Origin: Octopus vulgaris
Taxonomy: Eukaryota
NCBI GenBank assembly: GCA_951406725.2
Contig: OX597838.1
Location: 14,632,001-14,696,000 of the forward strand
Reading direction: 5' to 3'
Length of the DNA: 64,000 nucleotides
Positions 1 through 64,000 of this stretch are shown here, one piece after another. The notes under the pieces were generated by a model. It did not search any database and was not told where the DNA came from. It was given only the letters and a program-made list of their open reading frames with translations. Each line of letters begins with the position of its first letter. The first letter of the stretch is position 1. The position numbers were made by a program, and so were the translations under genes.

Positions 1-444
1 CACTCCTGTTATTTTTGCAATGTTCATTCAAAGCAGCGAAGTTGTCAGGTGACGTCAGCCTTCACTTAGTCACACACACACACACACAGAGAGTCTTTTC
101 TCTCTCACCATAACTTGCCTTGGTTTGAAGTTCTACTCTCTTTCCCTCCACGCACTTGTCCTAATACTCAGTGCTTCTTCACTTCACATTCTACCGTCGA
201 CATGGCTAATACGTACCTCGACTAGCAGGAGAAGCAACCGGGGGGCACCACCGGGTCCAGGGCACGCACGCAGCCTTGTAATCAAGTCGTCGATTCGATT
301 AAATCCCTTTTAAGGGAAAAGGGAAAAATGATAATTACAGGAAAATAGAGAGAATGTTCACAAACTTCCTGTCTCTCCTTTTACATACATACATAACTCG
401 AGTTTCTGAAGTGTTGTATAACTAAGAGAGGAAAACTAACTACC

Positions 445-502
<58 letters not shown>

Positions 503-753
503 TCCGTGGATATTATATAAACAGCAGTGGAGTATGTACATGACGATGCCACCCTGGATTATTATACATATGTGTACAGCACCAGACGATTATATAAAAC
601 AAGGTGTTTTTTTTTCGCCGGCTCATGATTTGTAAATGCTCGAACGAAACCCAGCAGCTAAGGACCACTTCACCTTCTTAACTCTGGAATCGATCAATAT
701 AAAAATACCATTAAGATACTCTTGTCCTTTCAGTTGGTAAACCAACTCTGTCA

Positions 754-790
<37 letters not shown>

Positions 791-871
791 GCGTGTTCCT
801 AGTGGGGTGTTGTGGAGAGGTCACAGCATCCGTGCTGGCAATGTGAGAGCGGTATTTATATTTCTTGTTAG

Positions 872-926
872 GTACTCTCGTTCCTTGAAAGAAATAACCT
901 CTAGTTTGAAAAATATTTATAACAAG
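872..926 (+). CDS. Candidate exon (55 nt): YSRSLKEITSSLKNIYNK
   Basis: tttcttgttAG acceptor, AAG|GTGAGT donor, open frame. Confidence 0.3.
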
Positions 927-2487
927 GTGAGTAAGCTACAACCGTCCTTTATTATTCAACCGTCTTATCTACCCTAAGTACCTACCTTACCAGCAGCTTG
1001 CCCGCATCATAAACATGGACTCGTCCTGTCTCGCACACGCACGCAGTTGCTACATACAACATATATGTATGTGCGAGTTGATGGATGGATGGATGAATGG
1101 ATAGAAAGATGTGTGTGCGCTATTGTTTCAATCCATATTATACTGGGTAAATCTAGATTTTGATTAACACTGTATTTATAGCTACATGTAAACCACTTTA
1201 CCTTTATGTACAATAGCTTCGTGAACAGAGAAAGGGACCAGGTTAGTTTTAATTAAATGTTGGGCCCTTCTCTATCTTCTCTCTCACACATTCATTTTTC
1301 GCGATCTGTCCCAGTGGAATATTCACTGTCGGAACATTTGGAGTTGTTACTTTCCATAGCTTCGTATCCTTGGGTCCCTTAAATGACTCTTAAAATCTTA
1401 CATTTAGATAATAAAGTAACCCGGTGATTATCGGGTTTAGACATCGGGTTGCAAATTTACGAGAAAATCTCTACGATCCTTACCCCAGAAAGTTAGTAAC
1501 CTTATCTTGGTATTGTTGCTTAGCTCCAGGCCATAGATTGAAATTGATCGAAGGTGTTTCCATTCGTGGCCGCGCCGTCTTTATTTTATCGGTCTTGGAA
1601 AAAGTGAGTCGCGAAGTTGATCTCGGCACGATTTGAACTCGGAACGTTTAAGGAAACACAAACTAGATATTGCTGCCATTTTGTCCGAGGCACTGACAAA
1701 TTGTTGGAACTGCCAGGGCGTAATTTGTGTAAGGGGTGTAAATTAGATGGAGATCTTGGCTGTCATTTCTAGTGAATCAAGGCTGGCATGTAAGAGGCTG
1801 AGGAGAAGCGGGTTGAAGAAGGAACCGATGATATTTTTCTAGGCTGGACCTGTCTTTGTCTCTGCATATAGTTTCCCCTTTTTCAGTCTCTGCCTTTATC
1901 ATATGCACTTCACCACATACACACATACAAATAATGTATGTATATTGCGTGTATATATTTCATGTGTACTTCTGAGTATTGCTATTTCGTTGGCGATCAG
2001 TTTTACTCCAAGTTATGAACCTGACCACTAAGAACCGCAATTGATTAAATTCTCTAAATAAGTCACTAATCGTAATCATAATAATAACAATAAACCTACA
2101 TACATACACACACACACACATCTCCATCATTAGAGACAGGCGCATACATTATATGTAAAAGTAGTGTATATAAATAGGCTCGGTGTACATGTGTATTATA
2201 CATACATATGCTTCGTCGACACACGTAGCATACGTAGTGCATACTAACGTTCAATGTGTATATATACATACCCGTGTACTGTACGCGCACGCACGCGGTG
2301 GTGTTTGTGTCTGGAATAGATGCAAAGCGTGTATATATATATATATAGTCATGCTTGTGTGTGTTTGTATTCGTTGTGCTTTGAGCCGCGACTTAACGGT
2401 TCGATTGTAATAATTGCTATGTTGGAGTAAAACCCTTCGTGGCGGTGCTCCAACATGGTCGCAATTCAATGACCGAAACCAACACCT

Positions 2488-2706
2488 ATGTATGTATGTA
2501 TGTATGTATGTATGTATGTATGTATATATGTATGTATGTATATATATATATATATGTATGTATGTATATATATATATGTATGTATGTATATATATGTATG
2601 TATGTATATATATGTATGTATGTATATATATGTATATATATATATATATGTATGTATATATGTATATATATATATGTATGTATATATATATGTATGTATG
2701 TATGTA

Positions 2707-2739
<33 letters not shown>

Positions 2740-3193
2740 ATCTATATGTATGTATGTATGTATGTATATATCTATATGTATGTATGTATGTATGTATATA
2801 TCTATATATATATGTATGTATATATGTATGTATATATGTATGTATATATATATGTATGTATGTATATATGTATGTATATATATGTATATATATGTATGTA
2901 TATATATATGTATATATATGTATGTATATATATATGTATATATGCATGTATGTATGTATATATATATGTATATATGCATGTATGTATGTATATATATATG
3001 TATATATGCATGTATGTATATATGTATGTATGTATATGCATGTATGTATGTATATATATATATGTCTGTATGTATATATGCATGTATGTATGTATGTATA
3101 TATGCATGTATGTATATATGTATGTATATATGCATGTATGTATGTATATATGCATGTATGTATATATATATGTATGTATATATGCATGTATGT

Positions 3194-3224
<31 letters not shown>

Positions 3225-3384
3225 TATATATGTATGTATGTATGTATATATATGTATGTATATATGTATGTATGTATGTATATATATGTATGTATGTATA
3301 TATGTATGTATATATATATATGTATGTTTATATATATGTATGTATGTATGTATATGTATATGTATGTATATATATGTATATATG

Positions 3385-3417
<33 letters not shown>
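2488..3417. repeat. Compound (TATG)n/(TA)n microsatellite (similar blocks at 3996-4420, 4995-5480, 5925-6470, 42022-42190, 53705-53820)
   Basis: Direct inspection. Confidence 0.98.
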
Positions 3418-3418
<1 letters not shown>

Positions 3419-4572
3419 CGCTACACATAATGGCATGTATGTATAAATCACGTATATGTGCCTGTCTATATAATAAATTCTTTCCTTCCCTATCTCATCT
3501 AAAACATGAATGGAATGTGCGTGTGTGTGTGTGTGTGTGATACTTTATTAACAGACACTATATACGCCCAGATGATACGCAGGCAAGCCATTATTACTAT
3601 TTACAAACACACATAATATAAATTCATCACATTATGATCAGGTTAGTACTTATAAATAACGTATATTTTCCAGCTCTCGCATCACCCCATGTTCCAGTCT
3701 TGTACGTTGATGTACAACAATAATTATATATATATATATATATATATGTTTTTGTATCTGATATACACTTACTGCGAATGCCCTTTGTATACAATTTTAG
3801 ATATGTGTGGGTATAAATTTAGGGCTTTTGCACACGATCTCTATAGCTCTACATACATACATAGGTACATACATAGATACGTTGAATTCTTTCGTTAGTT
3901 TGTCATTTCACTGAGGCCACGCTGGAGCACCGCCTTTTGTGTAATCGATTGTATTGAGTATACACACAGACTTGCAGTTTATTCATACTGTCTAGTTTAT
4001 ATATATATATGTACACACACACATATATGTATATGCATATATGTATATATATATACATATATGCATATACATACATGCATATATATATATACATACATAC
4101 ACACACACATATATATATACACATACATGCATATATATATATACATACATACATATATATATATACATACACACACACACATATATATACACATACATAT
4201 ATATATATATTTACACACACACACGCATATTTTTTATTTATTTATTTATTTAGTTTCAGCTCACAAGCTGTGGCCATGCTGGGGCACGGCCATATATATA
4301 TATACACACACACGCATATATATATACACATACATACAGTATGTGTATGCGTGCACAATGTAGTGAATTCCTATTGTTTAGCTCATATTTGCATGTGTGT
4401 GTATATATACACACACACACACAGTTTAAGATCCTCTGGTTTTATTTAAATTACCCACGAACACGAGATATACAAGATAAATAAAATATATTGTGTGTGC
4501 GCGCGTGTGTATGTAAATGCATTTTATTCATATTTGTATAGCTTGTGTGTGTGCGTAAACTTTCCGAATCTA

Positions 4573-4609
<37 letters not shown>

Positions 4610-4657
4610 AGGCTCCAAGCTTTGCTGTTTTTCCTTCATTGAACCACTATCCACTTT

Positions 4658-4746
4658 CAATATGTGATGAGATGCGGTGGCGAGCATGCCAGTCCAGCTG
4701 GTATCTACTGATGCTATACGACTGCTATTAAGAAGATACTGAATTG
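4658..4746 (+). ncRNA. Possible box C/D snoRNA
   Basis: GTGATGA at 4664-70, CTGA at 4708-11 (D') and 4739-42 (D), caat/attg terminal stem. No target identified. Confidence 0.2.
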
Positions 4747-5028
4747 TCATTTGAAACCAGCAGATGAAAGAGTTTATTTGTTGTATATTAAGTTCAAGAG
4801 TACCTAGAGGCTAGTTTTTTTTTGTGAGTATATACATAGGTGGCTGGGGAAACAAACTGTCGTTTAGGGAGGTGACACACGCGCACACGCACACACACAC
4901 ATGTCGACGGTTGAGCAAGGGATTTGTATTTTGATACCAATCACTAAATTCCGGATTTTAAAAATATTCCTTTGTGCACGGAAAATGTTATTTGTGTATA
5001 TTTACATATGTATGTACACACACACACA

Positions 5029-5072
<44 letters not shown>

Positions 5073-6340
5073 TATATTTGCATGTATATATATATATACA
5101 TAGGTGTATATGTATATATAATATATATACATATATATGTGTATATGTATGTATATATATACATATGTGTATATGTATGTTGTATGTATATATATATGTG
5201 TGTATATGTATGTATATATATGTGTGTATATGTACATATATTTATATATGTGTATATGTGTATATATTTATACATGTGTATATGTGTATATATTTACATA
5301 TGTGTGTATATATATATATATACACACATGTGTATATATATATATGTGTGTATGTATATATATATATATATATACACATACATGTATATATGTATATGCA
5401 TATATACATATGTGTGTGTGTGTGATATGCATTTATGTACATGTGGGTATACATGCACACACACACACACACACACACGTATGTATAGTGTATGCCCTTG
5501 GTTGTTTATTGTTTTTCTTGCCTACGTTGAATTTAATTTTATTTTCCAAAAATGTCTAATATTACTAAAGTGCTTTTCCATAAGACACACACACACACAC
5601 ACGATCACACGTTGTAGGTGTAGGTAGGAACATTGATGAAACACAACTCTTCCATAGATGAAGTGTGTTTGTTTCTTTCTTACTAAAATATTATGGACTG
5701 ATTCGTTTCGTTTGCTGTTTCTGAATTTCTCGTTTGTGTGTGGCATTCATTCATGTGACACACACACACACACACACACAACTATAGAATAATCGAAACT
5801 TCCTCCGCTGCTAGTCAACGGCTAGGTAACATAATGTAATAACGGTAATGTACACTGTAGAAATTGGTGGGGAACCTCGATTGTGGTAGTCACACGGGCG
5901 TGGGTAAGTTGTGTTTAAGGTTTTATATATACATACATATATATATATATATATATCTATACACACACACATATACACATACATATGCATGTATATATAT
6001 ATACACACATACATATGCATGTATATAAAAAAAAAAAAAAAAAACATATATATATATACACACATACATATATATATATATACACGCATGCACTATATGT
6101 ATGTATATATATATATATATTGTATACATATATATATATATATATATAACACACACACATGCACATATATGTATATATATATATATATATGTATACATAT
6201 ATATATATATATATATATACACATACACGTACATATATATATATACATACACACACATGCACATATACGTATGTATATGTATACATAATATATATATATA
6301 TTTATATATACGTACATATATACTTATACACATACATATG

Positions 6341-6376
<36 letters not shown>

Positions 6377-8302
6377 AATCTGTATATACATATACACACA
6401 CACACACACACACACATATATATTATATATACATATTTATATCTACGTGTATGTATATATTTATACATGTATACTTGTGTTCATGTAGGTAGATAAATAA
6501 ATAACCACGTACATACGATTTTATTGACTAAAGGTTTCCAGTTACTCAAACAGTTTGAATAGAACAGAAAACCAGTGGAAACTTCCTACACATTGTCAAT
6601 ATCTTCTATCCATTGTCCGTGTCTTTTCTCTTGTCAATATCATCTGTTTCAGAGATACAAGAAGACGTTTTAACTCAACACACACACACAAAGAATGCGT
6701 GTGTATTTTGTCTGAATTCTAGTGGTGGAAGTGTAAGCATCTGCAAACCGTTTCAGGCTCTTTGACAGGTGGGGAGAGTGTTAGCTCCTTGGCTTGGCCC
6801 AAAGAGTATGGTAAAAAAAAAAATTAAATAAAAAAAATATTTTTTTTTAAGGTGGTCACACTATGAACTTGAACCCGAAACCGTATGATTGTGAAGTGAA
6901 CTTTTAATCAGACTGCCATGCATGCTGTAAACTTTATTTGTTTCATAATGAAATGCTAGATAGATATAGCCCAAGTGGTGTCATAATCAAATATATGGTT
7001 GTTTTTTTTGTGGTGGTGGAAGAAATATATTTAGCCATCACTGATGAAAATCATCATCATCATCATCACTTCTTGTCAGCCATTAATTGCTGGCTAAATT
7101 CTTGGGAAGATCACTTGGCTCTTATGCCTTCTTGAAAACGTATTTTCTTCTATTTTCTTCACTGCATAATTGCATTGACTTTGTAGTCGTGTTTAAAGCA
7201 AAAAAAATTGGCCTCTTCTGTCAGAGCATGGTTAGACTGCCTAATGTTCTTTGTTCCAACTCTTTACTCTTGGCTTGTAATCCTGCTAAGGTCAGTTTCT
7301 GAGGTCAATAAAAAAGTACCAATCCAGGACATGGAAATGGAGGAACTATTAAAGCATTCACAAGATGTCTTTGCACCGTCTCTTCTGGCTGTTTTGCATT
7401 TCAATAGCAATGTCTGTAATGATACTACTTTCATTTTGTATCAGCTTTGAGGCAGCTGTCTTTTTCCCTTGGGCAACACAGGCTCAGGCACAGCTGTGTG
7501 GTTAAGAAATTTTTTTTCTCCAACTACGTGGCTTGAGTTTTGTTCCACTGCGTGACACCCTGGGTGAGTGTCTTCTACAACTCCAATCTGAGTGGATTTG
7601 GTAGATGGAAACTGAATGAAACCCAGTCTCTAAATGTACGTGTGAGTGTTTGTGTCTCCTTGCCTTGGCATAGTGGTCTAGTTGTAACTGAGTGTCACTG
7701 TCATAAAAAACTGTATCATTCTTTTCCACTATTCTGCAAAAAAACAAAAACAAAAAAAAAACATGTCTGGCCATGTGGAAGTATAATCTTGCTTGGAAGT
7801 AGGTAAAGGTTGACAACAGGGAGAGCATCTGCCTCAATAAACCCTGCCCAGCCCATGAAAGCATAGAAAAGTGTCCATTAAAACATTGGTAGTATAAAGG
7901 AAAAGTGGGAATACTTGGATGTATGGGCAACGGCAGATACACCATTAGACTTGACTGACCAAAGCCATCAGAATGTACTCTTGTTTGAGGTTGCTTTCCC
8001 CCCCCCCCGCTTTATTTTTTGCTGATGAGCCACTCATGCTATATTATTCGTTTAACCTTTCTCCTATCTTTTTACTTGTTTGTCATTAGGCTGCGACCAT
8101 GCTAGGGCACCACCTTGAGCCCCAGCATGGCCGCGGCCTTCGGGCTAAAACATTTTAAAGGATTTAATGTACCAACCCCAGTACTTGTTTCTTTATAAGT
8201 CTGGTACGTATTCTGTTTGTCTCTCTGCCAAACAGCTAAGTTACAGGGACATAAACAAACCAGCACCCATTGTCAAATGGTGTGGTGGGGGTCAAACACA
8301 TA

Positions 8303-8356
<54 letters not shown>

Positions 8357-8888
8357 AATGATAGGCTTCTTTCAGTTTCCATCTACCAAACCCGCTCACA
8401 TGGCTTTGATCAGCCCAAGGCTATAGTAGAAGACACTTGCCCAAGGTGTCACACAGAAGGACTGAACCCAGAACCATGTGGTTTAGAAGCAAGTTTCTAA
8501 CCTCACAGCCATGCTGAGATTGTAAAGCATTCTCTGTTGTCTTTGCTGAGATTCTTGCTGTCTTGTCATGCAGAAACTTGCAGGTTCTATCAATTCCAAA
8601 TAATTCTTTAAAATAACATTTCTGATTGGCCACAAACACTACATAGTACCTAGGGAAAGGGTTACTTTACAAGCATTTCACTTGACTAATGGTTAATTAG
8701 CCACGAGTTAATTGACTCAAGTGAAATGCAGTGAAGCAAATGGTATTGTTCAATAGCTTGCACGATGAGTGGTAGAAAAATACAGCCAAATTCCTTGAAG
8801 TCATACTCTGTTGTCTTAAAAATGGAAGGACACATTAGATTAGTATTTCTCAGCCATCTTTTGCCCAAGGGCCCCTTTGGTTCTTATT

Positions 8889-9041
8889 TTACTCCACTGG
8901 GCTCTCATATCCATTTGATGTTTTAAAAATCAGTGTCCTCCAGTCAGTTCTATCCTGGGCCGCTTCTTTCAGATTGGCTATGTCCATTCCGGTATCCCTC
9001 TTGGTGTCAAGCCAGCGGGTTCTTGGTCGACCTCTTCCTCT
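8889..9041 (-). mobile_element. RTE-clade LINE ORF C-terminal fragment
   Basis: Manual translation gives RGRGRPRTRWLDTKRDTGMDIANLKEAAQDRTDWRTL, matching the RTE/BovB-type RGRPRxRWxD...DRxxWR motif. Confidence 0.85.
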
Positions 9042-9043
9042 AT

Positions 9044-9158
9044 AAACCTCAGTCACATACCAATTATATGGTTATTTTCTAAATTTTTATATATAGACTA
9101 AATATAATATATAAAAATTTAGAAAATAACCATATAATAGTATGTGACCCCGAGGTTT
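9044..9158. repeat. Imperfect inverted repeat (~50 bp arms)
   Basis: attatatggttattttctaaatttttatatat pairs perfectly with its reverse complement across a ~12 nt loop. Confidence 0.9.
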
Positions 9159-9550
9159 GTAGTTGACCTACTGGCATAGTGTATCTAGGAAGAAGTATTA
9201 TATAACATGGTATGGTAAAGAACAAATAAAAATCTGGCTATTGTTTTAAGTAGGTCAGAGATCTGTGTAATTAAAGGGTCTGTCTAATAAGTAGCAGTGT
9301 TGTCATTCAGCTCAGTTTGATCCAGCAGACCTGTAATTGAAGATATTTCAGCCACGCTCATCCTGTTTAAATTTTTAGCCCCAAGTCATCTTTACTCCAG
9401 GGATTATCCTGTCTTGCTGTTTGAGCTCAGATTAGCTTTGGTCCAACAGATCTGCGACCAAAGACTTACTTTCCCGTCTGAACCATCCGATGTCATTCAT
9501 TGTGTTAGCAGTTCACTCCAGACATGACTAACCTGTCTTTCTATATTTAA

Positions 9551-9764
9551 CCCTTTCGTTACTGTATTTATTTTGAGATGCTCTGTGTTTCTTTTAATAA
9601 ATTTTAAATATAACAAAGAATTCAGTAAAATAACTTAGTTATCATTAAGCTTGTGTTAGGAACATAAATTGTGACTAAGGTTTGGTGGAAAATTTTAATT
9701 TGATACTTATAAAAACAAGACTACAGAGCCAGAGGTGGTTTTGGCCGGGTTGGTATCAAAAGGG
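9551..9764. mobile_element. piggyBac-type MITE family A
   Basis: TTAA|CCCTTT...AAAGGG|TTAA, non-coding. Homologous copies at 14854, 28533 and 55000. Confidence 0.8.
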
Positions 9765-10033
9765 TTAAAACTAGATGTGTCTATCCGGTTTTTAATATGA
9801 TAATGTGTGATTTGAAGTAACTTGGCTGCTGTTTCTAACAGGTTGTGTGACTGTATAGAAACTCATTTCATGTGTGTAATGTAAAGAGATTGGCTTATTA
9901 ATTTGTAGTTTCTGTACTTCTTTTTTCACTACCTCCCCATCTCTTCTCATAGATTTCTGAATATTTCATGTGATTAATTAAACACATATGGAATTTTTAT
10001 ATTGAGTCAGAAATCAATGGTGTATATATATAA

Positions 10034-10065
<32 letters not shown>

Positions 10066-10535
10066 TACTACCTCTGTCTCGCTTTGTCCATATATGTATG
10101 TATCTATCTATCTATCTCTCCTTATTTCTCTCTCTCTCTTGCCCTCTGCCTGTCTATCTCTCTATGTCTTGGGCAAATATTTTCTCATTACCACACTTGC
10201 CAGAACCTTTTTCTTTCTACTACTAACTACTATTACTCGAAGTTCACCTAGTAACTTTTACCACAGTCAGTGGTCCAAAGGAAGTGGGCTAATGATGTAC
10301 CCCCTTATTATTATTATTATTTTTTTTTTTTGTTTAACCACCAAGTCAGTTTACCTCATATCTATCATAGCCAAATCTTGCCCCAAATCAGAGAAGTGTA
10401 TTTATTCTAGATAATATAGTATTCATACGCTTATATATATATTCAATCTTACTTGCAATGACAAATCTGCTGAAAAATAGCTGAGTTTAAGCTAAACAAC
10501 AACCTTGTTCCACTCACCCCTGCCTCTCTCTCTCT

Positions 10536-10570
<35 letters not shown>

Positions 10571-10571
<1 letters not shown>

Positions 10572-11145
10572 TCTTTCATTCTTTTACTTGTTGCAGTCAT
10601 TTGACTGCAGCCATGCTCCAGCACCGCCTTGAACTTAGTCAAACAAATCGACCCCAGGACTGATTTTTTAAGCTTAGTACTTATTTTATCGGTTCCTTTT
10701 TGCTGAACCGCTAAGTTATGGGCATGTAAACACACCAACACTGGTTGTCAAGTGGTGATGATGGGGGACAAATACAGTCACTAAGACACACTCGCACGTA
10801 AAAAGCACCCACTACACTCACGGAGTGGTTGGCGTTAGGAAGGGCATCCAGCTGTAGAAACATTGCCAGATAAGACTGGAGCCTGGTGCAGCCTTCTGGC
10901 TTGCCAGATCCCCGGTCGAACCGTCCAACCCATGCTAGCATGGAGAACGGACGTTAAACGATGATGATATATATATACATATACACTATGGGCTTCTTTC
11001 AGTTTCTGTCTACCAAATGCACTCACAAGGCTTTAATTGGCCTGTCGCTCTGTAGTAGAAGACATTTGCCCAAGGTGCCATGCAGTGGGACTGATCCTGG
11101 AAACATGTGGTTGGGAAGCAAACTTCTTACCACACAGCCATGCCT
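10571..11145 (-). mobile_element. Older SINE family 1 copy with a plus-strand RTE-tail SINE (10794-10968) in its central microsatellite
   Basis: The two halves of family 1 flank gcacgtaaaaagcaccc...ggacgttaaacgatgatgat. Confidence 0.75.
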
Positions 11146-11811
11146 ATAAATATATATATATCGTTGCTATTATGTTAAACTGTTGTATGTCCAAATTCTA
11201 TCAATATTTATTTTTGCTTGCAATAGCCAGTTCTTTTTGGTCAAACTATCGTATCTCCAGCTGCTTCTGATGCCAAGATGTCGAAAATGTCAAAGTGTAG
11301 TACAACGGTTTTGCTATGGAATGGTGAAACTATTTTTTCGTTTTCTGGAAAAGCAACATTTTGGACTTACGACACTTTTGCATAACAGCAACAATATATA
11401 TATATATGTTTGCGTGGGTGTCTTTGAGTGTTGGTGTGTTTGTATCCCTGTAACTTGGCTGTTTGTCAGAAGAGACCGATAGACTAAGTACCAGGCTTAA
11501 AAAATAAGTACTGGGGTCAAGTGGTGCCCCAGCATGGCTGCAGTCTAATGACTAAAACAAGTAAAAGATAAAAGATATATATATATATATATATATATAG
11601 ATATAGACACACAATGTACACTCTGACACCCACACTTCATTCTGTAAGTCAAATTTCATCAAACAGACCTTATCAAAATACTTACCAAACATAAAAATGT
11701 TCTAGACAAAGTGTATCCAAAGTAATTGTAATTCTAGATACACTGGTATGCTGTTATTTGAGCAATTTGACTGCTATTTCTAGTAAAGACCCTTTGTTGT
11801 TCAGTGTGTAT

Positions 11812-11852
<41 letters not shown>

Positions 11853-12166
11853 GTATTCGCAGTATAATGAAATACTTTGAAGCTACACATCTCCCCACCC
11901 TACTGGGTTTTTTTTCTCCATCCATGCCCACCACCACCTGTCAAGAAATTCATTGAATAGGCAAGTCATATATTAATCAAAGAACTCGTTGGTCCTCAGT
12001 CTTTGAAGTTCCTGTCTTGAGCTGAAATCTTATCACAATGAACCATATTGGCTATTTTGTTAGCAGTGTTTGGCGGTGGTGGTCGGTTCATGTTCTGATT
12101 CTTAGAAGAAATAGATAGAAGCAATTAATTACAAACTATATATATCTACCTGTTTCTCTCTCTCCG

Positions 12167-12241
<75 letters not shown>

Positions 12242-12481
12242 TCCGTTATTCTGAGACGATTATATTGACCTCAGTACTTAGTCTTATACTTATTTTTATC
12301 AATTGTTATCAAATGGGTAAGTTCACCTTGGATTAAATTAATATAACTTGAGCTCTCACTAAACAGCACTAACACCATTTCCTCCAGGAGGTCAAAATAT
12401 CTCTTGAAAATGTTAATGGTCTTAGAAGTGTTAGTGTTCTAATTTCCACCTGTAGGACTCAGAAGGAAATGTGAGAAACAT

Positions 12482-12529
<48 letters not shown>

Positions 12530-12540
12530 AAAAAAAAAAA

Positions 12541-12769
12541 ACACAAATCTACCTTCTCTATAATGTTGCCACTTGATATGAAAATTTTTGTATTAATGGA
12601 AAACCTCTATAATTGGCTGATGAGTGCTCAGCATTTTAAAACTGTTGTAATACTTACAACATTTAATAACATGATGTAGTACGAAACAATCGTACCAAAT
12701 TACCGGAGTCATTCTTGTTGCTTATTTTGATTATAATCACCCCACGGATTTTTATGGATAACACCATTC

Positions 12770-12774
<5 letters not shown>
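12541..12774 (+). mobile_element. Probable Penelope-like retroelement terminal fragment inserted in (TA)n
   Basis: Unique ~230 bp segment between two (TA)n tracts that carries a minimal type I hammerhead, a known feature of Penelope-like terminal repeats. Confidence 0.55.
12610..12702 (+). ncRNA. Type I hammerhead ribozyme with canonical core
   Basis: Stem I taattgg(12610-16)/ccaaatta(12695-702). CTGATGA at 12617-23. Stem II GTGCT/AGTAC extended by the internal hairpin tgttgtaa-tac-ttacaaca. GAAAC at 12683-87. Minimal stem III AC-aatc-GT, with the GUA cleavage triplet ending at 12694. Confidence 0.8.
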
Positions 12775-12860
<86 letters not shown>

Positions 12861-12870
12861 TAATTGCTTC

Positions 12871-13265
12871 AGGCGTGGCTGTATGGTAAGAAGGTTGTTT
12901 CTCAATCATTTGGTTCTGGGTTCAGTCCCATTGCATGGCACCTTGAGCCAATGTCTTCTGCTATAGCTTCAGGCCGACCAAAGCCTTGTGAGTGGATTTT
13001 GTGGATGGAAACTGAAAGAAGCTTGTTGTATATGTTTATGTGTCTTCATGTCTATGTTTGTCTCCCCCCCCCCATCACTGCTTGACAACTGGTGTTGGTG
13101 TGCTTACATCCCCATAAATTAGCAGTTCAGCAAAAGAGACCGATAGAATAGGTATTAGGCTTACAAAGTGTAAGTCCTGGGGTCAATGTTTTTGACTAAA
13201 AAAACCCTTCAAGGTGGTGCTCCAGTATGACCATAGTCAGATGACTGAAACAAGTAAAAGAATAA
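12871..13265 (+). mobile_element. Older SINE family 1 copy (others at ~8070-8513 -, 18292-18615 +, 18990-19405 +, 55808-56175 +, 57338-57715 +)
   Basis: Recognisable but diverged head, CORE segment and tail. Confidence 0.75.
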
Positions 13266-13724
13266 AATAATATATATATATATATTCAAATATATGTATG
13301 TATTATTTATATAGAGACATATATACAGATACACAGTAATATATATAGATACCCTGTTGGATGTATACACTTTTGTATTATGCTGTGCCAGCTGTTTATA
13401 CTGTGTGTATATATATATATATATATATATCTGTGTGTGAGTATATTTAGAAAAATGTGTGTTGAGGCATTCTTATTTGTATATAACATAGTCACATGAC
13501 CTTCCCAGACATCAGCCCAAAATGAGTTGGGGAGGTGAAGTAGAGTCATTCATATCATCTCCATCTTAGTATTTAACTGGGGATTTTCTGAAGGGTGACC
13601 TACAGAGTCAGCTTTTCATAATCATAATAATGATTTCTGTTATTGCCATAAGTGCAACAGATGGTAGACATTACAATGACAAACTATGAAAAATGGTAGA
13701 TATGTATTAAAATAGTTAATAAGT

Positions 13725-14101
13725 GGCGCAGGAGTGGCTGTGTGGTAAGTAGCTTGTTTACCAACCACATGGTTCCGGGTTCAGTCCTACTGCGTGGCAC
13801 CTTGGGCAAGTGTCTTCTACTATAGCCTCGGGCCGACCAAAGCCTTGTGAGTGGATTTGGTAGACGGAAACTGAAAGAAGCCCGTCGTATATATATATGT
13901 ATATATGTGTGTTTGTGTGTCTGTGTTTGTCCCCCTAGCATTGCTTGACAGCCGATGCTGGTGTGTTTATGTCCCTGTTACTTAGCAGTTCGGCAAAAGA
14001 GACCGATAGAATAAGTCCCGGGGTCGAGTTGCTCGATTAAAGGCGGTGCTCCAGCATGGCCGCAGTCAAATGACTGAAACAAGTAGAAGAGTAAAAGAGT
14101 A
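13725..14101 (+). mobile_element. tRNA-derived CORE-type SINE (family 1), full length
   Basis: A box tggctgtgtgg, B box ggttcagtcc, CORE-like ccttgggcaagt, central microsatellite and (gtaaaaga)n tail. Short taagtg duplication on the flanks. Confidence 0.85.
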
Positions 14102-14141
14102 AGTGATGTGAAAGCTATATGTTGTATGTATTTTCCAATAG

Positions 14142-14210
14142 GAAGCAACACTATTTAGAGACAATCAGGAAATCCTTACTTAAGTCATTGGATGATTATT
14201 TTTACAAAAG
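14142..14210 (+). CDS. Candidate internal exon (69 nt, phase 2-2): KQHYLETIRKSLLKSLDDYFYK
   Basis: ttttccaatAG acceptor, AAG|GTGAGT donor, open frame. Protein not recognised. Confidence 0.4.
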
Positions 14211-14853
14211 GTGAGTTTTCGTGATCTGTAATCATATATTCAGAGCTGGCTATATTTGTAAATATTATTAATAACAGTTACTTAAGACCAGAGATTGCTA
14301 CCGAGTAACCGCTGGCGTAGATATAACTAACCAACTGACAGATATTAAATTAAGTTTAGGTTTATATAGTAAACAGCAGGAAATAAACTGACCACATTCT
14401 CCTTGCATGTCTGGTCTTGGACAAGAAGATATCTTTATCATAATTTGATCCCTGCCACCCTTCACTCAAAAGTGATTTCATAGTTCTTTCCCCAGTGCTC
14501 ATGACCTTGCATTGGAACTCCAAGACCTTGTAGACCTTATCCTGAATCACTGGTGATGATATCTGGATAGAAGACCTTATGACTTCTCCCGTTAACAAGC
14601 TGACATCTCCAAAGAACAAATGATGACATTAGCTTATTTTTGGTACTAAAGTCTCTCCGTTTGTGTGACAAGTGTTTAAAGACTCGTAAATTCATTTTCA
14701 CATTTAGATGTATTTTCAAATGAAAGATTTTATACCTTAACATATTTGTTGAATAACCATCTAATCATTTTAATTTTCTTTGGAGATTTCTATGTCACTG
14801 AACTTATGCAAGAGAACTGATTCAACAAGAACTTGGAAGATATTGATTTTCAA

Positions 14854-15073
14854 CCCTTTTGTAACCATATTTCTGTTGAAATACAACTCTTTATTTTAAT
14901 TAATTTCAAACATTATAAAAACTAAGTAAAATAACTTTGTCACTATTAAGCTAGTGTTTATAAGTAAAATGAACATGAAATGTTGATGTAAAATTTTAAT
15001 TTAGATAATTTTAAAACAAGAAATATATACGATAGAACAAGGGGCTAATCTTGGGCATTTGGTATCAAAAGGG
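14854..15073. mobile_element. piggyBac-type MITE family A (diverged)
   Basis: tcaa|CCCTTTT...ttggtatcAAAAGGG|TTAA; internal similarity to the 9551 copy. Confidence 0.7.
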
Positions 15074-15928
15074 TTAAAAAATCAGCTTCAATGAAGAACC
15101 CCAAAACTAGCCAATTTGTTGCAAGCTGATGATAATGTCATTGCCTTTCAGTTGAGAAAATTCTTTTCTGAGCTCATCACATTCTGTTATTCTTTCACTC
15201 CAATAGTTTGCTGAATGACTATTTGTATTTGTAAAAGTCCATGGTCAGCTCTGATTGGACATATTTGTGGTCTTAATCATTCTGACCGTGACCATTCAGT
15301 ACTTGTATATCCTTGTGTAGGGCTACATTGTCCATTGTGTCCTAATCTTTCTTTAAGATGGTAGTGTGCCATTTGAGAGTGATTTGGCTACTATTTCTCT
15401 TAAGGTGTTATGGCCACATAGAGAGAGAGAGAGAAAGAGAGAGACACTCTGTCTCATTGGCTCAAATGTCTATTAGTATATAATGTATATTAGCAAGATC
15501 GTAAGAGGCTTTAGTTGCACACACTTATATACCAACACCAACTATTTAAGTACTCACTAACCAAGACAACAGTTGAAATATTTAAAAATATTTTCTCCAG
15601 TATTGATTTCCTTGCTTAACTAATTTAAAATCAATTTCAGCTGAGATAAATGTGAAGTTGTCTTCTTGTAACAGACACCATCACCTCTTCTCTCTCTCTC
15701 TTTCTGCACCTTACCCCACCCCACCCCCAAATCTTGACTATTTTCAGTCGATACTAAAACTGTTTAGTGTCCTTCCTCTGCTCTAATACCCGTAGACTCT
15801 AATATGATGTATCACCTTCAGAACTTATTTTGTCCAGTGACATTTCCTTACGCTGCTCTTTTCACAGATTCTTTTTATTTTCAAAACTTCACAGATCCTT
15901 TGTGTGTGTGTGTGTATGTATGTATATA

Positions 15929-15982
<54 letters not shown>

Positions 15983-16148
15983 TATATATCGCGGAGTGGT
16001 TGGCGTTAGGAAGGGCATCCAGCTGTAGAAACACTGCCAGATCAGACTGGAGCCTGGTGCAGCCCCTGGCTTCCCAGACCCCGGTCGAACCATCTAACCC
16101 GTGCTAGCGCGGAAAACAGACGTTAAACGATGATGATATATATATATA

Positions 16149-16293
16149 TATCTGTAAATTAATGTTACCATTATACATTATACCATAGTCAAGATAAAAC
16201 TCTGAGTTTAATGGTAACATATTAATTTACAGATAAATTTCCTCTATTTACATAATATTGAGGTCTCTTTCTTTTGTTATCTTACCGTTTTTA

Positions 16294-16298
<5 letters not shown>
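16149..16298. mobile_element. (TA)n-embedded short fold-back insert
   Basis: tatctgtaaattaatgttaccatta (16149-73) is inverted against 16209-16235. aaaactctgagttt resembles hammerhead stem III. A unique tail follows, then (TA)n. Confidence 0.5.
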
Positions 16299-16333
<35 letters not shown>

Positions 16334-17016
16334 GGCAAAGGAAAGACGGAAAATAGAAGATACGAGAATTTATTATTAATCACGACAATTGTTTTGACAC
16401 ATTTAGCATCGGTTCCTCATGGGTGGGACAGACACTCAACAACTGGTTCAGGAGCATCCGGTGGTGCAGATTTATCTTGTTGGGTAATGAATAAACACAA
16501 CCTGTTAAAATGACTGTTCCGCAGTGTAACTTCCCGTTTTGTAGAAAGGAAAGCAGCCACACGGAGGAAATATCTTCGTTTATATATAGAAGATCAAAAA
16601 TAAAATCACAGATGGCAAAAAGAGAAACGAACATGCAATCCATCGAGAAAAGTATTAAAAATAACCGTTGACAGATATGGATGTATAAATGCCCTTGGGC
16701 AAGCTGCATGGCGCGAGTACACTTGTTCATACAAGCATCTGCAAAAATGAGAGCATATGCACGCATGAAATTTGCTGCACTCATGATCACAAAGTGAGTT
16801 AGCTTATCTACTTGGTGTTTATAAGAATGGGGAAGTTAAAAGTAAACTTAAGTCATCCATACCTTAAAGTAAATATAATTAAATTAAGTTAACGGTTACT
16901 CAAAATTCATTCTCACTGCATTGTGCAAAAGCACACACATTTATATGCATATAGACATCTCGGGAGTCATTCAGAAATTCTCGTAGGATACCTTCACAGT
17001 GTGTCGATTAAAAATA

Positions 17017-17632
17017 CCATGATACCGATTAGATTTAGGAAAGCACTTGTCCAAAGCAGTTAAGAACTGGTTTATACAGTCATTATCTTTTCAGGGCTTC
17101 TCAGATTAGTAGAAGGTGGAGGAGGAAGTTATCCTCAAAGTCAATTACATCAACCCCAGTATGTAACTGGTATTTATTCTATCGACCCCCAGAAGTATGA
17201 AAGGCATAGTGTGAAGATGGACAAAAGCATTTCACCCGGCATGCTAATATTACTGCCAACTTGCAGCCTTACCAGAGGGTAATGTTAAGCAAGGAAATAG
17301 ATTAAGCTGGACAAGGGATAAAGTCTTATGATCTAAGAAGAAGAATTCAGAATGCAAAGAGTAGTCCTGTAGAGCATCTTGTCAAAAGCTAACAATTTCA
17401 CAACTACACAATCATGGAATGAGACTTTATTGATCTTCAAAGGAAAAACGATAAAGCTGATCTTGGTAGGATTTGAACTTGGAGTGCAGAGATCCAGAAC
17501 AAATATTGTAAGGCATTTTGCCTTACATTTCTTATAACTCTGCCAATTATATACCTATGTATAAACTGTCTGTATAAACCAGTTCTTTGCTGCTTTGGAC
17601 AAGTGTTTTCCTAAATCTAATTGGTATCATGG
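17017..17632. repeat. 63 bp inverted repeats separated by ~490 bp
   Basis: 17017-17079 vs 17570-17632, about 4 mismatches. Confidence 0.9.
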
Positions 17633-18255
17633 ACATAGGGAATCTTACCTTACTCAGAAACAGGTGAAAGTTGGTGACAGGAAGGGCATCCAGCTATAGA
17701 AATATCTGCTTCAGCAAATTCCATTCAGTCCATAAAAGTATGAAAATGTGGATGTCAAACGACAATGATAATGACGATGATCTGTGTCTATGTAGTTATT
17801 TGGTTCATGATGTTATTAGAAAAATCTCTTGTTACATTAACGGTCTTTATTAACGAAATGAGGTTAATGACTTGCGACTTATTAAACTACAAACCACATT
17901 GTCTGAAAGCATCCAAGCCTCATGTCCCAGTGACATTTACAGATAATTGCTATCAGAAAACATTCTGTAATGCCACAAAAGTAGCCCAAACTGATTTGCT
18001 GCTCTTACTTAAAACATCCCTTAATGACTACATGCTATTGAAGTTGGTGTTTACTTTCTAGTTTTAATCTTTTATGTAATAACCCACCTGAGAAAACCTT
18101 GTTTATTCTAAAAGCACAAAATAGAAGCAAAATGCGAGTTTTGTTTCTAAGTGTTTTATATTTAAATTAAAGATGGCCATCATAATTTTTTGTAAGAATT
18201 TTTGTGAAGTTTATCTACTTGTATATATGTATATATATGTATACATACATATATA

Positions 18256-18291
<36 letters not shown>

Positions 18292-18615
18292 GGCGCAGGA
18301 GTGGCTTTGTGGTAAGTAGCTTGCTTACCAACCACATGGTTCCAGGTTCAGCTCCAGTGCAAGCAACCTTGGGCAAGTGTCTACTACTATAGCCTCGGGC
18401 AGACCAAAGCCTTGTGAGTGGATCTGGTAGTCGGAAACTGAAAGAAGCCCGTCGTATATATCTATATATATATATGTATGTGTGTGTATATGTCACTTAG
18501 CGGTTTAGCAAAACAGAGCGATAAAATAAATAGTAGGCTTACAAAGATTAACTCCTGACTAAAGGCGACGCTCCAGCATGGCCACGGTTAAATGACTGAA
18601 ACAACTAAAAGAAAA

Positions 18616-18653
<38 letters not shown>

Positions 18654-19159
18654 GCATGGAGAGAGAGAAGATGCAGCTAGTATACATCTATTGGTGTAGA
18701 TTAATGTACAATGAGTGCTTAGATCAGCTTACCACCAAAACTCCCGGCTTGAAGTGTGAAAGAGAACAAGGTGTTGAAACATCCTATCCAAGGTGGCTAA
18801 AAGTGATACCTACCTGATTCAGTGGGTATAAATAGATTTAAAAAATGGTAGACAGACAAGCAAAACATTTGGTGTTATTTGTGGATATTTACTTCATAAT
18901 GAGGTATAAAAAATATGTATATTATATTAATCAACCCTCCTCCTACTGTGGATACTAGTTTTAATCCATTTATAAGTTTATATCAGTTTAGCTGCGTGAT
19001 AAAAAGCTCGCTTCCCATCCATATGGTTCCAGGTTCAGTTCCACTGTGTGGCACCTTGGGCAAGTATCTTCTTACTATAGCTTTGGGCCAACCAAAGCCT
19101 TGTGACTGGATTTGGTGGATGGAAAGTGAAAGAAGCCCTTATGTATCTCTCTCTCTCTG

Positions 19160-19206
<47 letters not shown>

Positions 19207-19714
19207 ACACATATATCTATTTATGTGTTTGTCCCTCTCACCATTGCTTGACAACTGGTGTTGGTGTGTTTACATCTCTGTAACTTAGCGGTTCAACAAA
19301 AGAGACCAATAGAGTAAGTCCTGGGGTTGATTTCTTCAACTAAAAGACCTTTCAATGTGGTGCTTCAGCATGGCTGCAGTCAAATGACTGAAACAAGTAA
19401 AAGAATAATGATAATGTTTCTAATTTAAGCACAAGGCCAGCACTTTTAGAGGAATAACTTGATTACATCAACCCTAGTATTTAGGTGGTACTGTTAAGAA
19501 ACTTGAAAGGACAAAAGGCAAAGTTGACTTCAGCAGGATTTGAACTCAGATTATTATTCTTTGAGAGCCTGAACAACAATGATAATTCACACAGGTCAAT
19601 GTTTTTGTGTGTGTGTTTTTTTTTTGTTTTTAACTAATGAAAGATTAAAAAAGAAGGAAAAAGTTCTTTCTCATAGGCATATATCTTTCTCATAGGCGTA
19701 TATTTTTTTCTATA

Positions 19715-20104
19715 GGTGTAGGAGTGGCTGGGTGGTAAGTAGCTTGCTTACGAACTACATGGTTCCGGGTTCAGTGCCACTGCGTGGCACCTTGGGCAAG
19801 TGTCTTCTACTATAGCCTCGGGCCAACCAATGCCCTGTGAGTGGATTTGGTAGACGGAAACTGAAAGAAGCCCATCGTATATATGTATGTGTGTGTGTGT
19901 GTGTCTGTGTTTGTCCCCCCAACATTGCTTGACAACTGATGCTGGTGTGTTTACATCCCTGTAACTTAGAGGTTTGGCAAAAGAGACCGATAGAATAAGT
20001 ACTGGGTTTCCAAAGAATAAGTCCTGGGGTCGATTTGCTCGACTAAAGGCGGTGCTCCTGCATGGCCACAATCAAATGACTGAAACTAGTAAAAGAGTAA
20101 AGAG
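19715..20104 (+). mobile_element. SINE family 1, full length
   Basis: Aligns end to end with the 13725 copy. Confidence 0.85.
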
Positions 20105-20939
20105 TATCTGAAAAGAAGAGTTGAAGAAAACAAATTTAACTCTCTTTCTTTCTTTCTTGTGTGTGTGTGTTGTAATTCTAATTTAGCTGAAGGAAACATT
20201 CCTTCATATTGTTTGCTTTAGAGTTGGAGTGGCAGAGATAATGGTGTTGGTGGTGGTGGTTGTCAGCTTGAAAACAACTTTATGATGGGAATGGATCTGG
20301 TTTCTCATTGCAACGTCTCTTTGTGAAGTCACCTGTTCGTGTCCTGAATAATCTAGTTTAAACCGAAGGTGCACTACATCCTTGATAACCAAACCCATTT
20401 CAATGGACAAAATCGAAACAATACAAGACTTTCAAACTGAAGCTTAGCCATGAGAAGATTTCATTAAAGACTTTGTAACGTTGCTTTTTTTCCGTTAGTC
20501 TTCTTTCTCACTCCTGGGAAAAAAAAGCCACTTTTCTTCGAGAGACCATACGTGAAAATATACAATGAGAAAGTACAATAATAAATATATTGGTGTCAAG
20601 TATGCAAGATTGTTGTTGCCAGAATACTGAACTGGCAAATACCAGACTTGAGAGAGGGAGTGAGAGTGAGTGTGCGTATCGTATCAAGCTTAAACTAGAA
20701 TCAGTTTTAGTTAGTTATGCAGTAAAAGTTCTCTTTATTGGAAGTAAAACCTTGGGACTCATTTAAAAAAAATCAGTTGGTTGTAATAGAATAAAAAAAA
20801 ATGAAAATGAGGTGTCATTCGCATGAAGAACTGTAGTTAAGTTAGCGTTAATATTTTTAATGTGTGGAACATTAAAACGTTATTAATCAGAAATACGCAT
20901 TCAGGGAGAAAAAATAAGGAAAGGAAACGGAAAGCAATT

Positions 20940-21245
20940 CTATATCTCTGAGGTGAGGAATTTTTGTATTATGTCTATCGTTTTACATTAGTCAAACTGG
21001 TGTTCTTGTCTTGATTGTTACTTTTGCTTCACTTTGGCCGTTGTACACTCCAGCCTTTTTCAGGTGTCTTGAATTGAACTTGGTTGCCGTATCGGAATTT
21101 CAAACCTAATACTTTATTTGATCCAAACGGATACACTGTTCTTATTTCACTCTCCGCATTTTGTGACATATTTTTGCTTCAGTTAAATTATGTGAATTAC
21201 GTTAGTAGTACCTTGCCTGGGATTGAACTTAGGACCTCTAGGTGA
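20940..21245 (-). mobile_element. Decayed SINE-like element with B-box-like head and hammerhead-like remnant
   Basis: Minus strand reads gttcaatccc (B-box-like) near 21220, then cacCTGAAAAAGGCtggagtgtacaacgGCCAAAG at ~21027-21066. A related cacctgaagatgcctggag lies at 34251. Confidence 0.4.
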
Positions 21246-21988
21246 CTGCAAGGTTGACTTCACCTGTCATCCTTTCGGGGTCGATAAAATACATACCCAT
21301 TGGGTACTGAGCTTTATTTAATCGACTTACCCCTCCCCTGGTATTGTTGGCTTTATGCCAAAATTTGAAATTATATTATCTCAAGTCTTTGAAGAAAGTT
21401 GAAAGACTTAACTCTATCTCGTTGTAGAAGTAAATTCCTTTTCTTTATAAAACTAACAACTATTTGGAATTTACTAAAACATTACGGTTATAGATGAAGT
21501 ACTACAGTAAATCAACACAGACCCAAAAAATACCAAGTTTACTATCAGCTGTCAAAGTACCATGTCAGCCTGATATTATTAATTATTATTTTAATTGTTG
21601 AGGTGACACTCTGGCCGAATCATGAGCATGCCAAGCAAAATGCTAGCAGTATTTCAGTTATCTTTACATTCTGAGTTCAAATGCTGCTGAGGTTGACTTT
21701 GCCTTTCATCCTTGCAGGGTTGATATCAATAAGTACCAGTCGAACACTGAGGTCGATGTAACCAGCTTGCACAACTCACTCGAAATTGCTGGCCTTGTGC
21801 CGAAATTTGAAACCAATATCATTTTAATTCTTTGACAAGTAAGGGAGACAACTGTAGATACACTTTAGTCATCTTTGACGCTTCAGTGAAGCAGAGCTCT
21901 CATCATACTTGCTCATATTCATACTTCTAATTAACTTTTTAACGTTCACCAAATTAAATATGTGAATAACTTGGTTAATATAGGTATT

Positions 21989-22220
21989 TATTTCTTTATT
22001 GCCCACAGAGGGCTAAACATAGAGGGGACAAACAAGGACAGACAAAGGGATTAAGTCAATTACATTGACCCCAGTGCGTAACTGGTACTTATTTAATCGA
22101 CCCCGAAAGGATGAAAGGCAAAGTCGACCTCGGCGGAATTTGAACTCAGAACGTAGCTGCAGACGAAATACGGCTACACATTTCGCCCAGCGTGCTAACG
22201 GTTCTGCCAGCTCGCCGCCT
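21989..22220 (-). mobile_element. tRNA-derived Deu/Nin-domain SINE (family 2)
   Basis: Minus strand has gcctttcatcctttcggggtcgattaaataagtaccag. aatataggtatt flanks both sides (possible target-site duplication). Confidence 0.75.
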
Positions 22221-23450
22221 TCCAATATAGGTATTATATTGGTTAATATAGGTATTGTTAATATAGGTATTGGTTAATATAGGTATTGTTTAGCCCTAGG
22301 TCAGCCCCGATCAGACAATCCTTCCACCACAACGACTTTGTATTTTCTTTGATATCTTGTGTCTCGGTTTACATGATTTTGTTCCTCCTGTTTGTTTAAA
22401 TTCCACATTGGCTTTCATAAAGAAAGATGTTCCAGCCATGACCTCTCAGACATATTTAGGACGTCGTTATCTGTGTTTGATCTAGATTCTCTGTTGGTTT
22501 TTATTTCAACAGAGTAACCGGCGGCGATTATATTTGTCTGTTTTTACAATGTCATCATTGGGAAGTCTTGGAATCAAACAGTTTGAGTAATATCACATGA
22601 TACTCTGATGTTCCATAATGTTTTAGATGAGCCGATAAGAGAGATAGAAATCTCTCGAGAAGCAGCATAGAATCATTAAGTTCAAAAACAATAGCATCAT
22701 TTGCACAGCTAATGATTACCATCAAAGTGGAACAGAGCGAGCTGAAGGAAACTGCTGGTACTGCTTTGTATCGGTAGCAAAAATCGGTTCAATATAGTTC
22801 ACGAAATCACGAGGATTTTACATCTGATTCCAAACTGAAGCCAATACTTCCATTTTGCCAAGAAATTCGAATCTGAATCTGAATTTCTCCCCCCTCCCTC
22901 CCTCCCTTCCTTCACGCCTTCTTTCCTCTCTGTTTCATTCATTACAACAGAAACAGTGACGAAATTTTCGATTTGCTCAACATTAGCATAATATATGCCA
23001 GTTAGTTGGTCAGTAATTAACATAATATATGTGTGTGCAGTAATATATACTAATATATACCAACAGATAATATGAAGCCAAGGCTTAGATAATTTACATA
23101 TTTCCCACTAATCACATTGGCAGTCTTGCTCATTTGGCTGAGATATATTTATATGAGAGAGGGGTCGGTGGGGGGAGGAGGAGAAATGGAAGTATGAATT
23201 ATTTTTTTTCTTTTCATTTGGTTTTTTCGAAAAGCATTTTTTTATAAATTACATTATAATTGTTATAACTATTTAAAACAGATATATACCATTAATTTTA
23301 CTTATGCCATTAATTTTACTTATGTTTTATTCTATTTACACACACACACATACTGTTTCACTGCAAGCTCACTATTTTTTATTTTTATTTTATCTAGTTT
23401 CAGCTCACGAGCTGTGGCCATGCTGGGGCACTGCCATATTGTAAACAGTT

Positions 23451-23671
23451 ACTCTTTACTCTTTTACTTGTTTCAGTCATTTGACTGCGCCCATGCTGGA
23501 GCACCGCCTTTAGTCGAGCAAATCGACCCCGGGACTTATTCTTTGTAAGCCCAGTACTTATTCTATCGGTCTCTTTTGCCGAACCGCTAAGTGACGGGGA
23601 CGTAAACACACTAGCATTGGTTGTCAAGTACTGCTAGAGGGACAAACACAGACACACAAACATATACATAC

Positions 23672-23722
<51 letters not shown>

Positions 23723-23888
23723 TACGACAGGCTTCTTTCAGTTTCCGTCTACCAAATCCACTCACAAGGCATTGGTCGGCCCCGGGGCTATAGCAGAAGA
23801 CACTTGCCCAAGATGCCACGCAGTGGGACTGAACCCGGAACCATGTGGTTGGTAGGCAAGCTACTTACCACACAGCCACTCCTGCGCC
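23451..23888 (-). mobile_element. SINE family 1, full length
   Basis: Reverse complement of the 33157 copy with few differences. Confidence 0.85.
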
Positions 23889-25120
23889 TTCATAAATATA
23901 ATTTTAAGTTCATAAATATAATTTTAAAATCTGAATTTTATTAGGTTTTTTGCCTGTGTGGTGGTATGCAAGTTGCAATTGTTTCAGAAACTGAATGCGT
24001 GTGTGTGTGTGTGATATACAGGCTTGCTGCTTCATCCATTAGTGTCTCTCTTTCCTGTTTTTACGTCTCTCCATTTCCCACCACGCAGACTAGTTAGAGA
24101 GCACTGCCTGCAATACTGCAAAGCATTATTAAACGTGGGTGTTGAGTGGAGACCAGGCAAGAAGCAGCAATAATTTATTAATTCTCACTTGTATATGTTT
24201 TTGCTTGTTTGTGTGTATGTGTATATATATGTGTGTGTCTGTGTTCATGTGTTGTGTGAGTGTAATTCAGTATCTAGTGTCAGATTAATTTGATAATTGT
24301 ATTTCCCACCACTCTCTCTCTTTCTCTCTCTCTCTCTTTTCTTTTCCCCCTCCCACCTCTCTTTTGCAAAAGGAAGACAACTCAGAATGGTAAATCTAAC
24401 AGTGGTGGTCGTGTTTAGTGTTGCTCCACCTCACTTCTGATTAAACAGATTAATGATCAAAGAGGTTCCAACCGTGACTGTCCTGTCATTTTCCCAGGCA
24501 CAGTTTATCTAGGGTTACGTTATCCAATATCACCCCCCCACTTTGCTTTTAAGACAGTACATAATTTGAGAGCGATTTGGTTGTTGTTTCTAGCAGGTTA
24601 AATGTTTCCATAGACTCCCTTGTTGACTCGGAATATCTTCTTGTTTAGCCCTGGGCCAGCTCATATTGAGTTGTCTTAGGCTCCAAACTGTACCCATTTC
24701 ATTCTTTTCCTATACACATTGTCCAAAGTATTCTAAATTTTTTTTCTCTCTCATAAATACGAGGGTGTGGTTTGAAGGAGTTTCTTGCTGGTCAAGAAGA
24801 CTCTCTCCTCATTGGTTCCAGATAGTTTGCTTCTTGTTTCTCTTCACTTCCAAATGTCACTGACCGTTCTGCAAATGTCGCCAACCGTTCACTGACCGTT
24901 CTCAATCTGTTGACAACACTGGCAACCATTTATAGTCCATTTGATATTTATATTTCTTGCTTTTCCTGCTCAAATGTTGCTATCTCAGTTCTGTACAAAT
25001 TATATATAAAACAAGCATTTACATACATATCTATATATATGTGTACACACACACACACATATAGAATATGAGTGTGCCTGTGCATAATATATGTGGAATA
25101 TATGTTTAAAAAAAAAACTT

Positions 25121-25158
<38 letters not shown>

Positions 25159-26744
25159 TATTATTTATGTATTGGTTTATGTCTATCACTGTTTGAGTTG
25201 CATATCTCTAATTCATATTTATATATATATATATATATATATCTAATTCATATTTTATATATATATATATATATATGTATATATTTATGTATTGGTTTAT
25301 GTCTATCACTGTTTGAGTTGCATATCTCTAATTCATATTTTATATATATATATATATATCTAATTCATATTTTATATATATATATATATGTATGTATAGA
25401 TAGATAGATATGAGAAGGAGAGAGAAATAAGTTTAGTTTTGCAGACTCGAAGTACATTGTCATGAACCTCGAAGCCCTTGAGTCATTCTGGCTCCTTGGC
25501 TAATGACATACATGCATACATTACACACATTCCTTGCCTCTGGGGCATTTATTATCTTCCTGGTACCCAAGAATGCATGTATAGTTTACTATTGTTGTTG
25601 TTCTTATTCTTCTTTTCAGCCAATTACTTGAGGCCATTCCACAGCTGTCTGCTGGATTTGCCTATCCCCAGTGCATATATATTCTTTACTTTCCAGAACA
25701 GATTTATAGTCTCTCTCTCTCTCTCGCTCACACACACGCATCAATCCATATGCACACATTCATACACGTGCATATTTGGACTTATTTTATTTTATAAATA
25801 TAGTTTTTTTAAACTGTATAGAAGGCTTTTTTTCTTTTTTCTTTTTTTTCACTTTGGATTAATTTTGTTTTTTTCCTTGAAAAGCTGATTTTATTCCAGT
25901 AAATCTCCACTGAGAGAGGAGTTAAGGAATCGAGAGGAATTTACAAAATTAGTCGTGACACACACTTCGGGGACTCATGGGTTGTGACACACACACACAC
26001 ACACACACATGCGCACTTATTGGATTTTTTAATGTAAATCTGTGACTGTAGCACAGATCTCTCGGTTGATTTTTATTGGTCTGTGTACTTAACTGCAGTG
26101 GAAATATCTCTTCAGAAACTGATAGATGGCTCTTGATGAATTGGCATGAAATCATTCACAACCACACTCCAACTTCTGTGGCCTGTAGACATGCCGTCTT
26201 CTCTCCTGCTTTTTTTTTTGATTTTTTTTTTAGCACTAGTAACGTAAAGGTGCCGGTGTGGCTGTGTGGTTAAGAAGTTTGCTTCCCAACCATATCATGA
26301 TACGTTGAGCAAGTATCTTCAACTATAGCTCCAGGCCAGCCAAGGCTTTGTGAGTGGTTTTGTTAATTAGAAACTGAGAGTCATTGTGTGTGTGTGTCAT
26401 CATCATCCTTTAATGTCCACTTTCTATGCTGGCATGGGTTGGATGGTTTGACCAGAGCTAGCAACCAGAGAGCTGCACCAGATTCCAGTCTGATTTGGCT
26501 TGGTTTCTATGGCGGGATGCTCTTCCTAGTGCCAACCATTTTACAGTGTGTACTGCTTAATGTGACACAAGAATATATAAAAGTTCAATCAGAGGTTAAA
26601 TAAGCGTCATTAAGGGATAATAGTATCCAATGGGTTTACTGTTTTCTTGCCTATTATTTATTTTGAATATTAGATTTAATATTAAAAAATAGGTAATTAA
26701 ATAAACTGAGATTTATATTCATTTAAGACATATATATATATATG

Positions 26745-27132
26745 TGTGTGGTAAGTAGCTTGTTTACCAACCACATGGCTCTGGGTTCAGTCCCACTGCG
26801 TGGCACCTTGGGCAAGTGTCTTCTACTATAGCCTCGGGCCGACCAAAGCCTTGTGAGTGGATTTGGTAGACGGAAACTGAAAGAAACCCATTGTATATAT
26901 GTATATATATGTGCGTGTATTTTTGTGTGTCTGTGTTTGTCTCCCTAGCATTTCTTGACAACCGATGCTGGTGTGTTTATGTCCCCGTTACTTATCGGTT
27001 CGGCAAGAGAGACCGATAGGATAAGTACTGGGCTTACAAAAGAATAAGTCCCAGAGTCGAGTTGCTCGACTAAAGGCGGTGCTCCAGCATGGCCGCAGTC
27101 AAATAACTGAAACAAGTAAAAGAGTAAAAGAG
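26745..27132 (+). mobile_element. SINE family 1
   Basis: Same body and tail; slightly 5'-truncated. Confidence 0.85.
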
Positions 27133-28532
27133 AGTATCATATGTGTACTCCCATGTACATGTAAGTGGAAACCTGTCAGTACAGAGATGGAGAGAGAGAG
27201 AGAGAGAGAGATAGAGGAATGAAATAGCTGGTAATCTAAATGTTTATCTTTCAGTGAAGATCTGTGAATCTGTTTAGAAATAATCATTGGAATGGTTCAT
27301 AAGAAATAATTTCATGAATTCTAAACAAAAGAATCCAGTAAAGTTAATTATGTACGAGAGTTTACATACAATTATCTCTGTAGTCATTTGATTTACTTCT
27401 ATTATATGTCATCTCCATCATTGTGACAGCCGTCATCATCGTTACCACCACCACCACCACCATCACCATCGTTGTCAGGAATGTTGTCTAGTATTCATTA
27501 TCAGTACTATTGTTGGTGGTGTTGGCAGCAGCAGCAGCATCATCATCTACAGCAGTAACAGCAGCATTTTTTTTTTTAATCCGGTGAGGCAGCCTCTATA
27601 TTCCAACTCAACTTTTAAAGCGATAGCAGCGCAAATACCCCCTCCTCCTCCCCCGACAAACTGCACCTATTGTCACATGATCATGTGACCAACCAGACTG
27701 CTGTCAGATGTTGTTACACACCACTGGTCACAGTGCACTTTGCATCGTTTTTAAGCCTTTGAATGATGCCATCTTGTTAGCTCGGCGAGCAGGCTTATCT
27801 CTCCATCTGGACGAAAGGGTGGGGACTGGAACAATATGAAATGAAAGTGTTTTGCTTAAGAATACAATGTACCGCCTGGCCTGAAAATTGAACCCACATT
27901 CTAGTGATTGTGAATGCAACAGCCTAACCAAAAGGCCACATGCCTTCACTTATGTACTGCCTTAAAAACACATTGGATAATACAGTCATTTGAAAGATTG
28001 GATGATTGCATTAATCTCACTCCCTTTGATGATACATTTTCTTAATCTAGGCTAGCTTTGAGCTTATTAACAACAACAGCTGTTACTGAAAATAGTACTC
28101 AGTTTTTAATATTTTTATCCTATTGTCATTAACGTTTTAAATCCATCCAGTCCCATGCTGGTATGGACTGGACAAGTCTGCTACATACAACAGAATGTCT
28201 TGTGACTTTTTTTGCAACTTGACATCTCCTTCATGGCCTCCAACATCTCTGAAATTAGTCCCCCATCCCCACCCTCTCTGTCCTTTTCTTCTACAAACTC
28301 TTGCCATTTGGACGGATTGTTTGATGTTTCTCTAAGGTTGTTGGTAAATCTGGTTCAGTGAATCCCACCCTTCCCTCTGATTATCTTCTGAATAGTAGAA
28401 TATCTCTTGTAACTGATATATTTATTTACTTATCTAATAGTGACACACTTGTGAGTTGCTTCTCCCCTCGACAATGTACCAACAGGCAACCAAATGAACT
28501 TTGTGCTTTACAGTTCCTGCTTTCTTATTTAA

Positions 28533-28753
28533 CCCTTTTGTTACCGTATTTATTTTAAGACACTCTGTGTTCCTTTCAATTAGTTCTAAATATAACAAAG
28601 CATTTAGTAAAATAACTTAGTTACCATTAAGCTGGAGTTAGGCACATAAATTGTGACTCATGTTTGGTGGAAGATTTTAATTCAGAACTTATAAAAACAA
28701 AGTATTTGTACTACAGGCGAGAGACAGTTTCAGCTGGTTTGGTATCAAAAGGG
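28533..28753. mobile_element. piggyBac-type MITE family A
   Basis: TTAA|CCCTTTT...AAAAGGG|TTAA; aligns with the 9551 copy. Confidence 0.8.
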
Positions 28754-29400
28754 TTAAATTAATAATTACCAGAAACTTGATTAGGTTTTCATCATCATCA
28801 TATTATCATTTACTGTCCATTTTCCTAGCTGGCAAGAGTTGGATGGCTTGACAGCTGACAAGGCCAGGACCCACACCAGTTTGAAATAGTCTGTTTTATG
28901 GTTTGCTTTCTCCAGCTGGATGCCCTTCCTAATGCCAACCACTTTACAGAGTGTACTGGGTGCTTTGGACATGACACCCTCACTAATTCACAATTAGTAT
29001 TTTTTTTCTAACTTTTCATTTAAAAGGTGGGAGCAGTACTGATGCCTCTTTATTGGGTGTCTGGGACTGTTTGGGCAGAAGAGAAGAGGGTGTCTTCCAA
29101 CCCGAGAGCCGATCTTTGTTAGTAGCGATAATAACAGTATATTTTCATCTCATTATCAGTCTCATTAATATGCCGTCTGAGTAAAATATGTTAAGAATCC
29201 ACAACAAAATCACTGAAACAGATGTAGTTTTGAATAAAAAAAAGAATTTCCATTAACAGAAAAGCTCTGGTCTTAGAACTGGTTCTGTGATGTCACAATT
29301 AGAGTAATTATTTATAATATTTTTAACTGGTTTCTACTTCAAGATTTTTTTTTTTTTCCCCTCTTTGTAAAGAGATGAATAATAAGGTTTTGTTTTTCAG

Positions 29401-29458
29401 GAAGTTGATGAGGTGTTGAGTGATTGTATGCCAAGAATCTACCTGCAATCAGCAATTG
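29401..29458 (+). CDS. Candidate exon (58 nt): EVDEVLSDCMPRIYLQSAI
   Basis: Strong ttttgtttttcAG acceptor; weak G|GTAGTG donor; only one frame open. Confidence 0.28.
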
Positions 29459-30780
29459 GTAGTGCTTCAGAACAACAAGGGGAGATAATTTGAATAATTA
29501 ACGAATTAATTAAAAAGAAATAAAAGAATCAGATTTTTGTTAGTGGGTATGATGATAATATATAGTTTATTTTGGTAATTAACCTTGTTAATCTACTATC
29601 TTTGTAATTGGTGTCACTTAACTTTTTTGATATAACAAAATATAATAATAATAATAATAATTTCAAATTTTGCACAAGGCCAGCAATTTAGACGAAATAC
29701 TGCTAAGCATTTTGCTTGGCATGCTAACGATTCTGCCAGCTATAATAATAATAATAATAACAATAATTGTTTCAAATTTTGGTGCAAGGCTGGCAGTTTT
29801 GAAGGAGAGAGTAAGTCCCCAGTACTGAACTTGTACTTATTTTATCGATCCCCAAAAGGCTGGAAAGCAAAGTTGGCCCCTGCAAAATTTGAATTCAGAA
29901 TGTAATGGGTGATGAAATGCTGCTAAGCATTTTGCCCAGCTTGCCACCTTATTGCTATTATTAATAATAATGATAATAATAAACCTTTCTATTATAGGCA
30001 CAAGGCCTGTAATTTTGGGTGAGAGGGCTAGTCAATTATATCAACTCCAGTGCGTAACTGGTACTTAATTATTGATCCCGAAAGGATGAAAGGCAAAGTC
30101 AACTGCGCCAGAATTTGAACTCAGAATGTAAAGACAGATGAAATGCCTCTAAAGCATTTCGCCAGGTGTGCTACCGATTCTGCCAACTCACTGTCATATT
30201 AATTAATAACGATAAGAAGAATGGCAACACTGAAGTAACAGTAGTTTCTGTTTATTAAAAACTGTTTCTTTAAAAAGCAGTTCTAATTTGACAAATCTAT
30301 TTGTATTGTCAATGAGTGTGGCTATATATTTATAGAGTGTTGTCTATGTCTATGTATATATTATCTGTGTATGTAGCATACGGCTATGTGTATAGCAATG
30401 TTATCTATGCATGTATAATATATGCTTATATATGAAGTGTTGTACTCTGCAATTTAATCTAATAATCAGCTTTTGTATTGATATTATTGTTGACATAGTC
30501 GACGACCAATCACTCCCATACCGTACTATCTTGCTGTATTACTGCTAATCTGTACTATTTTATAGCTATACTACCAACTAGTAGAGTAGTGTACTGATAT
30601 AAAGCTTTGCTACTGCTATACTACCAACCAGTTCTATACTGTACTCTAAGCTGTGTTACTGCTGCTCTACCAAACAGTACTCTAGTGTGTACTATATATA
30701 TATATAATCTCTTGCATTGTAATTAGTGTTGACTTAGTATCGCTAACACTAAAAGTTCTTTAAAGTGTGTGATTGCTGCT

Positions 30781-30781
<1 letters not shown>

Positions 30782-30844
<63 letters not shown>
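30782..30844. repeat. (CT)n microsatellite
   Basis: Direct inspection. Confidence 0.97.
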
Positions 30845-30848
<4 letters not shown>

Positions 30849-30903
30849 TTCGCCTTCCGTATTCTTGGTATGTTATATTTAAGTCTGTTTATCTTTCAGA
30901 TTT

Positions 30904-30917
30904 GTTGCTATGACAAC
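30904..30917. promoter_or_regulatory. Candidate RFX X-box
   Basis: GTTGCT-AT-GACAAC fits the GTHNYY-AT-RRNAAC consensus. Confidence 0.35.
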
Positions 30918-32571
30918 ATATAGCTTCTAGGGTTGATAATTAATTATTTATCAGCAACAAACGGGGAGTGTGGGTAGGTGGGTAGTGGTGGCAGCAGACA
31001 TTGATTCCTTTATGTGTTTTTTTTTATTTCTTTTTTTCTCCGTTTCTTTTAACAAAATGCAAATCTTCATTGACCCTAAAAAAAGTTGTATTAATAAGAG
31101 AGTAGTAGTAGTAGTAGTTGTTGTCGAACAAACAGCTGTCCTTCATAAGACAAATGTCCTCTTCATTTCAGGTTGCTATGTCTGGTGGCTATGCTTTCTG
31201 CATACAAGCCTTCTTACAACTGGCTTTTCACTAAACAGAAAGAATTGCAGATATCTGCTTTTTTTTCTTCTATTTTCTGTTCTATTTAACCACTTCACTA
31301 CCAACGCATCCATGACTGCAAGCTTCTTCTTATCTGGAACTACGTACAGACATAACAAATGAAAGGTTCATAGTTAATGAGAATCTTGACCTTGCCAGAC
31401 GTTTGATAAAATGCCCCGCAGTGTTCCTTCAGACTCTTTAAAGTCGCAGTTGAAATCGTGCTGCAGCCAAATCCACCTTTCATCCCTCTGGGGTTGATAT
31501 AATAAATAAAGTACCAGTGAAGAACTGGGATCATTGGTATAGACTGCTCGCACACCTTTCAAATTTGATGGCCTTGTGTCTCAATAGTAAACGTTATTCT
31601 CATCATCATTATTATTATTATTATTATTATTTCTTACGACTTTATATTTCATTAATAAAAGTAATGATGTTTTCTATATTAAGAAAGTATTATTATTATT
31701 ATTAAGGCAGCAAGCTGGCAGGATCGTTAGCACACTAGGCGAAATGCGGTATTTCGTCTGTCTTTATGTTCTGAGTTCAAATTCCGCCGAGGTCGACTTT
31801 ACCTTTCATCCTTTCGGGGTCGATAAATTAAGTACCAGTTGCATACTATCACCCCCCCCAAAAAAAAAAAACAAACATTTTCAAGACCTTGTGCCTAGTG
31901 TAGAAATAATAATTAATCTTATTGTTATTTTTCATGACTTTATATTTCATTAATAAAAGTAAAAATGCTTTCTACATTAAGAAAGCATTATTATTATTAT
32001 TATTATTAATATTATTAAGGTGGTGAGCTGGCAAAATCGTTAGCATGCCAGGCAAAATGTTTAGCTGCATTTTGTCTATCGTTACGTTCTGAGTTCAAAT
32101 TCCACTGATGTCGACTTTGCATTTCATCCTTTCGGGGTTGATAAAATAAGTACCAGTTGAGTACTGGGGTTGATGTAATTGACTTACCCCTTCCCCTGAT
32201 CGTGTCAACCTTGTGCCAAAATTTGAAACCATTATTGTATTACTCAAGGCTTTATATTTCATTAATAAAATTAAATAATGCTTTATATATTAAAAAAGCA
32301 TTATTAGAATATATATATATATATATATATGAAATATATATTAAAAAAGTATTAAGGTAGTGAGTAGTAGAACTACTTAGGTGTCAGACAAAATGTTTAA
32401 TGGTATTTCTTCCAGCTCTTTGCGTTCTGAGGTCAAATCTTCCCAGGGACAACTTTGCCTTTCTTTCTTTCATCCATTCAGGGTCAAATTACCAGTTGAG
32501 CATTAGGGACTGATGTAAATCAACTGGCTCCCTTTCCCGAAATTTTAGGCCATGTGTCTATAGTTGAAAGG

Positions 32572-32622
<51 letters not shown>

Positions 32623-32763
32623 GACTATTTACATTATTCAGAATTCAAATCCCGTCGAGGTCACCTTTGCCTTTCACCCCCCCTCCCCATCCGAATCAAT
32701 ATAATCGAGTATTTCTACCTCACAACCAAATTTGTGACTGTGTGTCTGTATTATTAGAAACAG

Positions 32764-32801
<38 letters not shown>

Positions 32802-33156
32802 GTTTAGCTGTTCAGCTGTTATTCTATACAAACAAAGCAATTTTCATAGAAAAAGTGAACATGAGCTAATTTCATCAAAATTTGACCACAAGCTAATTAC
32901 GCGCAAAAAAAAAAAAATTAGACATGGAGCTAAATTCAATGAAATAGGAAAAACAACAACAAAAGGCCAATTCACCATGGTTTATTCCAATAAAAATAAA
33001 AACAAATTTCTAATTAAAATCAATGAGTTTTCTTTTAACGAACAGTAGCAAGACTCTACAAAAAATGTTTTTGTGCTGATGTAAGACATTCTCTAGACTG
33101 TTCAAACTGATGTTTTATCTTTGTTTAAACTAAAAAGCAATGTTTCAAATGGCTGA

Positions 33157-33567
33157 GCAGGAATGGCTGTGTGGTAAGTTGCTTGCTAACCAACCACATG
33201 GTTCCGGGTTCAGTCCCACTGCGTGGCATCTTGGGCAAGTGTCTTCTGCTATAGCCCCGGGCCGACCAATGCCTTGTGAGTGGATTTGGTAGACAGAAAC
33301 TGAAAGAAGCCTGTCGTATATATGTATATATATATATAAGTATGTGTGTATATGTTTGTGTGTCTGTGTTTGTCCCCCTAGCATTGCTTGACAACCGATG
33401 CTGGTGTGTTTACGTCCCCGTCACTTAGCGGTTCGGCAAAAGAGACCGATAGAATAAGTACTGGGCTTACAAAGAATAAGTCCCGGGGTCGATTTGCTCG
33501 ACTAAAGGCGGTGCTCCAGCATGGCCGCAGTCAAATGACTGAAACAAGTAAAAGAGAAAAGAGAGAG
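33157..33567 (+). mobile_element. SINE family 1, full length
   Basis: CpG-rich, apparently young copy. Confidence 0.85.
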
Positions 33568-35277
33568 TATCCATTTATCATCAGTTACCATAGGTATAAG
33601 GTATCGCTGTGTGGTTAAGGGGCTTGCTTTGCGACCATGTGGCATCAGGTTTAATACCGTTGCCTGGCACCCTGATCCAACAGACTTGTGACGGCGAGTG
33701 TTTTTGGATGCGACCACTTTCAAGATGCTGAGCCTTACAAAGGCAATGACTAATGACCGAGGTATGTCAGCCAATGGGCTGAGTTGTTAAGCTGCTTTGT
33801 GTTATCTGTTCCAGCTTTCTGCATACTGGGTTCAAATTTCACAGAGATCAACTTTGCCTTTCATTCCTTCATGGTTGATAAAGTCTAGCAGAGTTGTGGA
33901 TTTGGTGAAATTATAAAAGCTTCAGATAATATGCCTTGGCAGTATCTATTCCGGCTCTTTGTGTTTGAGCTCAGATTCTGTTGTCTATCACCAGCTTTCT
34001 CACTGAGAAACATATCCCTAAGGGTCTTGCTAATGCTAATGACTTCTGATGTTAGAATGACCTATCAGTTGGAGCCATATTTCAGTCTGATCAATAAAAC
34101 AAATTGCTCCTACAACAAAGTGGAAGAAACGTTAGTACAGGAAAAAGTCAGAAAATATATTTTTACATTTCCTTCAATGGGGATTGAACTTGCAAACATT
34201 TGTTCAGTTTTCAAAACTCCAAATCATTCATCTTAAATCTAAACAGAAGGCACCTGAAGATGCCTGGAGAATATACCATTTGCAATAACATTTCATCAAA
34301 TATATCTAATCAAAATTCTGATTAATTTTTGCTAATTTAATAATAACAACACTTTTATTTTATTTACTTTTTTTTTATATAATTATAGAAACGAGAGCAA
34401 CATTTAATCAAGGACTTAATTGATAAGGTTTCAGCGGTTTGGGGTTTAGGCCTAATTTCTTGGCAAATACTAGCTTTACAAAACCTTGTGAGAAGATGGA
34501 GAGGTGTGTGCGGAAAATACGAGGCAAATGTTCAAATGCTGTGTCTGTTGGCATACATGAAATGATTGTATTAACTAAATTTTGATGGTCTTTTATTATA
34601 TAAGTTGCTGAATAACAAACGCCAAAGGTAACATTTCGTGTGTGGACTTAGCAAAAAGGCTTGATTGAATAGAGGGTTATTGATTTTGGCAAGAACTCTA
34701 AATCATTACTTGGTGTGTCCATGCACCATAGCAGTTACCCCTCACCTACCTTACTCCCTCCACATACCCCCACCATTTCAATTAAATCAACACCAATGGT
34801 ATAAAAAGATTTTGACTTTTTTTTTTCTGAGAATTTATTGTAATGATATTAATGTGAATACCCCACCACCACCATGCTTTTTTTGGGGCATTACTGTAAT
34901 TTTTTTTTTCCTTAATAACTTCCATATGGTCTGAGTTAACTCAAATTTAACAAAACTGATAATAGCCAAAATATAAATTAATTAGAATCATCATTTTCCT
35001 GACACTGTAATTATATCTTCGATGACCTGTAAGGGTTTACACCACTTGCCAGGGTGTTCTTTATTTACTAGATTAAAACTTGAGATTTTAAAAACCCATT
35101 TGATTTATCTTTCTTTGGTTGTTATTATTATTTAATCATAGGTTAAAGTGGTGAGCTGGTAGAGCTATTACCATTCTGGAGAAAATGCTTAATAACATTT
35201 TGTTTGTTTTAATGTTCTGTGTTCAAATTCTGCAGAGGTCAACTTTGTCTTTCATCCTTTTGGGGTTGATAAAATAG

Positions 35278-35523
35278 GTCGTCGGCATCTTCACTATCTC
35301 GTCTGGCAGCTTATTCCACGGATCCGCAACCCGGACGGAGAAAGCCCCTCTCCTTCGATTGAGATGAAATTGTCGCAGGTAGAGCTTTTTGGAGTGACCC
35401 CGCAGCTGATGCTCTGGAGCAGGAGTGAAGAACAGCTCTTTTGAGAGGTTACACTTTCCGCTTATGATGTTGTGAGCGAGAATGAGATCACCACGGCGGT
35501 GGCGTTTTTCTAGAGAATAACGG
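35278..35523 (-). mobile_element. CR1-group LINE ORF2 C-terminal fragment
   Basis: ORF 35223-35615 contains YSLEKRHRRGDLI...LRGHSKKL...AFSVRVADPWNKLPDEIV, a classic CR1 C-terminal motif set. Confidence 0.85.
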
Positions 35524-35529
35524 TCGAGC

Positions 35530-35830
35530 GTTGACCGTGGGATTGCACCTAGAAAGTTTCCCTCCAAGGCACAAGTCCAGACAAGGTTGTTTATGGAAGA
35601 CCAGTAGTTGCCCATGCATGCCAGCCTCCCTTCTCCACACCACGGATGTTATCCAAGGGAAAGGGAATGGCCAATACAGCTTGGCACCATTGACATTGCA
35701 ACCCATTTCTACAGTTGAGTGAACCGGAGCAATGTAAAATAAAGTGTCTTGCTCAAAAACACGACACAATCCAGTATGGAAACCGAACTCACTATCTCAT
35801 GATTGTGAGCCCAATGCTCCTACCACTGAG
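35530..35830 (-). mobile_element. Second tRNA-headed CORE-like SINE (family 4)
   Basis: Minus strand has ctcagtggtag...gagttcggtttcc...tttgagcaagacacttt. Related copies at ~27668-27948 (-) and ~56990-57260 (+). Confidence 0.65.
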
Positions 35831-36258
35831 ACATAGATCTTCGATATGATTAAAGGTGTTTTGGCTCTACAACCACCTGTGGGTTTTTCTTTTGGTAGGG
35901 GTGAGGTCAGAAACTGTACTGGCCAAGGTATTTATTCTTTATTTGAAGATGACTGTAAGATGTGACTCGAGGGAGATGTGGCTGCCGTATTTATTTGTTA
36001 TTTCTAGCAGGTCTACATAACATTATCTCCATTGGCCTGTGGCTTCCATTTTGGTTAAATCAAGGTCACTGCTAGTTTAGCTATATTGATCTGAATCAAA
36101 CACAACCACCACCACCACATGCTATTTTGGTAGCTGTAGCAGAACTCTTCTGTGGCTGACATATTCACACCAGTTCCTTCAATGTCCACATTTTTCTTTC
36201 TTGCATATAACCCCCTTTTTTTTTTTTCTTTTTTTTTTTTGTATTTTTTTCAAATTAG

Positions 36259-36294
36259 TTTGATCCAAAGGAAAAGGTTAAGTCCATGGCCTTT
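36259..36294 (+). CDS. Candidate micro-exon (36 nt, phase 0-0): FDPKEKVKSMAF
   Basis: Long poly-T tract plus TAG acceptor, GTAAGT donor, frame-preserving length. Confidence 0.3.
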
Positions 36295-36885
36295 GTAAGT
36301 CCTTCAGGTCAGTTTGAACATCAGCCACAATATTTTCACTTGTAAAAAAAAAAAGGACCTGCAAAGGTCATTAGCGATGTTGCTGCTCCTCCAACCAACC
36401 CCTTCCACTAACCTCTGTCACAACAACTACAAATATCTGATTACACATACTGAAATCTAGATTTTATGCCCAAACATGCTTTATTATATTTAAATATGAT
36501 AAACTAGTTTGTGCAAGTTGTATTAATTATTTATCTAACATAATTATTTATCTAAGATGATTATTTATCTTGACTTGCCAGACATTGACTGTTACTGTAG
36601 CTGCTCTCTCTCTCTCTCTCTCTCTCGCTTTTCCCCCTCTTTCCGCTACCATTGCCATCATCATCATCAAAACCTTATTTTTATTGCGGTTGTTATTGTC
36701 TGCAAGACATGAAGTGACAAAGTGGGACTGAGGTAAGAGAACACAAAATCAACAGATTGTTGCCTGTTTACCAAAGTTTGTACCAGAAATTAACTGCAGT
36801 ATTTCAAGACACAACTGATAGCATATATGATGGTGATGTTGTTTGTTTGACAGTGTTTCTGTAATTATAAATTCTTTTATTTTAA

Positions 36886-37362
36886 CCCTTTAGTGTTCAG
36901 ATGCTAGCATGGAAAACGGACACTAAATGATGATTACTCTGTTAAATATAATATTTTTTTACTCAAATTGTTTTTAATTAATCATTCATTATCTTATAGC
37001 TTTGAGGTTTCAATGACGTGATTGTTCATTGTTAGAATGTCAATGTAGGTTAGGTGTGAGAGCCCTGATCTGGTCAGTTTAACCCTTTAGTGTTTAAACC
37101 GGCCATATCAGGCCAAAATTGTCTTCCTGTTTTATTTTTAAAACGAGCCAGCTCTGACCTCTCACACCTACCCTACAAAGTCATTCTAAAAATAAACAGG
37201 GACATCATCAATATCCCAGAGTTACAAAATGCTGTACAATTAATTTAAAACAATGTAATTAAAGAGGCTTTACATTTGACAGAATAATCTGAATGCTAAA
37301 GGGTTAAACATAAAATAGGTAGAAAACTTCAGCCGGATATGGCCAGTTTAAACACTAAAGGG
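36886..37362. mobile_element. piggyBac-type MITE family B with nested inverted family B copy (37083-37303)
   Basis: Outer CCCTTTAG...CTAAAGGG. The inner copy is flanked by TTAA at 37079-82 and 37304-07. Confidence 0.8.
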
Positions 37363-37683
37363 TTGAAGAAAGTTTGGTATCTGTGAGAATGTGTGTGTGT
37401 GTAGAGAGAGAGAGAGAGGGGCTTCTGTGTTTCTGCATCTACTTTATATAACTGACGATGATGTACATATACCAATGTGCTTACAAAGCCCTCTCTATCC
37501 CCCAAACGCTACAGTGTTTCAAGTTAGCTGGTTGGCAGGAGCCCCGCCACTTTTATGCTCATTAACCCTGTCAGCACTCCTAACTCCTTAGATAAGCTTT
37601 GCAGGTGGCTGAACTTACCTCCCTTAAGTATGTACCTTCATAACCCATACACAGCGAAAAAAAACAAAAAAAACCACTACCTA

Positions 37684-38085
37684 GGCGCAGGAGTGGCTGT
37701 GTGGTAAGTAGCTTGTTTACCAACCACATGGTTCCAGGTTCAGTCCCACTGCGTGGCACCTTGGGCAAGTGTCTTCTTCTATAGCCTCGGGCCGACCAAA
37801 ACCTTGTGAGTGGATTTGGTAGACGGAAACTGAAAGAAGCCCGTCGTATATATGTATATATATTTATATGCGTGTGTGTGTTTGTCCCCCTAGCATTGCT
37901 TGACAACTGATGCTGGTGTGTTTATGTCCCTGTTACTTAGTGGTTCGGCAAAAGAGACTGATAGAATAAGTACTGGGCTTATGAAAGAATAAGTCCCGGG
38001 GTCGAGTTGCTCGATTAAAGGCGGTGCTCCAGCATGGCTGCAGTCAAATGACTGAAACAAGTAAAAGAGTAAAGAGTAAGAGAGT
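37684..38085 (+). mobile_element. SINE family 1, full length
   Basis: Same head, CORE segment and tail. Confidence 0.85.
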
Positions 38086-38239
38086 CTCCTACATAGTTCA
38101 CTCATAGCCCCTAGAACACTTGGAGTAAATAAACAATCCCTACAAAAGGAATGCTTCCACACCCAGCACTACAAGTTTCTACAAAATCCTTCATTTGAAC
38201 TGTGATGGATGCCTCCTTACATTATACACCCTTCCAGCT

Positions 38240-39520
38240 TCCTCCCATACAGCAACTGATCCTTTTTGATCTCTTGTGGAAAGGATCACTAGCGACTTAT
38301 CTGATTCTAGCACGACCCTTCTCTTACCCCTTCTCAAACATGCTGGTTCTGCAAGTATTCTCTCAGAGAAAGCCTCGGCATTTCCTGCTCACTTGGCATC
38401 TGACTCCACACTAAAACTCACCCTTTCACTCCACCATACTAACCATCACATACACATACATAAAGTATTCCTTATTGCTTCAGACCAACAAGACCATCAG
38501 CCCTGACAATATCCCATTACCAAGACTAGATTAAGACCCATAGAAGCCCTAAGCTCTTTAGAAAATTTTGGTGCTTCCATATATATGTACTTCGAAATAA
38601 GCAATAACAAACCATACTTTAAATTCCTATTTTTCAAAATGAAACAAAACAAACAATAAGATGGAAAATAATGTTTATTTTTGTTTACTTGTTTACTTCT
38701 ACTGTCTTTATATTTGAACAGTTTTTTTTCCTATTTTTTTTTATTGCAAACTCTTTGATCGGATCCTCACTATGACACCATGAACACTTCAAATTATATT
38801 TCTGATTATATAATCTGCTTCAAATATTCTTTTAGCAAGTTTAAAGTGATTTCTTCTGTATTGTAAGCCATTTACCATTTCCGTGGTGCCCCACTTTCCT
38901 TGATGTCCTAAGCATGTGCTTCTTTTGGTTAATGGTCAATCCAGTGCTACCTGTTACCCTCAAAGAATGTATCTGAGCTAGCCTTTTCTCTCACTGAAAT
39001 CTTTTAAGCCCGCTCTCTCGTGAGACAGTGACCTTTGGAAGTACCCTATGGCATGTCTCATGTAGACAAAGAACCACCTCTTGACATAATTGTTGACACT
39101 GCCAACTACATACAGTATTGCATTCCCTTTTTGTACCCCAAATATGATGCAGACAGCCACTTGTCTTATCAAACAACTTGTATCTCTCTCCTTCCTTGCT
39201 GACTGCCTGCCAGTATAGTTCTCATAACCCAGGTCCACATGAGACCTCCTCTTATACGACACTTGACTTTCAGTGTAAGCAGTGTTGTTACCCAGAATAT
39301 CAGCCATACTATCGACCATGTTTGGCATGCAACTTTTTTTTTGTTAAAACTGGCTGCTCTGGGCTTTTTTTTTTTTTGTGTGTGTATGTTTTTGCTCAGC
39401 TCTCTTCTCATTTCTCATGTTCCAGTCATACATTAAAACCAACACTGATTCCTTCTTTCCCCAGAACTTCTGTCCCTCCGGAATTCCTCCCATGCACTTT
39501 TGTCCTGCTGCTCTTGACTT
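38240..39520 (+). mobile_element. Highly decayed CR1/L2-group LINE ORF2 remnants
   Basis: Frameshifted motifs in the expected order: SEKASAFPAHLASDSTL (cf. KAxLFAxxFASNSTL), SPDNIP (cf. GPDGIP), SLLTACQY (cf. LLSDRQYGF), VVTQNISHTIDHVWH (cf. VVALDISKAFDRVWH). Confidence 0.6.
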
Positions 39521-40067
39521 ATAACCGTTTGGTTAAATGGAATGTTAATGGAATCAAGCTCTTCCAGTCTTGGGAGGTGTATGAAAGAGGGGGTAGGTGG
39601 ACGGGATGGCCAGAGAGTCCGTTGGCTTTTCACCATTTCCTTTCACTCGTAGCAAACAAATAATTAAATAACTCTTCAATTAGAAACTACTAATTGTTAT
39701 TTCTAAATATCATTGCATTAGCAGACTTCGTGTGTAATTGAATCTCCAGGTTAATTTTAAAATGTTTAACTATGGGTTGATGTGCGTAGCTCGAAATGTT
39801 AAAACTATAATATACTAGTTAATGCAATCATTGTCACATACCTGGTTAAAGCATTGCATAAATCTTATTAATCACATACACACTCACACAGGTATCACAT
39901 ACACACTCACACAGGTATACACACTCACAGTCAGGTATTAATCACATACACACTCACACGGCAATAGTCAGGTATTAATCACATACACACTCACGCGGCA
40001 ATAGTCAGGTGTTATGTACAATGGATGCTGAACCATCATACTCTTGTAACCCAATGGCATTATTATC

Positions 40068-40415
40068 CCGATGCCAGCGCCGCCTTGGCTGGCTTCCGTG
40101 CCGGTGGCACGTTAAAAGCACCAACCGATATCGTGGCCGATGCCAGACTCCCCTGGCACCTGTGCCGGTGGCACGTTAAAAGCACCAGCCGATCGTGGCC
40201 GATGCCAGACTCCCCTGGCACCTGTGCCGGTGGCACGTAAAAAGCACCCACTACACTCGCGGAGTGGTTGGCGTTAGGAAGGGCATCCAGGTGTAGAAAC
40301 ACTGCCAGATCAGACTGGAGCCTGGTGCAGCCTTCTGGCTTCCCTGACCCCGGTCGAACCGTCCAACCCGTGCTAGCGCGGAAAACAGACGTTAAACGAC
40401 GATGATGATGATGAT
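40068..40415 (+). mobile_element. Retroposon with ggttggcgttaggaagggcatcc domain and RTE-like (GAT)n tail (family 3)
   Basis: Internal gtgccggtggcacg repeats; ends gacgttaaacgacgatgatgat. Other copies at 15990-16137 (+), 46806-47060 (-), 26400-26555 (-) and 28792-28975 (-). Confidence 0.75.
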
Positions 40416-41867
40416 ATATTGTTGGTCTGTTTGTTACTCTCTAGGCTGCTATGATTTGTCCAGTTTTTAATCATTCTAGGTCTTGCTTTCTCGATTAGAG
40501 TGGATTGTGACTGCTTAACAGAATCCAAATCAATTAATCCCATGATGATAGTGGAAACGCTATAGTGTTTTATGTGTGATAATGTGAAATACACTGAAAA
40601 TATATTTTGTGTAATTCAAAACATTATTCCAGTATGCAAGCCGATACGATAGATAGGCTTGTTGTATCCGGTCTTACCAGTTGTGAGTTCTTCGGAATGA
40701 AAGTCTGAGTTGTTTACTGTTCATTAGCCCCAAGAAACATCGTTTCTAGCTGGGTCACTGTTGATGCCCCAGCATGACTGCAGTCTTTGGGCTGAAACAC
40801 ATGAAAAAGAGCACATGATCAGCTACGTGAAGCTGAGTAGCAGTTTGTGAAGTGTTTTCAGCCTCGTGAAATACATGCATGGAAAGTCAGAAGCTGCTAC
40901 AAGGAGTCATAAATGTGATTTCATGCCTGAGGCAAATATCTGGTAAACCATACTGGATAAATTTATTTGCCACTGGAATTTTACAAATAAACATCGGTTG
41001 TATTGAGATAGGCTTAAACACTAGGTATGCGCGTATGCATACGTGTGTGTGTGCACGCACGCATATATATATACATATACGCACACACACACACACACAC
41101 ACATCCTATGTTTTTCTGTTTCTCCTCTTTCGTTTCCTCTCTCTAATTCTTTTAATCTCTCCTCCCCCTTTCGTTTTTTCTCTCTCATCCTGTCTCTAAT
41201 TCTTTTCCTCTCTCCCACTCTTCTGCCTTTGGTCTCTCGCTGCTCGCATGTGACCATCGGCCATCTTTTCCTAACCTGGATTTCTTTCTGTCTCCCTGAT
41301 CAGCCACAGGGATAAGATGCATTCTTGTCTGTCTCCTGTCAGAGCTTGTTCCTCCGCGTTCAGGCTTAGCAGCCCTTCCTGTTACCAACAGGAGCAACTG
41401 TTTTGTCGAAAATGTATTTTGTCGTTAATTGCTCGAAATACGAAGTAGAAAAACAGCCGGCAACTGATGAAGGGTCGTTTTATTATGTTGCTTGTCTTGT
41501 TTTCCATTTGTTTCTTTTGTTGTTCGCAAAAAAAAGATTGTATTCCATGTTGTTTACATTCTGCGATGTCCTGTGCCCAGAGAGAGAGAGAGAGAGAGAG
41601 AATACTAGTTGGAAACCAGGTAGCCCAAACTGAATGTGCTTTACAACATACTAATATATATACTCGTAAGTCCCAAAAAATATTACATTATACACACACA
41701 TCTACAGACGTACATATACCTATGTATGTATGCATATGTATGTAAATATATATATATTTGCCCCTGTCACCCATCGAAAGCTTGGCTACATGGCTACAGC
41801 ATTTCCTTTGTTCTGTAAACCCCTCAACCCCCCCCCCCCCGAATCAATTTTGAAGTAGGTCAAGCTG

Positions 41868-42022
41868 TATTTGTTCAGTAGCAGTCACTAAGGTTAGGGG
41901 CGAGCGGGGGCAGGAGGGAGCCTAACTTTTTGGTTTATATATATATATGTATATATAAACCAAAAAGTTAGGCTCCCTCCCGGCCCCGCTTGCCCCTAAC
42001 CTTAGTTACTGCTACTGAACAA

Positions 42023-42025
<3 letters not shown>
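41868..42025. repeat. Long inverted repeat with (TA)n centre
   Basis: ~70 bp arms with about 4 mismatches, GC-rich in the middle of each arm. Confidence 0.95.
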
Positions 42026-42053
<28 letters not shown>

Positions 42054-42923
42054 TGTGTGTGTATATATATATGTGTGTATATATATATGTATATATATGT
42101 ATATATATATATATGTGTATATATATATGTATATATATGTATATATATATATATGTGTATATATATATGTATATATATATGTGTGTGTTTTGACAGTCTT
42201 GCTTGTTTGGAACACACACACACACACACACACGTATTCATGAAGCAGAAAGCAACAGGAATAACCAAGACGACCAGCCTATCTGACATGTTGTCTCAGT
42301 GCTTCTTAAACAAAGATTTTCCTTGTCATCTTTCTCTACTTATCTTTTTTCTTGCTCTCCATCTCTCTCTCTCTACCCCTCTCGATCCCTCTCTCTCTGT
42401 CAACTACCGTTTTCAAATTGGCATTTCCTTTTCTTCATGATTGCCAACTTGAAAGGAGAAAAGGCTAGCGACACAAAGTTTGTGTGTGTGTGTGCGTGTG
42501 CTTGCCTTTTTTTTGACCTTAAGTGACATTCCTTTACCTCCGTATCATTCAACTTGTGACATTCGATGTTGAATTCTTTTCTTTAAAATATGAATTTGTC
42601 TTCTCTGTGTGTGTATGTGTGTGGAGTTAGGGGATGTGTACACACACACACACACACGTTGGTTGTATATTTGTGGTTTGTTTATTGTTATAGTTAGATT
42701 TTCTTCCAAAAAAAATTTCGTAATTTGATGTTTGATGTTTTCTGGAAAACGTACCATGAAACCAAACAGGGGAGTTATTCAACCTGCTGGAAATAGCTAC
42801 ACAATCTCCCTCGGACTGTACCCAACACTGTTTTAAACATAGGAAGGATAAATTAGATAACGTAGTGGTGTGGCTACTCCGAACAAAAAAAGGGCCGGGT
42901 GTCCTCTCCTAAAGTTTCACAAA

Positions 42924-43335
42924 GGCGCAGGAGTGGCTGTGTGGTAAGTAGCTTGCTAACCAACCACATGGTTCCGGGTTCAGTCCCACTGCATGGCACA
43001 TTGGGCAAGTGTCTTCTACTATAGCCTCGTGCCGACCAAAGCCTTGTGAGTGGATTTGGTTGACGGAAACTGAAAGAAGCCCGTCGTATATATGTATATA
43101 TATATATATATATGTGTGTGTATGTTTGTGTGTCTGTGTTTGTCCCCCTAGCATTGCTTGACAACCGATGCTGGTGTGTTTATATCCCCGTTACTTAGCG
43201 GTTCGGCAAAAAGAGACCGATAGAATAAGTACTGAGCTTACAAAAAGAATAAGTCCCGGGGTCGAGTTGCTTGATTAAAGGCGATGCTCCAGCATGGCCT
43301 CAGTCAAATGACTGAAACAAGTAAAAGAGTAGAGT
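42924..43335 (+). mobile_element. SINE family 1, full length
   Basis: Same head, CORE segment and tail. Confidence 0.85.
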
Positions 43336-43435
43336 ATGTTCTCAAGATCCTTAAATAGCTTTTTTCCTACATTGGATATGTCTATGTAAAACAACAACAT
43401 GTACATCTTTTATCTTTTACTGGTTTCAGTCAAAG

Positions 43436-44334
43436 GCTGGGGCCATGCTGGAGCACCACCTTTCAGTATGTTTGGGTCACATTTCTGTAAATGAGTTGGA
43501 CAGAGTCGCTCTTCCTTGTGCCGCCTGCTGCGATGTGTGACTTTACATTTCAGTCGGTTCGATTTCAGATCCTCATCAATTAATTGTCTCACCTTTGACG
43601 TTTCAAATCAGCTGGCTGGGGCCATGCTGGAGCACCACCTTTCAGTATGTTTGGGTCACGTTTCTGTAAATGAGTTGGACAGAGTCGCTCTTCCTTGTGC
43701 CTCCTGCTGCGATGTGTGACTTTTACATTTCAGTCGGTTCGATTTCAGATCCTCATCAATTAATTGTCTCACCTTTGACGTTTCAAATCAGCTGGCTGGG
43801 GCCATGCTGGAGCACCACCTTTCAGTATGTTTGGGTCACGTTTCTGTAAATGAGTTGGACAGAGTCGCTCTTCCTTGTGCCTCCTGCTGCGATGTGTGAC
43901 TTTTACATTTCAGTCGGTTCGATTTCAGATCCTCATCAATTAATTGTCTCACCTTTGATGTTTCAAATCAGCTGGCTGGGGCCATGCTGGAGCACCACCT
44001 TTCAGTATGTTTGGGTCACGTTTCTGTAAATGAGTTGGACAGAGTCGCTCTTCCTTGTGCCTCCTGCTGCGATGTGTGACTTTTACATTTCAGTCGGTTC
44101 GATTTCAGATCCTCATCAATTAATTGTCTCACCTTTGACGTTTCAAATCAGCTGGCTGGGGCCATGCTGGAGCACCACCTTTCAGTATGTTTGGGTCACG
44201 TTTCTGTAAATGAGTTGGACAGAGTCGCTCTTCCTTGTGCCTCCTGCTGCGATGTGTGACTTTTACATTTCAGTCGGTTCGATTTCAGATCCTCATCAAT
44301 TAATTGTCTCACCTTTGACGTTTCAAATCAGCTG
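43436..44334. repeat. Tandem array, 180 bp unit x5
   Basis: Units start at 43436, 43615, 43795, 43975 and 44155. Units 2-5 are essentially identical. Confidence 0.97.
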
Positions 44335-44750
44335 AAAAGTTGATTTGATCCCCAGTCGTTATTGGGTGTCTCGACAACATCTGCATTTTCGTTTCCATCA
44401 GTTTAATCTCCAGACATCAGGTGTCTCATCAACATTTCTATTACATGTCAAATAGTTTGGACAGCAAAAATGATTAAATGTCTTCTTATTGAATATTAAA
44501 ACAATGCTTCATCTGAAGTAACACAGTACTAACAGTTATTATATTTTCACAATAATTCATGCCAGACATTTAAAACTTGATGTAATGTATTTTGCTTTCT
44601 GAATATTACTCCTCCTCCTCTATATTCCAGTCTCACATCTACGATAATAGTGCAAAACGAAAAAAAAAAAAAAAGAAAAAAAAGAAAAAAAATCCAAAGG
44701 AATTTTATATAAACCATCATCATTATTGTGTGTGTACACACACACACACG

Positions 44751-44789
<39 letters not shown>

Positions 44790-44793
<4 letters not shown>

Positions 44794-45293
44794 TAAGCAA
44801 TAAAGGGTTTAGCAACGAATTGCCTTACCACAGACCGAATTTAGAAATAGCAGTCAAAGAGTTATAGCTATTTCTTCTACTAAAAAGGGAGATCTCAGTA
44901 AAAAACACAGCAATTGGAAGGCAGACACAAACAGGTAAGAGAGAATGAATTGACGGCAATCTATCATACAATTTTAAGTTATCTACAATTTTAAGTTATC
45001 CGTAGATAACTTAAAATTGTATGATAGATTGCCGTCAATTCATTCTCTCTTACCTGTTTGTGTCTGCCTTCCAATTGCTGTGTTTTTTACTGAGATCTCC
45101 CTTTTAGTAGAAGAAATAGCTATAACTCTTTGACTGCTATTTCTAAATTCGGTCTGTGGTAAGGCAATTCGTTGCTAAACCCTTTATTGCTTAGTATTAC
45201 TTAAATTTTCCTCGAATGAGGCTTTTACATGCCGAAGACTACTTGGTGTAATTGATAATTATTCCAAATTAATTAATTTCACCCTTCATTATT

Positions 45294-45298
<5 letters not shown>
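44790..45298. mobile_element. (TA)n-embedded insert with ~196 bp fold-back inverted repeat plus unique tail
   Basis: 44790-44986 is a near-perfect reverse complement of 45002-45197. The spacer is 15 nt, followed by ~100 bp of unique tail and then (TA)n. Confidence 0.7.
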
Positions 45299-45330
<32 letters not shown>

Positions 45331-45334
<4 letters not shown>

Positions 45335-45537
45335 TGCTTTATTTAAAAGCAGCAGAAATTCAACAAAACCTGTTACTCGGAGTTTCACGTTCCCGTTTGT
45401 TGGATGAACGGGAACGTGAAACTCCAAGTAACAGGTTTTGTTGAATTTTCTGCTGCTTTTAAATAAAGCATATTACTCTACCCCTGGTATTTGAGTACTC
45501 TTTTTTCCACCTTGTTTCACATTTATGTGTTTACTCT

Positions 45538-45539
<2 letters not shown>
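45331..45539. mobile_element. (TA)n-embedded fold-back insert with hammerhead-like core in both arms
   Basis: Arms 45331-45397 and 45407-45474. GATGA-ACG-ggaa-CGT-GAAAC-tccaa-GTA-acagg at 45403-45435. ~65 bp unique tail, then (TA)n. Confidence 0.65.
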
Positions 45540-45585
<46 letters not shown>

Positions 45586-47469
45586 TATATTCCCTCATAT
45601 AAATTTAGCTGTCTTGTTATTTTATATATATATATTCCCTCATATAAATTTAGTGGTCTTGTTTCTTCTCTCGTGTGTGTGTGTAAAGTTTAGTGTTTTT
45701 GTTGTTGTTTTTTTCTCTCATTATACCTGTCTCTCACTTAACTGGTTATAATGTCTGCAGAGCATGAAATACCAAACTGTTGGAGATTGGGTTGGAAAAT
45801 ATTAAGAAGCTGAGTGCTTACTTAATGAATGTAAATAACACTACACTGTGTGTGTGTGTGTGTGTGTGTGTGTTTGTATATTTTTCAGCTGGCAAAATAC
45901 GTAATGGATTGCGTAACTATTATTAGTTCCACACACTTGCATATACACACACACATATATGTATATATATAATGTTAGATGTATTCTATGAATTTAAATG
46001 GAATCAGGAAGCAAGCAATGTTTGAGATCCTACCACCAATCTATGTCTACTTTTGCTCTCACTTTTCCTTTCTCCAACAAATTATAACAGCATTTGGAGA
46101 GAGGGACCTGTTATGGTTGACTGACTATCTGAAGACCCCCATGTCTTCTCTGGGTGATCTGGCAATCCATCATAAGCCACACAGATTCTCTTCTCTTTTT
46201 CTTGCACTAGACCTTTCTAACACAGCTCTGTATAAATCAGCAGGATTTAGTCAATAAATGATATAAGTAATGGTAATCTTTATAATGGTATTTCAAGTCA
46301 ATATAATGATTGATTAAAATGGTGGAGCATCAGATAAAAACAATGTTTAGTATTTAATTACAGTTCTTCACAGTCTGGGTTCAAATCCTAAATCCTTTTG
46401 TGAGCTTTGAGCTTTACCGTCCAGCCTTTAATCAATGAAATAAAGTAGCAGCCGAGTCCAAAATTTGTAGCCTTGGAGTTGGTGTTTGAAATTGTTATTA
46501 TTTTAGGTCCCCTGTTGTGTGCATGTGCATGTATGCCTGAGTGGGAATGCTTGCTTTCGCGTCTTCCCTTTGTCTTGATGTGTTGACATGTGCACACTGA
46601 TTGTAAACAGGTCATAACTATATAAACATTTGTGTGACAGTGAGTTTACAATACTCTGTGAAAAGCATGTTTGGCTATTAAGCCATTTGTTCTTCAAAGG
46701 ATTAGAAGAAATATTACCTTATTTGGAAGGAGGTGCAGTTTGGTGATAGACAGAGCATCTGGCTTTGATGATTATATATCTATGCATGTGTGTGTATTTG
46801 TATATATCATCATCATCATCGTTTAACGTCCGTTCTCCATGCTAGCATGGGTTGGACGGTTCAACTGGGGTCTGGGAAGCCAGAAGGCTGCACCAGGCTC
46901 CAGTCTGATCTGGCAGTGTTTCTACAGCTGGATCCCCTTCCTATCGCCAACCACTCCGTGAGTGTAGTGGGTGCTTTTTACATGCCACCTGCACAGGTGC
47001 CAGACGAGGCTGGCAAACGGCCACGATCAGATGGTGCTTTTTACGTGCCACCGGCACGGGATATATAGGTAATAATTTTAAATTTGGGTATACACATGGT
47101 AGTATGCTGTTTAAAGCACATTCACTGTCTTTGGGTGCCTGATGTCATCAACAATATAAGGTACAAGTATCATTGGATTTACTTCAGGAATTTTGTTGTG
47201 TTGGTCAAATATATAACAAATGAGAGAAAGGGGAAATGGAATTCATGTGAATCCTTAATGATCACTATGATACTTTCAACTCATCGTGTGTGTTTATTGT
47301 GCAAGGGAGCTTTTGAAAAGTCACTTGGCAAGTGGCATATGCACAAAATAATGCACCACAGCCGGTTGTTCCAAATCTCATTTGCGAGGGACTGATGCAA
47401 GATGGGTTAAAATGATCGTAGTGATTAATAATCTTGTGAATTCCATTTTCTCCTCTCATTTGTTATATA

Positions 47470-47509
<40 letters not shown>

Positions 47510-47893
47510 CTCTTTTACATGTTTCAGTCATTTGACTGCGGCCATGCTGGAGCACCGCCTTTAGTCGAGCAAATCGACCCCGGGTCTTATTCTTTGTAAG
47601 CCCAGTACTTATTCTATCGGTCTCTTTTGTCGAACCGTTAAGTGGTGGGGACGTAAACACACCAGCATCGGTTGTCAAGCAATGCTAGGGGTACAAACAC
47701 AGACACATACACATACATACATACACATATATACGACAGGTTTCTTTCAGTTTCCGTCTACCAAATCCACTCACAAGGCTTTGGTCGGCCCGGGGCTATA
47801 GCAGAAGACACTTGCCCAAGATGCCACGCAGTGGGACTGAACTCGGGACCATGTGGTTGGTTAGCAAGCTACTTACCACATAGCCACTCCTGC
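47510..47893 (-). mobile_element. SINE family 1, full length
   Basis: Reverse-complement copy. Confidence 0.85.
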
Positions 47894-48341
47894 TGTATAT
47901 ATATTTGTGTGTGTGTGGTTATGAGAGAGAAAGAGAGCTTGAGTAGTCTTGCTTTAAAACTCCAAGACAGTTTGCTGACATGATGAACTAATTATTGCAT
48001 ATAGCTATATAAATATACAATCCGTGTGGAGTCTGGCTAAGCTGGGGTTTAATGAAGTCCTTCTATGGCAAGAATTGCATTCCTTTCTCCTCGCAGGACA
48101 TTTACACATGTGTAAACTGGTGAATCACTTCACAGTGAGACTGTACATGTATTTTTAAATGAAAATAACTCCTGTCATTTCCCTTTAGCTCTTTTCATTA
48201 ACCTTACACTCTTCATCTGCGTACGCTGCTTCCCAACACATCATTTATGCAAAGAAGGGCTTGTATCTGTAACAACTGAACTTCTCTTTGGCTCATCATC
48301 ATCATGGGAAATACTTTATCCTGTTTTATGAATTTTATTAA

Positions 48342-48791
48342 CCCTTTAGCATTTAACCCTTTCGTATTCAGATTATTTTATCAAACGTAATGTTTTTTTC
48401 ATTGACATTGTTTATAATTAATCATGCTTTATTTTATAACTATAAAGTTTTCATGATGAGATTGTATATTTCTAGAATGGCATTGAAGGGTAAGTGTGAT
48501 AGGTTGGATCTGACTAGTTAAAACATAAAGCAGGTAGAATATTTGGGCCGGATATGGCCTGTTTAAATACTAAAGGGTTAAACCAGCAATATCGAGCCAG
48601 CCTAAATATTCTGCTTGTTTTTTGTTCAAACTAGCCAGATCTTGCTTCTCACACCTATCCGAGAATGTTATTCAAAAAAATAAATGCTCTTATCATAGAA
48701 ACCTCAAAGCTACAAGATAATTCATGATTAATTCAAATTGATCTGAATAAATAAGCACTACATTTAACAGACTAATCTGAATACGAAAGGG
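48342..48791. mobile_element. piggyBac-type MITE family B with nested inverted family B copy (48357-48577)
   Basis: TTAA at 48338-41 and 48792-95 (outer) and at 48353-56 and 48578-81 (inner). Confidence 0.8.
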
Positions 48792-50439
48792 TTAATTAAG
48801 TTATCTACTAAGCACTATAAATATTTGTCCTATTTGTTGGTTGCTTATATCAGTTACCAGACCAATGAACTAAGCTGGATATTATACAAGGACTTTGACA
48901 GGCACTTAGAAACTAAGCCTTGGTTACACTTGGATATTAACAGGCTCCTGTGAACTTGGTATTAGTTACATTTGTATTTTGAGAGGCTGATGGTTCTAAT
49001 TATTACGTTGGCAAATATGATAAAGTCTATATTGGGTTTAATGTGGTCATTGTTTGACTGAAATATGTCTAGAGTTGCTTCATAGTTTCTGATATAACAG
49101 AAATATTTGTCACAAGTTTGATATTACTCCATTGTCCCCCACTTATGGATATATTTCTTTTATAATCACAATGGCTTAATACTGACTAGTTGATGGATTT
49201 TACTTCGACAAAGTTCAATGGATTGAGTCAGGTCATGTGAACTCTGTTAATGAAATGAGGACTAAAGTACTTAAAGTAGTTGACCCAAACACATTTTTTT
49301 ATCAGTTAAAATTACATCTACAACGAAGAGGAAAACCATTAATTGCTGTCAAGAAAGGCAAGGGTGATAACTCTGAAATTTCATTCATCTTAGCCTCATC
49401 TCTTTTAAGGTGGGTTCTGAAGTTTAATTAGATGACTTTAAAAGAAAATATCTATTATTTAGTCAGATTGTTCTCTTCCTTTCTCCGTCTGTGTCTCTCC
49501 CCCTCCCCTGCTCTTCGGTGAGGTTAGATACCATTAATAACCAAGTTTTGTTAGTATTGTTGTTAATGGTGATTCATCCATTATCTTTGTTTCATCTCAA
49601 TCTGTCTGGTACCCACCTAACTTACTCCAATCTCTTCCATCCACATCTCCCTCTCTCCCTCTCTCCCTCTCTCTCTCTTTGTCTCTTTAATACTTTTTCA
49701 GAGATTTATATCTTTATTCATTAAATTGCAGTGTGTCCTTATCTAATTGTAATTTGCTTCATACACATGTCATCTTAATTATCATCTATGCAAAACTATG
49801 CAAAGGCAATCTGCTGGCATCTTGCCTATTCCTGTTTACTTGTAAACACAGGCCGTGCTACAGCATGGAAGTACACTCTAGTGATTAAATAGTTGATAGC
49901 CACTCTACTGTAACTGCTACTGTGTATTATAGGATGACTGTGCAAACATTGAACATTGAAATTTTATTTACTTTCAGAATAAAAATTGGAATTTAAATCT
50001 ATATTTACATTTTAATGATGGTAGTAAACCGAAACTAAACTGCAATAATTCTTTGTAGTTTTGGCACAAGTCCAGTACTTTCGAGGGGAAAGAGGGCAAT
50101 CAATTATGTTGACCTTGGAAGTTAACTGGTACTTCATTTTATTGACCCTCAAAAGGACGGTTTTTTTTAATGAAATACACTACCTGAATGTTATGAGTTT
50201 GTTCTTATATGAGCCTTGGGTTGATCAAAGTCTTTAGGGTTGAAATAAGTCGGTGGGAAATGTGATGAAGGGTGGTAAACTTAAATCCCTCATTATTTTC
50301 AAAATTAATTGAAAAAAGGTAGCACATTTCAATAGAAAATTATTTGAACAATAGGGTTAAAATAATTAAGAATATGCAGCTATTTGGATCAGTAATCAAC
50401 TTTATCATTAAACTTGTGTTTGGAATGTAGCAAAACGTA

Positions 50440-50890
50440 AATGTATATGTTGACATATTAATATGTTATATTAACAATATTTGTTGGCAGGAAAACATTA
50501 TATCTTTTACTTCTTTCAGTCATTAGACCGTGGCCATGCTGGAGGACCACCTTGTTGATATATTAGCATTATATATTGGCATATTAACAGTATATGAGTA
50601 TATTAACATTATGTTGGCACATTTGCAGTATGTACTAGCGTATTAATATATATATTGGTATAGTGACAATATATGCTCACCATATTACCAATATTGGTTC
50701 CTTTATTGATAATATAGTGACACTAACATGTTGCTATATTGACAATATATGTTGGCATATTAACAATATATAGTGACATATTAAGATTTGTTGGCCATAT
50801 TGCCAATATATGTTGGTATATCACACCTTGGTATATTAACAATATGTGTTGTCATTAACAAAATATATTGTCATATTAATAATATATTTT
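50440..50890. repeat. Degenerate ~21 bp minisatellite
   Basis: Recurring variants of catattaacaatatatgttgg. Confidence 0.75.
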
Positions 50891-51415
50891 GACACAACTC
50901 AATAAAAGAGTTTCTTATATAAAATTTTGATGGAAAATTCAATATCAGTCCGAAATATTCTTTCTGTTTGATGTTCAAACTGGCCAGATCTAGCCTATCA
51001 TGCCTACCTCACAAAGTAAACAATCACACATCATCAAAATCTCAAATCTACAAGATAATGCATGATAAATTCAAAACGATGATAATAAACAGGCATTGCT
51101 TTTGACAGAATAATCTCAACGCTACAAAGTTAAATATAAAATCTTTTGGAGATTCTGCTGGGGTTTTTTTTTTGTTTTTTTTTTATCATGGAATTAACTA
51201 GAGGTAGGTTTTGGTCACATTGTTTTTAATTAATCGTGTATTATTTTGTGGCTTCAAAATTATGATGATGTAATTTTAAATTTTATAATAACAGAGACGG
51301 GTAGATGTAATAGGCTGGATCTGGCTGGCTACAAGCTAAAACAGATAGCATATTTGGGCCGGATAGGGTCAGTTTAAATGCTAAAGGGTTTATATGTTGT
51401 AATAGAAAGGGTTAA

Positions 51416-51639
51416 CCCTTTAACATTCAGATTACTCTGTCAAATGTAAAGCCTGTTTAATCACATTGTTTTAAATTAATTGTACAGCATCTTGTAACTC
51501 TGAGATTTTGATGATGTCTCTGTTTATTTTTAGAATGACTTTGTAGGGTAGGTGTGAGAGGTCAGAGCTGGCTGGCTGGTTTGAGCATAAAACAGGAAGA
51601 CAATTTTGGCCTGGTATGGCCGGTTTAAACACTAAAGGG
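51416..51639. mobile_element. piggyBac-type MITE family B
   Basis: TTAA|CCCTTTA...CTAAAGGG|TTAA. Older partial copies lie at ~50945-51132 and ~51210-51388. Confidence 0.8.
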
Positions 51640-53074
51640 TTAAGAATAGTAGTTTTTGTTCATTCAGATGTTCCAAAGTAGAAAACTGATTTGCTAATTG
51701 ACTTTTTGTTTTTCTTCCTTAAATGTCTTTTATGCTTGTCTAGAACTGTTGAAGGGGTTACATCAGTGTTTTTAAAAGTGGGTGGGTGGGGGATAAGTTG
51801 ATTCCGAATGAGCTACAAGTAAGTAACAAGTGAATAAAAACTTGTTATAAAGTTTTAATTAAAACATCTTTTATAAACTCTCATATATAGAATGTTCTGT
51901 TCATGGTGGGGACACAGCTTTTTTTTTTTTTTTTCATTGAGGTGGGTTGTGGGACAAAAAGGTTGTAAAAACACAAGGACTTGTAAATAAATATTATGGG
52001 TATCTTGCTTGTGAAAGTGGTTGTTGTGAATCTGCTTTGGGATGGGGGAGGTCTCAAAATGAGTTAAGTGAGGTCTGTTTGGGGTGTTTGAGAGAAGGAA
52101 TGTACAAAATTACACTGGAGGAAGATAACTTCTCTTTAGTTTGTGGAATGATGTTTAAGTTGATATGCTGCTGATGAGGGAAGGAGGCAAGAATCTTTTT
52201 AAATGTTTGCTGGAAAATATCAGTAACTTCCATCTCCCAATGGTAAATTTATCCAAAGTTGTGAATTTTACTCAGTGACCTCTGCCAACACAGACTGAAA
52301 ACCATTACTAGTCTGCTTGAACTGACAAGTGAGCCTCTATGTGGTTGCTCAACATGCCAAAAATAGCAGCCAGGTCTTCCACAAATCGCACCCCATCCTT
52401 TTAAAAAAGTGCTTATTGGGGACTTTAGTTCTGGGTTTGCTGCATATACTTATCCTCAACTTGGGGCTCTAAACGACCACCACCACCACCACCACCACAA
52501 CTGCTACAAATTTCCTCACACTCTGGTTTTTAATATCTTTCATTGAATCTTTATGCCTGCCCATCTTGTAAAATCTTGAATGACTGATAATAGAGCTTTT
52601 CAGAAAGGAGGTTACTAGGTTTAATTAATTATGCTGATTAAACTAAAAGATGTAATTGAATTTTGAAGAAATTGTGGAAAGGAAATTGTTTTGGCATTAT
52701 AATTTATTTTTGTTCAGTTTGTACTCTCTATTGTGGATATTGTATTTCTTGTAGATGGCATTATAATAAGGGGCCCTAAAAACAAAAAATTAAGAATAGC
52801 TAAATCTAAATAAAATTAGGCCACCGAGGGGGGCTTTTATAAGGCCACTCAGCCAAACAGTCAAATGTTTTCCTCAAATCATAGTAGCCATTTCAGAATA
52901 ATAGACAAGTAAAACTCTAAATAATGTTCATCCTGGATGGGCAGCTAATTAGGTGTGGAGGTCGTGTCAGAATGACGAGGACTGCCATGTCTTTGATCAA
53001 AGGTCTGCTTGATTTGGGGCTGACCTTGGGCTAAAGAGCAGCATCAAAAGCTGTACAAAATCCTTCTTGCAGAA

Positions 53075-53302
53075 GGCGAACTGGCAGAAACGTTAGCACA
53101 CCGGGCGAAATGCGTAGCTGGATTTCGTCTGCCGTTACGTTCTGAGTTCAAATTCCGCTGAGGTTGACTTTGCCTTTCATCCTTCCGGGGTCGATAAATT
53201 AAGTACCAGTTACGCACTGGGGTTGATATAATCGACTTAATCCGTTTGTCTGTCCTTGTTTGTCCCACTCTGTGTTTAGCCCCTTGTGGGTAGTAAAGAA
53301 AT
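53075..53302 (+). mobile_element. Deu/Nin-domain SINE (family 2)
   Basis: gagttcaaattcc B box, then gcctttcatccttccggggtcgataaattaagtaccag. Confidence 0.75.
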
Positions 53303-53728
53303 GAGTAAGTAGGTTACTGTCTGTACACACACACACACCACAAACATACGCAGTTCTCTTCGTGGTTGTAGTTTTTGAATTGTGACCATGCTGGTGCCCT
53401 GCATTTAGGGGTTTAACGTGTTCGTATCAACCCAAGCGTATGCATCTGTTAACCGTTCCTATTTACCAAACCTGCAAGTTGCAGAACATGAAGGAATGCA
53501 AAATAAACAACAGCGCCAACGACGCACAAAAAGGCTCTCCAGAGTTTACTGCCTACCAAATTCCATTAGCAAAGTATTGTACCACCCAAAAGGCTTTGGT
53601 AGAAAGAAGACTCCCAAGCTACCATGCGGTTGCTAAGCAAACTTTTATCCGCACAGCCATGCCTTATACATACATTGTGTAAGCGAGTGTGTATACGCAT
53701 GCATTGATATATATATACATACATATAT

Positions 53729-53775
<47 letters not shown>

Positions 53776-53782
53776 TACATAC

Positions 53783-53814
<32 letters not shown>

Positions 53815-54702
53815 ATACAGACATATCTACGTACACAGGCATGTTTGTGTTATAAATACCCAGAAGCTGATTAGTTGCAAGTAGTGACTGCTGGTATCTA
53901 CCCTCCCCCCACTGCCCCCCCCCCCAACACATTTCCTTCCTAAATGGTTTCTATGTTACTAAACATATAAATACTACAGCAAATATTATCACAGAGCACA
54001 AGTTAAGATAGATAGTAGCTGACAGTAGAAAGTTAGCTTCTAGTGAGAAAGAAAATATGTGGCAGAATTTAGGCTGTGTAGTAGTCGGGTGGTGTTGTGT
54101 ACAGACTGAATATAGGAGGAGTGGTGGTCATGTTGAATAACACCAAGCTGATGCTGATTCAGTAAAGGCATCTATAATCAAAGGTGTTCCAACTATGACG
54201 ATGATTGCATCGCTTACTCAGTGTGTTTCCTTTCAAGATGATATGGTGTAATACGAAGAAGATTTGGTTGCTATTTCTAGCAAATCAAGCAGCCACATAA
54301 AGGTTTCTTCATTGGCTTGTCATAGATAGGAAATAAGTAATTTAGCCTGGGTCAGCCGTGGCTTTGCAAATCAATGATCAAATGCTTTCCAGCTTTAACC
54401 AACTAATTGCTCTAATATATCAGTGACTACATTGTCCAGTGTGCCTGTCTTTTTTTAAGATAGAGATAATTGTAAGCTGCTATTTCTTGCTGGTCAAGTG
54501 ACTATGTAGAGGCTCCTGAGTTAGTTGCTTGCATTTTTGATATCCGATCAGTCAGGAGCTGCAGCTGTTGTTGCCATTTTTCGCAGTAATGCCAAAGTAC
54601 TTCTCCAAGGTGCTAGCTTTTGGCTGGGTGTATGGAGATCTTGGGGTTGCCCAGATGCTAGAACCCCACCTCTTCTCAGCCTTGTGCTAGATCATGTATG
54701 AG

Positions 54703-55445
54703 TAATTCAAAACAATGTGAATAAATAAGCATTACATTTGACAGAGAAATCTGAATGTTAAAGGGTTAACCCTTTACCATTGAAACCGGTCATGCCAGGC
54801 CCATTATTCTACCTGTTTTATATTCAAACTGGCAAGATCCAGTCTCTCGCGCTTACCCTACAATATCATTTTAAGCATAAACAGTCATGCCATCAGAATC
54901 TCAAAGCTTGAAGATGATGTGGAATTCATACAAAGTGGTGTGAATAAATACGCAATTACATTTGACAGAATAATCTAAACACTAAATGGTTACATTTAAC
55001 CCTTTCGTTACTGTATTTATTTTGAGATGCTCTGTATTTCTTTCAGTTATTTTAACCCTTTAGTGTTCACATTATTCTGCCAAAATTAATGCTTCTTTAT
55101 CCACATTGTTTTTAATTAATCATGCATTATCTTGTAGCTATGAGATTTTGATGAGGTAGCTGGTAATTTTTAAAACGATATTGTAGGGTTGGTGTGAGAG
55201 ACCTGATCTGGCCAGTTTGAACATAAAACAGGCAGAATACTTTTGGCCGGATATGGCCTGTTTAAATGCTAAAGGGTTAAATATAACGAAGAATTTAGTA
55301 AAATAACTTGGTCATCATTAAGCTAATGTTAAGAACATAAATTACGAGTAAGGTTTAGTGGAAGATTTTAATTCAAAACTTATGAAAATGAGATATTTGT
55401 ATTACAGAGCCAGAGCCGGTTTCAGCCGGGTTGGTATCAAAAGGG
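54703..55445. mobile_element. MITE cluster: partial B, B (54770-54990), and A (55000-55445) containing nested B (55056-55276)
   Basis: Shared TTAA at 54766-69. The nested B is flanked by TTAA 55052-55 and 55277-80 at the attTTAAatataac site seen intact in the 9551 copy. Confidence 0.8.
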
Positions 55446-57482
55446 TTAAATAAGGAAAGCTAAACACGATCTCGTTTTACTAACTCCTTGGACTGTGACT
55501 GTACTGGAGTTGTGTAATAAAACACCACAGGCTAATTTATCTCATAATCTGCTGCTATCTATCCACCATTTCGTTGGCTTTTTTTTACAAAATTATTATT
55601 TTTTTGTAGCAAACTTTTGACTTACTGGTATTGATTGTTGCAGATGGCTGACCTACTTTGTCTGTCACCTCACAACATCTGTTATTTTATTTAAAAACAA
55701 AAAAAAAAAAAACAACTTACAGATTGTTTCAGGTTTTTCAGCTCTACCCATTAAGACCAAACTGGAGCGTTGCCTGCAAAATATATTTTGAATGATTTTT
55801 TTGCATAGGTGTAGGCGTGGCGTGGCTGTGTGGTAAGTTCACTGCCAAACCACATGGTTCCAGGTTCAGTCCCACTGCGTGGCACCTTGGACAAGTGTCT
55901 TCCGCTATAGCCTTGGACCAATCAAAGCCTTTTGAGTGGATTTGGTTGATGGAAACTGAAAGAAGCCTATCATATATGTGTGTGTGTGTGTATCTCTCCC
56001 ACCACTACTTGACAACCAGTGTTGGTATGTTTAAGTCTCCATAACTTAGCAGTCTGGCAAAAGCTACCTATAGAATAAGCACCAGGCTTAAAAAGAATGG
56101 GTTGATTAAATTGGCTAAAATTCTTCAAGGTGATGCTCCAGCATGGCCACTGTCTAATGACTGAAACAAGAGAGAAAATAATAATGATGTTGTAACAAGT
56201 GTTAGATAATAGCAGGTTGTGATTTGAGGGCCCATGTGGCTGCTGTTTCTTGCAGGTCAAGTAAGCCCCAGTAAGATAACCAGCCTCACTCATCCTCAGA
56301 CATGATATAAAAGCCATTGTTATAGGTTAATGTTTCTTAATGTTGAAAGCATTCAATGCTGCTACTCTCAGTGCCAGAACAATTATTTCGATATTTATAG
56401 TAAGGCTCTTTTCTGCTTATCTGCTGGGTAGAATAGTCTGTATTGCAAACACGTCTGTTGTATTGCAAACGCGTCTGTAATATAGCGATGGTGCTTTCAA
56501 TTCACTCAATCTCTCTCTCTCTCTATTTATTGATCCACCTACCTACCAACCTACCTGCCTATCTAGTCGTCTATCTATCTATCTATCTGCCTACCAATAT
56601 ATCTATTTACCTACCTACCTATCTGTCCATCTATCTATCTCCTTGTTTCTATCCGTCTCTATCTATCTATCTTGCTTGTTATTTCTCATGTTCCCTTTCA
56701 TATGCATTCATTTTACTATTGTCTGACATAATAACAATACAATACTTTTTATCTTCTCTATATAATAAATATATAATGGGAACAAAATTGTTGCAGATTA
56801 ATTCCATTGTTCAATATCATCTGATAAATACTAGACATATAAGATAAAAGATTTAAATGATAGAGAAGCTTTTTCATTATAGTCGCTTTGAGAAAGTAAT
56901 TATTATTATTAGTGAGGATTATTTGAATTCAAATATAACTTCGTTATTTACGTCAGTGCTCACCATTTCCTTTTATGTATTTGTTTGCGAAGACATGCAG
57001 CCCAGTGGTAAAGCTATCGCTCTTGCTATCATAAGGTCATGGGTTTGATTCCCAAGCAGGGCGGTGCGTTGTGTTCTTGAGAAAAGTACTTCATTTCATG
57101 TTTTTTCCAGTTCACTCAACGAAAATAAGTGCCATCCTGGTGCTGGTACAGTTCTCCTTTGCTCCAGTTGTCATTGCCCTGATTTTCCACTGGGTTAAGG
57201 ATGGGACGGTCGAGAGGATATCTATGTGGCTTGTAAATATATAGGCAGCCAAAACAAGTTGTGAAGGTATGGCACATGCTACCAAATCATACTTGCATGT
57301 GATCATAAACATATATATATATATATATATATATCTATGGTAGGAAGCTTGCTTCCCAACCATATAGTTCCAGGTTCAGTCCCACTGCATGGCACCCTGG
57401 GCAGGTGTCTTCAACTATAGCCTTGAACTGACCAAAGCCTTGTGAGTGGATTTCGTAGATAGAAACTGAAAGAAGCAGGTCA

Positions 57483-57550
<68 letters not shown>

Positions 57551-59965
57551 AGATGTGTGTGTCTCTTTGTGTCTGTATTTGTCCCCTACCGTCGCTCAAC
57601 AACTGGTGTTGGTGTGTTTACATGCCAGTAACTTAGCAGGTCAGCAAAAGACACCAGTAAAATAAGAATTAGGCTTTAAAAAAAAAATAAGTACAAGGGT
57701 CAACTCATTTGACCAATAATATATATATATATACATACATACATGTGTGTGTTAGTGTGTGGGTGCAATTTTTATTCCACCGATTATAGACTAAAACAGG
57801 TTTTCCTAACCTATAAGTATGGGGTACAAAAAAAGTACATCATTGACTAAAAGAAAAACAAGATTTTCACAGTTCCATGTCTCACAAAAAAAAAAATAAT
57901 AAATAATAATAATAATTTGATCCCACACATCACCACAAATTTTCTAAGCTCCACCGGTGAGGGATATACAGCATGTTGGGAATCACTGGACTAGAGCAAC
58001 ATTGCTCAAGGATACAATGCTTCAACTGGTTAAAGAATTGAACCCACAACCTTATGATCATGAGCCAAGCACCTTAACCACTGGGCCGCCTGCCTTTACT
58101 CCATACACACAGAAAACTACATACACTCCCCACTTCTTTCTATCTGAATCTATGTGCTAGCATTACTTAATCATTAAAACTGTTTTTCTCATCTCATTCT
58201 GAACTTCCACGCACAGATTTATGTTCATAACTCCTGACAGATATCTGTTTCTGCCAGTGAGGTGTGTGTGTGTGTGTGTGTGGCGGTGGTGGATGTGCTA
58301 AAATTGAATTTGAAACTTTCTTCCAAGAAATAGCTCAGTATTATATTGCTGTATGGAGATCTTTGCAAAATCAATTACCTTTTAAAGGCTGGCGCTTGTT
58401 CCCTCTGTCTGTTTTACTGAACTGCTAAGTTATAGGGATGTAAACAAACCAACAGCAGTTAAGTGGTGGTGAGAGGGATAAAGGCACATACACACTTTCT
58501 TCCTCTCTCTTCCTTTCTATCTTCCCTCACTCACACACACACACATACACACCATCATCATCATTATTTAACGTCCATTGTCCATACTGGCATGAGTTGG
58601 TCAGTTTGACCAGAGCTGGCAAGCTGAGGGGCTGCATTAGATTCCAGTTTGACGAAAGAAATTGATAGAATAAGTACTAGTCTTTAGGAAAAAATAAGCC
58701 CTGGGGGTTAATTTGTTTTGCTAAAATCCTTCAAGGCAGTGCTCTAGCATGGCTGCAGTCATATGACCGAAACTAGTAAAAGAATAGAATTATACAGACA
58801 TATACGTTTGGTTACTTTGGCTGCGTAGTTAGCCTTTTATACTACTTGCCAGATAAGTGTACATCTAGTTTAATTGATCCAAAACACTGCTTGAAAGCTC
58901 CAAAATATTCTCTGCAAGAATCTGCCATAATGTCTCTGTTATTCTCATTCTGTTTTCAACTTTATTACATAATACAGCTACTTAGAGTTCTGAAAACAGT
59001 GTTTGTTTTAGTCGCATTAGTTTATTTCTTTTTATTTGTTGTCTGTTTTTGCATCAGTTGTTTGTGGTATTTTTTGCCTTCCATATATCTCTTTGTGGTT
59101 TGTTTATTGTCATTGTTGTTGTTCTTCTTCACACTCGACTTTCGATAATTGTTGTATATCTGATATTTTAAAATGTAGAACACCCGTCAGCACTTGTGTA
59201 ATACCCACAAGTTTTGGTTAACTTACTTATATGGCAATCTGTATCTTGCTTGTCTGTCCCCCCCCACACACACACACACTTTTGGATGTACAAATGGGAG
59301 GAGAAGTGATTATATATGTAAGAGCTTATCTGTTCAAAATTGATAATTCATTTGGCTACTACTGCAACAATTTTGCTTTTTGCATTCATCTGAACATGCA
59401 TATATATACACACACACACACACACATCATCATCATCATATGTCTATTTTCCCATTTTTGCATGAGAAAGAATTTTTTATGGGTTGATGTCCCTCCAGTC
59501 ACCAGCCCTCACCTGTTTCCATTCCCCATAGACAGACATTTTTCATGGAAGACTGGTAATGAACAACGCCACCTGTGTGTTAGTGATACTTGTTTACAAT
59601 CATCATATGTGAAGACAAGGGTACACACACTCACACAATAGGCTTCTTTCAGTTTTCATTAACCAAATCCACTCACAAGGTTTTGGTTAACCGTGGACTA
59701 TAGTAGACAACATTTGCCCATGATGCCACTTCAGCAGTGATTACATATATACAAGCATATATATTTGAGGTTTGCTATTACAATTTGTATGAATCTAGCA
59801 GTTTGTGTAACACTTCTGTTCTAGCTTGGGTCACCTAAACAAACCAACCTACTTTGCTTTATTGTTTGTCTTTGAAGCTGTTACCACTGAAGAGAAAAAT
59901 ACAAAATAGTGTCTTCATGTAATATCATCAGATTTATCTTAAAATCTCAGTTTTTGTTTGTGTAC

Positions 59966-59997
<32 letters not shown>

Positions 59998-60790
59998 CAT
60001 AGAAAAGGCGAGGAACTGTTTTTCTGGCTTTCAGCCAAAGAAAGATCTTAGTCATTTGTTGTTAAGATTGATAATGGTTTTCTGGCATAGAAAACCAACC
60101 AAGCTTTGACCTTTATTTAATACTATCCATCAACTTTCTACAAGAAATTTATGACTCTGATCATTTGTCTCAATCAATACCAAAACGTTGTTGTGTACCC
60201 TGGGTCAGGTTTGATTGATTGAGCCAGCTTGTTGCATGTAAGTTGACCTAGCATGTAGGTTTGATCTATAGTTCTAGATATGCTGAAAGACCATCTACTT
60301 TTGAGGGCCATATTACACATTTGAACATGCAGTGTTGCAATCTGAACGTGTTGTATTTCCTTCAGTCGGTTTATATGTGCCAACATTTTGGTTGTGTTGA
60401 GATGTTAGGCTCTGTAATTATATTTCCATCTAAACCCTAAAATTTCAATGTTTCCACAATGAGCTCACTTCAAGAATCATAAAAATCGAGATGATATTTT
60501 CAAAATGGCACAGCAGTTGGTAACCAAATCCGAGGCACAGGCATTGCTGTGTGGTAAGAAGTTTGCTTCCTAGCCACATGGTTCAGTCACCGCATGGCAC
60601 CTTCAGCATGTGGCCTCTTGTGAGTGGAAACTGAAAGAAGCCCATTGTATATGTGTGTGTTACTGTTTCTTTGCCTCGACATCATGTAATAGTTGTGTCA
60701 TTGATATGCAAGTCGTGTCCTCTGTTTTCAATTTTCTGAGAATATGTCCAGTCATCGCAAAATATTACCTTACTTAGAAACTAATACTAC

Positions 60791-61021
60791 TTATTTCTTT
60801 ACTACCCACAAGGGGCTAAACACAGAGGGGACAAACAAGGACAGACATAGGTATTAAGTCGATTACATTGACCCCAGTGCGCAACTGGTACTTAATTTAT
60901 CGGCCCCCGAAAGGATGAAAGGCAAAGTCGACCTCAGCGGAATTTGAACTCACAACGTTACGCCAGACGAAATACCGCTAAGCATTTCGCCCGGCACGCT
61001 AACGTTTCTGCCAGCTCGCCG
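60791..61021 (-). mobile_element. Deu/Nin-domain SINE (family 2)
   Basis: Reverse complement of the 53075 copy. Older copies cluster at 29660-30190 (-) and 31705-32575 (+). Confidence 0.75.
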
Positions 61022-61545
61022 TGGTAAAACTGAACCCAAGACCACACGGTTGGGAAGCAAGCTTCTCAATCAAACAGCCATACCTATTGTTGTAGTAAAT
61101 TACATAAACCTTGCTAACTCCTTGTCTTATCATCCACCATCATTGCAAGGTTTGTTTTCTTTGTTACCATTCTTCATTTAGAACGCATTGTTTATCGACA
61201 TTCCTTTACAAGCTTCTTACTCTTCCACTTTGTCTTGCTGGGTTTCTTTGCTTTTCTTCTTCTTTTTTTTTTCTGTTGCGGCATCATTCTGTTATGAATT
61301 TCTTCGCACTTATGTTTGTTTCAGTAGAAAGTAGCTCTGTGGAGTGCCCGAGAAGGAGGCCTTGCTCATTAACTTCGAAAGCATTTATTAAAAGCTGAAC
61401 GAGTATTTCGGAGTTGTACTGCTTTGGTATGAGACTTGATCTGAGAATGTTTGTTGATACTAAGAATTATGTTAGCCATTTGAAGCACACACACACACAC
61501 CTAGATACCTACTTTATGTATATATGCAGTGTGCATGCATATATC

Positions 61546-61596
<51 letters not shown>

Positions 61597-61598
<2 letters not shown>

Positions 61599-61762
61599 TT
61601 TTTTCTCTCCTTGTTTCTTTTCTGTGTATCTTTCTGTCGAAGAGCGTAGGCTCGAAATGTAAAAGACATTTTCTTTTTCTATTCCTGAGCGTTATACTAA
61701 TACACTTGTTTGTTTGTACCCCACCTGCCTTCGTCTTTTGTTTATTTTCGTAAACTTTCCCG

Positions 61763-61767
<5 letters not shown>
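61597..61767 (+). mobile_element. Penelope-like terminal fragment with variant hammerhead motif (61629-61666)
   Basis: Flanked by (TA)n on both sides. Motif tcttt-CTGTCGAA-GAGC-gtag-GCTC-GAAA-tGTA-aaaga, with stem I tcttt/aaaga and an A6U core variant. Confidence 0.55.
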
Positions 61768-61799
<32 letters not shown>

Positions 61800-62208
61800 T
61801 CCTCATTATCATTTAATGGATGTTAAATGATGACCTATATATGCAAACACATTACTAACTGTATCCAAATTCACTGGCCCTTTTGAGTTATTTTCTTCTG
61901 GTTCCTTTCTGTTTTAATTATGCAAATTTCCTTCGGCCAAGATTGTTCACTACTCTTTCTTGTATATATGTCAACCTGTCTAAATGTGTTTGCAGACAAG
62001 AAGTCAATATTATATAAATGTTGTCTATTGAAGCAGAAACAATGTCCATGTCTGCTCTTTGTTTCCAAAACAACAAAATACAAATGTCCTTTTGTCTTTG
62101 CATATTAATTCATTTCTTGACAATATCTTTTATTCTGACTCGGTCACTAACAATCACTTTTAGTTTTACCTTTTCATCCACAAAGAAAAATTTTGATATT
62201 TGGTATAC

Positions 62209-62292
62209 CTTCGGTCAAACTGTTATCCTGATGCAAAATTTTAATATAAGCGGAAGCATCACTAACACATCTCTTGAATTTTTGTTGATGAA
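62209..62292 (-). CDS. Candidate exon (84 nt, phase 1-1): HQQKFKRCVSDASAYIKILHQDNSLTE
   Basis: catttcacttttcAG acceptor, AAG|GTATAC donor; alternatively reads through to a stop at 62174. Confidence 0.2.
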
Positions 62293-62430
62293 CTGAAAAG
62301 TGAAATGTGGATTTGTCGAGTGTCTACTTTAAGCTTTATATTGAGTACATTTTTTGCTCATGTTCGTATGCAATAAAATGCATGCATGTGCACACATGCA
62401 TGTGTGTATGTGTATTATATATATATATAT

Positions 62431-62645
62431 TTTCAAAATGTGACCGCGTGTGTACCGTTGGCGATTTATTTTTTCCCTCTGTCTTCCCTTCTCTGGATCT
62501 TTCCTTCTCCTATGTTTACGACGAAGAGCTCCGCTCGAAACGTTAAACCCCTCCTTCTTTCCTGAGCGTCCAATAATATTATATTTGTTCCACGTCCTCG
62601 CGTTGTTGTGTTTTCTCTTTGTGTTTTCATGTTTGGATTAACTTT
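62431..62645 (+). mobile_element. Penelope-like terminal fragment with variant hammerhead motif (62514-62548)
   Basis: Flanked by TA tracts. Motif gttt-ACGACGAA-GAGC-tcc-GCTC-GAAA-cGTT-aaac. Shares downstream ttcctgagcgt with the 61597 element. Confidence 0.55.
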
Positions 62646-63425
62646 ATATATGATGATATATATTTGATAATAAGGAGAATGAAGAATTTGAACACTCTAA
62701 CTTTGGTTATTTCCAGTTAGTTTATTCATGGTAATTGTCTGACATGTGTTTCAGTTGCATTAACTGCATATTGTTGCATTTTTATGTGCAGTGATTTATG
62801 CATTATTAGTACAATCTCTTGAGGGTGTATAAGTATGACATTGTTCAAAGTCTACCAAAAAACGCACCATCTGAAGGAACCAGTCTTGTCATTTTACTAA
62901 GAGAAATTCAGCATCTGCCTGGATATTGTACCCCTTCTCTTACTATATGTGTGTCTGTACGTAGTTGTATGTATATGCAGAGTAGATGAAACCATGGCGA
63001 CTGAAGAAGGGGAATTTTCCTTGTGTTATTTGTCCTGTACTCTATTTTTTCGTTGTTTAAGAAAAATGTCCAGTTCCTTGGTTTTGCGTTTATGATTTCG
63101 TTTCTCATTGTGTTCGACGTTTTTTTTTGGTGTCCTGTACCCATATATGCGTGTATATATATATGTATGTAGAGGTAGGTACGTACATGTATGTATGTAT
63201 ATATGCATATGTTTTATTTATTAATTCATTGTATGTATATGCATATATATATTCATTTGTATGTACATGCTGAAATTGTGTGTGTGTCTGTGTGTTTTGC
63301 CTGTTTTGAATTTTGGGTGCTAGTTGTAAAATGTGCATCACTGTTATACAAGCAGTGTCCTTCCGTTTCCAGTCTTCTTCTTGAAGAAATATTACCCTGC
63401 TTTGAAATGTGTGAGGGTCGGTGAC

Positions 63426-63839
63426 AGGAAGGGCATTTGGCTGTAAAAAAATCTGCCTCAGTGAATTCCATCAGGAAGGGCATTTGGCTGTAAAAAATCA
63501 GCCTCGTTGAATTCCATCAGGAAGGGCATTTGGCTGTAAAAAATCAGCCTCGTTGAATTCCATCAGGAAGGGCATTTGGCTGTAAAAAATCAGACTCGTT
63601 GAATTCCATCAGGAAGGGCATTTGGCTGTAAAAAATCAGCCTCGTTGAATTCCATCAGGAAGGGCATTTGGCTGTAAAAATCAGCCTCAGTGAATTCCAT
63701 CAGGAAGGGCATTTGGCTGTAAAAAATCAGCCTCGTTGAATTCCATCAGGAAGGGCATTTGGCTGTAAAAAATCAGCCTCGTTGAATTCCATCAGGAAGG
63801 GCATTTGGCTGTAAAAAATCAGCCTCGTTGAATTCCATC
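63426..63839. repeat. Tandem array, 46 bp unit x9, inside a SINE
   Basis: aggaagggcatttggctgtaaaaaatcagcctcgttgaattccatc repeated head to tail with no spacers. Confidence 0.97.
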
Positions 63840-64000
63840 TGGCCCATGCAACGCTTTGAAAATTGGACATTAAATGATGGTGATGTTGATGATGGGATAT
63901 AACGAGCAATTGCAGTGTTAAATGTGATAATCATTTAAACATTTGTATATTTTTATTTGTTTGTTTGTTATAGTGTGTGATAGTATAACATTGTTGATAA

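Follow-up and report, generated by a model that had tools for sequence, protein, structure and literature searches.

A predicted hammerhead ribozyme with a long, structured stem II in a solo terminal-repeat fragment of a Neptune-type Penelope-like element of Octopus vulgaris

The hammerhead motif at 12610-12702 (+ strand) of the window, by which we mean the whole 64-kb stretch of Octopus vulgaris DNA analysed here, belongs to a solo, truncated pseudo-LTR (pLTR) copy of a high-copy Penelope-like element (PLE) inserted in a (TA)n tract; in the family's master copies the ribozyme likely works only as a dimer, and the version in the window is predicted to be severely impaired. We give this reading a probability of roughly 85%. 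The element is of a known kind, and its hammerhead is a long-stem-II structural variant for which we found no published description in the accessible literature. The analysis established the family membership of the insert, a pLTR-flanked ORF for reverse transcriptase (RT) and a putative C-terminal endonuclease, the joining of 3' ends to TA tracts and the covariation of the stems. The insert and its surroundings are composed as follows:

12485-12524 (no strand), (TA)20 microsatellite, probably the 5' side of the insertion target
12524-12546 (+), A18 run and five further letters at the 5' junction, outside the element; family similarity begins at 12547
12547-12775 (+), 229-bp pLTR fragment of a Neptune-type PLE, 96.5-98% identical to the top copies
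12610-12616 (+), stem I 5' strand, pairing with 12695-12702 (4 bp, bulged A, 3 bp)
12617-12623 (+), core CUGAUGA, 6 of 7 letters invariant in alignment A1
12624-12682 (+), long rod-like stem II of 59 nt with basal helix, internal loop and apical hairpin (folds of 14 representatives, covariation)
12643-12661 (+), 8-bp apical hairpin of stem II, with compensatory pairs in families A-D
12665-12670 (+), position of the hexamer AAUAAA/AUUAAA present in 8 of 8 representatives of families A-D; mutated in the window copy (C at 12670)
12683-12686 (+), core GAAA (sequence, alignment)
12687-12692 (+), helix III/loop III, in which C12687-G12692 closes AAUC; CAAUCG in the window, palindrome CGAUCG in the family
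12693-12694 (+), U16.1-A17 of the GUA triplet, with the cut predicted at 12694/12695 from the hammerhead consensus
12695-12702 (+), stem I 3' strand (descriptor scan, covariation)
12712-12723 (+), 12-mer rich in U and GU, the same in families A-D and closely followed by the main 3' end of inserted copies (+41 from the cut, 12735)
12775-12862 (no strand), (TA)n/(TATG)n microsatellite, probably the 3' side of the insertion target

The motif is real by a descriptor scan, which found it once in 64 kb on both strands, and none of 100 dinucleotide shuffles of the window produced it. The core elements CUGANGA, GAAA and NUH of a type I hammerhead are present together with three covarying helices, stem I being open-ended, and the base of stem II carries G10.1-C11.1 within five contiguous basal pairs. 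The canonical core, type I topology and stem II of about 59 nt announced by the original prediction are thus all in place. The Rfam search that it had proposed gave the opposite outcome, with no hammerhead match between 10 and 16 kb of the window (E<=10) and none at gathering score in 5 related loci, likely because of the long stem II. Two other readings of the same letters were discarded: a 19-codon ORF starting in the ribozyme core is not conserved as the N-terminus of the main ORF, and stem II is not a 56-nt GT-AG intron (12624-12679), the ends of which are not kept in families B and C; no corresponding intron joint was among those listed for contigs of putative RNA runs.

Relative to the cut, the insert is truncated 148 nt upstream (-148) and ends 81 nt downstream (+81), with (TA)20 on one side and TA/TATG repeats on the other, which bears out the microsatellite-embedded insert proposed earlier. 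The A18 run and five unmatched letters lie on the wrong side to be the element's own tail. The 64-kb window holds no second ribozyme motif and no second element fragment, and at the locus itself neither a long ORF nor a host gene or intron context was found. A weak match to PLE protein on the minus strand at 16983-17069 (E 1.3e-4, 29 residues) is a possible old fragment.

In the 2.8-Gb genome, the segment 12547-12775 returned 2385 first-look candidates, the 40 top-scored ones being 96.5-100% identical to it, and two exact family patterns matched 952 and 645 times with no match in reversed controls, so that the family numbers at least 952 copies. Family sequence also occurs in sequencing runs whose labels name two other organisms. 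Longer copies, followed upstream, lead to the end of an ORF; of 30 loci retrieved with this endonuclease end, 26 have the window segment within 1.5 kb downstream in the same orientation. The full-length copy L090 reads TA tract, pLTR, ORF, 3'UTR, pLTR, TA tract; its pLTRs, 98.5% identical over 326 bp, each carry a hammerhead and lie about 3.46 kb apart, and the window insert shares 91-92% identity with each. Frameshifts or stops interrupt every full-length copy seen. Direct pLTRs with a hammerhead, inverted truncated copies and a one-sided tail are present as in other PLEs. The link to Penelope-like terminal repeats drawn earlier is upheld by the pLTR-ORF-pLTR copies, by the 26 linked loci and by an RT resembling TERT.

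The RT piece has 186 homologues at E<=0.001, the nearest named ones being from Octopus sinensis and Argonauta hians. Its structural model (pLDDT 86, 115 sequences) has TERT as best fold match (E 1.8e-9), with other RT classes close, and the region of the YxDD motif is invariant. The four best fold matches of the C-terminal endonuclease model are GIY-YIG enzymes (T4 EndoII and I-TevI) at non-significant E-values of 0.09-0.18; Y45, G47, H59, C108, C111, E114 and H140, which include CCHH-type residues, are invariant in 65 sequences, as are C11, C13, C19 and C25 of a cysteine knuckle between RT and endonuclease. Sequence searches of the family's ORF pieces against Pfam and PDB were negative; of 6 homologues, 1 gave a Pfam match to RVT_1, at a score under the cut-off. 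A Neptune-type parent agrees with the order of the domains, the knuckle and the targeting of microsatellites, although the knuckle also occurs in Nematis (PMC8557442, accessible sections) and the homologues include no named reference elements.

Like the Neptune EN+ PLEs described by Craig et al. (2021, accessible sections of PMC8557442), the octopus element has a single ORF with RT followed by a putative C-terminal GIY-YIG-type endonuclease, a cysteine knuckle before the endonuclease, CCHH-type residues, pLTRs, inverted 5'-truncated copies and microsatellite targeting. It differs from them in its long Asn-rich linker insertions, in a 3'UTR of 0.5-1.4 kb and in having two alternative tails (+41 and +135) where Neptune has one of 30-40 bp.

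The position of these tails was determined on 95 distinct copies from 89 loci, drawn from the first 100 of 952 places matching the 20-mer just downstream of the cut. The 3' ends fall at +41 in 48 of the 95 and at +131-135 in 32, the other 15 lying elsewhere; both main ends are at TATA-like words, and a TA run directly follows 77 of the copies. None of the 95 ends at +81, and the 3' end of the window copy is for this reason read as a rare start or a later deletion. The 5' ends are scattered upstream of the cut, with none at 0-1 nt, 5 at 2-10, 24 at 11-78, 9 at 79-95 and 57 beyond. The cut site was thus rejected as the 5' end of insertions, and we infer that RT copied through the ribozyme from an uncut or re-ligated RNA template. 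In the mechanism that we propose, the endonuclease would nick a (TA)n target and RT would begin at a site internal to the RNA, past the ribozyme. Helix III would form by palindrome pairing between two ribozymes of one transcript, tandem or pLTR-ORF-pLTR, and the transcript would thereby be trimmed. Long stem II would be an RNA rod under selection, its most likely role being that of a structural or protein-binding arm in place of the usual short hairpin.

A comparable situation was described in the Poseidon element PAc of Anolis, where reverse transcription begins at an internal site, chiefly on uncut RNA, and cleavage depends on the protein (Frangieh et al. 2024, accessible sections of PMC11167929). 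Both elements have fixed internal 3' ends past the ribozyme and AT-rich targets, with no ends at the cut; PAc belongs to a different clade, and the octopus ORF, unlike that of PAc, starts about 175 nt after the cut and not inside stem II. With none of our 95 copies starting at the cut, the octopus family extends what was seen in Anolis, where the inserted copy is likewise not delimited by the cut.

Several features of the ends are worth recording. At window position 12608, 87-88 nt before the cut and at the TATA word preceding stem I, there is a small cluster of 5' ends (4-5 of the 95), for which microhomology, RT pausing and a start site are candidate causes. Contigs with unrelated upstream sequence join the family at L004:1668-1698 and 1744-1777 (window 12714-12744 and beyond); these join points are the two short motifs preceding the preferred 3' ends, which suggests that other elements share these ends and may borrow the family's RT. 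At L137 (G000:C1:131403836-131403881), an inverted pair of copies is folded back at the helix III palindrome with arms ending at +41 and +135, and several further inverted pairs have the same unequal tails.

The distribution of ends also bears on whether the insert could be a non-autonomous retrozyme or SINE-like unit and not a piece of an autonomous element. Tandem retrozyme-like units with long stem II do exist in this genome (family E, with a 534-bp period), and animal retrozymes derive from pLTRs (accessible sections of 10.64898/2026.07.22.740005). However, the scattered 5' ends, copies running continuously into 3'UTR and ORF, the match to both pLTRs of L090 and the lack of tandem units of the window sequence among those seen largely refute this possibility, as does the fact that no sampled copy shares the window's 3' end; we regard it as very improbable. 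The octopus family does resemble animal non-LTR retrozymes in its type I hammerhead with a weak palindromic helix III; it differs from them in belonging to a coding element and not to a tandem non-coding unit (accessible sections of PMC7229834 and 10.64898/2026.07.22.740005).

At the level of the family, loop III, noted earlier as one change away from a palindrome, is indeed palindromic: GAUC (CGAUCG) was found in 99 of the first 100 listed of 645 pattern matches. Helix III in 61 sampled whole-motif copies reads CGAUCG in 30, CAAUUG in 9, CGAUUG (with a wobble) in 9 and CAAUCG in none, the 13 others being different. In 7 of 48 gap-free family copies a U-A pair of stem II is replaced by C-G, with both sides changed in all 7, and 6 of these 7 also carry the palindrome CAAUUG. 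The same motif with a 57-60-nt stem II occurs at 11 of 20 loci with diverged RT matches (families B, C and D; RT about 78-80% identical), making families A-D four sister families. Four unrelated families, E-H, identified in flanking sequence with 252-1445 candidates each, have stems II of 49-62 nt and the palindromes CAAUUG, CAUAUG/CAUGUG, UGGCCA and CACGUG.

The covariation check proposed with the original prediction came out positive, the stems covarying across families. In an alignment of 14 representatives, 89.9% of the cells are paired against 70.2% after shuffling, 13 of 18 pairs show double changes (reached in 3 of 500 shuffles) and the covariation score is 0.606 against 0.226, slid controls giving at most 0.16; since these representatives were hand-chosen with a descriptor demanding the basal pairs of stems I and II and the outer palindrome pair, this covariation is partly built in. 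Evidence independent of the descriptor comes from the inner palindrome pairs, from the apical helix of families A-D and from single folds. The apical helix is only 75% paired in the 14-representative alignment because families E-H do not align there. Stem II folds as a rod with an internal loop and an apical hairpin, with z <= -3.3 in 11 of the 13 representatives from outside the window and z of -2.0 and -1.6 in the other two. The hammerhead descriptor found no match in two shuffles of the 1.13 Mb of fetched sequence. Long stems II are not universal in this genome, where stems of 12-14 nt also occur.

Family E (L248-L267, e.g. G000:C5:104301196-104304530) is a near-identical 534-bp tandem repeat with 1445 candidates, the unit of which holds a type I hammerhead with a 49-nt stem II and CAAUUG; one copy ends on a TA tract, and the family has the appearance of a retrozyme of very recent origin. 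Families F, H and G (L208-L227, L228-L247 and L268-L287) are high-copy repeats bearing hammerheads with stems II of 50-62 nt and different palindromes. Family F has two preferred TA-fused 3' ends, as does the window's family, and AAUAAA just after the cut. PLE protein matches occur in 1, 1, 3 and 4 of 20 loci of families F, H, E and G respectively, several of them from neighbouring elements, and the link of these families to ORFs of their own is weak.

Compared with the majority of 28 gap-free top copies (of 29), the window copy differs at 12670, 12688, 12768 and 12771. The description of its ribozyme as intact consequently holds for the core letters and fails for 12670 and 12688, both inside the ribozyme. 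A12688, a CpG-type change, breaks the palindrome (CAAUCG, found in 14 of 645 copies), and the predicted energy of the helix III self-duplex is +0.3 kcal/mol for the window against -10.0 kcal/mol for the family form. C12670, nearly absent from all other sequences, is predicted to destabilise stem II, reducing the pairing of the closing pairs of stems I and II to 0.16 from 0.85-0.94; the MFE fold of the window copy is not the hammerhead fold. This low value is not proof of death, because several intact representatives likewise prefer another fold when taken as single 106-nt monomers (stem I probability of 0.0-0.12 in B1, B2, F2 and H).

Could the window copy nevertheless be active in a host intron or read-through transcript and cut host RNA after 12694, as a monomer or in trans? 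All its core letters are present, a hetero-duplex of its palindrome with a family-form partner is predicted at -4.0 kcal/mol, and contigs of putative RNA runs contain family sequence that covers the motif and in some cases spans the cut. On the other hand, the copy is solo with a broken palindrome and a weakened stem II, and no host gene was identified; the runs are only guessed to be RNA, and their contigs give no reading of strand, ends or activity. PLE hammerheads moreover act as dimers with low activity, single metazoan motifs giving no detectable cleavage in vitro (accessible sections of PMC4209133). Activity in a host transcript thus seems improbable, and the self-cleavage after 12694 suggested as possible for this copy is disfavoured by its solo state, broken palindrome and predicted pairing of 0.16. 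As judged from these predictions, the solo copy in the window is probably a dead passenger.

The hexamer in stem II raises the question of what the long arm carries. In families A-D it reads AAUAAA in 7 and AUUAAA in 1 of 8 representatives, starting 30-32 nt and ending 24-26 nt before the cut; in all 6 sequences checked (66-71% AT) no other hexamer of this kind lies in the 270-550 nt upstream, and shuffled stems place a poly(A) hexamer there in 1-10% of trials. It is mostly unpaired in A1, B1 and C, within the internal loop of stem II, and the U/GU-rich 12-mer identical in A-D follows the cut by about 17 nt. A hexamer, a cut site and a U/GU-rich downstream element make up the layout of a textbook bipartite poly(A) site. 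The long stem II of families A-D might accordingly exist to carry a poly(A) signal, with host cleavage at about the ribozyme cut and the two processings in competition: host 3'-end processing would yield mRNA for translation, and ribozyme cleavage RNA for transposition. The conserved hexamer, the shared 12-mer and their geometry speak for this idea, which we hold as tentative and rather unlikely. Against it, families A-D share ancestry and 22 of the 61 stem II columns are invariant, so that common descent may account for the hexamer; it is absent from the long stems II of families E-H; the 12-mer is equally explained as an RT start determinant, 48 of 95 copies ending just after it; and no poly(A) loose end was among those listed for contigs of 6 putative RNA runs. 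The 12-mer is a candidate for an RT start determinant, a downstream poly(A) element or both. In its broadest form, the idea would make stem II of a cephalopod Neptune-type lineage a 60-nt regulatory arm displaying a poly(A) signal and switching between mRNA and transposition RNA, within a long-arm class found genome-wide and missed by standard models, a doubtful proposition at present. We continue to favour a structural or protein-binding arm.

Type I hammerheads with a palindromic helix III in PLE pLTRs are well established (accessible sections of PMC4209133, PMC6765202, PMC3088659 and PMC7229834). The octopus family shares with the metazoan PLE hammerheads of Cervera and de la Pena (2014, accessible sections of PMC4209133) the type I topology, full core, G10.1-C11.1, short stem I and minimal palindromic helix III, as well as presence in both pLTRs, a majority of solo or truncated copies and inverted pairs nearby. 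It departs from the hammerheads presented there in lacking an extra unpaired base after A9, in its 6-nt palindrome and in the hexamer inside stem II. The main difference is the length of the stem II domain, 57-60 nt in this family and 49-62 nt in the others; it does not exceed about 23 nt in the 44 rows consulted of the alignment in the PMC4209133 supplement, which came from a search with capped stem sizes. Octopus stems II are hence 2-3 times longer than the published PLE examples compared.

Full-text literature searches brought up no paper describing PLE hammerheads with a long stem II, PLE hammerheads of octopus or a poly(A) signal inside such a ribozyme. By word search, the Octopus vulgaris repeat paper makes no mention of ribozymes (PMC13282606) and PMC2377424 has no passage on polyadenylation; the accessible part of the paper on the giant squid goes no further than a count of 235 Rfam hammerheads (PMC6962438), and those of PMC12602865 and 10.64898/2026.07.22.740005 add nothing on hammerhead stem length.

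Taken alone, the window locus is a decayed transposon fragment, one of about a thousand, and the family-level result is of modest importance. A structured stem II of 49-62 nt with compensatory changes in at least eight families means that PLE hammerheads are not always minimal, and at this length they are missed by Rfam and by size-capped descriptors. The long stem II offers a removable arm for testing what PLE hammerheads do. Should the overlap with a poly(A) site prove genuine, a retroelement would offer a case of a ribozyme connected to host 3'-end processing.

Other arrays and duplications were encountered during this survey. A decayed family copy is amplified inside a tandem array of roughly 8.9 kb (G000:C29:29653124-29689468), and another lies inside a duplication common to several contig ends (L063-L065, L069). 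The window contains young tandem arrays at 43435-44334 (5 x 180 bp, 99% matches) and 63425-63839 (9 x 46 bp, 96%). A young Neptune-type family (L288-L317, e.g. L303) has many open frames of 717 codons and 2590-bp tandem and inverted arrays; its candidate hammerhead has the core variant CCGAAGA, a stem II of about 31 nt and a 7-nt helix III.

Follow-up and report, generated by a model that had tools for sequence, protein, structure and literature searches.

Three inserts in a stretch of 64,000 nucleotides of Octopus vulgaris DNA (the window) belong to three separate repeat families, here A, B and C, and their layout is the known insertion shape of Penelope-like elements (PLEs), with a 5' inverted copy and a tail. 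The inserts of the window are themselves ordinary truncated copies. Across the families, the shape is probably the outcome of twin priming on one RNA, in which the turn between the two arms marks the 5' end of that RNA, and the peak of turns would most likely be a transcription start just before the hammerhead ribozyme. Thousands of young copies form a quantitative record, with two fixed starts, coupled arm ends and a shared boundary at the foot of the ribozyme.

Layout of the inserts and identity of the families

Positions marked + or - within the arms give the distance from the predicted hammerhead cut, taken from other copies of each family. The features are as follows:

16136..16151, no strand: (TA)n target, left of insert C
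16152..16209, minus strand: inverted arm of family C, +47 to -12, reaching GAAAC beyond the predicted cut; it contains an internal duplication of 9 nt
16211..16296, plus strand: direct arm of family C with the tail, +20 to +109, PLE 3' end
16297..16329, no strand: (TA)n target, right of insert C
44755..44792, no strand: (TA)n target, left of insert A
44793..44986, minus strand: inverted arm of family A, from the fixed start +198 to +2; that start is found in 38 inverted arms of 68 copies
44987..44998, no strand: junction of insert A, a short duplication (12-14 nt) of the inverted-arm end
44999..45297, plus strand: direct arm of family A, -2 to +298, beginning at the predicted GUC cut (between 45000 and 45001) and stopping at the fixed start +298
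about 45198-45297, plus strand: tail of insert A, part of the direct arm
45298..45330, no strand: (TA)n tract common to inserts A and B
45331..45404, minus strand: inverted arm of family B, from the fixed start at about +42 to +48 into the hammerhead core (-30)
about 45403..45539, plus strand: direct arm of family B, -28 to +108, with the rest of the core, stem II, GAAAC and the 3' arm of stem I, PLE 3' end
between 45430 and 45431, plus strand: predicted cut of insert B, within the direct arm
about 45475-45539, plus strand: tail of insert B, within the direct arm
45540..45582, no strand: (TA)n target, right of insert B

The shared order of (TA)n, inverted arm, direct arm and tail that the initial annotation had described was present in all three inserts. 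Self-reverse-complement scores were 747 for insert A and 231 for insert B, against at most 149 in the other examined gaps between (TA)n runs of the window. Insert C scored only 45 and is unremarkable taken alone, and its layout is accepted as real because family C copies show the same one. The inverted arm had been said to mirror the direct copy; in insert C it does not, and 16180-16209 has no partner in the direct arm. Insert B itself does turn within the hammerhead core, and its CCAACAA had been read as a decayed CCGACGA, a reading supported by CCGACGA being the commonest core of family B (32 of 87 arms). In insert A the turn coincides with the predicted cut site and the hammerhead core is missing.

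In the window, a canonical hammerhead core pattern gave 2 matches against 3.07 expected, neither of them inside the inserts, and no hammerhead was among the 150 matches listed of the 219 obtained in an Rfam scan. An ORF homology search found no PLE ORF in the window. In longer copies, predicted type I hammerhead motifs were present in all three families, in line with the earlier proposal.

Other repeats were also observed in the window, namely a 180-bp unit present five times with 99% likeness (43435-44334, 450 bp left of insert A), a 46-bp unit present nine times with 96% likeness (63425-63839), an inverted repeat giving a G+C-rich hairpin centred on a TA run (41900-41990), an inverted repeat giving an A+T-rich hairpin (9040-9162), and MITE-like inverted arms about 470 bp apart (17017-17086 and 17561-17632).

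Family A is a 596-bp tandem repeat with a hammerhead in each unit, occurring in arrays of at least three units, and no PLE ORF match was found inside the unit. Its hammerhead core is intact and matched Rfam Hammerhead_1 with an E value of 0.0067 and 21.2 bits, under the cut-off of 34. By its sequence, family A appears retrozyme-like, since it is made of tandem non-coding units that each hold a type I hammerhead. In family A locus flanks, two more hammerhead motifs were observed, with a CTGAAGA core and a long stem II, unlike family A.

Families B and C are, judging from their sequences, the 3' ends of PLEs with Hydra-clade motifs, and linked PLE ORFs (RT plus GIY-YIG), suggested earlier as a check, were found upstream on the same strand in both. 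The last 230 nt of family C are about 87% identical to an autonomous sister element with a unit of 2589 bp and an intact 717-codon frame, and in a family C copy of the window type (L078) an ORF end about 900 nt upstream is 83-87% identical to that frame. For family B, a related ORF lies about 1.2 kb upstream of the hammerhead in 14 of 17 long loci, which were chosen for length. By eye, against the motif list in section 11 of PMC8557442, RWK, DKT, CxCX5C, CxxC and CxH are present and CCHH is absent in the autonomous protein, and CxCX5C, CxxC and CxH alone were seen in the family B protein. The Pfam match of the autonomous ORF to GIY-YIG was weak (E 0.011, below the cut-off), the whole protein gave no match in Pfam and NCBIfam, and no sequence relative of the ORF was found in the PDB. 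The hammerheads of B and C share, by eye, the core, GAAAC-TCAGA-GTH and the stems; their motifs gave no hammerhead match in Rfam, and core position 4 is mostly C, which is non-canonical, with T in 30 of 87 B cores.

The searched genome comprised 2.8 Gb in 227 contigs, where exact patterns of tail plus TA had 4885 matches for B, 1163 for C, 1312 for the autonomous element and 159 for A, and reversed control patterns for the A, B and C tails had 0. From these matches, 70 copies each of A, B and C and 63 of the autonomous element were sampled in genome order, with a few adjacent places skipped, and 11 C rows with alignments extending into (TA)n, as well as 2 A rows that were duplicates, were left out before counting. 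Since the patterns demand an unmutated tail joined to TA, the sample is biased to young copies whose direct arm carries the tail. For complex autonomous inserts, coding was done by hand, in some cases without an inverted end, and the initial family searches, which favoured long direct arms, were excluded from the turn statistics. A large and very young burst of a Hydra-type PLE, the autonomous element, was also observed (31816 candidates, with 125 scored matches at 95-100% identity); many of its copies, with loci L163-L173 as examples, hold intact 717-codon frames and tandem units.

Two fixed start sites at (TA)n tracts

The inverted arms begin, and the direct arms end, at two fixed starts, which lie at +198 and +298 in A, +42 and +108 in B, +47 and +109 in C, and +43 and +104 in the autonomous element, respectively. 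An inverted arm at the second start was found in 41 of 68 A, 47 of 70 B, 29 of 59 C and 40 of 63 autonomous copies. The proposed targeting of (TA)n was supported at the outer end of the inverted arm, an end that was not selected for TA, where (TA)3 adjoins in 37/38 A, 47/47 B and 23/27 C cases against a background of 0.08-0.11. The tail can sit on either arm, and reciprocal layouts exist (L389, L395 and L401; also L168 and L169). The two fixed starts match the two internal sites, bounding the tail, from which a purified PLE cuts and extends both strands as described in PMC11167929.

Different PLE or retrozyme families adjoin at one tract in the (TA)n of 45298-45330 and at loci L020, L087, L168 and L460, and existing (TA)n inserts seem to seed further inserts. 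A motif resembling TAATTTC(A)CCCTT...TTA(A)CGG was also observed both at the outer start of family A (L058, +270 to +298) and upstream of a C-type hammerhead (L164/L087, -107 to -84), and may serve in promoter function or bind a protein.

Arm ends, their coupling and alternative readings

In 23 of 41 A, 17 of 47 B, 15 of 29 C and 15 of 40 autonomous pairs, the 5' reach of the inverted arm exceeded that of the direct arm by over 10 nt, and insert C of the window is such an unequal-arm case. The arms did not overlap at all, leaving no palindrome, in 9 A, 3 B, 2 C and 2 autonomous pairs, and the junctions show short homology, blunt joining or inserted bases. Since the inverted arm often extends further 5', the arms would be two separately primed cDNAs, and the fold-back of the tail-bearing arm put forward in the initial annotation is not upheld.

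Breakpoints relative to the hammerhead were non-random in B and C, as had been anticipated, but the ribozyme core is not the site, and a turn at the core cannot be kept as a rule. In family B, 20 of 47 inverted arms stop at -40 to -52, and in family C, 17 of 29 stop at -52 to -80, intervals that correspond in the predicted folds to the 5' foot of hammerhead stem I. In the autonomous element, the interval -52 to -80 holds the ends of 15 of the 63 direct and 8 of the 40 inverted arms, a rate some ten times that of the sequence to each side. Expressed as stops per kb at risk, in bins set after B and C had been seen, the autonomous foot reaches 13.1 for direct and 8.9 for inverted arms, all other bins lying at 0.4-2.9, and the foot has 100 against 0.8-31 for B inverted arms and 48 against 1-21 for C inverted arms, with binomial p values of 1e-9 to 1e-13. 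The autonomous peak was repeated in two batches (7/30 and 8/33), with every junction different, and several B inserts have a -44/-44 junction in common and perhaps do not count as independent. In C and the autonomous element the peak spreads over 20-30 nt. Among the 68 copies of family A, no arm stopped at the stem I foot, and the cut showed no excess of stops.

At the foot of stem I, a pyrimidine-rich stretch with a terminal, acceptor-like AG is present in B, C and the autonomous element, with one B subfamily lacking the AG. A splice boundary was rejected as the cause of the peak, since many arms continue 4-25 nt past the AG along genomic sequence, and a palindrome was rejected because it is absent in the autonomous element.

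The ends of the two arms are coupled. Among the 33 autonomous pairs in which both arms reach -30, both arms were short in 10 (short/short) and long in 23 (long/long), and no pair was mixed (p 1e-8); one mixed insert was found outside the ordered sample (L173, inverted -66, direct -2222). A spacing of 30 nt or less between the arm ends occurred in 18 of 40 autonomous pairs (3.7 when shuffled) and still in 5 of 23 pairs of long arms (0.7 when shuffled); in family A, 17 of 41 pairs had their ends 15 nt or less apart (3.1 when shuffled). In family B, the same stem II variant occurred on both arms in 11/11 pairs against 4.5 expected, two further B sites being uninformative for concordance (21/21 against 19.1 and 27/29 against 23.5); later gene conversion could be an alternative source of such concordance. 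The coupled ends point to one shared RNA 5' end, since a stall of each arm on its own would yield mixed inserts. At the second, upstream hammerhead foot of long autonomous copies, a hand count gave 1 stop in 12 passes, so that long copies would need another RNA pool, tandem or circular.

Under twin priming, the inserts would be 5'-truncated copies of two PLEs and one hammerhead repeat in (TA)n tracts. A Hydra-type RT/GIY-YIG protein would cut both strands, both ends of the cut target would serve as primers for reverse transcription from two fixed sites within one RNA, and the resulting two cDNAs would be joined head to head via a template jump or short homology, the turn being the place where both had ended. 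The peak would correspond to the 5' end of an uncut transcript starting just upstream of the hammerhead, short inserts would be run-off, 'strong-stop-like' copies, and long inserts would derive from tandem or circular RNA. Family A may have been moved in trans from tandem or circular RNA, with no boundary at its hammerhead. More tentatively, the primary transcript may carry the start sites at its 5' end. Uncut linear RNA would then give short run-off palindromes only, the hammerhead would cut and circularise RNA to allow full-length and tandem copies from the same start sites, and the split between short/short and long/long pairs would be a record of both pools.

Putative promoter motifs resembling the consensus of an initiator, a TATA box and CCAAT lie at plausible distances in B and some C variants, and the autonomous variant that is commonest has no TATA-like box. 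At the 5' junctions inspected by eye, there was no extra G of the kind a cap would leave. In the Penelope of D. virilis, as reported in PMC2377424 and PMC4209133, transcription begins within the pLTR, 46 bp ahead of an intron that ends at the 5' end of helix I, and once spliced the transcript has its start a short way before the hammerhead. The position of that intron end resembles that of the AG-ending stretch described above for B, C and the autonomous element.

The main rival reading, though a rather unlikely one, is that the boundary under twin priming is set by the hammerhead fold, which would block 5'-3' RNA decay at the stem I foot or stall a coupled RT dimer after stem I is copied; this is a modified form of the ribozyme-structure idea of the initial annotation. 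The peak does coincide with the stem I foot in two unrelated PLEs, stem I is short in family A, where the peak is missing, a few joints rely on homology within stem I (L277, L348, L371 and L380), and the stop rate within the hammerhead body is raised in B and C (13-14 per kb). However, in the autonomous element this rate is 1.6-1.7 per kb, equal to background, and the passage of the foot by both arms in 23 of 33 pairs, with none mixed, excludes an independent stall of each arm.

Self-priming, in which one cDNA (or an antisense RNA, the proposal of PMC3846280) folds back and copies itself and later central deletions make the arms unequal, would account for the frequent near-symmetric joints (the 17/41 of A) and for the palindromic junctions TGGCCA in C and CTAG in B, and a fold-back step by the tail-less arm could still join the two cDNAs. 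As the sole mechanism it is largely refuted, and we regard it as improbable: the second start is fixed at (TA)n and reciprocal layouts exist, inverted arms hold sequence missing from the direct arm, some inserts lack any overlap, and the autonomous peak occurs without TGGCCA.

That ribozyme cutting sets the turns, the 5' end of cut RNA being the template end, is highly improbable. It would fit the turn of window insert A at the predicted cut, which may be a chance event, and the 4 of 59 C copies and the single copy of 63 in the autonomous element whose direct arm starts at +1, but the cut has 1.5-3.4 stops per kb against 2.9-6.3 in flanking bins in A and 1.0-1.4 in the autonomous element, some C cases are accounted for by stem I homology, and uncut RNA is described as the main in vitro substrate in PMC11167929. 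An assembly or long-read fold-back artefact has a negligible chance of being the explanation: the exact junction of insert B was unbridged among the contig pieces listed from 4 public short-read runs, but contigs from 4/4 runs contained such inverted-to-direct joints for other copies, along with ends at each of the two start sites, and starts are fixed per family, junctions are unique and arms differ by CpG decay.

Relation to known elements and meaning

In L1 twin priming, two primers on one RNA give a 5' inversion. The inserts here differ from this in that both starts are fixed and the arms usually overlap, giving a palindrome.

Hydra-clade PLEs, as described by Craig et al. 2021 (PMC8557442), share a unit below 3 kb, a single ORF with a C-terminal GIY-YIG, the same motifs without CCHH, insertion into (TA)n, and an inverted 5'-truncated copy with the tail at either end; their tails are given as 30-40 nt, compared with 61-100 nt here, and a further difference is C at core position 4 in the C types and most B copies here. 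Poseidon PAc of Anolis (Frangieh et al. 2024, PMC11167929) belongs to another PLE clade and is reported to cut and extend both strands, with two internal RT starts 3' of the hammerhead that bound the tail and with uncut RNA as main substrate, as would apply here.

Family A resembles the metazoan non-LTR retrozymes described in PMC7229834 and bioRxiv 10.64898/2026.07.22.740005, which are tandem non-coding units with one type I hammerhead each and for which a PLE link was proposed in that work. Their units are given as 150-450 bp, against 596 bp and a long stem II in family A, and the PLE-type insertion with two starts and an inverted arm is shown here. The minimal PLE hammerheads of Cervera and de la Pena 2014 (PMC4209133) lie in the pLTR and have a tiny helix III, as the predicted motifs here would, and differ from the C4 core variant and the unpaired base before GAAA found here; dual hammerhead motifs 100-700 bp apart on opposite strands had also been noted in PLEs in that study.

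Recently active Penelope families were named in an octopus in PMC13282606, with hammerheads not mentioned in the portion of its text consulted. Earlier publications describe this layout and its tail, as well as the targeting of (TA)n and the presence of hammerheads in pLTRs, and the supplements of PMC8557442 may list these families. Among the papers listed in searches of the open literature, none was seen to treat turn points or twin priming in PLEs, or a coupled stop at the stem foot. The origin of the head-to-head inverted ends of PLEs and the role of the hammerhead are stated as open in the passages concerned of PMC8557442, PMC3846280 and PMC11167929.

The record left by the copies favours twin priming on one RNA over self-priming, and the twin-priming reading predicts RNA 5' ends to within about 20 nt. 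If true, twin-priming run-off would likely explain the long-known and so far unexplained shape of PLE insertions.
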